DNA from: a virus | Lineage: Duplodnaviria > Caudoviricetes | Length of the DNA stretch: 46,875 nt | Strand: one strand, 5' to 3' | IMG/VR virus record: IMGVR_UViG_3300023214_000244 | Span: 1-46,875 of that record | Shown here: piece after piece, positions 1-46,875 of the stretch | Numbering within the stretch: the stretch's first letter is position 1 | Layout of the letters: each line of letters opens with the position of its first letter | Program-made: the position numbers and the translations under genes | Notes under the pieces: model-generated | Seen by the model: the letters and a program-made list of their open reading frames with translations, nothing else | What the model was told of the DNA's origin: nothing | The model's database searches: none

Positions 1-106
1 GCCTCCGCAAGGCCAAGTGCGAGTAAGGACCGGCGGCTTGCCCGCGGTGACCGCTCGCAGGACGCGCCCTAAGCGCCGGGATAACCGCCACTCGGCGGGC
101 GCCCTG
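1..106. repeat. Terminal direct repeat (identical to 46770-46875); circular-assembly overlap lying inside the CRISPR leader
   Basis: gcctccgcaaggcc...gggcgccctg is present at both ends of the window; a third copy lies within 378-528. Confidence 0.95.
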
Positions 107-377
107 GCACCAGACACCTTCGGTGTTTATCGGTGCGGCACCAACCCATCCACGCCAGAAGTTGTGTTGACTCCTGGCACCGTACACCTTCGGTGTTCAT
201 CGGTGCGGGGACCGCGAGCACAATCCCCTGTGGGAGCTGCCGGTCTGGCACCGTACACCTTCGGTGTTCATCGGTGCGGGAAGCATCTTGACCGACGAGG
301 CGCTGGCGGTAGCCTGCTGGCACCGTACACCTTCGGTGTTCATCGGTGCGGGACTGGCGAAGCAGCGGAGTCCTCCC
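104..377 (+). CRISPR. CRISPR array unit 1: 4 repeats of 35 nt (104, 174, 245, 317), spacers 35/36/37 nt and a short 26-nt fourth spacer
   Basis: Repeat CTGGCACC(A/G)(G/T)ACACCTTCGGTGTT(C/T)ATCGGTGCGG with unique spacers; hairpin GCACC..ACACC-TTC-GGTGT..GGTGC; orientation inferred from leader position and distal degeneration. Confidence 0.95.
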
Positions 378-525
378 AATGATGCGGGACTCGCTCGACC
401 CTATTGGCAATCATTACTTTAGGCCTCCGCAAGGCCAAGTGCGAGTAAGGACCGGCGGCTTGCCCGCGGTGACCGCTCGCAGGACGCGCCCTAAGCGCCG
501 GGATAACCGCCACTCGGCGGGCGCC
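378..525 (+). promoter_or_regulatory. Second copy of the 148-nt structured CRISPR leader / possible ncRNA scaffold
   Basis: Matches 46725-46872 with 2 substitutions (gggacTcg vs gggacCcg; ttggCaat vs ttggTaat); directly abuts repeat at 526. Confidence 0.85.
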
Positions 526-995
526 CTGGCACCAGACACCTTCGGTGTTCACAGGTGCAGCGGGCTCGAACAGCCGCCGTACAGCGCTGTGGATCAGACT
601 GGCACCAGACACCTTCGGTGTTCACAGGTGCAGCAACAGGATCAAGGCTGGCCCGGATTCTCCTTCGACACTGGCACCACACACCTTCGGTGTTCACAGG
701 TGCAGCACGCAGATATAGCAGGGGTCGATGGAGAGCGGAGGGTAACTGGCACCAGACACCTTCGGTGTTCACAGGTGCGGCTACACTCGCAGCGTCCCCT
801 GCGAACTCTGGCTCCTCTGGCACCATACACCTTCGGTGTTCATCGGTGCGGCATGCCCATTGCGCTCCGGGTCAGGTACACCAGATGACTGGCACCATAC
901 ACCTTTGGTTTTCATTGGTGCGGAGGAGACTGCGGCCCACTGACATCTTGGATGAAGGGCCTGGCACCATGCACTCTTGGTTTTCATTGGTGCGG
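526..995 (+). CRISPR. CRISPR array unit 2: 7 repeats (526, 599, 671, 746, 817, 889, 961), spacers 36-40 nt, last two repeats degenerate
   Basis: Repeat CTGGCACCAGACACCTTCGGTGTTCACAGGTGC(A/G)G, drifting to CTGGCACCATGCACTCTTGGTTTTCATTGGTGCGG. Confidence 0.95.
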
Positions 996-1202
996 CGCGC
1001 TGTGGGATGTTCACTGGTGCGGCTATGAGGCACTTCATTGGTGCGGCGACAAGCTGCTGAGGCATCTATGATGCGGGTACGGCACCGGCAAGCGAGGTGC
1101 GGCTAACAGTTGGCATGGGAAAGTCAGCGCGTGTCAGTCAACCGGCATTCGTGGTGCGGAGACATGGAAGAACCGACTGCATTCGGACGAAAGGGAGTCG
1201 CG

Positions 1203-1661
1203 ATGAGTCTTGACGTTTATTTGACCATGCCGTCAGGCGGCCCTTCGGAGGGTGCGCCGCGAGAAGCGATCTTCATACGCGAACACGGGCAAGCCCTGGA
1301 GATCAGCCGCGACGAATGGGACGAGCGGCATCCTGGCCGTAAGCCGGTGACCTCCAAGACGTGGTCGGGAGGTGGACGGGTCTTTCACGCGAATATCACG
1401 CACAACCTCGGGGACATGGCGGAGGAGGCTGGGATCTATCAGCACCTTTGGCGACCCGAGGAAGTCGGGATTACCAAGGCCCGTGAGTTGATCCAGCCGT
1501 TGACGGAGGGGTTGGCGTTGATGGAGCGTGAGCCGGACAGGTTCAAGGCGTTGAATCCGGCAAACGCCTGGGGGTCGTATTACGGCTTTCTGCCGTGGAT
1601 CTTGGACTACCTGGAAGCCTGCCGTGCGTGGCCGGATGCGGACGTGTCGGTGTGTCGATGA
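1203..1661 (+). CDS. Phage hypothetical protein
   Basis: ATG at 1203 after AGGGAG; ATGA overlap with next gene; phage-like C-terminus (ANITHNLG..MA..AGIY..LWRPEE..NP.N.WG.Y). Confidence 0.7.
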   Translation: MSLDVYLTMPSGGPSEGAPREAIFIREHGQALEISRDEWDERHPGRKPVTSKTWSGGGRVFHANITHNLGDMAEEAGIYQHLWRPEEVGITKARELIQPLTEGLALMEREPDRFKALNPANAWGSYYGFLPWILDYLEACRAWPDADVSVCR

Positions 1662-1948
1662 TCGGCAAAATGACTGATGTTCCGGAGCCTTGGCATTGGG
1701 AGTACGACGATGGCACTTTGCCCATGCTGATGGGGGATGGCCATTGCATTCTGGGGTGCCATGTCTGTACGGCTTGTCAGAAGCGTGGCTATCCGTGCAT
1801 GACGCCAGAGTCTGCGTATGCCGAGCGGATCGCGCAGTTGCCCGTGGTCGAGCATGAGCTGGCCGTGGCGCGGGAGCGGATTCGGGAGTTGGAGGAAATG
1901 ATCGAACGGATGGGGGGGGATGATATCTACGATGAATATGAATGCTGA
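1658..1948 (+). CDS. Hypothetical protein with Cys cluster and coiled coil
   Basis: ATGA translational coupling; CHVCTAC..C motif. Confidence 0.55.
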   Translation: MIGKMTDVPEPWHWEYDDGTLPMLMGDGHCILGCHVCTACQKRGYPCMTPESAYAERIAQLPVVEHELAVARERIRELEEMIERMGGDDIYDEYEC

Positions 1949-2354
1949 GAACACGGGACCAGGTCAATGGAAATGGCGGGTGAATGTCCCGTACTGGTGT
2001 CTGGAGCTGTTCGATGAAGAGGACCGGATGATGGCGGTGGTCAGGCCGCGGCCTGGATACTGTGATCGCGGTCACTGGCAGGTGCTCCTGGATCCCTATG
2101 CATCGCTTGCGTCGGACCTTGAACTCGATGAGGCTGATGGTCGGGATCTGATGTATTACATGTCCCTGGAGGCGGCCATGTGGGAGACGGTGGAGTTTCT
2201 CGCCTGGCGTCTGCGTAGGGAGACCCGTTACGATCCTGGTCCGGTTGCGATAAAAGACTTCGTGGACGAGGAGATGCCGGGCAAGGTGTTGTGGATCACC
2301 TCGATTGAGTACCGCTCGACCATGGCGCCGCACGCGGGCGAGGAGGAGGCGTAA
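1938..2354 (+). CDS. Hypothetical protein
   Basis: ORF tiles the operon; stop overlaps next start (TAATG); start uncertain (1920-1938). Confidence 0.55.
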   Translation: MNAENTGPGQWKWRVNVPYWCLELFDEEDRMMAVVRPRPGYCDRGHWQVLLDPYASLASDLELDEADGRDLMYYMSLEAAMWETVEFLAWRLRRETRYDPGPVAIKDFVDEEMPGKVLWITSIEYRSTMAPHAGEEEA

Positions 2355-2665
2355 TGCCGAAGAAGACCCATATTACCAGGGATGAGGTGTCTCCTGATGC
2401 TAAGCGGGTGGTCGACGCGCTTGACCAGGCCGTCCTCGACGTCTTGACCGAGCTGGAGTCCAAGCCGTTGAGCGACGAGCAGAAGACGACGATCGCCAGG
2501 CGGTTTCTCAGATCCATTGTGGCGGCGCAATTGCTCAGCGTGGCCTCGTTTTTGGACATGTTGGGGGTGCTTGGTGGGACCGCGCCGCCTTCGGGGCATC
2601 AGGTCCAGCTCAAGACCGAGGGGAAGACGATCGATTACACGATCGGGGAGGATGGCGAGTCGTGA
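2354..2665 (+). CDS. Hypothetical protein
   Basis: GGAGG RBS, coupled start/stop. Confidence 0.6.
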   Translation: MPKKTHITRDEVSPDAKRVVDALDQAVLDVLTELESKPLSDEQKTTIARRFLRSIVAAQLLSVASFLDMLGVLGGTAPPSGHQVQLKTEGKTIDYTIGEDGES

Positions 2666-3135
2666 GCACCTGGGACCTCTACCTGGACGAGGAGTCGGCC
2701 GTGCTGATGGCGGCTCTTGGTCAGGTCTTTGATTTGGACAGGATCTGGGATTCGGACTTTCTGGAGCGGCATTGGCGCCTGGCGCCGGGGCTGTTGCGGC
2801 AGGCCCTACGGGACGACTGCTTTCGGGGTTCGCAGCGAACGTTTGTGGAACTTCAGATGTGGCTGGCTTTGTGCAGCTGGGCGCGCCTCAAGCAAGCGGC
2901 GTGGGTCGACCGGGCCAGTTGGCCGCTTGCCCTCACGCTGATATTGGCGTGCTTCACGCCTTACATTCGGTCGCCAGAGTTTTGGTTTTTTCTGGGATCG
3001 GGAGCCACGATGGCCATAGCCTTTTTATGGTGCGTGTGCCGTTGCAGATACTGGGGAAAGGTGGCCGCTACGGTCTGGGAGACCGAACGGCCCGAGGGAA
3101 TAACCATCACCAAAGTCGAGGAGGATGTCGCATGA
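2662..3135 (+). CDS. Putative membrane protein
   Basis: GTGA overlap; two hydrophobic segments (WPLALTLILACF, FWFFLGSGATMAIAFLW). Confidence 0.55.
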   Translation: MSTWDLYLDEESAVLMAALGQVFDLDRIWDSDFLERHWRLAPGLLRQALRDDCFRGSQRTFVELQMWLALCSWARLKQAAWVDRASWPLALTLILACFTPYIRSPEFWFFLGSGATMAIAFLWCVCRCRYWGKVAATVWETERPEGITITKVEEDVA

Positions 3136-3395
3136 GCTTTGAGGAGCTTTCCGACGATGAGGAGCAGATGCTGGCGAATATGCAAAAGGTATTCGGTGAC
3201 GAGGTGCCCGAGGACCTTTTATGGTCCGTTGCGCTGGTGCTGATTCAAGGGAGCGAAGAGGGGGTACCACTGTGTATTGGGTTGCAAAAGGAGGGGCGGG
3301 GCGGCATGACGCTGTCCGGCTCCCCGGAGGAGGTCGGGCAGTTGTTGCACTCGGCGATCAAAGCCTTGGATGAGGGGCCTACTCATGGTCAGTGA
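3132..3395 (+). CDS. Hypothetical acidic protein
   Basis: ATGA overlap, GAGGA RBS (MSFEEL...). Confidence 0.55.
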   Translation: MSFEELSDDEEQMLANMQKVFGDEVPEDLLWSVALVLIQGSEEGVPLCIGLQKEGRGGMTLSGSPEEVGQLLHSAIKALDEGPTHGQ

Positions 3396-3660
3396 TCGAT
3401 CCGATGGGATTCCGGTCTCGGCAGCTTTTGACCGTTTGGACGTCAAGCTACAGGAGGCCTGTCCGAGCATGTCCCAGGAAATGCGGTCGGCCATCATCGC
3501 GCTGATGATCAAAAGCCGCTATTACGACTGTTCGTATCTGATCGGATTCATAACTGAGGAGAGCTGTTTGTTCAACTTTGGCACCTATCGGGAAGCCGAT
3601 CTCACCGCCGTCAGAAACAGCCTGTTGAAAGCTCTGTCGAAGTTTCGGGAGGAGGAGTGA
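3385..3660 (+). CDS. Hypothetical protein
   Basis: ORF tiles the operon. Confidence 0.5.
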   Translation: MVSDRSDGIPVSAAFDRLDVKLQEACPSMSQEMRSAIIALMIKSRYYDCSYLIGFITEESCLFNFGTYREADLTAVRNSLLKALSKFREEE

Positions 3661-3742
3661 CGGCCCTGGCCTGATTGTCTGCTACGTCCTTGCGCTTCGG
3701 GAAAGACCGCCTAGGGTCGGTGTCTTCTGGGAGGGCGCCGCT

Positions 3743-3973
3743 GTGGAAGACGGTACCGAGGGGCATCAGCCGACGCCTGAGGCCGTGGAGGCCTTGCACG
3801 ATCCGGCGAAGCGGTTCGTGGAGGATGTCGGGCCGGACACGGCGCAGTGGCTGGCCGAGGCGGTCCTGGTGTATTGCCAGGAGGCGAGGGATCGGCTGGA
3901 GCACGTCAGTCATGTGACCACACCCGAGGGGCGATCCTGGCGGATTGCGGTCAGCCATCGGGGGGATGCATGA
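3743..3973 (+). CDS. Hypothetical protein
   Basis: GTG after GGGAGG; ATGA overlap with the methyltransferase. Confidence 0.45.
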   Translation: MEDGTEGHQPTPEAVEALHDPAKRFVEDVGPDTAQWLAEAVLVYCQEARDRLEHVSHVTTPEGRSWRIAVSHRGDA

Positions 3974-4605
3974 CGTTTGCCAGGGAGATTCTGCCCTGTA
4001 TCGGCAAGCTGGTGCGCGAGGGCGACCGGGTGCTGGACATCGGCCCGGGGAGCAGCTCGGAGGCGGCTCGGGTGTTCACCTCATTGGGCTGCTACGTGGA
4101 GGGCTTCGACCTGTCGGGCCGGGCTGAGACGGTCCACAGCCGGCATACGGTGTTCGACATGGATTTCATGGAAAGTGCCGTGTGGAAACGGTCGGATCTG
4201 ATCTGGGCCTCGCATGTACTGGAACATCAGCGGGATCCGGGGTTGTTTCTGGATCGCTGCTTCGAGTTGCTGAATGAAGGTGGCTGGCTGGTCGTGACCG
4301 TGCCGCCGCGGAAAGATCAGATCGTTGGCGGGCATGTGAGTCTGTGGAATATGGGACTGCTGCTCTATCATCTGATTCTGGCCGGGTTCGATTGCTCGCA
4401 GGCGTCGTGTCTGGCGCATGGATATAATTTGACGGTGGCGGTGCAGCATCCGGGGCAGTCGCGGTTGCCCGGCGGGCTGGTCATGGACTCGCCGGATCTG
4501 GCGGTGCTAGAGCGGGCCGGGCTGTGGCCTGCGGGCCTGGCCGTGGGGAAGACCTTTGACGGGAGCGCCATCGAGGCGATCAATTGGCCGCCCACAGCTG
4601 ACTGA
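3970..4605 (+). CDS. Class I SAM-dependent methyltransferase
   Basis: Motif I VLDIGPG, post-I GFD, DLIWASHVLEH, LNEGGWLVVTVP. Confidence 0.85.
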   Translation: MTFAREILPCIGKLVREGDRVLDIGPGSSSEAARVFTSLGCYVEGFDLSGRAETVHSRHTVFDMDFMESAVWKRSDLIWASHVLEHQRDPGLFLDRCFELLNEGGWLVVTVPPRKDQIVGGHVSLWNMGLLLYHLILAGFDCSQASCLAHGYNLTVAVQHPGQSRLPGGLVMDSPDLAVLERAGLWPAGLAVGKTFDGSAIEAINWPPTAD

Positions 4606-4615
4606 AGGAGTCACG

Positions 4616-4972
4616 ATGTTTCACGTTCCTGAACGTTGTCGGGTGCTGGAGGGCTGCATGGCGTCTGACGCGAGCTACGGCAACAACGGAGCCTTTCGTG
4701 TGGTCGTGTCTGGGACCCGCTGCGTGGCGATCGCGTCTGATGGCATGGGCTGGGAGCACGTCAGCGTCCGACCCGCCAAGGCCAAGCGCACTCTGACCTG
4801 GGAGGAGATGGCCGCGGTCAAGGACCTGTTCTGGGACGAAGAGGATTGCGTGGTGCAGTACCACCCGCCTAAGTCGGAGCATGTCAATTGCCACCCCTAC
4901 GCCCTCCACCTGTGGCGACCGACTGGGGAGGAGCTGCCGCGGCCGCCTAGCATTCTAGTAGGGCCCCGCTAG
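4616..4972 (+). CDS. Conserved phage protein (GWEHVSV / WEEM..VK..FW / HLWRP family)
   Basis: AAGGAG RBS; motif pattern recognised from a widespread uncharacterised phage family. Confidence 0.75.
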   Translation: MFHVPERCRVLEGCMASDASYGNNGAFRVVVSGTRCVAIASDGMGWEHVSVRPAKAKRTLTWEEMAAVKDLFWDEEDCVVQYHPPKSEHVNCHPYALHLWRPTGEELPRPPSILVGPR

Positions 4973-4981
4973 GGCCTTTTT
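4960..4981 (+). terminator. Rho-independent terminator
   Basis: GGCCC-cgcta-GGGCC followed by TTTTT. Confidence 0.6.
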
Positions 4982-4992
4982 CAGGCGATTTA

Positions 4993-5020
4993 TTGCCCTA
5001 CCATTATTTTGTGGTAACCT
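4993..5020 (+). promoter_or_regulatory. Putative promoter TTGCCC-16-(TG)-TAACCT, probably giving a leaderless mRNA for the 5027 gene
   Basis: Same architecture as 7250-7277; ATG 6 nt past the -10; no SD. Confidence 0.5.
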
Positions 5021-5026
5021 GGGCGC

Positions 5027-5488
5027 ATGACGACTGGTGGACTATCGCGACAGGAGGATGTCCAGCAGGACATCCACAAGCTCAAAAAGCGGGTATTCGA
5101 TGAGGTCCAGTTCCTTCGCCAGTCGGTGAAGCATTTGGACCGGGAGCGTCGCGAGATCGACAAGTGCGGGTCGGATTCTTCGACCCCCCTCTTGCACCGC
5201 ATGCTGGAGCACGTCGAGCATGTGATGAAGACTTCCGAGAGCGAGGCGACGCAGCTCAAGGCGGCGAAGATCGTGCAGGAGGTCTACGGAGAGATCCGCA
5301 AGGAGCGGGCCGAGTTGATGAAGGAGGCTGGCAAGCGGGCCATCGAGGCACAGCAGGACCTCAATCGGACCTCGGTCGAGCATCGGCGGCTGGACATCGA
5401 GGAGCGGCTAGCCGAGCAGCGGGGCCAGGCGGCGCAAGAGGAAGGCCTGTCGCCCGATGAGCTGGAGCGCCTGGTGAATGGCTCGTAA
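5027..5488 (+). CDS. Putative terminase small subunit
   Basis: Helical ~150-aa ORF overlapping the start of terL; call by synteny only. Confidence 0.5.
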   Translation: MTTGGLSRQEDVQQDIHKLKKRVFDEVQFLRQSVKHLDRERREIDKCGSDSSTPLLHRMLEHVEHVMKTSESEATQLKAAKIVQEVYGEIRKERAELMKEAGKRAIEAQQDLNRTSVEHRRLDIEERLAEQRGQAAQEEGLSPDELERLVNGS

Positions 5489-7211
5489 AGGGCCGCCGAA
5501 GCGCTTGGGGCGTCTGGCCGCGGCCAATGCTCAGCGGCAGATCACGCCAGAGGTCGTTGAGCAGATCAGGGACGAGCGGCGGCGCCGGGATCCGTTTACC
5601 TACTACCATGTGAAGCCAGTCGAGGACTGGACCAATCCGGAGACGGGCGAGACCCATCGCCTGGGGCCGGGGCCGACGCAGTTGCAGTGCCTGCAGTCGA
5701 CGGCCAACTTCCGCTTGCTGGAGGGCGGCAACCAGTCGGGCAAGACGGCGCATTGCGTGGCGGAGTGCGCCATGTACGCCCGCGGGATCCATCCGATCCG
5801 ACCCTGGTTCGGGCCCGTGAATCTGATGGTGCTGGTGACTTCGCGGCAGCAGGCGCAGACCATTTGGCATCGCAAGCTGATCGAGCAATCCATGCTCAAG
5901 GGGCCGGCCTACAGTCAGCCCATGATCCCCAAGTGGGAGATCGACAAGATCAATTACGATCACGCCGGCAGCGGCAAGGTGCCGCGGTGCATCACGTTGA
6001 AGAATGGGTCGACCATTCATTTCAACTGGTCGGGGACGGACGCGACCTGGGAGCGTATCCAGGGCAACGAGTTTGATGCGATCTTTCGTGACGAGGCGTC
6101 GGGAAACAAGCGGCTGGGGGCCGAGGTGATTTCGCGGTTGCTGACGCGGTTGGATGATCCCAGCAAGCCCTTGTCTGGCTGGATCCTGTGGTCGGCGACG
6201 CCGACGTTGGGCAATGACGAGCATCGCAGCTTCCGCCGCAAGGCGATCGCGGGCGAGGAGTTCTATGCCTACTTCCGGATTCGACCGGAAGAGAATCCGG
6301 CCGTGAGCATGAAGGCCCGCAAGCTGGCGGCGGCCTCGATGTCCGAGCATTCGGCGAAGGTCCGCATGTGGGGCACGGCGACGGACGACGAGCGTTTGCT
6401 GGTCTATGCGCCGCATTGGTCCGACATCCGGCACCTGGCCGAAGATCCTTACGAGATTCGTGAAACGGACAATCTGTGGGTCGGGCTGGACCCGGCCTTC
6501 GGGCGCACGGGTAGCTATGTGGGCTTGGTGTTTTGCGCGATCAACGAGCGGGAGCCGTACCGGATTCAGGTGCTGCAGGCGGTGCAGTACAAGAACGGGA
6601 CGCTGCGGGAATACGTCGATTACATCAAGGATTGGCTCAAGGGGCGCTTTCTGGAGGGCGTGGTCTGTGATCCGGCGATCCTCAAGACGGAGAGCACGGG
6701 GCGCAGCGTTTACAGCCAGTTCCAGGAGATCCTGGACGCGGACGGGGTCCGGGTGGAGCGCGGGGTCTTGCTGGGCCGCAATCGCTACGATGACACGGTG
6801 CCGCTGATGCAGTCCTATCTGGACCGGGACCTGCTGTGCCTGGACAGCCAGGAGGCGGGCTGTGTGGAGCTGGCCTATCAGCTACAGAGCTGTCGGACCC
6901 GGGACGAGACCCGCTATAGCGGGCCGCACGGGGTGGTGCGCAAGGATCAGGACCTTTGCGATGCCCTGCGCTATCTGGTGAGCCTGGAGCCGTGTTGGGC
7001 CGATCGTGGGCCCAACCCCATGGGCGGGTACATCGCCCCACCGCAGCAGCGGATCCTGGACCCGACCGATCTGACCATGTCCGAGGACATGCCCGAGGAC
7101 ATCCGAATCCACAAGCAGCGGATCCAGCAGTCCATCGCCCTGATCGACCGGGTAACCGCCAACGATCCGCGTCAGCACTTCGCCCCGGTGCGCTACGACC
7201 CCATCGGCTGA
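5478..7211 (+). CDS. terL: Terminase large subunit
   Basis: Walker A GGNQSGKT, Walker B AIFRDE, SATP coupling motif, nuclease VGLDP and DLCDALRY. Confidence 0.92.
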   Translation: MARKGPPKRLGRLAAANAQRQITPEVVEQIRDERRRRDPFTYYHVKPVEDWTNPETGETHRLGPGPTQLQCLQSTANFRLLEGGNQSGKTAHCVAECAMYARGIHPIRPWFGPVNLMVLVTSRQQAQTIWHRKLIEQSMLKGPAYSQPMIPKWEIDKINYDHAGSGKVPRCITLKNGSTIHFNWSGTDATWERIQGNEFDAIFRDEASGNKRLGAEVISRLLTRLDDPSKPLSGWILWSATPTLGNDEHRSFRRKAIAGEEFYAYFRIRPEENPAVSMKARKLAAASMSEHSAKVRMWGTATDDERLLVYAPHWSDIRHLAEDPYEIRETDNLWVGLDPAFGRTGSYVGLVFCAINEREPYRIQVLQAVQYKNGTLREYVDYIKDWLKGRFLEGVVCDPAILKTESTGRSVYSQFQEILDADGVRVERGVLLGRNRYDDTVPLMQSYLDRDLLCLDSQEAGCVELAYQLQSCRTRDETRYSGPHGVVRKDQDLCDALRYLVSLEPCWADRGPNPMGGYIAPPQQRILDPTDLTMSEDMPEDIRIHKQRIQQSIALIDRVTANDPRQHFAPVRYDPIG

Positions 7212-7239
7212 GGGGCCCAGGGCCTTCCCTCGACCCAAA

Positions 7240-7277
7240 TGCAACTCAGTTGCATAACCACAGATTCGTGGTAACTT
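7240..7277 (+). promoter_or_regulatory. Putative promoter TTGCAT-16-(TG)-TAACTT overlapped by palindrome TGCAAC-TCA-GTTGCA
   Basis: Seen in sequence; related palindrome at 44364-44376. Confidence 0.5.
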
Positions 7278-7290
7278 CGGCCGAGGCGCT

Positions 7291-8922
7291 ATGTTCTTCG
7301 AGCCGGTCTCCACATCTTTGGCCAGTCCCGCCCTCATGGCAGACGGCTCGGCGGCGGCGCCGAGCCTGACCTATGCCGACGACACCGATCTGGGCTTCTA
7401 CCGGGTCGGCGACAACCAGCTGGGCATCACGGCCGGCGGAACCAAGGTCGGGGAGTGGTCCAGCTCGGGCCTGCAGATCGACACGGTCGGCGGCCTGGAC
7501 ATCAATCCGGGGTCGGACGCCGACGCGGACCTGATCACGGTCGGGGTCACGGGTTCGCCCAAGCTGTGGTGGGACGAGTCGGAAGATTATTTCGTGTTGA
7601 GCAAGGGCCTTCATTCGTTGGGGGCCTTTTCGCTGGAGGCGGCCGGGTCGCAGGACATCACCCTGACTGACGAGAACAACGATCTGATCATTCAGGGCGG
7701 CACGGCCACCACGGATTTCCTGATCGAGGTCGCCGCGTCGGACAACGATGGAACCGACGACGTGGCATTGTTGATCGACAACGTCGGCAAAGCCGGGGCG
7801 ACCGATACCGAAGCGCTCTTCTTGGGCTGGGACGCTGGTAATAGTCGGTACGAGGTCCGCACCCAGCAGACGGGAAGCGGCAGTAATAGAAACATAAACC
7901 TATTCACGGCGGGCAACGCTGGTCAGCTGGAGCTGTTAACCGGCGGCAGCGTCACGATGTCCGACACCACCGCCAGCACAGGCGCTGGCACGGGCGCGCT
8001 TCAGGTGAGTGGCGGCATCCGTGCTGGTGCGGCCAGTACGTTTGGCGGTTCGCTCGACCTAGCCGGCAATGAACTCATCCTCGACTCTGACGGCGATACG
8101 TCCATAACCGCGGATACCGATGATCAGATAGACTTCCGGGCCGGCGGCTCCGATGTCTTCAACATCACCTCCGATGGTCTGAACGTCGAGCCCGGGTTTG
8201 GCTACAAGATCAATGCCGGCGCGAATGAAGATATCATCCTCAACGGGGCTGTGAGCCAGGGCGTCAGCTTTGAGGCCGATGGCACAGAATACGGTCGGGT
8301 GGATTCCAGTGGTTTGTCGGTCGACACCATCACCGACCTGGGCGGCGGTGACCTGACGATCACCGTTACCGGCGACACGCTCCTCAACGAGGATACCAAC
8401 TCGACCTTCGTTGCTGGACGGGCTCGCATTGATAGTCGCATTACTGACGAGGCCGTCTTTTCGCACTACGATCAGGTAGGTACTGGTGATTATTCCCTAC
8501 GCCAGGCCGCCGGCGGAGACACGGTGATAAACGCCATCACCGGGAGAAGGGTTTATATTGCCAACAACAACTCCCTGGGGCCGTTCTATGACGGAGCAAA
8601 GCTGGATCTCAATTCCAAAAAACTCGACATGAATGGCAATCAACTCATCCTCGACGCTGACGGCGATACGTCCATCACGGCGGACACCGATGATCAGATA
8701 GATTTCTCTGTCGGTGGAACCGGCGGCGACGATATGCGGCTGGACTCTTCCGGTCTGCATGTCGACACGATTCAGGACATCGGCGGCGGTGACCTAACTC
8801 TGAATCCGGCTGGCAATCTGAAGTTTGGCACGCATTCCACCATCTCTAGTGAGACGGTCACCGGGTACATCACCATCAAAGACTCAGGCGGCACGACACG
8901 GAAGTTAGCCGTGGTGAGCTGA
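7291..8922 (+). CDS. Fibre/spike-like virion protein with internal repeats
   Basis: G/D/T/S-rich beta-type sequence; N-terminal DGSAAAPSLTYADDTDLGFYR; duplicated GNxLILDxDGDTSITADTDDQIDF; C-terminal GYITIKDSGGTTRKLAV. Confidence 0.7.
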   Translation: MFFEPVSTSLASPALMADGSAAAPSLTYADDTDLGFYRVGDNQLGITAGGTKVGEWSSSGLQIDTVGGLDINPGSDADADLITVGVTGSPKLWWDESEDYFVLSKGLHSLGAFSLEAAGSQDITLTDENNDLIIQGGTATTDFLIEVAASDNDGTDDVALLIDNVGKAGATDTEALFLGWDAGNSRYEVRTQQTGSGSNRNINLFTAGNAGQLELLTGGSVTMSDTTASTGAGTGALQVSGGIRAGAASTFGGSLDLAGNELILDSDGDTSITADTDDQIDFRAGGSDVFNITSDGLNVEPGFGYKINAGANEDIILNGAVSQGVSFEADGTEYGRVDSSGLSVDTITDLGGGDLTITVTGDTLLNEDTNSTFVAGRARIDSRITDEAVFSHYDQVGTGDYSLRQAAGGDTVINAITGRRVYIANNNSLGPFYDGAKLDLNSKKLDMNGNQLILDADGDTSITADTDDQIDFSVGGTGGDDMRLDSSGLHVDTIQDIGGGDLTLNPAGNLKFGTHSTISSETVTGYITIKDSGGTTRKLAVVS

Positions 8923-8934
8923 GAAAGGTCTCGT

Positions 8935-9237
8935 ATGACGATCACCCCCATCCAACTACCAACCCCCGACAGCCGCGAGCTACGCCTACGGCACATCTAC
9001 ATCGGCGGCGAAGACGTGGATTCTGCCGTCATGAAGGTCGCCTATGACGAGGTGCTGATTTCTGGCGGAGAAATCATCTCCCGACGTGACGCACCCGAGG
9101 GCATCCACACGACCGGCGTGGCCGAACACCTCGACGACACGATCACGATCGGCGGAAACCAGGTAACCCTGCAAACGGTTCTCCGCGCATTTCGGATGCA
9201 CGCCGACCAGATTCGCGACGCACTGCTGGCCGAGTGA
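8935..9237 (+). CDS. Hypothetical protein (possible fibre chaperone)
   Basis: AAAGG RBS; follows the fibre gene. Confidence 0.55.
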   Translation: MTITPIQLPTPDSRELRLRHIYIGGEDVDSAVMKVAYDEVLISGGEIISRRDAPEGIHTTGVAEHLDDTITIGGNQVTLQTVLRAFRMHADQIRDALLAE

Positions 9238-9273
9238 CCGACCAGCCAACCCCTTTTTCTACTCGGAGACACC

Positions 9274-9693
9274 ATGCATATCACGATGCGCCAAGCAAAA
9301 CTTCTTCACGACGCCTGCAGACAGCTGGACGGCTGGGAGGACGTGGTGGAGATCGACGGCGTGCAGAAGGTGTTGCTTCGCCCTTACGCCTTGACGTTCC
9401 AGGCACGGGTGGCTGTGGCCGACGTGTTGGTGGCCCTGGATCCCAAGGTGCGGGCTCTGGAGAACCATCGGAAGGACCTGGTGCGGACCTATTCGCAGGA
9501 CGGTAGTTCGGTGGCTGATGAGAGCGTGCAGAACTTTCGCGATCAGATGAAGCAGATCCTGGAGGAGGTCGTGGACGTGCCCCTGGGCAAGATCCGGGTA
9601 GCGGACCTGGGCGAGTCCAGCCCGATCCCGCCGAGCGTGCTGGCCGGGTTGGGGCCGCTGCTCAAGGAAGAGGAGGCCGTTGCGCATGACTGA
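9274..9693 (+). CDS. Hypothetical protein (fibre-assembly-associated type)
   Basis: GGAG RBS; helical; ends IPPSVLAGLGPLL as in small proteins that follow fibre genes. Confidence 0.6.
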   Translation: MHITMRQAKLLHDACRQLDGWEDVVEIDGVQKVLLRPYALTFQARVAVADVLVALDPKVRALENHRKDLVRTYSQDGSSVADESVQNFRDQMKQILEEVVDVPLGKIRVADLGESSPIPPSVLAGLGPLLKEEEAVAHD

Positions 9694-9955
9694 TGACACG
9701 CCGACGCGGATCAATCGCCTGGAGGGCGAGCTGTTGGGCGAGGTCCGGGCTATGCGCAAGGCGCTGTCCGAGACCATGGTCAAGCTGACGGAGCTGACGG
9801 CCTATCAGCGGACGCACGATGACCGGCTGCGGGCTTTGGAGCAAATGCGTCAGGAAGATCACAACCGTTGGGCGGGTATCTGGCCCGGCGTGATCGCGGG
9901 AACCTTGGCGGCGCTGATGGGCGCTGCCGTCATGCGGGCGATGGGGGGCGTGTGA
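9686..9955 (+). CDS. Coiled-coil plus C-terminal TM protein (holin/XhlA-like)
   Basis: Coiled coil then GIWPGVIAGTLAALMGAAVM. Confidence 0.55.
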   Translation: MTDDTPTRINRLEGELLGEVRAMRKALSETMVKLTELTAYQRTHDDRLRALEQMRQEDHNRWAGIWPGVIAGTLAALMGAAVMRAMGGV

Positions 9956-10569
9956 TGACTGAATGCGACGATCGACGCAGCGCGTTGCGTTGGCTGGCGT
10001 TGGCGCTGATCCTGGCCATGTTGGTGGGGCAATGCGGTTGCGTCAGCGTGGAGCAGCTGCAGTCAGTGCGGGAGCACCTGACCCGGGCCGAAGGACAGCT
10101 GGCGGAGATGGAGACCTACCGGGATGATGCCCGGCAGGCCCTGGAGCTGGCCAAACAGGTGGATGCCCAATTCGGCACCGATGCGACGCATGAGGCGGTG
10201 CAACGGGCCCAGCAGGCGCTGGCGGTGGCCGAGGAGGCGGTGCCGGCGACCAGGCAGACCGTCGAGCGGCTGCGGACGGGACTGTCGGACATGGAGCGCT
10301 CCATCGAACAGGGGGACAACTGGTGGGGTATTCTGGCGGCGGCGGCGGGGACCGTGCTGCCGGCGGCCGGGATCGCCATCGAGGGATTCCGCCGCAGTCG
10401 CAAGCGTTGGATCGAGACGGCCCGGCAGAATGCGCGGTACGGCGAGCGGGTGGAGCGGGTGCATCCGGACGACGGCGAGGGACTGGACCGGGTCAAGGCG
10501 CGGGCTCTGGTCGAGCAGGCGGCGGCCGGGGTCCATGACCTGGTGCAGGTCTCGCGAGGGAAGGCCTGA
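9955..10569 (+). CDS. Putative lipoprotein with coiled coil and second hydrophobic segment (spanin-like?)
   Basis: Signal LRWLALALILAMLVGQCGC with lipobox-like Cys; coiled coil; WWGILAAAAGTVL. Confidence 0.55.
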   Translation: MTECDDRRSALRWLALALILAMLVGQCGCVSVEQLQSVREHLTRAEGQLAEMETYRDDARQALELAKQVDAQFGTDATHEAVQRAQQALAVAEEAVPATRQTVERLRTGLSDMERSIEQGDNWWGILAAAAGTVLPAAGIAIEGFRRSRKRWIETARQNARYGERVERVHPDDGEGLDRVKARALVEQAAAGVHDLVQVSRGKA

Positions 10570-12488
10570 TGCCGCACGGACAACAACCGGGGACCGGACG
10601 CCAGAAGGAGGCCCAGGAGGTCCTGGGCATGATCTGCCGTGACCTGATCAAGGCCAGCACGGCGCGCATGGAGACGTGGCGCAAAGAAGGCGACGAGGTC
10701 ATGCGCTACTTCCACGCCAAGGACTTCAAGTTCGACTATCAGAGCATCGGCAAGGGGCTGAGCTTCGATAGCGGCGTGTCGAAGACCTGGGAGGCCTTTG
10801 CCACCCTGGCGCCGTTTCTCAATCCGCCCAATCCGGTGCGGGAGATCGAGGCCAAGGTCCAGGCACCGGAGGAGGCGATCCCGCGGCTGCAGGTGGTGGA
10901 GCGCTACCTGAACCACACGGTGCAGGAGACGGACTTTTACAAGCAGTCGCGACGGGCGATCCTGGACCTGCTGGGCTACGGTCGCGGGGTCATGTGGACC
11001 GGCGTGCATCCGCGCACGGGGCTGGTCACCTCTATGTGGGATTCGACGCTGAACCTGTTCGAGGATCCCAACGCGCTGGCCGAAGAGGACATTCTGTGGC
11101 AGGCCCGGCAGCGGGTGATCCCGCGTTTCGAGGCGATCCAGCAATATCCGGAGGCGCGGGAGAAGATCCGGCGCCTACCGAAGGCCGGGTCGCGATTTGG
11201 CGATCACGGCAGCGAGCGCCTGCCGCCGGATGCCAGCTATGACGCCGTGAAACTGTACGAAATCTGGATGATCACGGGGGCGCATCAGTTCAAGGGCGGT
11301 GGGCAGTTGCTCAGCATCCTGCGGGATTCCGGGGAGGCTATCGCCGGCACGGACGACGAGGGGCGCGGCAATGACGCGGCGGTGGACAATACGCCCCTGA
11401 AATACGTGGTGAGCGAAGACGGGCAGTTGATCGATGTCGGGCCGTGGGAAATCCCGTGGTATCAGGACAACCGCTGGCCGGCGGAGAAGGTCGTGGCCTA
11501 CGACCGCAGCGTGCAGGAGCCGGTCTCGCCGTTGTCGCCGGCGCTCCCCTATCAGCGGGCGCTGAATTGGATCGTGGCTTTGACGATGGGCCGCTTTCGG
11601 GTGACGGCGCGGTTGATCATGGCGGTGAAGACGCAGAAGGGTCGCAGCGTCGACAGCAAGGCACTGCAGCGCTGGGTCATGGGGGACGACATGGAGGCGA
11701 TCCGGGCGGAGTTCCCGGGGCCCGAGATGGGGAAGCTCAGCGATTACCTGGAGACCTTCAAGTGGGACAATGGCTGGCTGAATGAGGCGGCCAGCTTTAT
11801 GGAACTCATGGAACGCAAGTTCGAGTCGTCCTCGGGCATGTCGCGGTTTTTGCAGTTCGGTGAAGGCCAGACCCAGGACCGCAGTGCCAGGGCGACGCAG
11901 CTGCGCGAGCAGACGGTCTTCAACCGGATCGATGACATGAAGGAGCAGGTCACCGACTGGCACAGCCGGCTGGCCCGCAAGGAGGCGGTGGCGCTGCAAT
12001 TCTTGAAGGATCGGGATCACATTCGCGGGCTCTTCGGCGATCAGGCGGCGGAGCAATACGGCTTTTTGGCGCAACCGGAGCAGAAGGATCCCCGATTCTG
12101 GATGAAGATGTTCGTTCAGGGTGGGCTGCCGCCGGAACAGGCCGAGCAGGAGGCCCTGTTGCGGGCTGCCCAGGCCTTCACGTTGCAGGACGTATTCAAC
12201 GAGGCGTCCTATGGCATCGAGACCGGCGAGGGGCGCCGGCTGGATCGCGAGCGTCAGATAGACGTGCTGCGGGAGTTGCACAACCAGGTGGTGCCGACGC
12301 AGCTGCAGAGCCCGGTGCCGCAGGAGCGGGCCATGGGGTATCAGGCGACGGCCGAGTTGTACGAGAAGCTGGGCCTGGATGCGCGGCTGGTGAAGATTTA
12401 CCGGGACTTCGCCCAGCAGTTGCAGGAGACACCGGCGCAACAGCCCGAGCCTGCTCCTGGGCCCGGGGCGGAAGTGGAGGCGGTATGA
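10569..12488 (+). CDS. Portal protein
   Basis: 639 aa; DLLGYGRGVMWTG and SGMSRF..G....RSARAT motifs of P22/T7-type portals; synteny. Confidence 0.8.
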   Translation: MPHGQQPGTGRQKEAQEVLGMICRDLIKASTARMETWRKEGDEVMRYFHAKDFKFDYQSIGKGLSFDSGVSKTWEAFATLAPFLNPPNPVREIEAKVQAPEEAIPRLQVVERYLNHTVQETDFYKQSRRAILDLLGYGRGVMWTGVHPRTGLVTSMWDSTLNLFEDPNALAEEDILWQARQRVIPRFEAIQQYPEAREKIRRLPKAGSRFGDHGSERLPPDASYDAVKLYEIWMITGAHQFKGGGQLLSILRDSGEAIAGTDDEGRGNDAAVDNTPLKYVVSEDGQLIDVGPWEIPWYQDNRWPAEKVVAYDRSVQEPVSPLSPALPYQRALNWIVALTMGRFRVTARLIMAVKTQKGRSVDSKALQRWVMGDDMEAIRAEFPGPEMGKLSDYLETFKWDNGWLNEAASFMELMERKFESSSGMSRFLQFGEGQTQDRSARATQLREQTVFNRIDDMKEQVTDWHSRLARKEAVALQFLKDRDHIRGLFGDQAAEQYGFLAQPEQKDPRFWMKMFVQGGLPPEQAEQEALLRAAQAFTLQDVFNEASYGIETGEGRRLDRERQIDVLRELHNQVVPTQLQSPVPQERAMGYQATAELYEKLGLDARLVKIYRDFAQQLQETPAQQPEPAPGPGAEVEAV

Positions 12489-12688
12489 GCGTCAAGGACG
12501 AGCTGTGGGAATTGCTGGTGGAGCATGCCGGAAAAGACGGTCTGACCCAGCCTGAGCTGAACGAATTGATGGAGGCGTTGATGGACGTGGCCAGGCGCAT
12601 GCCTGATTCGGACCCCCTGCTGCGTTGGGGTCAGCCCAATCAGGTGGGAGTGAAGGGACAGAGCCTTCCGTGGGGAGCAACCTCATGA
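12485..12688 (+). CDS. Hypothetical protein
   Basis: GGAGG RBS, ATGA overlaps. Confidence 0.55.
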   Translation: MSVKDELWELLVEHAGKDGLTQPELNELMEALMDVARRMPDSDPLLRWGQPNQVGVKGQSLPWGATS

Positions 12689-12993
12689 GCAAGCGTGTGC
12701 GTAAGGTCTTCAGCAACCCCGTGCGGTACGAGCGGATGGGGCCCGGCGGCTGGGAGCCGATCACCGAGGAGGCGTTTCACGAATTGATGCCGAAGAAGGA
12801 CATCGATTACGCGGCCGGCGAGATGCCCGGCGTGCATGGGGACTACACCGATTGGTGTCGGGAGAACGGCGGCCGGGGGCGCTATTGCCCGCAGGCGGCC
12901 CGCCACCCGGGCGATGAGCGGGCCTATTTCCCGGATCGCAAGACCCTGATCGACTGGGGTAAAAACAAGGGCTATGGGGTCGAGGTGGATTGA
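12685..12993 (+). CDS. Hypothetical protein
   Basis: ATGA overlap; between portal and scaffold. Confidence 0.55.
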   Translation: MSKRVRKVFSNPVRYERMGPGGWEPITEEAFHELMPKKDIDYAAGEMPGVHGDYTDWCRENGGRGRYCPQAARHPGDERAYFPDRKTLIDWGKNKGYGVEVD

Positions 12994-12998
12994 GCCCA

Positions 12999-13038
12999 TA
13001 AAAAAAGGCCACCTGCAGGAGGACTGACAGGCGGCCTT
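12999..13038 (-). terminator. Minus-strand intrinsic terminator inside the plus-strand head operon
   Basis: AAGGCCGCCUG-loop-CAGGUGGCCUU-UUUUU; a G.U pair works only on the minus strand. Confidence 0.55.
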
Positions 13039-13151
13039 GGGAGTAACCCGATCCCTTGGGGGGCAGGTCATCGACCAGCTTGGCCTTGCGGCACGTCGCT
13101 GCAAGGACCGCTTGCTGGACAGGATTGACAACCAACAGGGAGCCCCCTACT

Positions 13152-14318
13152 ATGTCCGACGAATCGACCGCCGACCCGGCAGCCCATGACACGGGAGCCA
13201 CTTCCGAAAGTGAAGTTGCCAGCCCGGACCTGGGACCTGGTCAGCAGGAAGAGCCCGCCGAGCCGGGAGCCGTCAGTGGAGCCGATGAGGCGGAGGCGTT
13301 TGACCTCCGCGAGGCCCTGACCGCCAGCCTGGAGGCGAACACCACCGACACCGCGGAAGAGTCCGGCGAGCAGGCCGGCGAGCCCGATGGCCGGCAGACC
13401 CCTGAGGGGGAGGCGGCCGGGGGCGAGCAGAAACCTGCCGAGCCCGAACAGCAGACCGCGAATCGCTTTGACAATCTGACTCCCGAAGAGGCGATCCAGC
13501 AGCTCCGCCAGTACGATGAGGAGTTGCACGACATCAAGAGCCGGTATGGCCGGCAGCGGTCGGAGATCGGCCAACTGCAGGAGCAGCTGCAGTCCTACGG
13601 AGGCGTCCAGCCACAGCAGCTGGAGGCCCTGGTCCAGGCACAGCAGCGACAGGCCGAGTTGCAACGGCTCAAGCCCTGGAACCAGGGGCATCCCGAGCAC
13701 GGCGGCTTTGCCAAGCTCCTGCAGAAGGTCCACAGGGACGAGCAGCTCATGGCTCGGGCGACGCCTGAGACCCAGGAGGCACTGCAGTCGACCCTGCAAG
13801 CCGATTACTCAGCGGAGGAGCGCCAGCTGCTCCAAGAGTATTACCAGCACCGTTCCGATGTTCAGCAGGAGTTCGCCGCCGATCCGGATGGCTATATCCA
13901 GTCCCGGGTGCAGGCCGTGGTGGACCAGATGGTCCCGCAATACTTTTCTCAGTACGAGAATTGGAACCACGCCAAGGCGGAGAATCATCGCTTCTTCAAT
14001 GACCCGGATAACAAGCCGCTGATCGACAAGTATCAGAGCGACATGGTCCAGGTCATGGAGTCGGGCGGGAACCACAACCTGGCGCTGGAACATGCCCGGT
14101 TGAAAGCGGAAGTGGACAAGCTGCGCGAGCAGTTGGGCCAAAGCGCGGAGAAGGTGGCCACGGCCGATGCGCAACAGCAGTCGCTGAACAAGCGCTCTAC
14201 CGTCAGGCGGGATTCGCCGGTCCAAGCGACCGCCGAAGATCCCGTCGAGGCAGGGCGCAAGCAGGGCTTGAAGGGCCCCGACCTTGTTCGGTATCTGCAG
14301 GATCGCCAGGCCGGCTGA
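13152..14318 (+). CDS. Capsid scaffolding protein
   Basis: Acidic disordered N-terminus and coiled coils; immediately upstream of the capsid gene. Confidence 0.75.
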   Translation: MSDESTADPAAHDTGATSESEVASPDLGPGQQEEPAEPGAVSGADEAEAFDLREALTASLEANTTDTAEESGEQAGEPDGRQTPEGEAAGGEQKPAEPEQQTANRFDNLTPEEAIQQLRQYDEELHDIKSRYGRQRSEIGQLQEQLQSYGGVQPQQLEALVQAQQRQAELQRLKPWNQGHPEHGGFAKLLQKVHRDEQLMARATPETQEALQSTLQADYSAEERQLLQEYYQHRSDVQQEFAADPDGYIQSRVQAVVDQMVPQYFSQYENWNHAKAENHRFFNDPDNKPLIDKYQSDMVQVMESGGNHNLALEHARLKAEVDKLREQLGQSAEKVATADAQQQSLNKRSTVRRDSPVQATAEDPVEAGRKQGLKGPDLVRYLQDRQAG

Positions 14319-14349
14319 ATCGCTCAACCTCTGACCGAAAGGAACTCCC

Positions 14350-15567
14350 ATGCCGGGATCCACGCCAAGCCCACAGGAATACTCGTCCCTCGTTGACGAG
14401 GTCGTCACCCAGCAGTTCATGCGGGGCGAGTGGGACAATACCAAGGAAATCCATGCCATCTTCGAGGAACTCGACCGGGCCGGTCGGATCCGAATGGATG
14501 GCAAGGGTAAGTTCATCGAACAAAAAGCCCGTGTCGGGCGCTACCAGAAGGGTCAACGGGCCGACCTGGAAGACCGCAACTGGTCCCGCAAGCAGCACCG
14601 CATCACCTACACCTGCGGATGGTCCTTCCATGAGGTGCTGGGGGTCATCTCGGAGCGGGACAAGATGTTCCTGCAGTCGGGCGGCCCCGAGGTCATCGTG
14701 GATACCACGGCCGACATGCTGAGCCTCATGGGCCAGGATTTCACCGTGGCCATGAACGACGACGTGATGAAGTCCAACGCTGGCAGCAATGCCGTCTTCG
14801 GACAGGCTGCGTCCAGCTCCAGCGAGACCCCGCTGCAGGGACTGCCGACCATCTTCGAGTATGGCTCGGCGGCCCAGGACTACGACCACATCGCCAAGAC
14901 CACCAGCGGCGCGATCGGGGCGGGTGACAAGGAGGCGTTGCCGCAGGCGACCTACTGCGGGGTGAACACCAACCCTACGGCGACCCTGTCCGGGGTCGAT
15001 GATGCGGTGACCGAGGCCACCAGCCCGATCCTGGCCAACTGGTCTTCGACGGCTTGGGATGGGTCTAGCACCAGCTGGGAAGACAACTGCCTGCGTGTGC
15101 TCAGTCACATGATCAACCGCCAGACCCGCGGCAACGGCAGCACCGAGCGTCCCAATATCGGCTTTCTGGACCAAGACATGTTCAGCCAGCTGAAGACCAA
15201 GATGCGCAGCGATACGACCCAGCAGGTCGTGCTGACCGACAGTCCGACTTCGCCGGATGTCGGGATGCACCCGAGGCTGTGGGTGCCCTTCGAGGGCCTG
15301 CGCATGTATCAGGATCTGGACGCTCCGGACGACACGGTCTATGTGCTCAACACCAACTACCTCTGGTTCCGGATCTTTCCGCAGCAGCCCGCGGGCTTCA
15401 CCAGCGGCGGCTCTTCGACGGCCCCTCTGAAGGGAAACAAGAAGGAGATGTTCTCGGTGGCGCAGAGTCCGGACATCAACCAGGGGGGCCACAAGGTCGT
15501 CGCGACGCTGGTTTGCCAGCTGATCGGCAACCCCCGTTACCAGGGCGCGGCGTTCGACTTCGCCTGA
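14350..15567 (+). CDS. Major capsid protein
   Basis: 405 aa; AAGGA RBS; LQGL..I motif and C-terminal DTVYVLNTNYL...QLIGNPRYQG typical of HK97-fold capsids; synteny. Confidence 0.8.
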   Translation: MPGSTPSPQEYSSLVDEVVTQQFMRGEWDNTKEIHAIFEELDRAGRIRMDGKGKFIEQKARVGRYQKGQRADLEDRNWSRKQHRITYTCGWSFHEVLGVISERDKMFLQSGGPEVIVDTTADMLSLMGQDFTVAMNDDVMKSNAGSNAVFGQAASSSSETPLQGLPTIFEYGSAAQDYDHIAKTTSGAIGAGDKEALPQATYCGVNTNPTATLSGVDDAVTEATSPILANWSSTAWDGSSTSWEDNCLRVLSHMINRQTRGNGSTERPNIGFLDQDMFSQLKTKMRSDTTQQVVLTDSPTSPDVGMHPRLWVPFEGLRMYQDLDAPDDTVYVLNTNYLWFRIFPQQPAGFTSGGSSTAPLKGNKKEMFSVAQSPDINQGGHKVVATLVCQLIGNPRYQGAAFDFA

Positions 15568-15589
15568 AGCCTGAGAAAGGAGCAGAATC

Positions 15590-16120
15590 ATGGGAACGAA
15601 CAATGACATCCTGCCACTCGGCCTCGGCCAGAAGTCCAGCAATGACGCCCTGGAGGGCTTGCTGGGTCGGCACTACATCGATGACGAGGGACGACGGATC
15701 AAGCTGGTGCGGGCGAATACCGCCATCGCCAGCCCGGCATCCAAGGCCCTCGTCTATGTGGTGACTGGCGGCGCCTACAACAACAAGGTCAAGCTCAGCA
15801 GCTCGGCGAATGAAAACCATTTCGCCGGGATCGCTGATCCCAGCCAGTCGGAAAACCTGGCGGCCGATGACTTCTTCTATGTCTACGACGGCGAAGGGGA
15901 CGTAGTCGACGTGATCGGGGCGACCACGGGCATCGCGGCCGGTGAGTTGCTGGGGACCGTCACGACCGCTGGCAGCCTGGATGAAGTGCTGTCCGGGGCG
16001 GTGACCACGTCGGCGACGGTGGGTGATCTGATCACCCTGGCCAACCATGTGGGCAAGGCGCTGGCGGCGCCGGCTTCGGCCGGGGCGACCGTGAAGTGCC
16101 AGCTGCGCGGGGTGGTGTGA
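15590..16120 (+). CDS. Capsid decoration/cement protein
   Basis: Small A/G/T-rich protein after the capsid gene; AAGGAG RBS. Confidence 0.6.
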   Translation: MGTNNDILPLGLGQKSSNDALEGLLGRHYIDDEGRRIKLVRANTAIASPASKALVYVVTGGAYNNKVKLSSSANENHFAGIADPSQSENLAADDFFYVYDGEGDVVDVIGATTGIAAGELLGTVTTAGSLDEVLSGAVTTSATVGDLITLANHVGKALAAPASAGATVKCQLRGVV

Positions 16121-16329
16121 CCCGCCTGAAGGAAACGGATCTGTTTCCCGAGCTGCGGTCCCTGCAGCGGAAGGCCTATCGCGCCTTACCGTTGCAGGGA
16201 CGCATCTTGTTGCGGTGCAATGCGGCCCTCGGCAGTCCGGAGGCGCTCAGAGCGCTGCAGTTTGAGGGGGTGATTGGTGAGCGGACCGATGTCCGCGAGG
16301 CCTACGACGCGATCCTGGGGAGGCTGTGA
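16117..16329 (+). CDS. Hypothetical protein
   Basis: GTGA overlap. Confidence 0.45.
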   Translation: MTRLKETDLFPELRSLQRKAYRALPLQGRILLRCNAALGSPEALRALQFEGVIGERTDVREAYDAILGRL

Positions 16330-17730
16330 ATGCATTGTGTGATCGGCGTGGGGGATGGTCAGCGGGTAGCTGAGCTGCAGGCCTCGGGCGAGCGGGTGGT
16401 CGCCTTGAGTTTGTGCGAGGAACAGGCGCCGAAGAATGTGGAGACTTACGCCGTGCGTTCGGGCCATGATGCCCGGACCGCGGCGTGTCTTTTGTTTGGC
16501 ACGCATGTGTCGGCGGTGGACCTGGTGGACGCGGTGTTCCACGTAGAACATTCGGTGGGTCGGCTGGAAGAGTATCGGCAGCGGGTGCTGCAGGAGTTCT
16601 TTCGCTCGTTGGAGAGCGTCCCACACGTCTGGGGCAATTCGACCATCGATGGCCTGTGCGGCCTGGTCAACGTGGCTACGAATGCGGAGCAGCTACTGGG
16701 TTGCCCTGGGTTGCGTCGGGTGACGGATGCGCCGGCCATTGCGGTCGGCGCCGGTCCGAGTCTGGGCGATCACCTGGACGAGTTGCGGGAGCTGTCGCGG
16801 AGCTGTGTGATCGTGGCCTGCGATGCGGCGCTGCGTCCGCTGTGCGAGGCCGGCGTCACGGTGCATGCCGTCACGCCCTTGGAGCGGCTCAACAGCACGG
16901 CGGCGAAGATGGCCGAGGGGACGGCGCAGCTCTACGCGGGCACGCCCGTGGTGCCGCCAGCGGCGGTGCGGGGGTGCGAGCAGTACGCCTACGTGCCGCA
17001 AGGGGACGGGCTCTACGACTGGCTGGAACGCCGGGCGCCGCGGCCCTACGTGGGATCGACCTCGGGCAGCATGGCGGTCGCGGTGGCATTGGCTCTGACC
17101 AATGGGCCGTTGTACCTGGTGGGCCTGGACCTGTGCCCGGACGGGGCACAGACGCACGTTGACGGGGCCGCTTCGGCCGAGCACTTCGATTTGGGACACA
17201 GTGCGGTGGTCCGGCACAACGGGGGCGGCGCGGTGCGGACGCGCTTCGACTGGGCCCGGTCGGCTACCGAGATCAGCACCATGATCCACGGACGCCGGGC
17301 GGCCAATGTCGGCGCGGCGGAGGGGCGCGGGGTGCTGATCCCTGGCACGGTGCCCGAACGGCTGCCCAGCGGCCTGCCCGACATGGAGGCCATTCAGTGG
17401 CCCGATGAATACGATTCGGTACCGAACCAGACGTGGTGCGACCGGGCCCGCCATCTGGGAAGCGACTGGCTGGACCTGGTCAACAACGTCTGCTTTCTGA
17501 AAGAATTGTCCGGTCTCCAACTGGATGTTTTGATGCCGAAGCGTAACGTGGACGCGGTGTCCTACTTGCTGCGGCCCTTGCTGGCCCAGTTGTCGGTAGA
17601 GCGACGGCTGGGGCGTGACGAGAGGCAGCTGTTGGGGGTGGCTCAAGAGCGGCTGGCGAACATGACCGAGCAGTGCCTGGACGTGCTGGAGGAGGTGGCG
17701 GATGTCGCTGCGTGCGGCTTTTCCCGATGA
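16330..17730 (+). CDS. Maf/DUF115 (MptE-like) family protein, putative glycosyltransferase
   Basis: AIAVGAGPSL, VIVACDAAL..L...GV..H.V...E, GSTSGSMAVAVALAL..PLYLVGLDL. Confidence 0.75.
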   Translation: MHCVIGVGDGQRVAELQASGERVVALSLCEEQAPKNVETYAVRSGHDARTAACLLFGTHVSAVDLVDAVFHVEHSVGRLEEYRQRVLQEFFRSLESVPHVWGNSTIDGLCGLVNVATNAEQLLGCPGLRRVTDAPAIAVGAGPSLGDHLDELRELSRSCVIVACDAALRPLCEAGVTVHAVTPLERLNSTAAKMAEGTAQLYAGTPVVPPAAVRGCEQYAYVPQGDGLYDWLERRAPRPYVGSTSGSMAVAVALALTNGPLYLVGLDLCPDGAQTHVDGAASAEHFDLGHSAVVRHNGGGAVRTRFDWARSATEISTMIHGRRAANVGAAEGRGVLIPGTVPERLPSGLPDMEAIQWPDEYDSVPNQTWCDRARHLGSDWLDLVNNVCFLKELSGLQLDVLMPKRNVDAVSYLLRPLLAQLSVERRLGRDERQLLGVAQERLANMTEQCLDVLEEVADVAACGFSR

Positions 17731-17917
17731 CAATCCGGCCCGCTGGGCGGCGCGGCTCTTCTCGGCCAGCATCCAAGCCAACGCCCTGGTAGAGCTGGGA
17801 TTCGAGGAGCACCTCAACGACTATGAGCCGCGGGAGCTGCGGCTGATCGCGTCACAGTTGCCCGAGCCGTTGCGCGGGCGGCTGGAGGCCTTCGCCGGCC
17901 AGAAGGAGGCGGCATGA
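17702..17917 (+). CDS. Hypothetical protein
   Basis: GGAGG RBS; ATGA overlap with next gene. Confidence 0.5.
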   Translation: MSLRAAFPDDNPARWAARLFSASIQANALVELGFEEHLNDYEPRELRLIASQLPEPLRGRLEAFAGQKEAA

Positions 17918-19410
17918 GCGGGAGCTACCACAAGGTCGGGTCGACGCTGCGGCGCTACATCCTGCAGTTCTCTGCCGGGTCGGCCGAGACCGGCCTGACG
18001 GACGGCGACTTCACCAAGGAGCTGGCGAAGAACGACACCGGCAACCAGAGCACTACGGGAATCACGATCAGCGAGGTGGACGCCACCAACAATCCTGGCC
18101 TCTACGAGGTCGAGGTGTCGGGGACCACCGGCTTTGTGAGCGCTACCGGGACCTATGGGCTGTTGATCTACAAGACCGCTGATGGCCGCGACAACGGGCA
18201 CCGCCTGGGCGTGGTGGTGACCAATGACGGCACGGGGTCCGGATCGTGGGGCGATGCGTCCTTCACGGCCACGGCCAGCGATGGGCGGGTCACGGACGGC
18301 AGCAATGCGGTCGAGGGCGCCACGGTGCGGATCTTCGATCCGGATGGCAATCTGTGGCTGAAGACCACCACGGATGCGTCGGGGTTGTGGGGGCCGGTCT
18401 ACTTCGAGCAGAATGGGACCTATGACATCCGGGTGGCCAAGTCGGGCTACAGCGTGGGCAACGACACCTTGGCCATTGCTGGGTCGACGGCGACGGGGCC
18501 TGGTGCGGACATCACGGTGACGCTGGCGACCAGCAGCACGGGACTGGCCTTTTCGACGCTGAAGGCCTACGCTCAGCGGCAGTTTTTGGACCATCAGGGC
18601 ACCAAGGCCGATACGATCTACGAGGAGTCGGTGAACGATGCGCTGGCCATGATCTCGATGGAGAAGAATTGGCCCTGGTATCGTCGCGTGGGGACCGTGG
18701 ATCTGGAGGCGCCCTATGAAACCGGGACCCTCAGCATCACGACGGACACCAAGACGGTCACCCTGAGCGGCGGGACCTGGCCTGGCTGGGCGGCGTCGGG
18801 GACGTTGGTGATCAGCGGGCAGCTCTACGACGTGGCGACCAGAGACAGCGATACCCAGCTGACGCTGACCCACACCTGGGCGCATGCCACCATCAGCGGC
18901 GACAGCTACAAGCTGGTGCAGTATAAATACGACCTGCCCGACGAGGCGATCCAGGTGGACAATCTCTTCTTCGGGAACAGCTGGCCGTGGGGGAAGAATC
19001 CGGTGGACCGGGCGACGCTGGAGTCGCTGATCGACAGCAATCAGACGGGTCAGGCCGGGGCGAACACCTGGGCTATCGGCAAGGGCGAGCTGTTGCTGTG
19101 GCCGTATCCCAGCGAGGCACGGCAGGTGCGGGTGCTCTACTGGAAGCGGCCGGCCACCCTGGTCAATGACAGCGATGAGGCCGATTGGGATCCGCAGCAC
19201 CTGCAGCTCTTGCGTCGGGCAATCGATTACCAGGTGGCCCTGCGCGGGGAGACGGTCATGGGGTCGACCGAGCGGGCGCTGAACGTCTACCGGGTGGCCT
19301 TGGCCAACGCCATGCCGCGGGACAAGACTCCGGATACTTTCAACCCGCAGGCGCGGGACTTCGATGTCTACAACATCGATATTGCTAATAGAACGATTCA
19401 GACGAGCTGA
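17914..19410 (+). CDS. Head-tail adaptor-like virion protein with N-terminal Ig/carboxypeptidase-regulatory-like domain
   Basis: VEGATVRI..TTTDASG..Y.I.VAKSGY domain; adaptor-like VNDAL...W.W and LLLWPYP...VRVLYWKRPATL. Confidence 0.65.
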   Translation: MSGSYHKVGSTLRRYILQFSAGSAETGLTDGDFTKELAKNDTGNQSTTGITISEVDATNNPGLYEVEVSGTTGFVSATGTYGLLIYKTADGRDNGHRLGVVVTNDGTGSGSWGDASFTATASDGRVTDGSNAVEGATVRIFDPDGNLWLKTTTDASGLWGPVYFEQNGTYDIRVAKSGYSVGNDTLAIAGSTATGPGADITVTLATSSTGLAFSTLKAYAQRQFLDHQGTKADTIYEESVNDALAMISMEKNWPWYRRVGTVDLEAPYETGTLSITTDTKTVTLSGGTWPGWAASGTLVISGQLYDVATRDSDTQLTLTHTWAHATISGDSYKLVQYKYDLPDEAIQVDNLFFGNSWPWGKNPVDRATLESLIDSNQTGQAGANTWAIGKGELLLWPYPSEARQVRVLYWKRPATLVNDSDEADWDPQHLQLLRRAIDYQVALRGETVMGSTERALNVYRVALANAMPRDKTPDTFNPQARDFDVYNIDIANRTIQTS

Positions 19411-19640
19411 TGCGTAACTGGGATGGACTGCGACAGGACCTGGCCGATACGGGTGGTGATCACTTCACCGACCTGCGCGGGGTGTCGTGGCTGGTGGAAG
19501 GCGAGTTGCGCCGCCGTCCTGGGATGACCTACCTGACGGACACCGGCGGGGTGGCCCTGATCAGCTACCGGGCGCTAGATGGAACCGCCTTTGTGGTGGT
19601 GATCGACTCTGGCGGCAGCGTCGAGGAGGTGTCGCTATGA
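19410..19640 (+). CDS. Small virion-associated protein
   Basis: Coupled ORF; GELRRRPG resembles the N-terminus of nozzle/stabilisation proteins. Confidence 0.5.
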   Translation: MRNWDGLRQDLADTGGDHFTDLRGVSWLVEGELRRRPGMTYLTDTGGVALISYRALDGTAFVVVIDSGGSVEEVSL

Positions 19641-21685
19641 CCCTCGGCACCATCGACGTGACCCAGAATCCGCTGCTGTCGGTCATCTCGCCGAGGCTCT
19701 ACATCAGCAACGACCGGGATCCGCACAAGACCTGGAACGGCGTTTGGTCGACCTTTGAGAGCGCCGGCATCACGGCGCCCTCGGACACGATCGGGTCGCC
19801 GTCGACGGCGGCTGGTAACGTGACCGTGGGCGACCACCTGGTGCGGTACCGTTACCGGGACAGCACCAGTCCGCAGGGGCGCTATCGAAGCAACCCTTCC
19901 GGCGCCCTGACGGTGACCGTGAGCAGCTCGGCCAAGAAATTGACCTTTACGGTGACCGATGACGGCGGCGGTGGCGACATCATCCGCAGCGCGGATGCCA
20001 AGGTCGACACCATCGTGCTGGAGATGACCACGGCGGCAGGGACTGTCTACTATGTCGCGGCCGAGGTCGCCAATGATGCCAGCTCGGCCGTGGTGGACAT
20101 CAGCGACACCGATCTGGCCAACCAGGATCTGACCAGCAGCTTTGGCGGTGATTTCGGGCATGAGGTGCCGCCCTTGGGGTCGGTCATGTTCACGGTGCGG
20201 GACTTCGCTTTCGTCTGTGCGCCTTACGTCTGGGACGTGACGGTCGACGTGACCAATGGGTCGGCCACGGTCGACGCCAACGGGGATAGCTTTGCCGATG
20301 GCTGGGATGGGCGGCTGTTTCGCCGCGCTGGAGACAGCGAGAGCTACCTGATCGACGCGGTGACCCAGGGCAGTCCGGATCAGCTGACGCTGGGAAAAGA
20401 CTATGCCGGGGTCACTGGCACGGGTGTGGCGGCCAAGATATTCTCTTCGGATCCGAAGCGGATATTCTGGTCGGAGCAGTTCTATCCTGAGAGCTACAAG
20501 GCGGCCTCGCGGGCGCTGTCGGTCATGCATGATCATGATGACGTGGTGATCGGCGGCACCGATTACCTGGGGGATCCCTGGTTTTTCGGCCGGCGGACGA
20601 TGCAGCGGCACGTCTTCTCGGCCGATCCGTCCGATGGAGAGACGGTGACCGTGGCCGGCAATATGGGGATCTTCAACCAGCGGTGTCTGGTGAAGCCGGA
20701 TCAGGATTCGCTATTCGGGTTCGGCAGCAATGGCGTGTGGGCCGTGCTGGGCGGTCGGCCGCGTTGGATCAGCCGATCGGTTGATCGCCTGTGGCGCAGT
20801 CTGATTGACTACAGCGATGCCGTTAACATCCACGGGGTCTATGACCCGGACAGCCGCAGTCTGTTCTGGTTCTTCAAGGAGTCCGGGGTGACGGGCCAGA
20901 AGCGGGCCCTGAAGATGGACCTGAACCGGCGTCGGTGGTCGATCGATGAATGGCGCAATCCCATCCGCAGTTCGTCGCTGCTGGTGGACGGCAATGATCG
21001 GTTGCGGGCGTCGGTGTCTGATTCGACCAACGACCAGAGCTATTACCTCAGCGGCGAGAATGACGGCGTGCCGTCCAGCTCGACCGGCAGCTATACGGCT
21101 GACGCCGGAAGCAGCACCACGGTGACGCAGGTCACCGACAGCCTACCGACCGGCGGGGCCGGCAGCGATTTGCGTCAGCTGGTGATCTATCGCCCTGAGA
21201 CCGACGAGGCGAAGGTGATCAGCAGCAATACGGCCGATGCCATCACGCACGCCGCATTCAGCACGGCGGTGGCGGCTGGCGAGTCGATCTATGTCGGGAG
21301 CATTCCGACCGTGGTCGAATCGTCCTGGTGGGTCGGGCGTAGCCAGGCGATGGACAAGCGGCCGAGTTACCTGCTGTTACTGATCGAACCCAGCTCGACG
21401 GTGTCGACCTTCAAGGTTCGTTTGTACAAGGAGTTCAGCTCCTCGGCCCACACCTGGACGCGCAGCAGTGGATACACGTCACCGGACGGCATCAGCTGGA
21501 ACGACGGAGACACCTTCGCGACCCTCGAAATGGACCATCCTGGAGGACTGCTATCGGTGCCGTTGCCGGCCGATTGGGGCAAGGCCATCCGGTTCAAAAT
21601 TGAAGTGAACGATCCGGCGGGGACGTTCAAGTTGTTGGACTATGCCTGGTCGAACAGCGAGAAGTGGCCGGGGGTGGGCGAATGA
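19637..21685 (+). CDS. Tail nozzle / packaged-DNA stabilisation protein (beta-propeller type)
   Basis: ~680 aa, beta-rich, RIFWSE..YPE motif; position after adaptor. Confidence 0.6.
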   Translation: MTLGTIDVTQNPLLSVISPRLYISNDRDPHKTWNGVWSTFESAGITAPSDTIGSPSTAAGNVTVGDHLVRYRYRDSTSPQGRYRSNPSGALTVTVSSSAKKLTFTVTDDGGGGDIIRSADAKVDTIVLEMTTAAGTVYYVAAEVANDASSAVVDISDTDLANQDLTSSFGGDFGHEVPPLGSVMFTVRDFAFVCAPYVWDVTVDVTNGSATVDANGDSFADGWDGRLFRRAGDSESYLIDAVTQGSPDQLTLGKDYAGVTGTGVAAKIFSSDPKRIFWSEQFYPESYKAASRALSVMHDHDDVVIGGTDYLGDPWFFGRRTMQRHVFSADPSDGETVTVAGNMGIFNQRCLVKPDQDSLFGFGSNGVWAVLGGRPRWISRSVDRLWRSLIDYSDAVNIHGVYDPDSRSLFWFFKESGVTGQKRALKMDLNRRRWSIDEWRNPIRSSSLLVDGNDRLRASVSDSTNDQSYYLSGENDGVPSSSTGSYTADAGSSTTVTQVTDSLPTGGAGSDLRQLVIYRPETDEAKVISSNTADAITHAAFSTAVAAGESIYVGSIPTVVESSWWVGRSQAMDKRPSYLLLLIEPSSTVSTFKVRLYKEFSSSAHTWTRSSGYTSPDGISWNDGDTFATLEMDHPGGLLSVPLPADWGKAIRFKIEVNDPAGTFKLLDYAWSNSEKWPGVGE

Positions 21686-23064
21686 GTGGGATTCGCGCCT
21701 CAGCCTTCAATCTGTACTCCAACGATCGGGAGGACCAGCTGAGGCAGGAGGACATCAGCCAGGCAATCATGGACACCCTGGGGGATATGCAGTATGCGTA
21801 TTCCATCTTGCGCGGTGACGTGGAGCGACTGGCGCACCGGGTAACGCCAGACGTGTCGGGCTTTCTGACCTCCGATGACATCAGCGACTTTGTCACGCAG
21901 GACGATACCGATTCCTTGTATCAGTCCGAGGACGTGACGCTGACGGCCTTGGCCGGTGTGGCGACTTCCGCCGATGAGGTGATCTATGCGACGGGGTCTG
22001 ACGCCTTTGCTACCACTTCGTTGACCACATTCGGCAGGTCGTTGATCGATGACGCCAGCGCCTCGGATGCCAGGACCACCTTGGGACTGGGGCTGCTGGC
22101 CGTCAAGGATTCCATCAACAATGATGACTGGTCAGGAACCGATCTGGCAGTAGCCAACGGCGGAACCGGGGCATCGGTGGCCAGCAGCGCACGGGCGAAC
22201 CTGGGACTGGCCTTCGACGATGACGTGCATTTTGCAGATGGGGAGTTCGACAACATCACCTCGATCAGGTGCGAGGTGGACGTTCTGGACGATTCCAGCG
22301 CTCCGCTTTTGGGAGGACACTTCCGATTCGATGATTCGGCCAACGAGTTTCCGTTTCTGGCTTACAATGCCGTTGATGACTTTGTCGTTGTTGGACGTGA
22401 GGATAACGTCATCAGCGGGCTGTTTATCGACTTCAATGCGACGGGGTACAGCGCGGCGTCTTCCGCTGGCGACTCGGTGACGGATGATGGCTTTCTGTTT
22501 CGCGACGACACCACCCTGGCGTTCAGCATCATGTCTGGCGGGACGGAGATTACGCGGCTGGATGAAGACAGCCTGATTATCGGCAATGATGAGAATACCA
22601 TTTTTGACTGGGGGTCGAATGTCCTGGCCCTTACCAGAAAAGCCTCGGGCGGCGGCAAACTGTCTTTTGATACGACTGATTTATCCATCACCCTTGCCGA
22701 GTATGACTCTGGCAGTCAGAGCTTTGACGACCGTCTGCTGATCCGGTATGATACGTCTGCCAACACTGTGGAGTTCGACCAGTCCGAGGGCAGTGGGCAG
22801 ATACACTTCCGAACCCGGGACAAGATCGAGTTTTTTAGCGGGATCAACGGCACCAATGAAGAGATGCAGATCACCGATGCCGGCGTCATTATTTGGGGCC
22901 CCGCCAGCCTTTGCGCTGACGGCACGTCCGAGACGCTCAAGTTCTTTAATGATGGCGGGTCTACCCAGCAAGACATAACGGGATCCACTGGCGGTAACGC
23001 GGCGCTGCAAAACCTCCTGGCGGCCCTGGACAATTACGGCCTCATCACGGATTCGACTACCTAA
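21682..23064 (+). CDS. Tail fibre/spike protein
   Basis: LTALAG..LTTFGRSLIDDASASDARTTLGL and LAVANGGTGAS...ARANLGL fibre motifs; C-terminal ITGSTGGNAALQNLLAALDNYGLITDSTT. Confidence 0.75.
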   Translation: MSGIRASAFNLYSNDREDQLRQEDISQAIMDTLGDMQYAYSILRGDVERLAHRVTPDVSGFLTSDDISDFVTQDDTDSLYQSEDVTLTALAGVATSADEVIYATGSDAFATTSLTTFGRSLIDDASASDARTTLGLGLLAVKDSINNDDWSGTDLAVANGGTGASVASSARANLGLAFDDDVHFADGEFDNITSIRCEVDVLDDSSAPLLGGHFRFDDSANEFPFLAYNAVDDFVVVGREDNVISGLFIDFNATGYSAASSAGDSVTDDGFLFRDDTTLAFSIMSGGTEITRLDEDSLIIGNDENTIFDWGSNVLALTRKASGGGKLSFDTTDLSITLAEYDSGSQSFDDRLLIRYDTSANTVEFDQSEGSGQIHFRTRDKIEFFSGINGTNEEMQITDAGVIIWGPASLCADGTSETLKFFNDGGSTQQDITGSTGGNAALQNLLAALDNYGLITDSTT

Positions 23065-23074
23065 GGACACGACC

Positions 23075-24130
23075 ATGGTACGACGAGCAATCGACAATCC
23101 ACCACCCGCACCCAGTCAAAAGTTTGGCGGCGGCGGTGGAGGTGCGCCAGCGCCGCCGGGGCGCCAGCAAATCGGCGGCGGCGCTCAACCTATCCAGGCT
23201 CGCAGCTCTGGGCCGCAGCGCTCACAACAGCAGCCCAATCGTCAGCAGATGTTTGGGCCGCCGTCGCCGACGCCTGCGCCTGCCCAGCCGCAACCACAAC
23301 CGCAGGGTGTTCCGCGTGGCTTCACGCCTGATCAGATCCAGGGTGTGATCAGCGAGCGCGTGGATCCGATTCAGGAGCAGATCCGAAGAGCCCGGCAGGA
23401 GCTTCAGCAGATCCGCGGTCGGGGGGCTGGCGGCATTGGCCTGGATGACTTGCGCTCGGCCGGGTTGGACATGTCAATCAATCGGCAGGACGCGAGGCAG
23501 CAGCTCGCCGACCGGCGCGTGGCCGCGCAGCAGCGGGCCATCAGGGACCTCGAACAGCGCGCCGAGGCGGCCAGACGACAGGGCCAGGAGGATGCGCAGG
23601 TCCGATCTGGTGTGGCCCAGCGTGAGGCCTTGCAAGATCGCATCATCGGAGGTGCCGAGGGGCGCGTGCAGGAGCTGCGCGAGGACCCGACCGATCAGCT
23701 GATCCTGGAGACCCTGCGCGGCCGGATCAGTGGCCAGGATGTCCCGTTTGATGACGCGACGGTCAACGCCCTGTTTTCGCAGGCGAGCGATCAATCGGCG
23801 TCGGCTGCCCAGGCTCAGCAAGGCCGGCTCCGGGGCCGACCGGGGGATGCGTCCTTTGAGTCGGCATCCAGGGAGATCATGGCGAATCGGCAGCTATCCA
23901 ATCAACAGGCTCGGCAGAACATCGGCACCCAGCGGGCGTTGACCAACTTCGACGCGGTGACGCAGGCGTTGGGGCAGGGCGGCGCGTTCAACCAGGCGCG
24001 CAATGCGCAGATCACGGACGCGGAGCGCTTTCTGTCGCAAATGCTGTCGCAGATCACACCCTTTGTGCCGGATGACCCGACCTTTCAGGACTTCCTTGCC
24101 GCAGCCCAGCGGCGTGAAAGAGGTGCGTGA
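23075..24130 (+). CDS. Putative internal virion / DNA-ejection protein
   Basis: Q/A/G-rich helical; podovirus synteny. Confidence 0.55.
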   Translation: MVRRAIDNPPPAPSQKFGGGGGGAPAPPGRQQIGGGAQPIQARSSGPQRSQQQPNRQQMFGPPSPTPAPAQPQPQPQGVPRGFTPDQIQGVISERVDPIQEQIRRARQELQQIRGRGAGGIGLDDLRSAGLDMSINRQDARQQLADRRVAAQQRAIRDLEQRAEAARRQGQEDAQVRSGVAQREALQDRIIGGAEGRVQELREDPTDQLILETLRGRISGQDVPFDDATVNALFSQASDQSASAAQAQQGRLRGRPGDASFESASREIMANRQLSNQQARQNIGTQRALTNFDAVTQALGQGGAFNQARNAQITDAERFLSQMLSQITPFVPDDPTFQDFLAAAQRRERGA

Positions 24131-25482
24131 TGCCTTTACGAGACAAAGACTTTGGTGGCGTGGCCTTGCCGGTCTTCGGGCCCCAACAGGGCATTGTGGA
24201 CCCGCGCAGGCTAGCGGCCGATCAATCGAATCGGGACAGGGAGCGAATGCAGATGCAGCAGGCCCTGGCACTGGCTCAGATGCGGCAGGCTTCTAGCTTG
24301 CAGAACCAGCGGCTATCGGCACGGGAGCGTGTGCAGGGCACGCCCGAGAGCCGGGCGCAGGCCCTGCTCGGAGTACAGGGCGGCACCCAGCGGGACGTGC
24401 AGTCCGATCAGCTGATCAATCAGCAGCTGGTGCAGCGCTTGGTCAATCAAGGTCAGCTGGACGTGACGGATCGGTCGCAGGTCGGCGAGACCAGGCGCAC
24501 CGGAATGCGTCAGGGTGGACTGAGCGAGCGCGAGCAGCTGCGTCAGTCGGGGGCCACGGAGCGGACGGAGCTGACCACCGAGCCGTCGCGGGCGCGGGCG
24601 TCGATCGATACCAGGCGCTTCGAGGCTGGCGAGCTGCCGCAGCTGCAGTTTCGCGGGGACATCATCAATCAGCTGCGGGAAGGCGCGGTCGGTGGCGAGG
24701 GCATCAATTCGGTGCTCAACGATCCCGACTTCAGCCGACAGGCCGTTGGCAGTCTACTGGGATTTCAGCCGAATGACCCGAACGCTGCGCAGGTGCAGGC
24801 CTTGCAGCAGTTGATCCCGTTGGCCCAGGGCGACCCGGCCGTCATGGCGGCGTTGATTCCGGCGCTGATGCAGGCGCAGGGGGTTGGTTCCGAAGTCGCG
24901 CAGCCCCTTGTTGAGCGTGCGGAGCGGGAGCAGCAGGACATCGAGCAGGCGGAGGCCGGCAACGATCGCCTGGTGCAGAGGGTCGAGCAGGATCCGCTGT
25001 TGAGCCCCATGCTCGACACGGCCAGAACTCCCGAAGAGCGCGAGCGCTTGATTCAGGCCCTTCTGGCCGAAAGGATTCAGGGAGTGACGCCTGAGAACCT
25101 TTCGGGCATTGTCGAAGGTGTTGGAGAGTTGACCGATGAAACCTCGCTGTCGGCTGGTGAGTCGATCGCGAGCGCGCTTTTCCCTCCTGCGGCGGTATTC
25201 AACGCGGTGCAAAACAGCAGCGCGGTGACGGGAGCCTCGCGAGAGCAGGTGACGGGGCTGGAGCAGAAGGCCGAGCGATTCCTGCGAGATGCGGCTTTCA
25301 AGAGCCCGCAAGAGGCGGTGCGGGCGCTGGAAACCATCAACGCGGCGATCGATGACAACGAGGGCTTCGGCGGGTCCGCAGAGGCTCAGCAGCTCAAGCT
25401 CAAGCTGCAGGTTTTGACGCAAGAGTTGCTCCAGCAAAGCCAGCCGAGGGCCGCGGCCGGCGCTAGGCGGGCCGGCCGGTAA
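24130..25482 (+). CDS. Putative internal virion / DNA-ejection protein
   Basis: Q/E/A-rich helical; coupled. Confidence 0.55.
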   Translation: MPLRDKDFGGVALPVFGPQQGIVDPRRLAADQSNRDRERMQMQQALALAQMRQASSLQNQRLSARERVQGTPESRAQALLGVQGGTQRDVQSDQLINQQLVQRLVNQGQLDVTDRSQVGETRRTGMRQGGLSEREQLRQSGATERTELTTEPSRARASIDTRRFEAGELPQLQFRGDIINQLREGAVGGEGINSVLNDPDFSRQAVGSLLGFQPNDPNAAQVQALQQLIPLAQGDPAVMAALIPALMQAQGVGSEVAQPLVERAEREQQDIEQAEAGNDRLVQRVEQDPLLSPMLDTARTPEERERLIQALLAERIQGVTPENLSGIVEGVGELTDETSLSAGESIASALFPPAAVFNAVQNSSAVTGASREQVTGLEQKAERFLRDAAFKSPQEAVRALETINAAIDDNEGFGGSAEAQQLKLKLQVLTQELLQQSQPRAAAGARRAGR

Positions 25483-28400
25483 TGGTTCTGCCGGCGCTCG
25501 CTGCCCTGCCTCCGCTGGTCAAGCTGCTGCTTGGGACTGCCGCGGCCGGCACGGCCGTGGGCCTCGGGCGTGCAGCCACGGGCACACAGTTGCCGACCGA
25601 TACGAGCCTGGATGAAGAGGAGCTGGAACGGGAGCGCGGTGCTTTTGGCAGTGTGGTCGACTTCCTGGCGCAGACCTCGCAGCCTGTGCTTAACACCTTT
25701 GGCGGTCGCTTTGGCTCGGCAGGGCGGCAGACGCTGGACTTGCTGGGTCAGGGGGTGGATGCGGTCTTGCCGGGCGATGTGATCCCGAGCTTTGTCAACC
25801 GTTCTGACTTCACCACGCCAACGGAATTGTTGACGGAGCCGTTTGGCGGTCGGCCGGAAGATGTGCCGGCGGTCCCTCGTTTTCTGCTGGACGTGGCCGG
25901 CGAGGTTGTGACTTCGCCGCTGTCGGCCATCAGCTTTGGCGGGGCGGGCGCCGCCACGCGGGTCGGTCGCGGTGTCGGAGCGGCCTCTGAGCTGGCCGAA
26001 GGGGCGACGAGTGCGCAGCTGCGGCAGCGGGCGGGAGCCTTTGGCCGGCAGATCAGCGACGAGGCCGCTGACGAGATCGATTCCGCAGCGCAGCTAGCTG
26101 GGCAGCAGGCGGCCGATCGGGCGCTGCCGCTGGAGCTTGAAAGCCAGCTGACCCGCGCAGCCCGTGACGAGCTGACCGGGACCCAGCGAACGGGTTTCCT
26201 TGGGCGGCTGCTGGGCGGAGCGACCGGGCAGAACGTGGAGCGATTCACCACCAAGAATCCCGAAGGCGCGCAGAAGTTCATCAATGACCTCATCAACCGC
26301 GCCGGGGGTGACGTGGATGAAGTCGGCCAGCTCATCAGTAGCGGCGGGGAGTTTGGCGAGATGTTCCGCCAAGGCGGCATCCGCTTCGGCAATCGTGAGC
26401 TGGTGCGCGAGGGCACCATCGGCCGGGCCCTGGGGCAGATCGGCGAAGGAACCATTGGGCCCGAGCGAACGGCAAAGATTCAGGAAGGGCTGGGGCGTGT
26501 CGGGCGTGGGCTGGCCGGGGCTACGGGGAACCTGTCCAGGCTCCTGCCGACTTCCATCCGCGGACTGGTCCAGCGTGGCGTGGCCAGGGGCAACAACACG
26601 ATCACCAAGCAGACCGAAGAGGTGGCGCGCATCCTGGGCGATGTCGAACCACGGGCGCGTGAGCAGATAGCCGACATTTTTCTGAACGTCGGCAAGCGTA
26701 GCGAGGGCTCGCCCTTCGAGGTGTTGACGGATGTCCAGCCTGTCGAGGCCTTCACCACCGTGGACGACCAAGTGGACTTGCTGATGCGTCGCACGGATGA
26801 GCTGATCCAGAATCAGGGCGTGGCGCTGGAGCTGCCGGCCGACGTGCTGGAGCAAAAGTTTCGGGATATGGCCGAGCTGAATCGCGTGCAGTTCGATCAG
26901 GCCGTCCAAGAAGGAATCTTTGCACCGCCGCAGGTCTACACCAATATCCAGAACGGACAGCAGATTCCACAGGAAGAGCTGTTGAAGGCCTTTACGGGCA
27001 CCAATCGGGTAAAGGATCGCGAGGTCCAGCGGCTGCTGGAACGGGTGGAGACCAAGCGTCAGCAGCTAGGGAAGAACGAGGCCAAGCTGGCCGAGCTGCG
27101 ACGCGCTGGTGGACGGCGTGGCCGGGAGCGAGAGCTGGAGAAGGCCCGGCAGAACATTCTGGAAACTGGCGCTAGTATGGAGGACGCCCTGGAGGCCGCG
27201 CAGGCCGAGCTGTTCGAGACGCAGGCCTTTGGCGACTTTCTGACGGCTGAAGGGTTTCGCCTGACCCCGGTGGACACGGCGCGCATGGCGCCTCCGCTGT
27301 ATCTGCAGCGGGTCTTTACCTTGGGCGAGGAAACGGCCAATGATCTGCAGAAGCTGCGGGGCAGGCCCAACTTTGCCCGCCGACGCAAGATCAGGGATGA
27401 CGAGAAGCTGGCCGACTTCCTCAATCAGGGCGATGTGCAGATCGAGCGGGATCCGCTCAAGATCATGCTTAATCGTGCCCAGCAGCAGGGTCGGGCCGTG
27501 ACGCGAGCCGGCATAGTGCGCAGCATCGTGGGTGACGAGGCCGTGCTGGGTCAGCAAACTGAGGAAGTGGTCTCCACCACGCTGGACAATCTGGCGAAAG
27601 ATTATCCGGATGTGGCGGCGGCCTTGCGTCAGAAGACCGAGCCGCTGCGGCCTCGCGGTCCGATCCTGTCGGCGCTGAACAAGGCGAATAGATTCTGGAA
27701 GCCCGGCGTCCTGTACGGTCTGGGCATTCCCCGGGTGGCGGCGTTCAGCAAGAACCGCGTTGGCGCGATCTTTCAGGAGCTGACGACGCCGGGGACTGAG
27801 GTCAACGTCAGTCGATTGGTGTCGGACCTCAAGGACACCTTCGTCACTGGCATGAACAAAGGCCTGGGCACCAAGATCGGCCGTGATGACCTGGGCAAAG
27901 CCTTGGACTCATTGGACGCGGCCTTCCGGGCTCCCGGCGGCGGGGTCGAGTCGGCCAAGGCCTTCTTGCGCACCAATGTCAAGGACTCGCGACTCGCCCG
28001 GCACCTGAGCGAGGCGATGGACCAGGGCATACTGGACGGCTTCGTGGACACCGAGCAGTTGCTGCGCACCTGGGCCCGAACACCTGGGGCCCGTCGCTGG
28101 CAGGACTTCTTGGATATGCCTTCGGCGATGTTCCAGAACGTCGAGCACCGCATGCGCGTCGGTCAGTTCCTCGACCTCCGCCGGCAAGGGGTGTCGCCCG
28201 AGCGGGCCGGACAGTTGGTGCAGGACGCTTACCTGGATTATACCGTGGCCGGCGTCGGGGACCGCACCTTGCGCGACCTGGTGCCGTTCGTCGCTTTCAT
28301 TACGAGGTCCATCCCTCAGCAGGCTTCGGGACTCGCGCAGCGCGGCGTGTTGCGTCAGTCCTTGGCCAGCGTCTTCTCGCCCGAGGCCGGCGGGCAGGGT

Positions 28401-29033
28401 ACGGTGCTGCCGCCCTTCCTCGCCAACCAGGCTTCGGTGGACCTGGGTATCGATGACGCCGAGGGCAATCCGCTGGTGCTGGGCGGACTGGGCATACCGG
28501 CCGAAACCCTGCGTTTCGTGCCTGCGACCACCAGTCCCTTCGAGCTGGGCAATGTGGCGCGGGACGTGGTGGCCAGCACGCAGCCGTTGGTCAAGACCGG
28601 CTTCACCTTCACCTCGGGCCGGGACCCGTTCTTCGACAGCAAGCCACTGTCCTTCGACCGCACGCCATTCGTGGCGCAGGCCCTTGGGGCCCCTGAGCGC
28701 AGCGAGTTCGGTCGCGCCTTCCAGTTCGGCCGGCAGCTGGGTGTGACCGCCCCGGTCGAGGGCCTCCTGGGTCAGGCGGAGAAGATCGCCGACCCGCGCA
28801 AGGGGCCCGGCGTGAAGCTGCTGAACCTGCTGACCGGCACCAGCGCCGTCAGCGTGGATGAGGACCGAGCTGTGCAGCAGGTGCTGGAAGAGCGGTTGGC
28901 TCGGGATCCGCGGGTGCGCAGCGTCGAAACGCTCTTCGCCACGTCGACGGATCCCGAGACGCAGCGCTTGCTGGAGCAGCTGCAGGCGACGCGGACCCGG
29001 ATCAGGGCTCGTCGTGCATCGTCCGGAGAATGA
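25482..29033 (+). CDS. Large internal virion / DNA-ejection protein
   Basis: 1183 aa, last gene of the morphogenesis operon; DY......R..VPF..F motif of large ejection proteins. Confidence 0.65.
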   Translation: MVLPALAALPPLVKLLLGTAAAGTAVGLGRAATGTQLPTDTSLDEEELERERGAFGSVVDFLAQTSQPVLNTFGGRFGSAGRQTLDLLGQGVDAVLPGDVIPSFVNRSDFTTPTELLTEPFGGRPEDVPAVPRFLLDVAGEVVTSPLSAISFGGAGAATRVGRGVGAASELAEGATSAQLRQRAGAFGRQISDEAADEIDSAAQLAGQQAADRALPLELESQLTRAARDELTGTQRTGFLGRLLGGATGQNVERFTTKNPEGAQKFINDLINRAGGDVDEVGQLISSGGEFGEMFRQGGIRFGNRELVREGTIGRALGQIGEGTIGPERTAKIQEGLGRVGRGLAGATGNLSRLLPTSIRGLVQRGVARGNNTITKQTEEVARILGDVEPRAREQIADIFLNVGKRSEGSPFEVLTDVQPVEAFTTVDDQVDLLMRRTDELIQNQGVALELPADVLEQKFRDMAELNRVQFDQAVQEGIFAPPQVYTNIQNGQQIPQEELLKAFTGTNRVKDREVQRLLERVETKRQQLGKNEAKLAELRRAGGRRGRERELEKARQNILETGASMEDALEAAQAELFETQAFGDFLTAEGFRLTPVDTARMAPPLYLQRVFTLGEETANDLQKLRGRPNFARRRKIRDDEKLADFLNQGDVQIERDPLKIMLNRAQQQGRAVTRAGIVRSIVGDEAVLGQQTEEVVSTTLDNLAKDYPDVAAALRQKTEPLRPRGPILSALNKANRFWKPGVLYGLGIPRVAAFSKNRVGAIFQELTTPGTEVNVSRLVSDLKDTFVTGMNKGLGTKIGRDDLGKALDSLDAAFRAPGGGVESAKAFLRTNVKDSRLARHLSEAMDQGILDGFVDTEQLLRTWARTPGARRWQDFLDMPSAMFQNVEHRMRVGQFLDLRRQGVSPERAGQLVQDAYLDYTVAGVGDRTLRDLVPFVAFITRSIPQQASGLAQRGVLRQSLASVFSPEAGGQGTVLPPFLANQASVDLGIDDAEGNPLVLGGLGIPAETLRFVPATTSPFELGNVARDVVASTQPLVKTGFTFTSGRDPFFDSKPLSFDRTPFVAQALGAPERSEFGRAFQFGRQLGVTAPVEGLLGQAEKIADPRKGPGVKLLNLLTGTSAVSVDEDRAVQQVLEERLARDPRVRSVETLFATSTDPETQRLLEQLQATRTRIRARRASSGE

Positions 29034-29286
29034 TGCCGGCTGTCTTGCGCACCTCTGGATCAGGGTGATACAGCCTCATGTAGCGCCATTTCTGCTGCTC
29101 TGACATATAGTCCGGCGGGGGCACATACTCCCGCCGGGCCCGGAGGACAGCATCCCGGGCAGAGCGCAGTTCCCTTAGCATCTGGGCCCCAAGCACCAGG
29201 GACACCAGAAGCAGGACGCTGAGGATCACCGTGGAGATGATCCAAGGGGCCCTGGGTTTTTCGCGGGAATCTTCGGACTGGCTCAT
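29002..29286 (-). CDS. Small single-TM membrane protein (possible superinfection exclusion/moron)
   Basis: GGAGG RBS; WIISTVILSVLLLVSLVLGA; counter-oriented next to attP. Confidence 0.55.
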   Translation of the reverse strand: MSQSEDSREKPRAPWIISTVILSVLLLVSLVLGAQMLRELRSARDAVLRARREYVPPPDYMSEQQKWRYMRLYHPDPEVRKTAGIILRTMHDEP

Positions 29287-29379
29287 GGCGCGCCTCCGCA
29301 GGGTATAATAGGGAATCCAAGTACCAAGGCAAGGATGAGCCAGGAAGAGGCTAGGCTTGTAGGGCCGCAAACGGGGTCG

Positions 29380-29632
29380 CCATGTCCCGCGCTTGTGTCT
29401 CGCACGGGACAGGATATGCTGCAAAACATCAGCCCTGGACAGGGCTTGGAGACAGAGGCGGGGACGCTCGACGCTATAATGGGAGTATTGCGCGAGTAGA
29501 GGCCAGTAGAGCTGGCGTTGTAAGTCCCTGGCGGAAGGGCGCCGAGTCGCGCCTAGATTCGCAATTCTGATGTCTTCATGACGTGTCCCGGGCGGGTAGA
29601 ACGCACCCATGTCCTGGGCTTTGTCCCGGGCA
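29380..29632. other. Putative attP region
   Basis: Non-coding gap upstream of the integrase; clustered TGTCCC/GGGACA-like arm repeats at 29383, 29396, 29406, 29436, 29449 and TGTCC(C/T)GGG at 29584, 29610, 29622. Confidence 0.5.
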
Positions 29633-29653
29633 ACACTCAAGGAGGACAGCATC

Positions 29654-30796
29654 ATGCGCACCAAGAAGCGGCACCTGTACCAGCAGGACGGAATCATCAT
29701 CGACCAGGTGGCCACGGGCTATCACGCCAGGGTCCGGGTGCCGGGCCAGGCGACCTACCGGAAGCGGACCTTCCGCCTGTTCGAGGCGGCCCTGGAATGG
29801 GCCAAGGGGCGGCAGGAATCGCTCGACGTGGGCGGGCCGGTGTCGGCATCCCTCGGGGAGGTGGCCAAGGCCTTCCTGCGGCAGATGGAGGCCCGCCAAT
29901 GCACATCAGCGAGCAAGGCCCGGGTCGTGCGGACGGCCAAGCGGGCCATTGCCGCGGGTATCCGGGACCTGGAGGCGGATGGCGTCGCCAAACAGGCCCA
30001 GGAATGGATAGAGGGCCTCACCAGCGCATCCACGGGCCGGCCTTTGGACCCGAAGTCGCGCAACATCTACGCCGTCACGCTGCGCTCGCTGGGCCGGTTG
30101 GCGGTGCAGGAGCGGATGATCCGCCGTAGTCCCTTCGAGCGACTGCGCCTGGTGCCGGTGGACGAGTCCAGCCCCGGGGTCTATCGGCTGTTTGACCTGC
30201 GCCGGGCGGCCGGGGATCGGTACGCCGGGACGCCTGGCTGGTGGGACTTCGTCTGGATCCTCTACACGGGGCTGCGGGTGACGACGGCGGCGCAGGCTAA
30301 GTGGTCCTGGGTCCACCTGGATGAGGAGGTGTTGCATGTGCCGGCCGGATGCCTCAAGGGGCGGCAGGGCCGGCGGCGGGATTTGATCGTGGACCTGCAG
30401 CCCGAGCTGGTGGACTTGCTGAAAATGCGCCAAGAGCAGCGGGACCCCAGCCCGGAGGACAGCATCCTGGATCCGGTCACCTTCAGCCGGGCCAGGGATC
30501 AGGTGACGCGGCGGGTGCGGAACTTCCTGGACGCCATCGGGATCGATCCGCCCGATCATCGCCTGGTGCATGCCCTGCGGCACACGCACGCCTGTCTGCT
30601 GGCGGCCAGCGGGGCCGATAGCTGGGACGTGCAGGACGCCCTGGGGCACCGGACCAGCAAGATGAGCCACCACTATGCCCAGCTGCGCCGCCTCTACCGC
30701 AAGGAGGTGCGGCAAGAGGGGTGGCCGCCCGGGGTCATATGTTTGCGCAGCCTGCCCGCGGCCGAGGACGAGGACTTGGTGGTCCTGGAGGGATGA
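29654..30796 (+). CDS. int: Tyrosine integrase
   Basis: AAGGAGG RBS; catalytic YTGLR, K (LKG), HALRH, LGH, HHY. Confidence 0.92.
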   Translation: MRTKKRHLYQQDGIIIDQVATGYHARVRVPGQATYRKRTFRLFEAALEWAKGRQESLDVGGPVSASLGEVAKAFLRQMEARQCTSASKARVVRTAKRAIAAGIRDLEADGVAKQAQEWIEGLTSASTGRPLDPKSRNIYAVTLRSLGRLAVQERMIRRSPFERLRLVPVDESSPGVYRLFDLRRAAGDRYAGTPGWWDFVWILYTGLRVTTAAQAKWSWVHLDEEVLHVPAGCLKGRQGRRRDLIVDLQPELVDLLKMRQEQRDPSPEDSILDPVTFSRARDQVTRRVRNFLDAIGIDPPDHRLVHALRHTHACLLAASGADSWDVQDALGHRTSKMSHHYAQLRRLYRKEVRQEGWPPGVICLRSLPAAEDEDLVVLEG

Positions 30797-31031
30797 TGAA
30801 AACCCCCTCTTAGATGTCAAAAACTTCCACTTGAATTGCGGGAGGGGCCATTCTAGGCTCCTCCCCGTTTTATCTGGGAGGACCTATTACATGTTGTTTG
30901 CTGATGCTTGGCAGGCTTTGTTCGTCGCGGGGGTCAACCTGCGGACAGCCTGCCGATCCAATTATTTGCTGGACTTCGAGCGGCGGATGGATCTGGACTT
31001 GGCCTTACTGCGTGAAGCCGTGGACGGCATC

Positions 31032-31511
31032 TCAGGTCACGGGCGCAGGTGCAGGCAAGGCGGCGTGGAGCTGTCGCAGCAGCTCCGCCTGCCGAGCGCT
31101 GAGCGAACGTAGGCGGCTGACCTCAGCCCGTAATCGTGCCAATTCCTGGGTCGGCTCATCGCCCGATCCTGCAGGGGGGACTGTATGCAATTTCATCAGC
31201 TCGGACAGTTCAGCGGACAGCCGCTGTTGCAGGCGGCGGCGGGCCAGCCACTTGGCCTGCAGCTCTGGACTGGCGTCCAGCAGGTGGAGCAGCTCGCGCA
31301 GGTACTCCGCCCGAGTGCCCTCCAGGCGCAGGGCGCGGATCCAGTCATCGATGCGGCGCAGTGGCACGGATCTGACCGAGCGGCCCTCCCCCAGGACCGC
31401 GGAGACAGGGCCGTGGTTGGCGTAGCCCAGCCGAGCGGCGAAGTCACGCAACGACCAGTCGCGGCGTCCCAGCTCGCGGAGGATAAATGAACGTAACTCC
31501 TGACGTACCAT
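31032..31511 (-). CDS. CI-like XRE HTH repressor
   Basis: WSLRDFAARLGYANHGPVSAVLG HTH; divergent from Cro-like gene. Confidence 0.75.
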   Translation of the reverse strand: MVRQELRSFILRELGRRDWSLRDFAARLGYANHGPVSAVLGEGRSVRSVPLRRIDDWIRALRLEGTRAEYLRELLHLLDASPELQAKWLARRRLQQRLSAELSELMKLHTVPPAGSGDEPTQELARLRAEVSRLRSLSARQAELLRQLHAALPAPAPVT

Positions 31512-31724
31512 TGTGCGGGCATTATCTGGAGGTGTCCCGCATGTGACAAGTCAAAAAAAACGTGGACGTAAAGGGTTTTGTGTCACAATCGGGACGCGAC
31601 ACCAAACGTGCCACACGTTAATACATTAACTTGACCGTCACAGATGGTCATGCGCTCGCCCCTGACGGAGGTGAGACGGGAGGACTCTAACGTGTGTGGT
31701 TCCAAAACTGTACCAGGAGACGCC
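31512..31724. promoter_or_regulatory. Immunity/genetic-switch region; leftward promoter TTGTCA-17-GATAAT (31549-31521)
   Basis: AT-richer divergent intergenic region; repeated TGTGACA/TGTCACA/GTCACA and AACGTG boxes; imperfect palindrome GTTAATACATTAAC. Confidence 0.65.
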
Positions 31725-31967
31725 ATGCAACTGAAGACCGCCATAGAGCGCCGGTTCCGACAGAGCAAACGCAGCGGCGGCGGTGGGCTGCGGGCCCAGG
31801 CTCAGCTGCTGGACGTGAGCCGCAGTACGCTGCACCGCTGGATGGAGGGGAAGGCGCTGCCGATACGCCGCGGTGATCTGCGCCGGTTGTCGGCTTGGTT
31901 GGGCGTGTCGGTCGAGGACGTGCAGGCCATGGTGACCGATCAAAAGAAGGAGGCTTCCAATGGCTGA
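31725..31967 (+). CDS. Cro-like HTH protein
   Basis: AGGAG RBS; LRAQAQLLDVSRSTLHRWMEG. Confidence 0.75.
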   Translation: MQLKTAIERRFRQSKRSGGGGLRAQAQLLDVSRSTLHRWMEGKALPIRRGDLRRLSAWLGVSVEDVQAMVTDQKKEASNG

Positions 31968-32259
31968 TCAGTTCATCGACCAGCTGGCCGAGGCCCTGGT
32001 CCCCCGGCTGGTCGAGCGGCTGGCGCCCAAGATCGCCGGCTACCTGAGCGACAACGAGAAAGACGAGTGTCAGATCATATCGCCCAACGAGGCACGGAAG
32101 ATGGCGCATTGCAGCAGCAACACCGTCTACGACGCCGTGAAGTCCGGAGAGCTGAAGGCCATTCGCGACGGCACTCGCTGGAAGGTGCGGGTCAGTGACG
32201 TGCGGGAGTGGATTCAGCGCCGTTGGGAGCTGAAGAATCAGGAGGCCCATGGTGGATGA
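31960..32259 (+). CDS. xis: Excisionase-like HTH protein
   Basis: ISPNEARKMAHCSSNTVYDAVKSGELKAIRDGTRWKV..SDVREWI. Confidence 0.8.
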   Translation: MADQFIDQLAEALVPRLVERLAPKIAGYLSDNEKDECQIISPNEARKMAHCSSNTVYDAVKSGELKAIRDGTRWKVRVSDVREWIQRRWELKNQEAHGG

Positions 32260-33313
32260 TCGACTGACCCACAGCCAGCGACTGTGTTTCATGAGCTGCC
32301 CGCAGATGCATGAGCATCGCTATGTCAGCCTGATCCGGCCAGCCGAGGACGGCAAGGCCCTGCGGATGGGCTCCGCCTTCCACGCGGCCCAGGAGGCGGT
32401 CAACCAGCGCCATCCCATGACATCTGTCTCTATCTGGGAGCTGGCCGGTCGGGAAATCGATCGGGTCTATAAATCGCTGGAGATGGAGGGACGCGACTAC
32501 GCCTATGAAATCGCCCAGGTACGGGCCATGGTGCGGGGCTACGTGGAGCGCTGGCAGGATCAGCCGTGGGAGTTCGTCGCTGCCGAGCAGCGGCTGGAAG
32601 GGCCGATCATCAACCCCGCGTCGGGTCGGCCCATGCGGGCGATGCGTAACGCCGGGAAGGCGGATGGCATCATCCGATGGGACGGCGATCGCTTGGCGCT
32701 GCTGGAATACAAGACGACCAGCGAAGACTTGGCGGCCGATTCCTTTCTGTGGGAGCATTACGGCCTGTCCTCGCAGCCGCTGTCCTACCTGTCGATGGCC
32801 AGGCATGCCGGCTGGGACGTGACGGCCGTGGTCTACGACGTGACCCGCAAGCCGCTCCTGCGGCCGAGGCAGATCCCCATCCTGGACGATGAGGGGCACA
32901 AGGTGGTCGTGGACGCTGAGGGGGGGCGGGTCTATCTGAACAGCGGCAAGCCCCGCCAGGCGGCAGACAGCCAGAAGGGTTGGACGGTCCTGTCCGAGAC
33001 TGAAACGCCGCACGAATACGAGGAGCGCATCGCCGAGGACATGCGGGATCGACCAGAGCATTATTTTGCCCGGCGCCAGATCCCGGTGCTCAGCCAGGAC
33101 CAGGCCGGGGCGGCCTATGACACCTGGGCCATCGCCAAAAATATCATGGCCGCCCGTGCCGACAGTCGGTGGCCGAAGAACACCAACCACTGCACGGCTT
33201 ACGGCCGCTGCCCCTACCTGCCGCTTTGCCTGGCCAACTGGCAGGAAGGTGACCCGCTGCCAGAGAACTTTTACCGATCCACCACGGCCCACCCGGAGCT
33301 TGACCATGCCTAG
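32249..33313 (+). CDS. PD-(D/E)XK (RecB/Cas4-like) recombination exonuclease
   Basis: GSAFH, GKADG, LEYKT, Q..SY, C-terminal C....C..LC plus N-terminal Cys. Confidence 0.85.
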   Translation: MVDDRLTHSQRLCFMSCPQMHEHRYVSLIRPAEDGKALRMGSAFHAAQEAVNQRHPMTSVSIWELAGREIDRVYKSLEMEGRDYAYEIAQVRAMVRGYVERWQDQPWEFVAAEQRLEGPIINPASGRPMRAMRNAGKADGIIRWDGDRLALLEYKTTSEDLAADSFLWEHYGLSSQPLSYLSMARHAGWDVTAVVYDVTRKPLLRPRQIPILDDEGHKVVVDAEGGRVYLNSGKPRQAADSQKGWTVLSETETPHEYEERIAEDMRDRPEHYFARRQIPVLSQDQAGAAYDTWAIAKNIMAARADSRWPKNTNHCTAYGRCPYLPLCLANWQEGDPLPENFYRSTTAHPELDHA

Positions 33314-34139
33314 TCCATTCGACACCGCGACCGCTGACACGACTACCGTGTCGGTGCCCACCTTCCAGACCCTCAAGCCGGGCGACGTGAAGTTGTCCAG
33401 CATAGCCTGTCTCTACGGCCCCAGCGGTGTCGGCAAGACCAGCGCCCTGGCCCACATTCCCGGGGTCGCCATGGTGCTGCCCAGTGGCGAGCTGGGCTAT
33501 CAGACGCTGCTCAAGCGCAGCCTGGTCCCCTCGGTGCCGTTCGTGCAGGTCGATCGATGGGAGCAGCTGCGCGAGCTGACCCTGCAGTTGTCCCGGGATT
33601 GCTCGGCCAAGGTCCTGGTCTTCGACTCACTGACGCCGATCGAGCGCATGTGTCACGAACATGTGTGCCGGAGGGAGTATCGCGGTGAATGGGGCGAGAA
33701 GGGATTCGGCGCCTTTAAGCGCGGTTACGATGTCAGCGTCCCCGAGTGGCGGCTGTGGCTCAGCGATCTGGAGCGCATCCGCGTGGATCAACGTGTCCCC
33801 ATCATCCTGGTCGGCCACTCGGAGATCAGGACCGTCAGCAATCCGATGGGTGATAATTACGATCAGGTTGTGCCGTCGCTGCACTTCAAAACGTGGGCGG
33901 CGACCCGCGGCGAGATGGATCATGTCCTCTACTACACCTACCTGACCGTGCTGGATGACCAGCGACGGGGCGGGCCCAAGGGTGTGGGTGGCCAGCAGCG
34001 GGTGATCTATACCAAGTACAACGACGCTTACGACGCGAAAAACAGAGCCGGCATGCCCGAGGTCCTCGATGTTCCCGACGATCCTGCGCAGGTGTGGCCG
34101 GTCATCCAGAACGCCATGAAGGGAGGCGAATCGAAATGA
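33306..34139 (+). CDS. Sak4-like AAA ATPase / single-strand annealing protein
   Basis: YGPSGVGKT, LVFDSLT, ILVGH, AKNR. Confidence 0.85.
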   Translation: MPSPFDTATADTTTVSVPTFQTLKPGDVKLSSIACLYGPSGVGKTSALAHIPGVAMVLPSGELGYQTLLKRSLVPSVPFVQVDRWEQLRELTLQLSRDCSAKVLVFDSLTPIERMCHEHVCRREYRGEWGEKGFGAFKRGYDVSVPEWRLWLSDLERIRVDQRVPIILVGHSEIRTVSNPMGDNYDQVVPSLHFKTWAATRGEMDHVLYYTYLTVLDDQRRGGPKGVGGQQRVIYTKYNDAYDAKNRAGMPEVLDVPDDPAQVWPVIQNAMKGGESK

Positions 34140-34660
34140 GACAAATGCCAGAGGGGGATTATCAAGGCCACGTCATTCGGCGAGCCGAAGCGGGCCGGCT
34201 GAAGAACGAGCGCAAGACACCCTATATCGACGTGTTCGTGGATCTGTCGGCCTACCGCCACAAGGGCAACTGGGTGGCCGTCCCCGAGGACGGGTCTCGG
34301 CAACGGGTGCGGCTCTTTCTGAGCGAGAAGGCCTTTCCCTACACCGTGCAGAAGCTCAACGGCCTGGGCTTTAACGGAAACTTCGACAGCCCCGAGCTGG
34401 AGTGCAGCGACCTGGTCGATCTGGTGTGCAGAAAGGACCGCGGTGGGTACGTGTCATTCGACTTCCCGAAGCTCGAGTCCGGCACCGAGCCACTGGACCG
34501 GACCACGGCCCAGCGATTGGCCGCACGCTATCGGCAGACCGGCGGACGACCCGCGTCCTCCGACCGGCCCCAAACGCAACCGGAGGAGGCGCCGGTCCAG
34601 TCGCCGACTCCCCAGCCCCCGGAGCCTCAGCCTGATGATGATGACCAGCCGGTATTTTGA
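34136..34660 (+). CDS. Putative ssDNA-binding protein
   Basis: MPEGDY N-terminus; acidic tail DDDDQPVF; follows Sak4. Confidence 0.7.
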   Translation: MRQMPEGDYQGHVIRRAEAGRLKNERKTPYIDVFVDLSAYRHKGNWVAVPEDGSRQRVRLFLSEKAFPYTVQKLNGLGFNGNFDSPELECSDLVDLVCRKDRGGYVSFDFPKLESGTEPLDRTTAQRLAARYRQTGGRPASSDRPQTQPEEAPVQSPTPQPPEPQPDDDDQPVF

Positions 34661-34985
34661 CATCGCCCCCTATCGCCGAGGCGATGGGTACTACGTCCTG
34701 GAACTGATCGAAGATCACCTGCGCTACGGGGCCCTGGCCTACGACAGCAGCCACTGGCTGGCGAGCGAGGGCGACCGCGTGCCGGTGGTCTATCGCAAGG
34801 AGCTTAAGAAAAAACCTGAGCCAGACGTGCGCCTGCTGCGCCTGGAGGGCTGGCGCGCCATCGAGCAGGGCATGGTGACCGAGCGCCAGAAGGAATTGCT
34901 GCGGGAGTTCCAAGTAGCGTGGGCCCAACACTGGGATTTCGTGGACCACATACGAGCCCCGGACGGCGAGGACCTCAGTCTATGA
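34635..34985 (+). CDS. Hypothetical protein
   Basis: Tiles the operon; ATGA overlap with the resolvase. Confidence 0.5.
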   Translation: MMMTSRYFDIAPYRRGDGYYVLELIEDHLRYGALAYDSSHWLASEGDRVPVVYRKELKKKPEPDVRLLRLEGWRAIEQGMVTERQKELLREFQVAWAQHWDFVDHIRAPDGEDLSL

Positions 34986-35446
34986 GGGGTGTTTGCATCG
35001 GGATCGACCCCGGGCGCAAGGGCGGGTGCGCCATTGTGATCGATGACCGCATAGTGGCCAGGAATCTGCCCTATGACGGCAAGGTGCTCGACATCACAGA
35101 CCTGCGCGACTGGATCGAAAGGGTGCGGGTGTATCGGCCGGTAAAGCTGGTGGCCATTGAGAGGCAAAGCGCGTTCCGCATGGGGGTCGCCTCAGCGATG
35201 AACTATGGGCGGTCCCTGGGACGGCTGGACGCGATGGCTGCCCTGTCCGGGTGGCCGGTCTTCACGCCGAGCGCTGTGGCCTGGCAGCGTGCGATCCTCG
35301 GCAAGTCGACCAAGGATAAGACGGTGGCGATAGCGCACGTCAAACAGCGCTGGCCAACGGTCGAGTGGCCTGCCCAGAAGGCGCTGCTGGACGGCATCGG
35401 TGACGCGGCGTGCCTGGCGGAATACGCCTGGAGGAGGATGCAATGA
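34982..35446 (+). CDS. RuvC-like Holliday junction resolvase
   Basis: IGIDPG, VAIER, W...ILG, DAACLA. Confidence 0.85.
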   Translation: MRGVCIGIDPGRKGGCAIVIDDRIVARNLPYDGKVLDITDLRDWIERVRVYRPVKLVAIERQSAFRMGVASAMNYGRSLGRLDAMAALSGWPVFTPSAVAWQRAILGKSTKDKTVAIAHVKQRWPTVEWPAQKALLDGIGDAACLAEYAWRRMQ

Positions 35447-35754
35447 TCGACAGAGCTATGGCCGGGCTTTCTGTGGTGGTGGGATCCGTGTCGTTCTTGC
35501 CGTCGTTTGTGATAGCCTGCCTGTGCCAGGGCACCAAGGCCGGGGTCGAATATGGCATGCGCCTGACAGGGTCCGAGCGCTCGGCCGAGGCTGAGCGACT
35601 GGCCAAGATCAGATCGATCATGACCAGGGCCAGCCTAGCCGCAAACATGTCCGATGACCGGCGCATCAAGCAACTGCGGGAGGTGCTCAGTGAGCGCGAG
35701 CTGCAGGAAATCTATCGGCTGGCACAGGATCCCAGCAATCAAGTTGCGTTCTGA
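35443..35754 (+). CDS. Hypothetical protein with N-terminal TM
   Basis: GGAGG RBS; ATGA overlap. Confidence 0.5.
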   Translation: MIDRAMAGLSVVVGSVSFLPSFVIACLCQGTKAGVEYGMRLTGSERSAEAERLAKIRSIMTRASLAANMSDDRRIKQLREVLSERELQEIYRLAQDPSNQVAF

Positions 35755-35759
35755 ACCGC

Positions 35760-35825
35760 AAAAATAAAACCCCCTCCCGTTGCCAGGAGGGGGTCCCTTA
35801 GCACACAAGGAGACACTCCATGTGT
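35760..35825 (-). ncRNA. Candidate small antisense RNA ending in an intrinsic terminator
   Basis: -10 TATACT (35837-35832); 5' hairpin; terminator ACCCCCUCCU-loop-GGGAGGGGGU-UUUAUUUUU; body complementary to the CCTAGCACAC..AAGGAG motifs. Confidence 0.5.
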
Positions 35826-35869
35826 GAAACCAGTATAGGCGTCAGCCTGGGCCGGCAAGAACTCCCGCG

Positions 35870-37126
35870 CTAGGGTTCGGCATCCTCCAGGGCATAGATC
35901 AAGTCCTCCATTTCGTTGAGGCTGGCGACCTGGGCCGGGTTGCCGTCTTGCCGAAGACGGCGCCGATAGTCGCGGCTGATGGTGCGCCACACCTGTACGA
36001 TCCGGCTCGTTGTGTCTGCTGGCTGCGGCGTTTGTACCACCTGGGGCCGCGGTTCAGGCACCGGCTCCGGAGCCGGTGCCGGGGCCGCCTCTGGCGCGAC
36101 ATCGGCGGCGGGGCGCCGGGTCAGCCGCTTGCCTGGTATCCTGCCCAGCTGCTCTTCGCTGAGATTTGCGAAGGCCCATGACAGCCAGTCATCGCAGGAC
36201 TGGAAGACGCAATCAGGGGTCGGAAGGGTCGTGTCGAACTTGCGGCTATTGATCCCGAGGCGCACGGACCGTTGCTGAGCACTGCGAAAGCCGAGGCCCA
36301 GGGCCTTGTCGATCACTCCGCGGGGAAATCCGACACTGATCATGTCCTTAAGGATTTCGGTTTGCCATTCGGTCCACCTCATTCGTGGGGAGCGCCCGTT
36401 GAGTTTTCGCGGTTCCCGAGGTTCTTTGGTGCGCTTCGGCTTGGCGTTCGCTGACGCCGGGAGTGCCGGTGGCTCGTCGCCAGCGAGGAACGCCTGCAGG
36501 ACTCGCCGGTCCTGGATGGGGCCCGTGACTCGCGGGGCCCCCTTGCGCAGCTTCCCCTTTGGCACCCCCTCTTTGTTTTTCGCCATCCGGCTCATCCGAC
36601 AGTTGACTGATGATCGGCTGCGCTGCACAGCCATGGCGATGTCATCAGTCGAATACCCTCGACTGCGCAGAGCCTTGGCGACCTCGATGTCGAATGGCCT
36701 CCATTTGTCCGTCATCTGCATGTCCTCCTGCGTCAACGGTTCTGGTCGGAGCCCGATCAAACACCGGGCCCAGTTGCGCGTCATCACCCAGCCCTGAGCC
36801 GGGTCTACTCGCATGAAAAAGTCCTTGAGCCGTCCCATCTGATAGCCGGCCGGCTCTGACCCTTGCAGGTCCTCGGCCAGGTCGTGGCACAGGCGCCGCA
36901 GTTCGTCGCAGCTGTGGCCCCAGTGGTAGCAGTCCTGGAATAGGGACAGACTGCGGATGGTGGCCGGCTCTTGCCAGGGGTCGCCGCAGTTCGCTAAGAC
37001 CTTATGCACCAAGCCCTTATCCGTTCGCGGGTCCGCCTCTGCACAATAGAGCCAGGCCCAGCCCCTGGTGGGCAGTGCCCCCAGAGGCTGGGCCTTTGCT
37101 CGGCGCCAGGTGCCTGGCCAGTCCAT
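35870..37126 (-). CDS. Hypothetical DNA-binding protein with HTH-like segments
   Basis: LRSRGYSTDDIAMAVQRSRSSV and WTEWQTEIL...LGLG..SAQQR..RLG repeats; long ORF. Confidence 0.6.
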   Translation of the reverse strand: MDWPGTWRRAKAQPLGALPTRGWAWLYCAEADPRTDKGLVHKVLANCGDPWQEPATIRSLSLFQDCYHWGHSCDELRRLCHDLAEDLQGSEPAGYQMGRLKDFFMRVDPAQGWVMTRNWARCLIGLRPEPLTQEDMQMTDKWRPFDIEVAKALRSRGYSTDDIAMAVQRSRSSVNCRMSRMAKNKEGVPKGKLRKGAPRVTGPIQDRRVLQAFLAGDEPPALPASANAKPKRTKEPREPRKLNGRSPRMRWTEWQTEILKDMISVGFPRGVIDKALGLGFRSAQQRSVRLGINSRKFDTTLPTPDCVFQSCDDWLSWAFANLSEEQLGRIPGKRLTRRPAADVAPEAAPAPAPEPVPEPRPQVVQTPQPADTTSRIVQVWRTISRDYRRRLRQDGNPAQVASLNEMEDLIYALEDAEP

Positions 37127-37274
37127 CGCTACTAACGTGTCTTGCACGACTCAACTCCCAAAAGGGAGTGAGACTATCCGTCACGTTTGGGACGCGCAAG
37201 GCCTTTCTTTTGTGTGTGCCTTGGGCCGCAGACGCATGGCCCAACGGACCCGGGCAGCCGCGGCTCGGATTCGA

Positions 37275-37511
37275 TCACTGCGTCGCATGGCTTCCCCTCC
37301 TCCGGGCTTCCAGGTCCAGACAGGCCTGGTCGATTACTTCTGGAGGGTAGATGTCGGATATATCAGAATACCGGACACGCTTATTGATGCTGGACAGGTA
37401 GAGGCCGCAGCCCACCAGGACCAGGTCACGGGACGGCCGCGGTTCGCGGTCCAGCCCGTGGTCCAGCATCCATGCGACCAACTCGCTGGCGGTGGCCTGG
37501 ATGTCATTCAT
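37275..37511 (-). CDS. Hypothetical protein
   Basis: ATGA coupling in the leftward operon. Confidence 0.55.
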   Translation of the reverse strand: MNDIQATASELVAWMLDHGLDREPRPSRDLVLVGCGLYLSSINKRVRYSDISDIYPPEVIDQACLDLEARRRGSHATQ

Positions 37512-37711
37512 GGCTCGCCGCCTTCCTGGGCCTTGATGACGGACCGGGACAGGTCCGACAGTGAGCCGGTCTCACTGCTGACCCAGTCCAGCCGGTCAGT
37601 CAGCGCATCGGGGAGGCGGTAGAGTCGGGCGAGTCGACAGGCCTTTGTGGCCGCGTCGTGGCTTGCGATCAGCAAGCCTATGATTTCGCCGCGCTTTCGG
37701 TCTTTGCTCAT
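37508..37711 (-). CDS. Hypothetical protein
   Basis: Preceded by CCCTAGCACGCAAGGA motif/RBS. Confidence 0.6.
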   Translation of the reverse strand: MSKDRKRGEIIGLLIASHDAATKACRLARLYRLPDALTDRLDWVSSETGSLSDLSRSVIKAQEGGEP

Positions 37712-37782
37712 TGTGATTTCCTTGCGTGCTAGGGTTTGGTGAAACATAACGCCGACGATCCCCCTGTAAAGGGGCGCCGTCG

Positions 37783-37965
37783 CTAGACCGACGCGACGGA
37801 TTCAGCGTCGCGCCGGATTTCTTCGGCCAGGTCCCGGATTTCCTCGGCGGTGATCCTGGCGACCTCGATGGATTGTCGGGTCGCATCGATGGACAGCAGG
37901 TGCAGCCGCCGGGACTTCCGGGCTATGGCCACCAGCAGGTGGTTGGTGATGTCATCTGATTGCAT
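37783..37965 (-). CDS. Hypothetical protein
   Basis: AAAGGGG RBS before MQSDDIT. Confidence 0.5.
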   Translation of the reverse strand: MQSDDITNHLLVAIARKSRRLHLLSIDATRQSIEVARITAEEIRDLAEEIRRDAESVASV

Positions 37966-37993
37966 TGGATCCCCTTTCGTGGGTGTGGTGGAT

Positions 37994-38299
37994 TTAGCGT
38001 CGGCTGCCGCGGTCGATGATTTCCACCAGCTGCGGTAGCGGTCCCTCGGGCCGGATGGCGGTGGAGACCAGGAAGTCGAGGCGAGTGCGTCGCTCCCCGC
38101 CAGCGACCGGAACGCGGGCGGTCCGGTACTGCTCCAGGCCGTTGCGCTGGGTCCGATGATGCCGGGCGGTGGCGCAATGCTCGGCCAGCTCGCCTTCGGC
38201 TCGACCCCAGATCGGGCCGCCGTCGTCATCCGGCCAGCCACAGATGGCTAGGTATTGGCGCACGGCGCGGGCCGTGAGGTACCAGCGATAGCGGGTCAT
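37994..38299 (-). CDS. Hypothetical protein
   Basis: AGGAGA RBS. Confidence 0.6.
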   Translation of the reverse strand: MTRYRWYLTARAVRQYLAICGWPDDDGGPIWGRAEGELAEHCATARHHRTQRNGLEQYRTARVPVAGGERRTRLDFLVSTAIRPEGPLPQLVEIIDRGSRR

Positions 38300-38554
38300 G
38301 TTATGATGTCTCCTGCCCGTGTGGGCGTGTGTGGGTCATGTTATGATGTCTCCTGCCCCGGTCAGGGGCGCTGTGGGCCGGTCAGGCCCGGTGGTGCCCC
38401 GGTCGGGGGCGGTGAGGTGGTGGTGGTACTGCCTCGCCCCCGGCGCCACCACAGCACCAGGGGGTCATCAGCAGGCCGGCCGGGCCGGCGGTGTCCGCCG
38501 CCTACGGGTGGTTCAGCGGACGCTATCGCGCCGCTGATCGTTGACGTTACTGAC

Positions 38555-39214
38555 TTATCTTATGACCAGACCGCCATCGAGGGCCTCGACCCGGCCGCCG
38601 GCGTAGGCCTCGACCCGGCCGCCGGCGTAGGCCACGACCCGGCCGTCGTCGTAGGCCTCGACCCGGCCGCCGGCGTAGGCCGCGACCAGGCCGCCGGCGT
38701 GGGCCAGGACCCAGCCGTCGTCGTAGGCCTCGACCCGGCCGTCGGCGCGGGCCACGACCTGGCCGCCGTCGCGGGCCGCGACTAGGCCGCCGTCGCGGGC
38801 CGCGACCAGGCCGCCGTCGCGGGCCTCGACCGAGCCGCCGTCGCGGGCCGCGACTAGGCCGCCGTCGCGGGCCGCGACCAGGCCGCCGTCGCGGGCCTCG
38901 ACCAGGCCACCGCCGCGGGCCGCGACCAGGCCGCCGTCGCGGGCCTCGACCGAGCCGCCGGCGTGGGCCTCGACCAGGCCGCCGTCGCGGGCCTCGACCG
39001 AGCCGCCGGCGTGGGCCTCGACCAGGCCGCCGTCGCGGGCCTCGACCCGGCCGCCGTCGCGGGCCTCGACCGAGCCGCCGTCGCAGGCCGCGACCGAGCC
39101 GCCGTCGCTGACCTCGACCCGGCCGGCGACCACGACGTGGCCGGTGACCACGACGTGCTCTGTGATCGTATCACCGAGTGCGTCCCACTCGGCCTGTGTG
39201 GTGATGATCTTCAT
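38555..39214 (-). CDS. Octapeptide-repeat (V-E/A-A-R/Y/H-D/A-G-G-x) solenoid protein
   Basis: More than 20 tandem 24-bp units; AGGAG RBS. Confidence 0.75.
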   Translation of the reverse strand: MKIITTQAEWDALGDTITEHVVVTGHVVVAGRVEVSDGGSVAACDGGSVEARDGGRVEARDGGLVEAHAGGSVEARDGGLVEAHAGGSVEARDGGLVAARGGGLVEARDGGLVAARDGGLVAARDGGSVEARDGGLVAARDGGLVAARDGGQVVARADGRVEAYDDGWVLAHAGGLVAAYAGGRVEAYDDGRVVAYAGGRVEAYAGGRVEALDGGLVIR

Positions 39215-39343
39215 GGCTTTTGCTCCTGTTCGGGGTATCTGAGGCCCTGGGCTCCCCCGCCGGGGCTCTCACCCCCCGGCGGGATCGTCGCGCGCAGGCA
39301 CTCCGTGCAGGCCACCCGTGCGGAGACGGGCAGCGGGTGGGGG

Positions 39344-39556
39344 TCAGGCTCGGCGGATCACGTAGGATGGGACGTAGATCGGCACCACGGCGTCCTCGCC
39401 GACGACGTCGCAGGAACCGGAGAAAGCCATGCGGCTCCCATCGGTGAACTCGATCCACTGGATGTCCTGCTCCTGGCCGCCGGCGTAATTCTTGCGGGTT
39501 TCGGTCTGGACGGCGGAGATGGTTTTGCCGACTACCCATCGGGATTGGAAGCCCAT
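39344..39556 (-). CDS. Hypothetical protein
   Basis: AGGAGACAC RBS from the intergenic repeat (MGFQSRW...). Confidence 0.6.
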   Translation of the reverse strand: MGFQSRWVVGKTISAVQTETRKNYAGGQEQDIQWIEFTDGSRMAFSGSCDVVGEDAVVPIYVPSYVIRRA

Positions 39557-39560
39557 GGTC

Positions 39561-39709
39561 GTGTCTCCTGTACTAGGCCCTGAGTGGGCCGGTGGTGCCC
39601 CGGTCAGGGGCGGGGTGGTGGTGGTGGCTCGTCTGGCCAGGGCGCGGGCGGGGACTCCGGTCCCCGCCCTGGTCCTGGTCAGCGAGTGGTCAGGACCCGG
39701 TAGACCCTC
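39561..39709 (-). repeat. Structured intergenic repeat (other copies ~38347-38426, 40767-40896, 41112-41152 partial, 41617-41768)
   Basis: Shared GGGCGGGGAC-tccg-GTCCCCGCCC, (GGT)n, GCCCC-ggtca-GGGGC, GGCCC-tgagt-GGGCC and TGTCTCCT blocks. Confidence 0.9.
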
Positions 39710-40761
39710 TCCGAGACCCCACCGGCGTCGACGCCGAGCGGCAGCCGCAGCACGCGACCCAGTCGCACGTCGCCGTCGCGGTCGATCTCGACGTCCTGGT
39801 CGTCCCGCTCGTCCTCGGTGGCCGGGCGGTACAGGGTCACCCACTCGGGGGTCTGCTCCTCCACGGTCACGTCCTGGACGTCGATCCCCAGGCCCTCCGC
39901 CACCTGCGCGCGCAGGTGGTCGACCTGCGCCCGGACCTGCGCCCGCACCCGCACGGCGTCGGCGGGCAGGCAGTCGGCGTCGGTATCCGACATGGTGCCG
40001 GTGTGCTCGGGCATATCGCCGCCCGGCAGGTCGTCGGCGGCGTCCCGGATGGAGCCGGTCACGACCGCGACGGGCTCGCGCTCGCACAGCTCACCGGCCT
40101 CCCACGCCTCGACGCAGTCGGGCAGGTGCCGGGCGACGACCGCCGCCAGGGTGGCGCGACGGCGCTCGGCCTGCTCGGCCTGCTCGGCCTTGCGCTCGGC
40201 GCGGCGGGCCTCGATCTGCCGCTCCTCCTCGGCGCGGCGGGCCTCGACCTGCGTGCGCAGGTCGTCGGGGAGCAGGTAGGCGTGCCGCACGCGGTCGAAG
40301 GCCACCTCGCCCGCCAGGTAGCGACGCGCCGACGCCTCGGCGTCGGCCGTCGCCTCGGCGAGCGCCTCCGCGACGCGGCGCTGCTCCTCCGCCTCGATAG
40401 CGGCGACGTCGGGGCGCAGGTGCTCCAGGGCGAGCTGCGTCGCCTCGTCCGGCGTCAGGGGCGCGTCGAGCGGATCCAGTCGGCCGGTATTTTTCGCCCC
40501 GCTGAGCGCACCGGTACCGTCTCGGTCGGTGACCGCGTTCGCGTAGGCCTTCCGCGGCGCGCGGACCAACTGATGCAGATCGATCGACGCTCCCCCGCCC
40601 GAGGAGATCTCGGCCAGCTGGAGCAAATCCGCCGTGGCGGGCACGTCGACGTGCTGCCCGCAGCTGCCGTCCTGCCCCGCCAGCAGGGCGGCGCGCTGGC
40701 CGTCCTGGGATAGGGTGTAGTGGATGCGCACGGTGGCGCTGGTGGTGGTCTCGGTGCTCAT
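39679..40761 (-). CDS. Hypothetical protein, 360 aa with coiled coil
   Basis: Long ORF bounded by intergenic repeats; AGGAGACAC RBS. Confidence 0.7.
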   Translation of the reverse strand: MSTETTTSATVRIHYTLSQDGQRAALLAGQDGSCGQHVDVPATADLLQLAEISSGGGASIDLHQLVRAPRKAYANAVTDRDGTGALSGAKNTGRLDPLDAPLTPDEATQLALEHLRPDVAAIEAEEQRRVAEALAEATADAEASARRYLAGEVAFDRVRHAYLLPDDLRTQVEARRAEEERQIEARRAERKAEQAEQAERRRATLAAVVARHLPDCVEAWEAGELCEREPVAVVTGSIRDAADDLPGGDMPEHTGTMSDTDADCLPADAVRVRAQVRAQVDHLRAQVAEGLGIDVQDVTVEEQTPEWVTLYRPATEDERDDQDVEIDRDGDVRLGRVLRLPLGVDAGGVSERVYRVLTTR

Positions 40762-40897
40762 GGTAGGTGTCTCCTGCCCCGGTCAGGGGCGCTGTGGGCC
40801 GGTCGGGCCCTGGTGGTGCCCCGGTCAGGGGCGGGTGGTGGTGGTGGCTGTCTGGCCAGGGCGCGGGCGGGGACTCCGGTCCCCGCCCTGGTCCGGG

Positions 40898-41116
40898 TCA
40901 GGCGCCGTCGATGTGGTCGCGCAGCACTTGGCCGGCGCGGCCCGCATCCCCCACGGGGATGCGCTCGTGGACGGTGCCGTCAGGCATCGCCACCTCGTAG
41001 TGGTCCCCGCGGCGGGTGAGCACTGACATGATGTGCCCTCGAGACACGCCCCCATGGCGCAGGGTCCCGACGAACCCGCGGAAGTCTTCGGGGCGGATGT
41101 GGTAGATTTTGCGCAT
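40898..41116 (-). CDS. Hypothetical protein
   Basis: Repeat-borne RBS. Confidence 0.6.
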   Translation of the reverse strand: MRKIYHIRPEDFRGFVGTLRHGGVSRGHIMSVLTRRGDHYEVAMPDGTVHERIPVGDAGRAGQVLRDHIDGA

Positions 41117-41417
41117 GATGCTGTCTCCTAGGTGTGGCCCTGAGTGGGCCGGGTCGTGGGGTGGTGGGAGTCGGCTTTACGCCGCCGACTCAGGGGCGCG
41201 GGCGCCGGGGTGAGCGGCGCCCTGGGCCGGGTCATCCAGGCGTCAGCGGTCTGTGCTGCGGCAGATCCGGCGGAGAGCTGAGACGCTGCTCACCAGGACC
41301 CCGTCTACCTCGACCCCGGCATCCGCACCGTCGCGAGCCAGACGCTCCATCGCGACCTGTCGCGTGATGGAATACCGTATACCGGACAGTCGCAGCACGG
41401 TGTAGGTATGTCGCATC

Positions 41418-41621
41418 TCACACGTCGAGCAGGGCCAGACGGGCCCCGATCGACCCGAGGTAGGCGCGCAGGATCGCGGGGTCTACCGCATCAGAGTCGA
41501 CGTGCTCGCTCAGCGCGTGCAGATCCCGCCGAGCGGTCCGGAGAAGCTCTTCGGGGCTGAGGTCGCCGAGAGTGCGGGTGCGGGCGCGGGTGCTCATGTT
41601 GTCGTTGGTGGTGGTGCGCAT
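41418..41621 (-). CDS. Hypothetical protein
   Basis: Repeat-borne RBS. Confidence 0.6.
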   Translation of the reverse strand: MRTTTNDNMSTRARTRTLGDLSPEELLRTARRDLHALSEHVDSDAVDPAILRAYLGSIGARLALLDV

Positions 41622-41741
41622 GATGCTGTCTCCTAGGTGTGGCCCTGAGTGGGCCGGTGATGCCCCGGTCGGGGGCGGGTGGTGGTGGTGGCTGTCTGGC
41701 CAGGGCGCGGGCGGGGACTCCGGTCCCCGCCCTGGTCCTGG

Positions 41742-41855
41742 TCAGCGGGTGGCCAGGACCCGGTAGACGGTCTCCGCGAATGGCCCCATGGTGTCCAGCG
41801 CGTAGCGCGCTCGCTGCGGCGACATGCGCGGCGACGTGTCGGGATTGAATCGCAT
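41742..41855 (-). CDS. 37-aa ORF / chimeric remnant ending VYRVLATR
   Basis: GGAGGG RBS; 3' end nearly identical to the 3' end of 39679-40761 (VYRVLTTR). Confidence 0.45.
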   Translation of the reverse strand: MRFNPDTSPRMSPQRARYALDTMGPFAETVYRVLATR

Positions 41856-41857
41856 GG

Positions 41858-42307
41858 CTACACCCTCCATCCGACTTCCTCGCCGCCCATGGTGTTATAC
41901 CGGCCGGATGCCAGCAGCAGCCCGACCGGATAGCCGCGCGGATCCCGGTTGAAAGTTAAGCCCTTGATGGCATTGTCGCCCAGCCAGGGCTGGGCGATGT
42001 TGACCAAGGCCTCCCGGATGCCGTCTTCCAGGGCCCCCTCCGGGTCCACGGTTTGCCACTCCTCGCAAGAGCAGGCGGCTTCATTTATTCGATGGAGGGT
42101 CTCCACAGTCCAGAGGAAATCGAGACACCGGTTTGTGCCGGGAATCGCGCCTTCCGATTCGAGGACTTCGGCCAGCTCCTTTGCCCTGGCCTTGATTCCA
42201 CTGGCCTTGCGCTCCTTGTCGTGATCGAGCCCGGCAGCCCGCAAGACGCGAGTTACCTTGGTGTAGGTGCCGCGCTGGTCGCCCGGCTTGATAGCGTTAT
42301 GGTGCAT
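41858..42307 (-). CDS. Hypothetical protein
   Basis: Motif plus AAGGAG RBS; C-terminal FNRDPRGYPV...YN..GG phage motif. Confidence 0.65.
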   Translation of the reverse strand: MHHNAIKPGDQRGTYTKVTRVLRAAGLDHDKERKASGIKARAKELAEVLESEGAIPGTNRCLDFLWTVETLHRINEAACSCEEWQTVDPEGALEDGIREALVNIAQPWLGDNAIKGLTFNRDPRGYPVGLLLASGRYNTMGGEEVGWRV

Positions 42308-42338
42308 GTTTTCTCCTTCAGTGTGCTAGGGTTAATTA

Positions 42339-42518
42339 TTAGAACGGGTTGTCCCAGTGATAAGCCCGCGGGTGTCCGTCTTTGGCCAGGCTGTCGGTCC
42401 AGTCGTTCCAGGCCTCCCGCATGGCGATGACATCGCCGCGTCCGTATTTCTGGCGGACAAGCGGGGCGATTTCCTCGCGAAAGTATTTCAGGGCTTCTCT
42501 CTTGGTCATGTGTCGCAT
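42339..42518 (-). CDS. Small phage protein (D..A.REAWNDWTD.L.KDG type)
   Basis: Motif plus AAGGAGG RBS. Confidence 0.65.
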   Translation of the reverse strand: MRHMTKREALKYFREEIAPLVRQKYGRGDVIAMREAWNDWTDSLAKDGHPRAYHWDNPF

Positions 42519-42543
42519 GACTCCCTCCTTCAGTGTGCTAGGG

Positions 42544-42684
42544 TTAATTATTAACAGGGACAACAACCGTTGTCCTGTAGCTGCCTTTGTGAAGGCGAAA
42601 GGCGCGGAAAAGCCGGCCATTGCGTATGGTGGAGAAGCACAGTCGCCATCCTTGGGCCAGCGCTTCTTGTTCCGTGGTTGGCAT
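42544..42684 (-). CDS. 46-aa hypothetical protein (MPTTEQEALAQGW...)
   Basis: Motif plus AAAGGAGG RBS; stop abuts the next motif. Confidence 0.5.
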   Translation of the reverse strand: MPTTEQEALAQGWRLCFSTIRNGRLFRAFRLHKGSYRTTVVVPVNN

Positions 42685-42774
42685 GGGATGCCCTCCTTTG
42701 TGCATGGTGTGCTAAGGTTTCGTTGAGGCTTGGCAGCCATAGGGCCCCCGTGATCCACGGGAGCCGAATGGCCG

Positions 42775-43053
42775 TCATCGCAAGGTGTTGTCTTGGCATT
42801 GGTCCGCAAGCCATTGCACCTCGCGTGCCAAGCCATCCAGTTCCGACGCTCGTTGAAGGCGCATATGCGCCCCTTCCTGGTCGGCATCCGATCGAAGGCA
42901 CCTTGCGGCATCTTCGAGCTGCTCGCGTGTGATCGGTTGGGCCTTTACCCCCTTGCTAATGGCAAGCATACGTGAGCCGACCGAATATACGGGGCACGAT
43001 TGGCCGTTGTGCCAGTCGAGTAGGGCTAGGGCTAGTCGTTTGTCGTTCATCAT
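42775..43053 (-). CDS. Hypothetical protein
   Basis: Motif plus GAGGA RBS. Confidence 0.6.
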   Translation of the reverse strand: MMNDKRLALALLDWHNGQSCPVYSVGSRMLAISKGVKAQPITREQLEDAARCLRSDADQEGAHMRLQRASELDGLAREVQWLADQCQDNTLR

Positions 43054-43112
43054 GATCGATTCCTCTGTGTGCTAGGGTTGTGTGTTATTTATTGGCAATG
43101 TAGCGCAGCACG

Positions 43113-43436
43113 CTACGCATTGCAGTTGGCCGCGCTTGCGCTTGACTTATGCCGAATGCTCTCTTGCTCCCACTGGAAGCCGGCGCAATTTACTGAATGT
43201 TGAGCACACGCCATATGATGGCGGGCGCTTTCGCAATGTTTCCCGTGTGCCGTTTCGAAGGCGATAGCGCGCGCGCAGCTACTGAGGGCATGCGCTGCAT
43301 GTCGCCGAACCATCAAGCCATCCTTGCCGTGACAACAGCAAATAGCGTCAATGAGTAGGGCATGTGCAGCGCATGGGTCACGGCCGGACAGGGCCTTGCC
43401 GGCCCGGTTAATCGAGTCAATTACGATGCGGTTCAT
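43113..43436 (-). CDS. Hypothetical His/Cys-rich protein, first gene of the leftward operon
   Basis: Motif plus AAAGGAGG RBS. Confidence 0.55.
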   Translation of the reverse strand: MNRIVIDSINRAGKALSGRDPCAAHALLIDAICCCHGKDGLMVRRHAAHALSSCARAIAFETAHGKHCESARHHMACAQHSVNCAGFQWEQESIRHKSSASAANCNA

Positions 43437-43489
43437 GGTGGTGGTCCTCCTTTGTGTGGTGTGCTAAGGGTTCTGGACAAGGTCCAAGC

Positions 43490-43513
43490 GGTGACCTAAT
43501 ATATTAGGCCACC
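43490..43513. promoter_or_regulatory. Palindromic operator-like site at the head of the leftward operon
   Basis: GGTG-a-CCTAATATATTAGG-c-CACC. Confidence 0.55.
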
Positions 43514-44119
43514 TGTTGGGCTTTGTCTGTCGTTGATGTGTGGCCTCCCCTCTAATCCTGGCCCTAGGATCAGGGGGCGAGTCTGCTGCACTCGTACACG
43601 TGGCCAGCTGCAGCAGAAACCGTGCCGGTATTTGGTCCGTCTAGGACTCATTTCGCGCCCCGGTTCCGGCCTGGCGCTAGCGCTCCCGCGGGATGCCCGC
43701 TCTCACTCGGGCCCCATCCTCGGGAGTCGCTACCTCAGATATACACCTGGCGCCCATCCTCGGGTCCGCTGCACCGTCCTGTGTGGGACTGGGCGCGGCC
43801 GTCAGTCAGTCGGCAGGCTAGCTATCAAAGTCACGACACAGGGGCGGGCTGATGGTTGCCGGTTGCGCTGGAGCGTCTGCCCTGTGTCTCGGATCGGGAT
43901 GGCGGGCTGATGGATGCCGCCTGGCCTGTAGCTCTGTGGCCCGTCCGGTCTGATCTGGTCTGGATCATGGGAAATATCTTTCTCAAGTCCACCATTACCC
44001 TCAAAACCCCCCAGCAAACAGCACCTAAACCCTGTCTGTCACACCAATTGACGTGTATAAGGTTTGCCCTCGTCGTCGCCTGGCTGGTATAGCAGGCGAT
44101 CCAGGGTAGGATCCTGCCC

Positions 44120-44362
44120 ATGGACGCACAGCCGGATCCGAGACATCGTATGGTGCAGATCATCGACCAGTACCGACAGGCGCTAGGCTACTCCGGACGG
44201 CAGCTGGCCCAGGCCTCGGGACTGGAGCGGCGGACCGTGACGGCCGTCCTATCCGGCCAGACACTGAGTCCCGGACTCGAGGTGGTAGACGCCATGAGCC
44301 GGGCCTTGGGCATTCAATGGGAGCCGCGCCACCTGGCCACACTGCCGCGGCTCGATCCCTAG
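44120..44362 (+). CDS. XRE-family HTH regulator
   Basis: YSGRQLAQASGLERRTVTAVLSG...PGLEVVDAMSRALG; TAGGAT 7 nt upstream suggests a leaderless mRNA. Confidence 0.8.
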   Translation: MDAQPDPRHRMVQIIDQYRQALGYSGRQLAQASGLERRTVTAVLSGQTLSPGLEVVDAMSRALGIQWEPRHLATLPRLDP

Positions 44363-44475
44363 CGCAACACAGTTGCATAAACGAAACGAGTAGTAGGGCA
44401 CTTTGTCTTGCGCGCGGCTCCCCCGGTCTGAGTCTGTCCTTCGGTCGGGCTGGCTAGAGACACGGAGCGGAGCGG

Positions 44476-44526
44476 AGCGGAACGGGAACGCCAGCGGAAC
44501 GGGAACGCCAGCGGAACGGGAACGGC
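44476..44526 (+). repeat. Three tandem 17-bp repeats AGCGGAACGGGAACG(C/G)C
   Basis: Copies at 44476, 44493, 44510. Confidence 0.85.
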
Positions 44527-45185
44527 AGTCGACAAAGGGGGGCCCTATATGGGGGCCCCCTCTGCAGTTACGCTCACGGGAGCGGGACGGGAAAGAAGAG
44601 GGAGGCGGGAGCGGGAGCGGGAACAGGAAGGGGAAAGGGAAGGGGAAGGAAAGGGAACTGGTTTCCTCTTGGCGTAAGACGTTGGTGGGACGGTAGATAG
44701 AGCATGGGGCGGCGCTATCCGGGCCCTATAGCGCGAGAGTCCCCCAAGTGCTTGCTGCGACAGTGGATAGGGCAGAGGCAGGACATGGTATCGGGACAGG
44801 CAGGACGATAGGCAAGCGGGCGCGGCTGCGGCGGATTAGCTGTAAGTGCAGTGCATGACGGCAGCTAGCGTGCAGGCAGCCAGGCCTGGGCGGGATCAGT
44901 GCCCGGGGGGGTACGTCCCAACCCCGGGGGTACTCTATCTAGTCCCCCAACCTCCCCCTCCCGAAAAAATCCCAGCCCCGTCACCTGCAGCAGCCCCCGT
45001 CCCGCTTTTCTGAAAAATCCCGCTCCTGGTCTCTGGTCTCTGCGTTTTCGTGGGCGGATGGCCACCCCTCCCAACCCAAGGGGTGGCCACGGTCGCCGAA
45101 CGTCGGGTTCGGGAACTGGGGCTTGCACGGTGTCCCAGGTGGGCCAGAGTGGGCGGTCCCTGAGCGCAACTTGGTTGGAGCTTTT

Positions 45186-45530
45186 ATGTGTGATGTCGCT
45201 GATGATAGGATCTTTTTCGTCTTGGACGAGGCGCGCAAGCCCCGCCCCGTGTCGGCTGAGGAGTGGCGGGAGGCCATCGAGGAGCGCATGGCGCGCTTGG
45301 TCAAGGCGCGAACCGAGGATGGGGATCCGTGGCGCGTGGGGCTGTGGCGCCGTGATGGGGCCATGGTCTCAACGATCTTTCTCGGGATCCGGCATGCTGG
45401 GGGTGTGTTCGAGACCTTGGTGCAGGTGCCTGAGTTGAACGGGCTGGAGGACGGCGGTCGGTGCTGGTCGTGGGAGGCGGCTGAAGAGATGCATGAGGAG
45501 TGGGTGGCGTGGGTGGAGGCTCGGCTGTGA
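45186..45530 (+). CDS. Hypothetical protein coupled to the Cas12-like gene
   Basis: GGAG RBS; VSTIFLG...FET....W..A...H phage motif; GTGA overlap. Confidence 0.6.
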   Translation: MCDVADDRIFFVLDEARKPRPVSAEEWREAIEERMARLVKARTEDGDPWRVGLWRRDGAMVSTIFLGIRHAGGVFETLVQVPELNGLEDGGRCWSWEAAEEMHEEWVAWVEARL

Positions 45531-46729
45531 AAATCACCTGTCCGGTCACCCAGAGGGAGATTATGGCCAAGCCGGCCAAGGATGGTGGGGTCAAGGTCCC
45601 GCGTGGCTGGAAGCGTCACGATGGGCGGATCTATTCGCCGGAGGGGTGGCGCAGCCGGTACATGTTGCGGTCTGTGACGTTTCCTGTGGCCTCGATCGAG
45701 GTGGAGGAGGGCGAGACCAAGGAAGCGGTTTGGAAGGCGTTCCGGGATGCGTGCCATGAGGCGTGGATTTTGACGACCCAGGCCAGTAACTTTCTCATGA
45801 CGGAGTTTGCTCGACAGGATCCGGCTTTGGCTGGGTGGTCGGAGAAGATGCCGAAGATGGCGGCGCCGTATCTGTATCCGGTTGTGCGGGAGCGATTTCC
45901 TGGCCTGCCGTCGATGTCGGTGGTCTCGCTGTGCCAGTCGGTGTGGGGCAAGTATAGCTCCCATCGATTCGCCGTGTCCATCGGCAAGGAATCGCTGCCG
46001 ACGCATCGCTATCCGACGCCGATCCCGATGCATAACCAAGCGTGGAAGACGGTGTTGGTCCATGGTGAGTGCCCTGGCGTGTCTCTGCGTCTGGGGGATC
46101 GTCGGTGGACGCTGCGCTTGCGCGGGGGTCACGGGTTTCACCGGCAGCGGCGGGCCTGGGATCAGATGCACAGCGGGGAGGCCGTGCGGGGCGAGCTGGC
46201 GATCTATCAGCGCAATGCTGGGTCAACGCATCGCCCTGGCGCCACGGGCAAAAAGGAAGTCTGTGTCAAGCTGGTGGCGTGGTTGCCCAAGTCGGAGCAT
46301 GGGCCGCGGGATGCGGGAACGTTGTTCTGCCGGACCGATGCCAGTGCCCTGTTGGTGGCGCTGAACACGAAGGACCACCAGCTGTGGACCTATCATGGGG
46401 ATCACATTCGTCGGTGGCAGGCCGAGCACCGGGAGCGGCTGCAGCGCTTGGCTGACGACTCGAAGTTAGAGGATCGCCGCCAGGGCATCCCGTTTGCGGA
46501 TCGTCGGCGGGCGGAATGTGCCCGCTTCAATCGGCGCATGAAGAGCGCGGCCCAGCAACTGGCGGCCAAGGCGGCCGGGTATGCCAGACGGCGGCGGTTC
46601 GAGGCCGTCAAGTTGACGCTGGGGACGGACAAACCCGACTTTGTCTGGCATCAATTCGTCACCTGCCTGGAGCAGAAGTGCGACGAGTTTGGTTTGGAGT
46701 TCGAACAAGTCGAAATGCGAGCAGAATGA
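45527..46729 (+). CDS. Miniature (~400 aa) TnpB/Cas12-like CRISPR effector with degenerate, truncated RuvC; probably nuclease-dead
   Basis: Adjacent to leader+array; WED-like SLPTHRYPTPIP and LRLGDRRWTLRL; bridge helix; helix RRMKSAAQQLAAKAAGYA; FVTCLEQKCDEFG matching TnpB 'L.YKA...G'; no GxD RuvC-I, no RuvC-II Glu, ends before zinc finger/RuvC-III. Confidence 0.75.
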   Translation: MKITCPVTQREIMAKPAKDGGVKVPRGWKRHDGRIYSPEGWRSRYMLRSVTFPVASIEVEEGETKEAVWKAFRDACHEAWILTTQASNFLMTEFARQDPALAGWSEKMPKMAAPYLYPVVRERFPGLPSMSVVSLCQSVWGKYSSHRFAVSIGKESLPTHRYPTPIPMHNQAWKTVLVHGECPGVSLRLGDRRWTLRLRGGHGFHRQRRAWDQMHSGEAVRGELAIYQRNAGSTHRPGATGKKEVCVKLVAWLPKSEHGPRDAGTLFCRTDASALLVALNTKDHQLWTYHGDHIRRWQAEHRERLQRLADDSKLEDRRQGIPFADRRRAECARFNRRMKSAAQQLAAKAAGYARRRRFEAVKLTLGTDKPDFVWHQFVTCLEQKCDEFGLEFEQVEMRAE

Positions 46730-46872
46730 TGCGGGACCCGCTCGACCCTATTGGTAATCATTACTTTAGGCCTCCGCAAGGCCAAGTGCGAGTAAGGACC
46801 GGCGGCTTGCCCGCGGTGACCGCTCGCAGGACGCGCCCTAAGCGCCGGGATAACCGCCACTCGGCGGGCGCC
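46725..46872 (+). promoter_or_regulatory. 148-nt structured CRISPR leader / candidate scaffold RNA
   Basis: Starts at the effector stop codon and ends at the first repeat base; stems AATGAT/ATCATT, GGCCT/AGGCC, GCGAG/CTCGC, CCGCC/GGCGG. Confidence 0.8.
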
Positions 46873-46875
46873 CTG

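Follow-up and report, generated by a model that had tools for sequence, protein, structure and literature searches.

Several RNA-guided systems that have already been described offer points of comparison for the phage locus reported here. In the available parts of the account by Hoffmann et al. (PMC13472631, Extended Data Fig. 1a,b), a cluster of nuclease-dead Cas12f proteins with a common C-terminal truncation was found near CRISPR arrays, with a covarying RNA upstream of the array and no rpoE; these array-associated proteins appear there as predicted repressors only, and the example presented, from a Chitinophagaceae MAG, bears a guide directed at an efflux promoter. The same source, in those parts, covers the dCas12f-sigmaE activators, in which RuvC-III is lost, and which are accompanied by an adjacent rpoE gene and a single fused guide without an array, and recognize a G TAM. 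The Cas12m proteins of subtype V-M, as presented in the available text of PMC11013384, interfere by binding, also within genes, are carried on mobile elements, use no tracrRNA, keep a zinc finger and are larger. Prophage TldR (bioRxiv 10.1101/2023.11.30.569447, available part) is a nuclease-dead, RNA-guided protein of temperate phages, aimed at a host gene by one fixed promoter guide in the absence of an array, and Al-Shayeb et al. 2020 (PMC7162821, available part) reported a V-F protein of huge phages, 'dCas14', lacking one catalytic residue and unaccompanied by cas1 or cas2, for which a spacer matching a bacterial tRNA synthetase gene was noted and repression was proposed. In the available sections of Altae-Tran et al. 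(PMC10691335), a lineage model leads from an array to a half repeat and then to a fused single guide. Because array-associated dCas12f, inactive V-U groups and phage 'dCas14' are all described in the available parts of this literature, the kind of module considered below is already known; the literature searched held no account of the phage clade, its PAM or its restriction-modification (R-M) target, tables beyond that search may include its proteins, and the available supplements of PMC12669027 gave no hits.

The window analyzed here, 46,875 nucleotides in length, is the whole circular genome of a phage (IMG/VR record IMGVR_UViG_3300023214_000244, Caudoviricetes, Duplodnaviria, positions 1-46,875), whose ends share an exact terminal repeat of 106 nt and which encodes a terminase, a portal-like protein, a capsid protein and a tyrosine integrase. 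A CRISPR module spans the record ends, with the gene and the start of the scaffold at the 3' end and the array at the 5' end:

45563-46729, plus strand: effector gene, 388 aa (P0001), predicted Cas12f fold with the nuclease site lost
46725-46875 then 1-103, plus strand: scaffold copy 1, tracrRNA-like, directly 3' of the effector stop codon (46770-46875 = 1-106)
104-377, plus strand: array unit 1, repeats at 104, 174, 245 and 317, spacers 1-4
140-173, 210-244, 281-316 and 353-377, plus strand: spacers 1-4, spacer 4 having been shortened by duplication
281-316, plus strand: spacer 3, external target at 33/36 with TTC 5', on a 410-nt contig of run X3
378-525, plus strand: scaffold copy 2, two substitutions relative to copy 1
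526-996, plus strand: array unit 2, repeats at 526, 599, 671, 746, 817, 889 and 961, spacers 5-10
562-598, plus strand: spacer 5, exact external target over 38 nt in runs X2 (contigs of 1290 and 1582 nt) and X3, TTC 5'
782-816, plus strand: spacer 8, 34/37 match on a 235-nt contig of run X3 with TTC 5', within a type I R-M hsdM gene
997-1160, plus strand: eroded tail of five 3' half-repeats (ends 1023, 1047, 1077, 1103 and 1160) with short unique stretches between them

We consider it rather likely that this is a phage type V module whose nuclease-dead, Cas12f-like protein would bind TTC-flanked DNA by means of an RNA guide and thereby block transcription. Most of the blocked sites would lie within genes, belonging either to the host or to mobile elements resident in the same cell, and a type I R-M operon would be among them. 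Direct support exists for the succession of gene, scaffold and array, for the fold, for catalytic residues having been lost throughout 91 sequences, for covariation in the scaffold and for three TTC-flanked targets, one of them in hsdM; DNA binding, repression, the loading of half-repeat guides and a benefit to the phage are what we infer from these.

Likened by description to the Hoffmann cluster, the module displays the same truncated dCas12f, covarying RNA and array without rpoE, and differs in its carriage by a phage, in a TTC PAM read from natural targets and in an intragenic target in hsdM. It shares the Cas12f fold and the loss of RuvC-III with the dCas12f-sigmaE activators (9n9c, Foldseek E 8e-16), whereas it possesses no sigma gene, a real array of 11 repeats in place of a single fused guide, and TTC rather than a G TAM. 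Unlike Cas12m, it includes a scaffold and lacks a zinc finger, and its structural match to Cas12m is much weaker (E ~1e-6); in contrast to the single promoter guide of TldR, its array is variable and its targets lie mostly within genes. Compared with 'dCas14', the host element is a 47-kb phage, the whole of RuvC-III is lost and the target is a defence gene. Relative to type V-F in general, the Cas12f fold, a size (388 aa) that accords with the expected 400-600 aa, a structured RNA region beside the array (covarying across 19 loci) and a 5' T-rich PAM (TTC at 3/3 natural targets) were all found, and an intact RuvC D-E-D motif and C-terminal zinc finger were not. Cas1 domains were sought in five viral records, the phage record among them, and none was found, so that the module does not carry the cas1 of an autonomous CRISPR-Cas system.

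The effector itself matched nothing in Pfam, NCBIfam or PHROG. A profile built on the alignment of 91 sequences (P0001 and 90 homologs) matched the Cas12f chains 9nzq (2e-9) and 9n9c (5e-5), the latter a dCas12f, and thus lies nearer to active Cas12f; the same profile retrieves 743 clusters at E values up to 1e-30, which, by sequence, make up a large family without annotation. The predicted structure (pLDDT 93.4) returned Cas12f proteins as its top Foldseek matches, at a TM score of ~0.6, with AsCas12f at E 3e-17. In the alignment to 9nzq, the column of the RuvC-I aspartate is occupied by arginine in 66/91 sequences and is replaced in P0001, that of the RuvC-II glutamate is aspartate in 73/91 and threonine in P0001, and the proteins stop short of RuvC-III. 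A C-terminal zinc finger is present in 0/91, and an N-terminal CxxC pair, found in 56/91, is absent from P0001. As judged from these comparisons and from the predicted model, the effector is related to Cas12f and lacks a nuclease site.

The effector reading frame ends where scaffold copy 1 begins, across the circle, and each array unit is directly preceded by the same scaffold sequence of ~150 nt. Nineteen scaffold plus first-repeat sequences, picked by eye from relatives, indicated four helices with 20/24 pairs covarying, and 88.5% of scaffold cells were paired as against 66.4% in shuffled and 32-47% in slid alignments, values to which the repeat's own palindrome contributes. The fold of the single phage sequence was unremarkable (z -0.34), and Rfam and ARAGORN gave no matches on the sequence. 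In an uncontrolled calculation, pairing between the first repeat's 5' half and 3' repeat halves, tail remnants included, was possible at -6 to -14 kcal/mol, and scaffold and 5' half together would act as a tracrRNA that pairs with the 3' halves of later repeats; such pairing with 3' halves would explain why old units have been worn down to those halves. As a separate observation, an inverted pair GCGAG...CTCGC, defined by a loose pattern, straddles the effector stop codon (46715-46750) in 16/28 scaffolds, as if the RNA started within the end of the effector gene.

Within the array there are 11 palindromic repeats in the two units (104-352 and 526-996), and their length is set at 36 nt by the targets, which lie flush with the spacer borders and carry TTC directly 5' of 281, 562 and 782. 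With these borders the spacers start at 140, 210, 281, 353, 562, 635, 707, 782, 853 and 925 and measure 34-39 nt in the real array, and a contig covering 324-438 reads across the junction at 378; it comes from run X1, possibly the source sample.

Relatives of the module were found at 18 and then 13 IMG/VR loci (four of the latter on contigs already counted) and in seven Acidobacteriota MAGs, and while the repeat sequence varies among loci its hairpin is kept. Some members of the family have full arrays, others half-repeat arrays and others a single guide, a range that mirrors the path drawn in the available sections of Altae-Tran et al. (PMC10691335). In five relatives (L018, L008, L007, L005 and L003) the effector is followed downstream by an extended series of 3' half-repeats, each 7-15 nt long, with up to ~58 units and short spacers counted by a rough pattern in L018 (11351-13333), and these half-repeat arrays gave no sign of self-targeting when compared with their own records. 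A single guide stands alone in 6/7 of the Acidobacteriota loci. In three of these (L024, L025 and L027) the guides share their first 11-13 bases, which suggests a domesticated regulator with a conserved target; in a search of five genomes the shared word proved common also in the absence of that guide, and after inspection of 30 matches no target was assigned.

External targets were sought by aligning the contigs of three metagenome runs from the same study (X1-X3) to positions 1-1300, and were found for 3/10 spacers (3, 5 and 8), all flush with the spacer borders and with TTC directly 5', in flanks of 30 nt from that one study. In the phage-free run X3, all three contigs that align to 1-1300 fall on these spacers; given a TTC background of 1.7% per site, three of three such matches would not be expected by chance. 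TTC before each target thus supplied the PAM. The preliminary description had reported no full self-match, and this was borne out, the longest in-phage matches being 10-13 nt, as in shuffled sequences.

The best-understood target is that of spacer 8, which corresponds to the hsdM sense strand (translation YTRSVPCELWL) and whose target flanks, read by eye, stay in frame, with two Phe codons before the spacer. The same spacer was found independently in an acidobacterial hsdM gene (28/35 nt with TTC) that encodes a 711-aa HsdM with N6_Mtase and HsdM_N domains and is followed by a second ORF; because hsdM is conserved, the X3 match may be a homolog of the true target, with TTC contributed by conserved Phe codons. 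Across 401 Acidobacteriota genomes, 77 contained weak matches, and among the 35 regions inspected only the hsdM region combined TTC with a long match. For spacer 5, both strands of the 98-nt context are open in one register and the first and third positions are GC-rich (by eye), which indicates coding DNA. The spacer 3 target is ambiguous, since an AT-richer 5' flank closes the three plus frames and one minus frame is open (by eye), and it may lie at the start of a gene, in a promoter or within a gene on the minus strand. Chance partial matches of 35 nt are frequent (68 in X3 over 19.4 kb, many of them where the sequence is repetitive and rich in GC), so the spacer 3 assignment rests on its borders and flank. 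A metagenome scan with this spacer gave three further hits with 20/20 but only 25-26/36 identities and no TTC, two of them in pilM genes, which were treated as chance; matches of the array to E. coli and to a Helicobacter phage were rejected for want of any spacer-length match.

The composition of the spacers agrees with intragenic targeting. Under a codon model (AUC 0.81, trained against a small intergenic set of 17 segments), the ten spacers scored 1.25, as compared with 1.64 for held-out coding sequence (p 0.27) and -0.62 for intergenic DNA (0/5000 draws reach their score). Forty spacers from related loci scored between the two and nearer to coding sequence, though below pure coding sequence (p 0.005), so that some of them may be intergenic. 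A second defence-gene target was not found for the arrays of relatives L020, L022 and L120 in 351, 151 and 301 genomes, respectively, and no PAM-flanked target emerged for these or for L127 in the searches made.

These observations lead to a mechanism in which an adaptation module of the host would probably supply the spacers in trans. The combination of 34-39-nt spacers with a TTC PAM presumably resembles that of type I-C. TTC-flanked DNA would then be bound without cutting, and the bound protein, by analogy with Cas12m, would stall RNA polymerase; because the DNA is not cut, chromosomal spacers would be tolerated, and a spacer could persist if it turned down a type I R-M operon. Silencing of hsdM, a gene that may be chromosomal or may belong to a rival element, would reduce hsdS as well and hence restriction, which may benefit a phage that bears an integrase. 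More tentatively, and with some doubt on our part, the phage family may run an adaptive CRISPRi of its own, in which dead Cas12f borrows host spacer acquisition, keeps anti-defence guides (type I R-M) and loads half-repeat guides of 7-15 nt, one scaffold thereby serving dozens of ultra-short guides.

The weight of the finding lies in the natural PAM and the defence-gene target, and not in the motifs that were first reported. With its TTC PAM, exact spacer borders, covarying scaffold and defence-gene target, the locus offers a natural setting in which array-associated dead Cas12f can be tested. If hsdM repression is true, it would constitute programmable, RNA-guided anti-restriction by a phage, and the 388-aa binder would provide a miniature CRISPRi tool of natural origin. 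A return from CRISPR to one fixed guide has been proposed to pass through a series of stages, and these are represented in the family by its complete arrays, its half-repeat arrays and its single-guide loci.

Among other explanations, the strongest, although we regard it as unlikely, is that the module serves only as a weapon between elements. It would be directed against rival phages, plasmids or integrative elements, whose replication or essential genes it would block, and hsdM would be a mere passenger on such an element. R-M systems are often carried on mobile elements, which would suit such a passenger, and the targets are absent from the run in which the phage is deepest. Precedents exist in Cas12r and Cas12m (10.64898/2026.04.20.719267 and PMC11013384, available parts). 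A spacer of relative L126 (415-444) further resembles its own phage, matching a palindromic intergenic site (4946-4985) at 27/30 with seed mismatches and a GTC instead of a TTC flank, as would be seen for a sister phage. Read by eye, that site seems to be flanked by a LuxR-like HTH stretch and a terminase-like ORF. The match points towards a regulatory site of a sister phage as the target; such a site was searched for and none was found. Against the weapon reading, exact 20-mers of spacers 3, 5 and 8 gave no hits in IMG/VR, and BLAST of the array against phage and plasmid records returned weak matches only, none of them convincing.

The preliminary description had drawn another conclusion, namely that spacers were selected for promoters and ribosome-binding regions, which in its TldR-like form amounts to promoter occlusion, and which we now judge improbable. 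The words on which it relied are all where it placed them (TTGACC at 288-293, TAGCCT at 310-315, TTGACT at 167-172 and the SD-like words), with the qualification that the first A of the AGGAG said to open spacer 10 is the last base of the repeat. The supposedly full sigma70-like promoter in spacer 3 agrees with 8/12 consensus bases, whereas a sigma-70 scan needs nine and found no site in 1-1300. Its 16-nt geometry does recur at 4993 and 7250 in the form TTGnnn-16-TAnnnT, but the genome total is 8 against 6.25 in block shuffles. These latter two sites (4993-5020 and 7250-7277) both have GTGGTAAC at the -10 box, a sequence that occurs nowhere else in the genome.

When motif frequency was compared with permuted backgrounds, in classes picked after the spacers had been seen, the spacer borders first used gave SD-like words in 5/10 spacers versus 1.1-2.3 in four nulls (p 0.001-0.05) and -35-like words in 4/10 (p 0.04-0.11), with no enrichment of -10-like words. 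At the true borders the mild excess weakened to 4/10 versus 1.65 for SD-like (p 0.058), 4/10 versus 1.58 for -35-like (p 0.055) and 7/10 versus 4.1 for any motif (p 0.066), -10-like words again showing none; the full promoter of spacer 3 (1/10) had p 0.012, or 0.023 with a looser rule. Related spacers, with near-duplicates and those shorter than 32-33 nt left out, did not repeat the excess: SD-like words occurred in 0/38 spacers from 10 loci, and 82 spacers from 17 loci were at background (SD 8 versus 11.8 expected, -10 5 versus 15.8, -35 19 versus 13.9 with p 0.065, full promoter 0/82, any motif 31 versus 35.6). Although the spacer 3 target could straddle a gene start, and the intergenic L126 match precedes a large ORF, the hsdM and spacer 5 targets are intragenic, and the spacer set scores as coding. 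The TACACT and reverse AGGAG of spacer 8 are codons within hsdM, and the promoter-like and SD-like words seem mostly to be incidental codons. What survives of the proposal is silencing of the CRISPRi type, which fits a nuclease-dead Cas12f effector.

Equally improbable is that dead Cas12f recruits a partner, such as a sigma factor, an integrase or a host nuclease, and so activates transcription or directs recombination. The nearest characterized dCas12f recruits sigma-E and works even within gene bodies (PMC13472631, available parts), and the phage encodes a tyrosine integrase; that gene, however, lies ~15 kb from the effector, whose neighbours are small ORFs of no assigned function, and a Sigma70_r2 (sigma-70 region 2) search found none in the phage record and one in 1/4 relatives, there far from the effector.

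Very unlikely, too, is that scaffold copy 2 and array unit 2 are served by an internal promoter in spacer 3. TTGACC-16-TAGCCT does precede copy 2 in the same orientation, at p ~0.01-0.02 for the set of ten, and no conserved -10 box precedes the scaffolds themselves (6/28). Those 8/12 consensus bases, however, belong to a sequence whose external, PAM-flanked target marks it as acquired, the 45 nt upstream of copy 2 are shared with copy 1, and duplicated scaffolds with their own sub-arrays occur also in relatives L008 (the second at ~13.2 kb) and L011. That the module has lost its function and is decaying as a relic, as its lost catalytic residues, eroded repeats and absent adaptation genes might imply, is the least credible of these explanations, given a truncation kept family-wide (743 clusters), a covarying scaffold and a spacer that still exactly matches a local target.

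Elsewhere in the phage genome, searches with the integrase, terminase and capsid named no host, and no integration junction was recognized. The genome encodes an MptE-like protein (16330-17730) and a SAM methyltransferase (3970-4605), and contains a 24-nt tandem repeat (38444-39224), which encodes on the minus strand a protein (38555-39214) built on a repeat of eight residues. Intergenic elements of 40-90 nt recur upstream of small minus-strand genes at 38347-41745 and 42313-43087, regions that also contain a repeated AT-rich 29-mer, and are likely to be early-gene promoters or recombination sites. Low-complexity GGGAAC/GGGAAA repeats at 44480-44640, 3' of a gene for an XRE-type HTH protein (44120-44362), mark a possible origin region.

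What the first reader, a model, noticed from the sequence alone, without database searches (positions are those of the whole stretch)
35760..35860. Candidate trans-acting sRNA complementary to the translation-start motif of about ten leftward genes
A minus-strand unit has -10 TATACT, a possible -35 TTGCCG (spacing only 15 nt) and a terminator. It would give ACACAUGGAGUGUCUCCUUGUGUGCUAAGGG plus the terminator hairpin. This is antisense to CCCTTAGCACACAAGGAGACAC. Close variants precede leftward genes on their mRNA strand: CCCTAGCACGCAAGGA (37734-37719), CCCTAGCACACtgAAGGAG (42331, 42543), CCTTAGCACAC (42717), CCCTAGCACACAGAGGA (43077) and CCCTTAGCACAC (43470). AGGAGACA occurs in the large repeats. 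The unpaired GCUAAGG between the hairpins matches the most conserved target bases, like a toehold. Inference: one RNA occludes the SD of a whole early-gene regulon, in the spirit of P1 C4 / P4 CI RNAs.
Basis: partly seen in the sequence, partly recalled or inferred. Interest (0 to 1): 0.75.

Follow-up and report, generated by a model that had tools for sequence, protein, structure and literature searches.

The report
Phage RNA mirroring early-gene start sites
An uncultured phage carries one backwards copy of the short sequence that precedes eleven of its small, likely early genes, placed between a promoter-like site and a terminator-like hairpin, so it likely makes a 66-base RNA that would pair with those genes' ribosome-binding sites and silence them together, although no RNA data or related genome was available to confirm this.

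Summary
The window is a complete temperate phage. The box CCT(T)AGCAC occurs 7 times (1.1 expected): six times ahead of leftward Shine-Dalgarno (SD) sites, once inverted at 35796. That copy lies between a -10 hexamer and the strongest leftward terminator-like hairpin, predicting a 66-nt RNA. It is predicted to bind 11 of 18 leftward and 1 of 31 rightward gene starts (the integrase) at -10 kcal/mol or better. Its 28 nt are the genome's best match to both leader classes. The anti-SD is hidden in a hairpin; a free linker serves one class, a 3-nt loop the other. Read on the plus strand the hairpin buries SD and ATG, so the 17-aa ORF is unlikely. No relative and no RNA run was found, so expression and covariation are untested. 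It is not a C4 or CI family member. The layout matches the unexplained start-associated sequences (SAS) of cluster K mycobacteriophages, whose single inverted copy I found in a conserved hairpin loop in 6 of 13 phages. The scan has noted this arrangement before in many other phages. Best reading: multi-target antisense repressor, about 0.65.

The parts
35760..35825 (-). Predicted 66-nt small RNA (start inferred 7 nt after the -10; end at the U-tract)
   Evidence: Fold z -5.8 for 35760-35826; start site inferred, no RNA data
35795..35822 (-). 28-nt guide, antisense to box + SD + spacer + AUG of the leftward leaders
   Evidence: Its sense form ranks 1 of 84,148 28-mers for likeness to the 7 leader groups
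35803..35825 (-). 5' hairpin that hides the anti-SD; 3-nt loop UGU at 35815-35813; the U-U mismatch keeps the anti-AUG base
   Evidence: an arm this good arose in 49 of 400,000 random flanks
35795..35802 (-). Linker GCUAA (free) plus GGG (weakly paired): predicted toehold for class-1 leaders
   Evidence: Opening 2.8 kcal/mol; holding GCUAA unpaired costs the 6 class-1 leaders 8.5-11.1 kcal/mol
35760..35794 (-). Intrinsic-terminator-like hairpin with U-tract; also the likely end of the leftward operon
   Evidence: strongest clean hairpin-plus-U of 5 candidate places on the minus strand 35700-44100
35832..35837 (-). -10 hexamer TATACT
   Evidence: One of 30 such hexamers in 93,750 positions
35853..35858 (-). 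Possible -35 TTGCCG at a non-canonical 15-nt spacing
   Evidence: not listed by the promoter scan
35820..35873 (+). 17-codon ORF whose SD and ATG are buried in the mirror hairpin; probably not translated
   Evidence: 13.2 kcal/mol to open, the highest of 24 starts tested
43434..43470 (-). Class-1 leader of gene 43436-43113 (first gene of the leftward block)
   Evidence: Cofold -17.6 kcal/mol
43051..43077 (-). Class-1 leader of gene 43053-42775
   Evidence: Cofold -12.4
42682..42717 (-). Class-1 leader of gene 42684-42544
   Evidence: Cofold -15.0
42516..42543 (-). Class-1 leader of gene 42518-42339 (PHROG 336; relatives in T7-like and T4-like phages)
   Evidence: Cofold -11.9
42305..42331 (-). 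Class-1 leader of gene 42307-41858
   Evidence: Cofold -13.7
37709..37734 (-). Class-1 leader of gene 37711-37508, just behind promoter-like site 37770-37743
   Evidence: Cofold -12.9
41619..41640 (-). Class-2 leader (AGGAGACA) of gene 41621-41418
   Evidence: Cofold -11.1
41114..41135 (-). Class-2 leader of gene 41116-40898 (paralogue of the 41621 leader)
   Evidence: Cofold -10.2
40759..40775 (-). Class-2 leader of gene 40761-39679
   Evidence: Cofold -13.6
39554..39577 (-). Leader of gene 39556-39344, with features of both classes
   Evidence: Cofold -16.3
38297..38354 (-). Class-2 leader of gene 38299-37994, tandemly duplicated (AGGAGACA at 38354 and 38314)
   Evidence: Cofold -10.4
29629..29656 (+). 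Integrase leader, a likely twelfth target; nearly the same as the 41621 leader from SD into the first codons
   Evidence: Cofold -10.8; fourth distinct place in the 28-mer ranking; Pfam PF00589
43491..43512 (.). Palindrome over a -10 hexamer at the head of the leftward block; likely operator-promoter
   Evidence: Single copy; -10 at 43503; HTH gene 44120-44362 nearby; function inferred
35870..37147 (-). Last leftward gene (weak D5-like regulator hit; start 37147 or 36715); its 3' untranslated region holds the RNA unit; not a predicted target
   Evidence: PHROG 323, E 6e-7; cofold -4.6 and -2.6

Best explanation
The element is the phage's single inverted copy of its leftward-gene leader, and it is likely transcribed leftward as a 66-nt RNA that would base-pair with, and so block, the ribosome-binding sites of eleven leftward genes and the integrase. 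Shown in the sequence: the -10 hexamer, the two inverted repeats, the U-tract and the complementarity. Predicted: a 5' hairpin keeps the anti-SD shut, which would spare ordinary mRNAs. Pairing would start at the free GCUAA linker for the six box-bearing leaders and at or near the UGU loop for the five AGGAGACA leaders, then open the hairpin and cover SD and AUG. Inferred: the RNA comes from its own promoter or from the 3' end of the leftward operon, which ends at the same terminator. Its job would be to keep a block of early, probably harmful genes quiet in the lysogen or to shut them off once the operon has been read through. Rightward read-through from the cro operon would make a perfect complement and could titrate it (speculative).
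For: Motif excess, 7 against 1.09. Good -10 seven bases before the first paired base; 30 such hexamers in 93,750 positions. Hairpin arm in 49 of 400,000 random flanks. Terminator on the minus strand only. Cofold: 11 of 18 leftward, 1 of 31 rightward starts and 5 of 494 random 80-mers at -10 kcal/mol or better, with no leftward value between -10.2 and -4.6. At equal length the guide binds the other leaders better than the inverted copy of any leader, 11 of 11, and it ranks 1 of 84,148 28-mers: it looks like a composite of both classes, not a copy of one. The two exposed segments map onto the class-specific letters. The sense reading is the most occluded of 24 starts. Analogy tested here: the single inverted SAS of Adephagia is the open loop of a hairpin, kept exactly in 6 of 13 cluster K phages; across 8 aligned phages 5 of 16 stem pairs show changes on both sides.
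Against: No homologue was found, so there is no conservation or covariation for this element. The -35 spacing is 15 nt. Most of the guide is locked (13.3 kcal/mol to open), so binding may be slow without a chaperone. The cofold contrast is partly circular, since the guide was spotted by its likeness to these leaders, the starts were hand-picked, and the 11 leaders form only 7 independent groups. When leader-derived guides are lengthened to 38 nt, 5 of 11 beat the 28-nt candidate. GGAGACA before ATG is common in other phages, and an unrelated contig, L012, has two CCTAGCAC+SD leaders before terminase and capsid genes with no inverted copy in 8.8 kb, so the leaders may be plain CA-rich enhancers. 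In cluster K the loop is missing in 5 of 13 phages, of which Pixie and TM4 were checked and keep SAS, and it is altered in 2 whose SAS is unchanged.
Confidence: 0.65

Rival explanations
1. Inert relic: a leader cassette was inverted next to an ordinary terminator, and its matches follow from a repeat family of CA-rich translation enhancers.
For: The leftward block is full of duplicated cassettes. ACA motifs enhance translation (PMC3879156, abstract). A similar box occurs before structural genes of unrelated contig L012. The terminator is needed anyway for the leftward operon.
Against: The copy is closer to all leader groups than any leader is. None of the 11 leaders has the downstream mirror arm seen here. 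The -10 and the hairpin are each unlikely by chance.
Confidence: 0.15
2. The box is a protein-binding site (a stoperator-like DNA site, or an RNA site for a translational regulator), and the plus-strand copy is one more site that stops or marks the end of the rightward operon or soaks up the protein.
For: All 7 copies point along local transcription, as stoperators do (PMC9283540, passages). No U-tailed plus-strand terminator follows the last rightward gene. The phage has several small DNA-binding proteins.
Against: A protein site would not need SD, spacer and ATG in register, nor the match to class-2 leaders that lack the box, nor the hairpin and the opposite-strand -10.
Confidence: 0.12
3. 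The element works on the plus strand as the leader of the 17-aa ORF 35820-35873, read by run-through from the rightward operon, with the hairpin as a translational brake.
For: SD and ATG are well spaced (7 nt) and no clear plus-strand terminator lies before it.
Against: Its SD-AUG is the least accessible of 24 starts (13.2 kcal/mol; the 11 leaders need 1.5-10.9). The peptide is hydrophilic, unlike type I toxins (sequence; general knowledge). The U-tract and -10 both face the other way.
Confidence: 0.08

Closest known systems
Start-associated sequences (SAS/ESAS) of cluster K mycobacteriophages (PMC3203893, section 15 part 1 of 2 and passages read; PMC11373665, section 19 and passages read; cluster EF in PMC7302621, passages read)
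   Same: An asymmetric private motif at the ribosome-binding sites of non-structural genes, in one orientation, with a single inverted copy tied to no gene start. Function is stated to be unknown in 2011 and in 2024. I found the K1 inverted copy in a hairpin loop.
   Different: No sequence likeness. Here the box lies 0-8 nt upstream of the SD instead of containing it, there are two leader classes, and the anti-SD is inside a stem with its own -10 and terminator. In Adephagia it is an open 10-nt loop in the gap where late transcription is reported to start.
P1/P7 C4 antisense RNA (Rfam RF01695 as named in an earlier scan note; described in PMC5320573, passages read) and P4 CI RNA (recalled, no paper read)
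   Same: A small phage RNA with two exposed segments that pairs in trans with the phage's own mRNA at and upstream of a ribosome-binding site.
   Different: No Rfam match. Two hairpins instead of three stem-loops. No sign that it is cut from a precursor by RNase P. About 12 dispersed targets instead of sites in its own operon. No antirepressor recognised among the targets.
GcvB sRNA (PMC3879156, abstract read)
   Same: A GU-rich guide against CA-rich sequence just upstream of the SD of many mRNAs.
   Different: GcvB is a host regulator of amino-acid genes. No Rfam match here; this RNA is about 66 nt, phage-encoded, also covers SD and AUG, and hides its guide in a stem.
P22 sar and lambda OOP RNAs (PMC12197685, passages read)
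   Same: Size (68-77 nt) and repression of the phage's own genes by pairing.
   Different: Each has one named target gene (ant, cII). Here the predicted targets lie 1.9-7.7 kb away (6.1 kb for the integrase) and pair imperfectly.

Membership tests
P1/P7 C4 antisense RNA | Match to the Rfam covariance model | tested here: not met
   0 matches at gathering score in the whole window; 5 sub-threshold matches to other families, E 0.89-9.1, in 35600-36000
P1/P7 C4 antisense RNA | Three stem-loops with guide loops a' and b' | tested here: not met
   Predicted fold is one guide hairpin plus a terminator; C4 fold from PMC5320573
P1/P7 C4 antisense RNA | Released from a longer transcript by RNase P | not testable with these tools
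   No RNA run listed
P1/P7 C4 antisense RNA | Guards an antirepressor operon (recalled) | tested here: inconclusive
   No antirepressor family among the 11 target proteins; 10 of 11 have no Pfam or PHROG hit
P4 CI RNA | Targets flank the RNA gene in its own leader and cause early termination (recalled) | tested here: not met
   Predicted targets are ribosome-binding sites 1.9-7.7 kb away; no Rfam match
Cluster K SAS | Asymmetric conserved motif at starts of non-structural genes, one orientation | tested here: met
   6 of 7 copies before leftward starts, none before structural genes
Cluster K SAS | Single inverted copy with no gene start (K1 phages) | tested here: met
   One plus-strand copy at 35796; it does precede a 17-codon ORF with a buried start
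Cluster K SAS | The 13-bp consensus containing the SD | tested here: not met
   Different letters; box and SD are 0-8 nt apart
Cluster K SAS | Upstream ESAS inverted repeats holding a promoter | tested here: inconclusive
   Class-2 leaders follow repeated GC-rich hairpin pairs, but no promoter-like site was found in them
GcvB | GU-rich seed pairing with CA-rich sequence upstream of the SD | tested here: met
   Predicted duplexes for the class-1 leaders; prediction only
GcvB | Match to the Rfam model | tested here: not met
GcvB | Hfq dependence | not testable with these tools
   Host not identified
sar / OOP-type single-target antisense RNA | Overlaps its one target gene on the opposite strand (recalled; OOP listed as cis in PMC12197685) | tested here: not met
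   It overlaps only the 17-codon ORF
Cluster A stoperators | Asymmetric sites oriented with transcription | tested here: met
   All 7 copies; definition from PMC9283540
Cluster A stoperators | More than twenty 13-bp sites bound by the immunity repressor | tested here: not met
   7 sites with an 8-12 bp core; binding not testable

The most novel reading that the evidence does not exclude
Phages that put a private tag on the ribosome-binding sites of their early genes switch them off together with one RNA made from a single inverted copy of the tag: an RNA-only master repressor of translation, and the missing partner of the SAS motifs unexplained since 2011. This phage would show a two-key version, in which a self-locked anti-SD is opened by a linker for one gene class and by a loop for another, with rightward read-through as a built-in antidote.
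Probability: 0.4. Interest if true: 0.85.

Novelty: new variant of a known kind. Interest (0 to 1): 0.6.

Why it matters
The phage antisense RNAs in the review passages I read (sar, OOP, aQ, 24B_1) each guard one named gene. One 66-nt RNA covering about a dozen start sites would be a regulon-wide switch with no protein, relevant to how prophages keep early genes silent and how lytic timing is set. It also gives a concrete hypothesis for the SAS motifs, still called ill-defined in 2024 (PMC11373665), that can be tested in a cultured phage: the hairpin loop in the Adephagia 92-93 gap. A natural hairpin-locked anti-SD with two entry points would interest RNA engineers. The paper searches (listings only, open-licence library) showed no report of an RNA partner for SAS or of such a multi-leader phage RNA.

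Tried and rejected
Relatives. None by megablast in cultured phages, by exact 21-mer in viral contigs, or by neighbour proteins in viral, metagenome and genome contigs. The gene next to the element has no homologue but itself among the 8,000 candidates scored. The best exonuclease homologue is 39% identical. A 76%-identical relative of gene 40761 exists on a 27.8-kb contig, but its DNA could not be fetched. Eight loci found with the 38299 protein family were too distant: 1 chance box, in coding DNA of L009. Two loci from the hairpin-repeat pattern shared no protein with the window. The box+SD pattern gave 4 viral loci, none sharing a protein with the window. RNA: no RNA holder listed; DNA contigs showed no variants at the element. 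CRISPR link: none of the 9 spacers tested matches the element or the leaders beyond 11 nt, and the repeat found no host genome. Considered and dropped: a T7/T3-type promoter (no RNA polymerase among the 45 ORFs scanned against Pfam; the AT-rich letters at 42331 and 42543 are stop codons); a sigma-54 promoter (no -12 element, recalled consensus); G-U wobble bias in target mismatches (too few changes to inform). Loop-SAS covariation in cluster K was looked for and not found: Amohnition and TClif have altered loops and unchanged SAS.

Full report
Setting. The window is one circular contig with a 106-nt terminal repeat. It encodes a terminase, a capsid-like protein, a tyrosine integrase (29654-30796), repressor-like HTH genes, an excisionase, an exonuclease, Sak4 and RuvC, so it is a temperate tailed phage. 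The three exonuclease homologues named with a taxon are from Planctomycetota, a weak hint at the host. A rightward operon ends at 35754, and a block of small leftward genes runs from 43436 to 35870. The element lies in the 115-nt gap where the two converge.

Observation. CCT(T)AGCAC occurs 7 times; 200 dinucleotide shuffles gave a mean of 1.09 and a maximum of 5. Six copies lie on the minus strand 0-8 nt before an SD and ATG (class 1). The seventh is on the plus strand at 35796. Five more leftward genes start with AGGAGACA and an ATG inside duplicated GC-rich cassettes (class 2). The plus-strand copy reads box, SD, ACA, spacer, ATG, so it joins the marks of both classes. At two leaders a -10-like hexamer lies upstream of the box (43503 and 37748), which puts the box inside the mRNA leader.

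Anatomy of the inverted copy. On the minus strand TATACT (35837-35832) is followed 7 nt later by the first base of a hairpin. Only 30 hexamers that good exist in 93,750 positions. The -35 candidate is 15 nt away, which is poor; other intergenic -10 sites in this phage (29304, 29475, 43503) also show no obvious -35 (read by eye). The predicted RNA folds into a 5' hairpin, a free GCUAA linker and a terminator, z -5.8. An 11-nt arm with at most one mismatch at that distance arose in 49 of 400,000 random genomic flanks. The U-U mismatch in the upper stem is the base that pairs with the A of AUG. The terminator is the strongest clean one of 5 candidate places on the minus strand between 35700 and 44100, and no U-tailed plus-strand terminator follows 35754. 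So the leftward operon probably ends here too and would carry the guide in its 3' end even if the small promoter is silent.

Predicted targets. I cofolded the 66-nt RNA with 80-nt windows around 50 hand-picked starts (18 leftward, 31 rightward, the CI-like gene). Eleven of 18 leftward starts bind at -10.2 to -17.6 kcal/mol and the other 7 at -4.6 or weaker. One of 31 rightward starts passes -10 (integrase, -10.8), one more reaches -9.0, and the CI-like gene gives -1.2 (Mann-Whitney p 1e-4). Five of 494 random 80-mers pass -10; true leaders were not excluded from that draw. The contrast is partly circular, and the 11 leaders form 7 independent groups. Holding the linker unpaired costs class 1 8.5-11.1 kcal/mol and class 2 0.2-4.3; holding the UGU loop unpaired costs class 2 6.8-10.4 and class 1 1.4-5.0. 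Blocking any part of a duplex weakens it, so the informative point is only that the two exposed segments face the class-specific letters.

Is it just an inverted leader? If so it should resemble the family no more than a member does. At 28 nt the guide binds the other leaders better than the reverse complement of each member, 11 of 11. With member guides of 33 nt the best member ties (-30.4 against -30.6), and at 38 nt 5 of 11 do better. Among 84,148 genomic 28-mers that contain GG, the sense copy ranks first for mean likeness to the leader groups (24.7; next distinct place 22.4; members were scored on 6 groups, their own left out), and the integrase leader is the fourth distinct place. The plus-strand reading is unattractive: its SD-AUG needs 13.2 kcal/mol to open, the most of 24 starts. 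Against my reading, GGAGACA before ATG is seen in other phage loci, ACA is a known translation enhancer (PMC3879156, abstract), and unrelated contig L012 has two similar box+SD leaders before structural genes and no inverted copy in 8.8 kb.

What could not be shown. Searches for relatives failed, so there is no covariation for this element. Runs X1 and X2 of one study hold the same DNA without variants here, and X1 may be the window's source. Expression is untested.

Mechanism. Most likely (0.65) the RNA is made leftward, stays shut against ordinary SD sequences, docks on its targets through linker or loop, and then covers SD and AUG. Timing is inference. A constitutive promoter would suit silencing in the lysogen, behind a transcriptional lock at the palindrome over the -10 at 43503. 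A 3'-end origin would suit shut-off after the early operon has been read through. Ten of the 11 target proteins have no Pfam or PHROG family; one belongs to PHROG 336, with relatives in T7-like and T4-like phages. Rivals are an inert inverted cassette (0.15), a protein-bound site (0.12) and a plus-strand micro-ORF (0.08).

Comparison. No Rfam family matches. C4 has three stem-loops and is cut by RNase P (PMC5320573, passages); this RNA works like C4 at most, and fails membership. P4 CI is recalled, not read. sar and OOP each have one target (PMC12197685, passages). The closest layout is the SAS of cluster K mycobacteriophages: a private motif at non-structural gene starts, with one inverted copy in four K1 phages and function left open (PMC3203893), still ill-defined in 2024 (PMC11373665). 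I tested that copy. In Adephagia 16 SAS are forward and 1 is inverted. The inverted one (58,682-58,694) forms the open loop of a long hairpin in the 92-93 gap, where late transcription appears to start (figure not seen). Of 184 phage records with a match to that stretch I examined 13 cluster K phages, counting TM4, which was not among the rows shown. The exact loop is present in 6, altered in 2 and absent in 5. Across the 8 phages that have a loop, 5 of 16 stem pairs change on both sides; the 5 without it were left out of that alignment. SAS did not change where the loop did, and Pixie and TM4 keep SAS without it. The analogy is therefore real but partial, and it is not homology. Supplementary figures of these papers were not seen and may bear on it.

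Novelty and score. Phage antisense RNAs and multi-target GU-rich sRNAs are known, so this is a new variant of a known kind. Six paper searches (listings only) showed no report of one phage RNA against a shared start motif. Earlier scan notes describe the same arrangement in many other phages (83 notes held the search words) and none on this DNA; they are leads, not support. What is particular here is the self-locked guide with two entry points and the integrase as a target. Interest 0.6: a clean and testable anatomy tied to an open question, held back by the lack of relatives and RNA data.

Noticed in passing
window 45563-46729 and 104-993 (adjacent across the circular join): A 388-aa TnpB/Cas12-like protein (Atlas look-alikes 0.95-0.96, no Pfam hit) followed by a CRISPR array of 11 repeats with 37-42-nt spacers. 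By eye the protein ends before the zinc finger and may lack nuclease residues. The leader is duplicated inside the array (378-525). The 9 spacers tested have no self-target, and the repeat found no host genome.
   Followed up: partly
L015:33655-33725 (Adephagia 58,654-58,724) and L018-L027: The single inverted SAS of K1 mycobacteriophages is the open loop of a conserved hairpin near the reported late-transcription start; exact in 6 of 13 phages examined.
   Followed up: yes
window 38350-38420, 39575-39615, 40775-40835, 41130-41155, 41640-41680: Repeated pairs of 5-bp hairpins with CTGA-containing loops, in opposite orientations, precede the class-2 leaders. A shorter look-alike sits in the spacer of the candidate promoter (35838-35849). 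Role unexplained; relatives in runs X2 and X3 carry diverged copies.
   Followed up: partly
window 29629-29670 and 41605-41640: The integrase leader and first codons nearly duplicate those of leftward gene 41621, which suggests the integrase picked up a leftward cassette leader.
   Followed up: partly
window 2382-2409: A second guide-like stretch inside plus-strand gene 2354-2665; score 17.8, between the 99th and 99.9th percentile of 84,148 windows, so within chance.
   Followed up: partly
window 37994-38299: A 101-aa protein of a family with 113 representatives and no Pfam or PHROG hit. Some members carry a C-terminal extension that looks ribbon-helix-helix-like by eye.
   Followed up: partly
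window 43491-43512 and 44120-44362: A single-copy palindrome over a -10 hexamer at the head of the leftward block, with an HTH gene on the other strand: a likely second repressor circuit beside the CI/Cro pair at 31032-31967.
   Followed up: no
window 30793-30820: A minus-strand promoter-like site (TTGACA, 16 nt, 10 of 12) at the end of the integrase gene, pointing into it.
   Followed up: no
L012:7410-7440 and 2530-2555: An unrelated phage contig has nearly the same box+SD leader before its terminase and capsid genes.
   Followed up: partly
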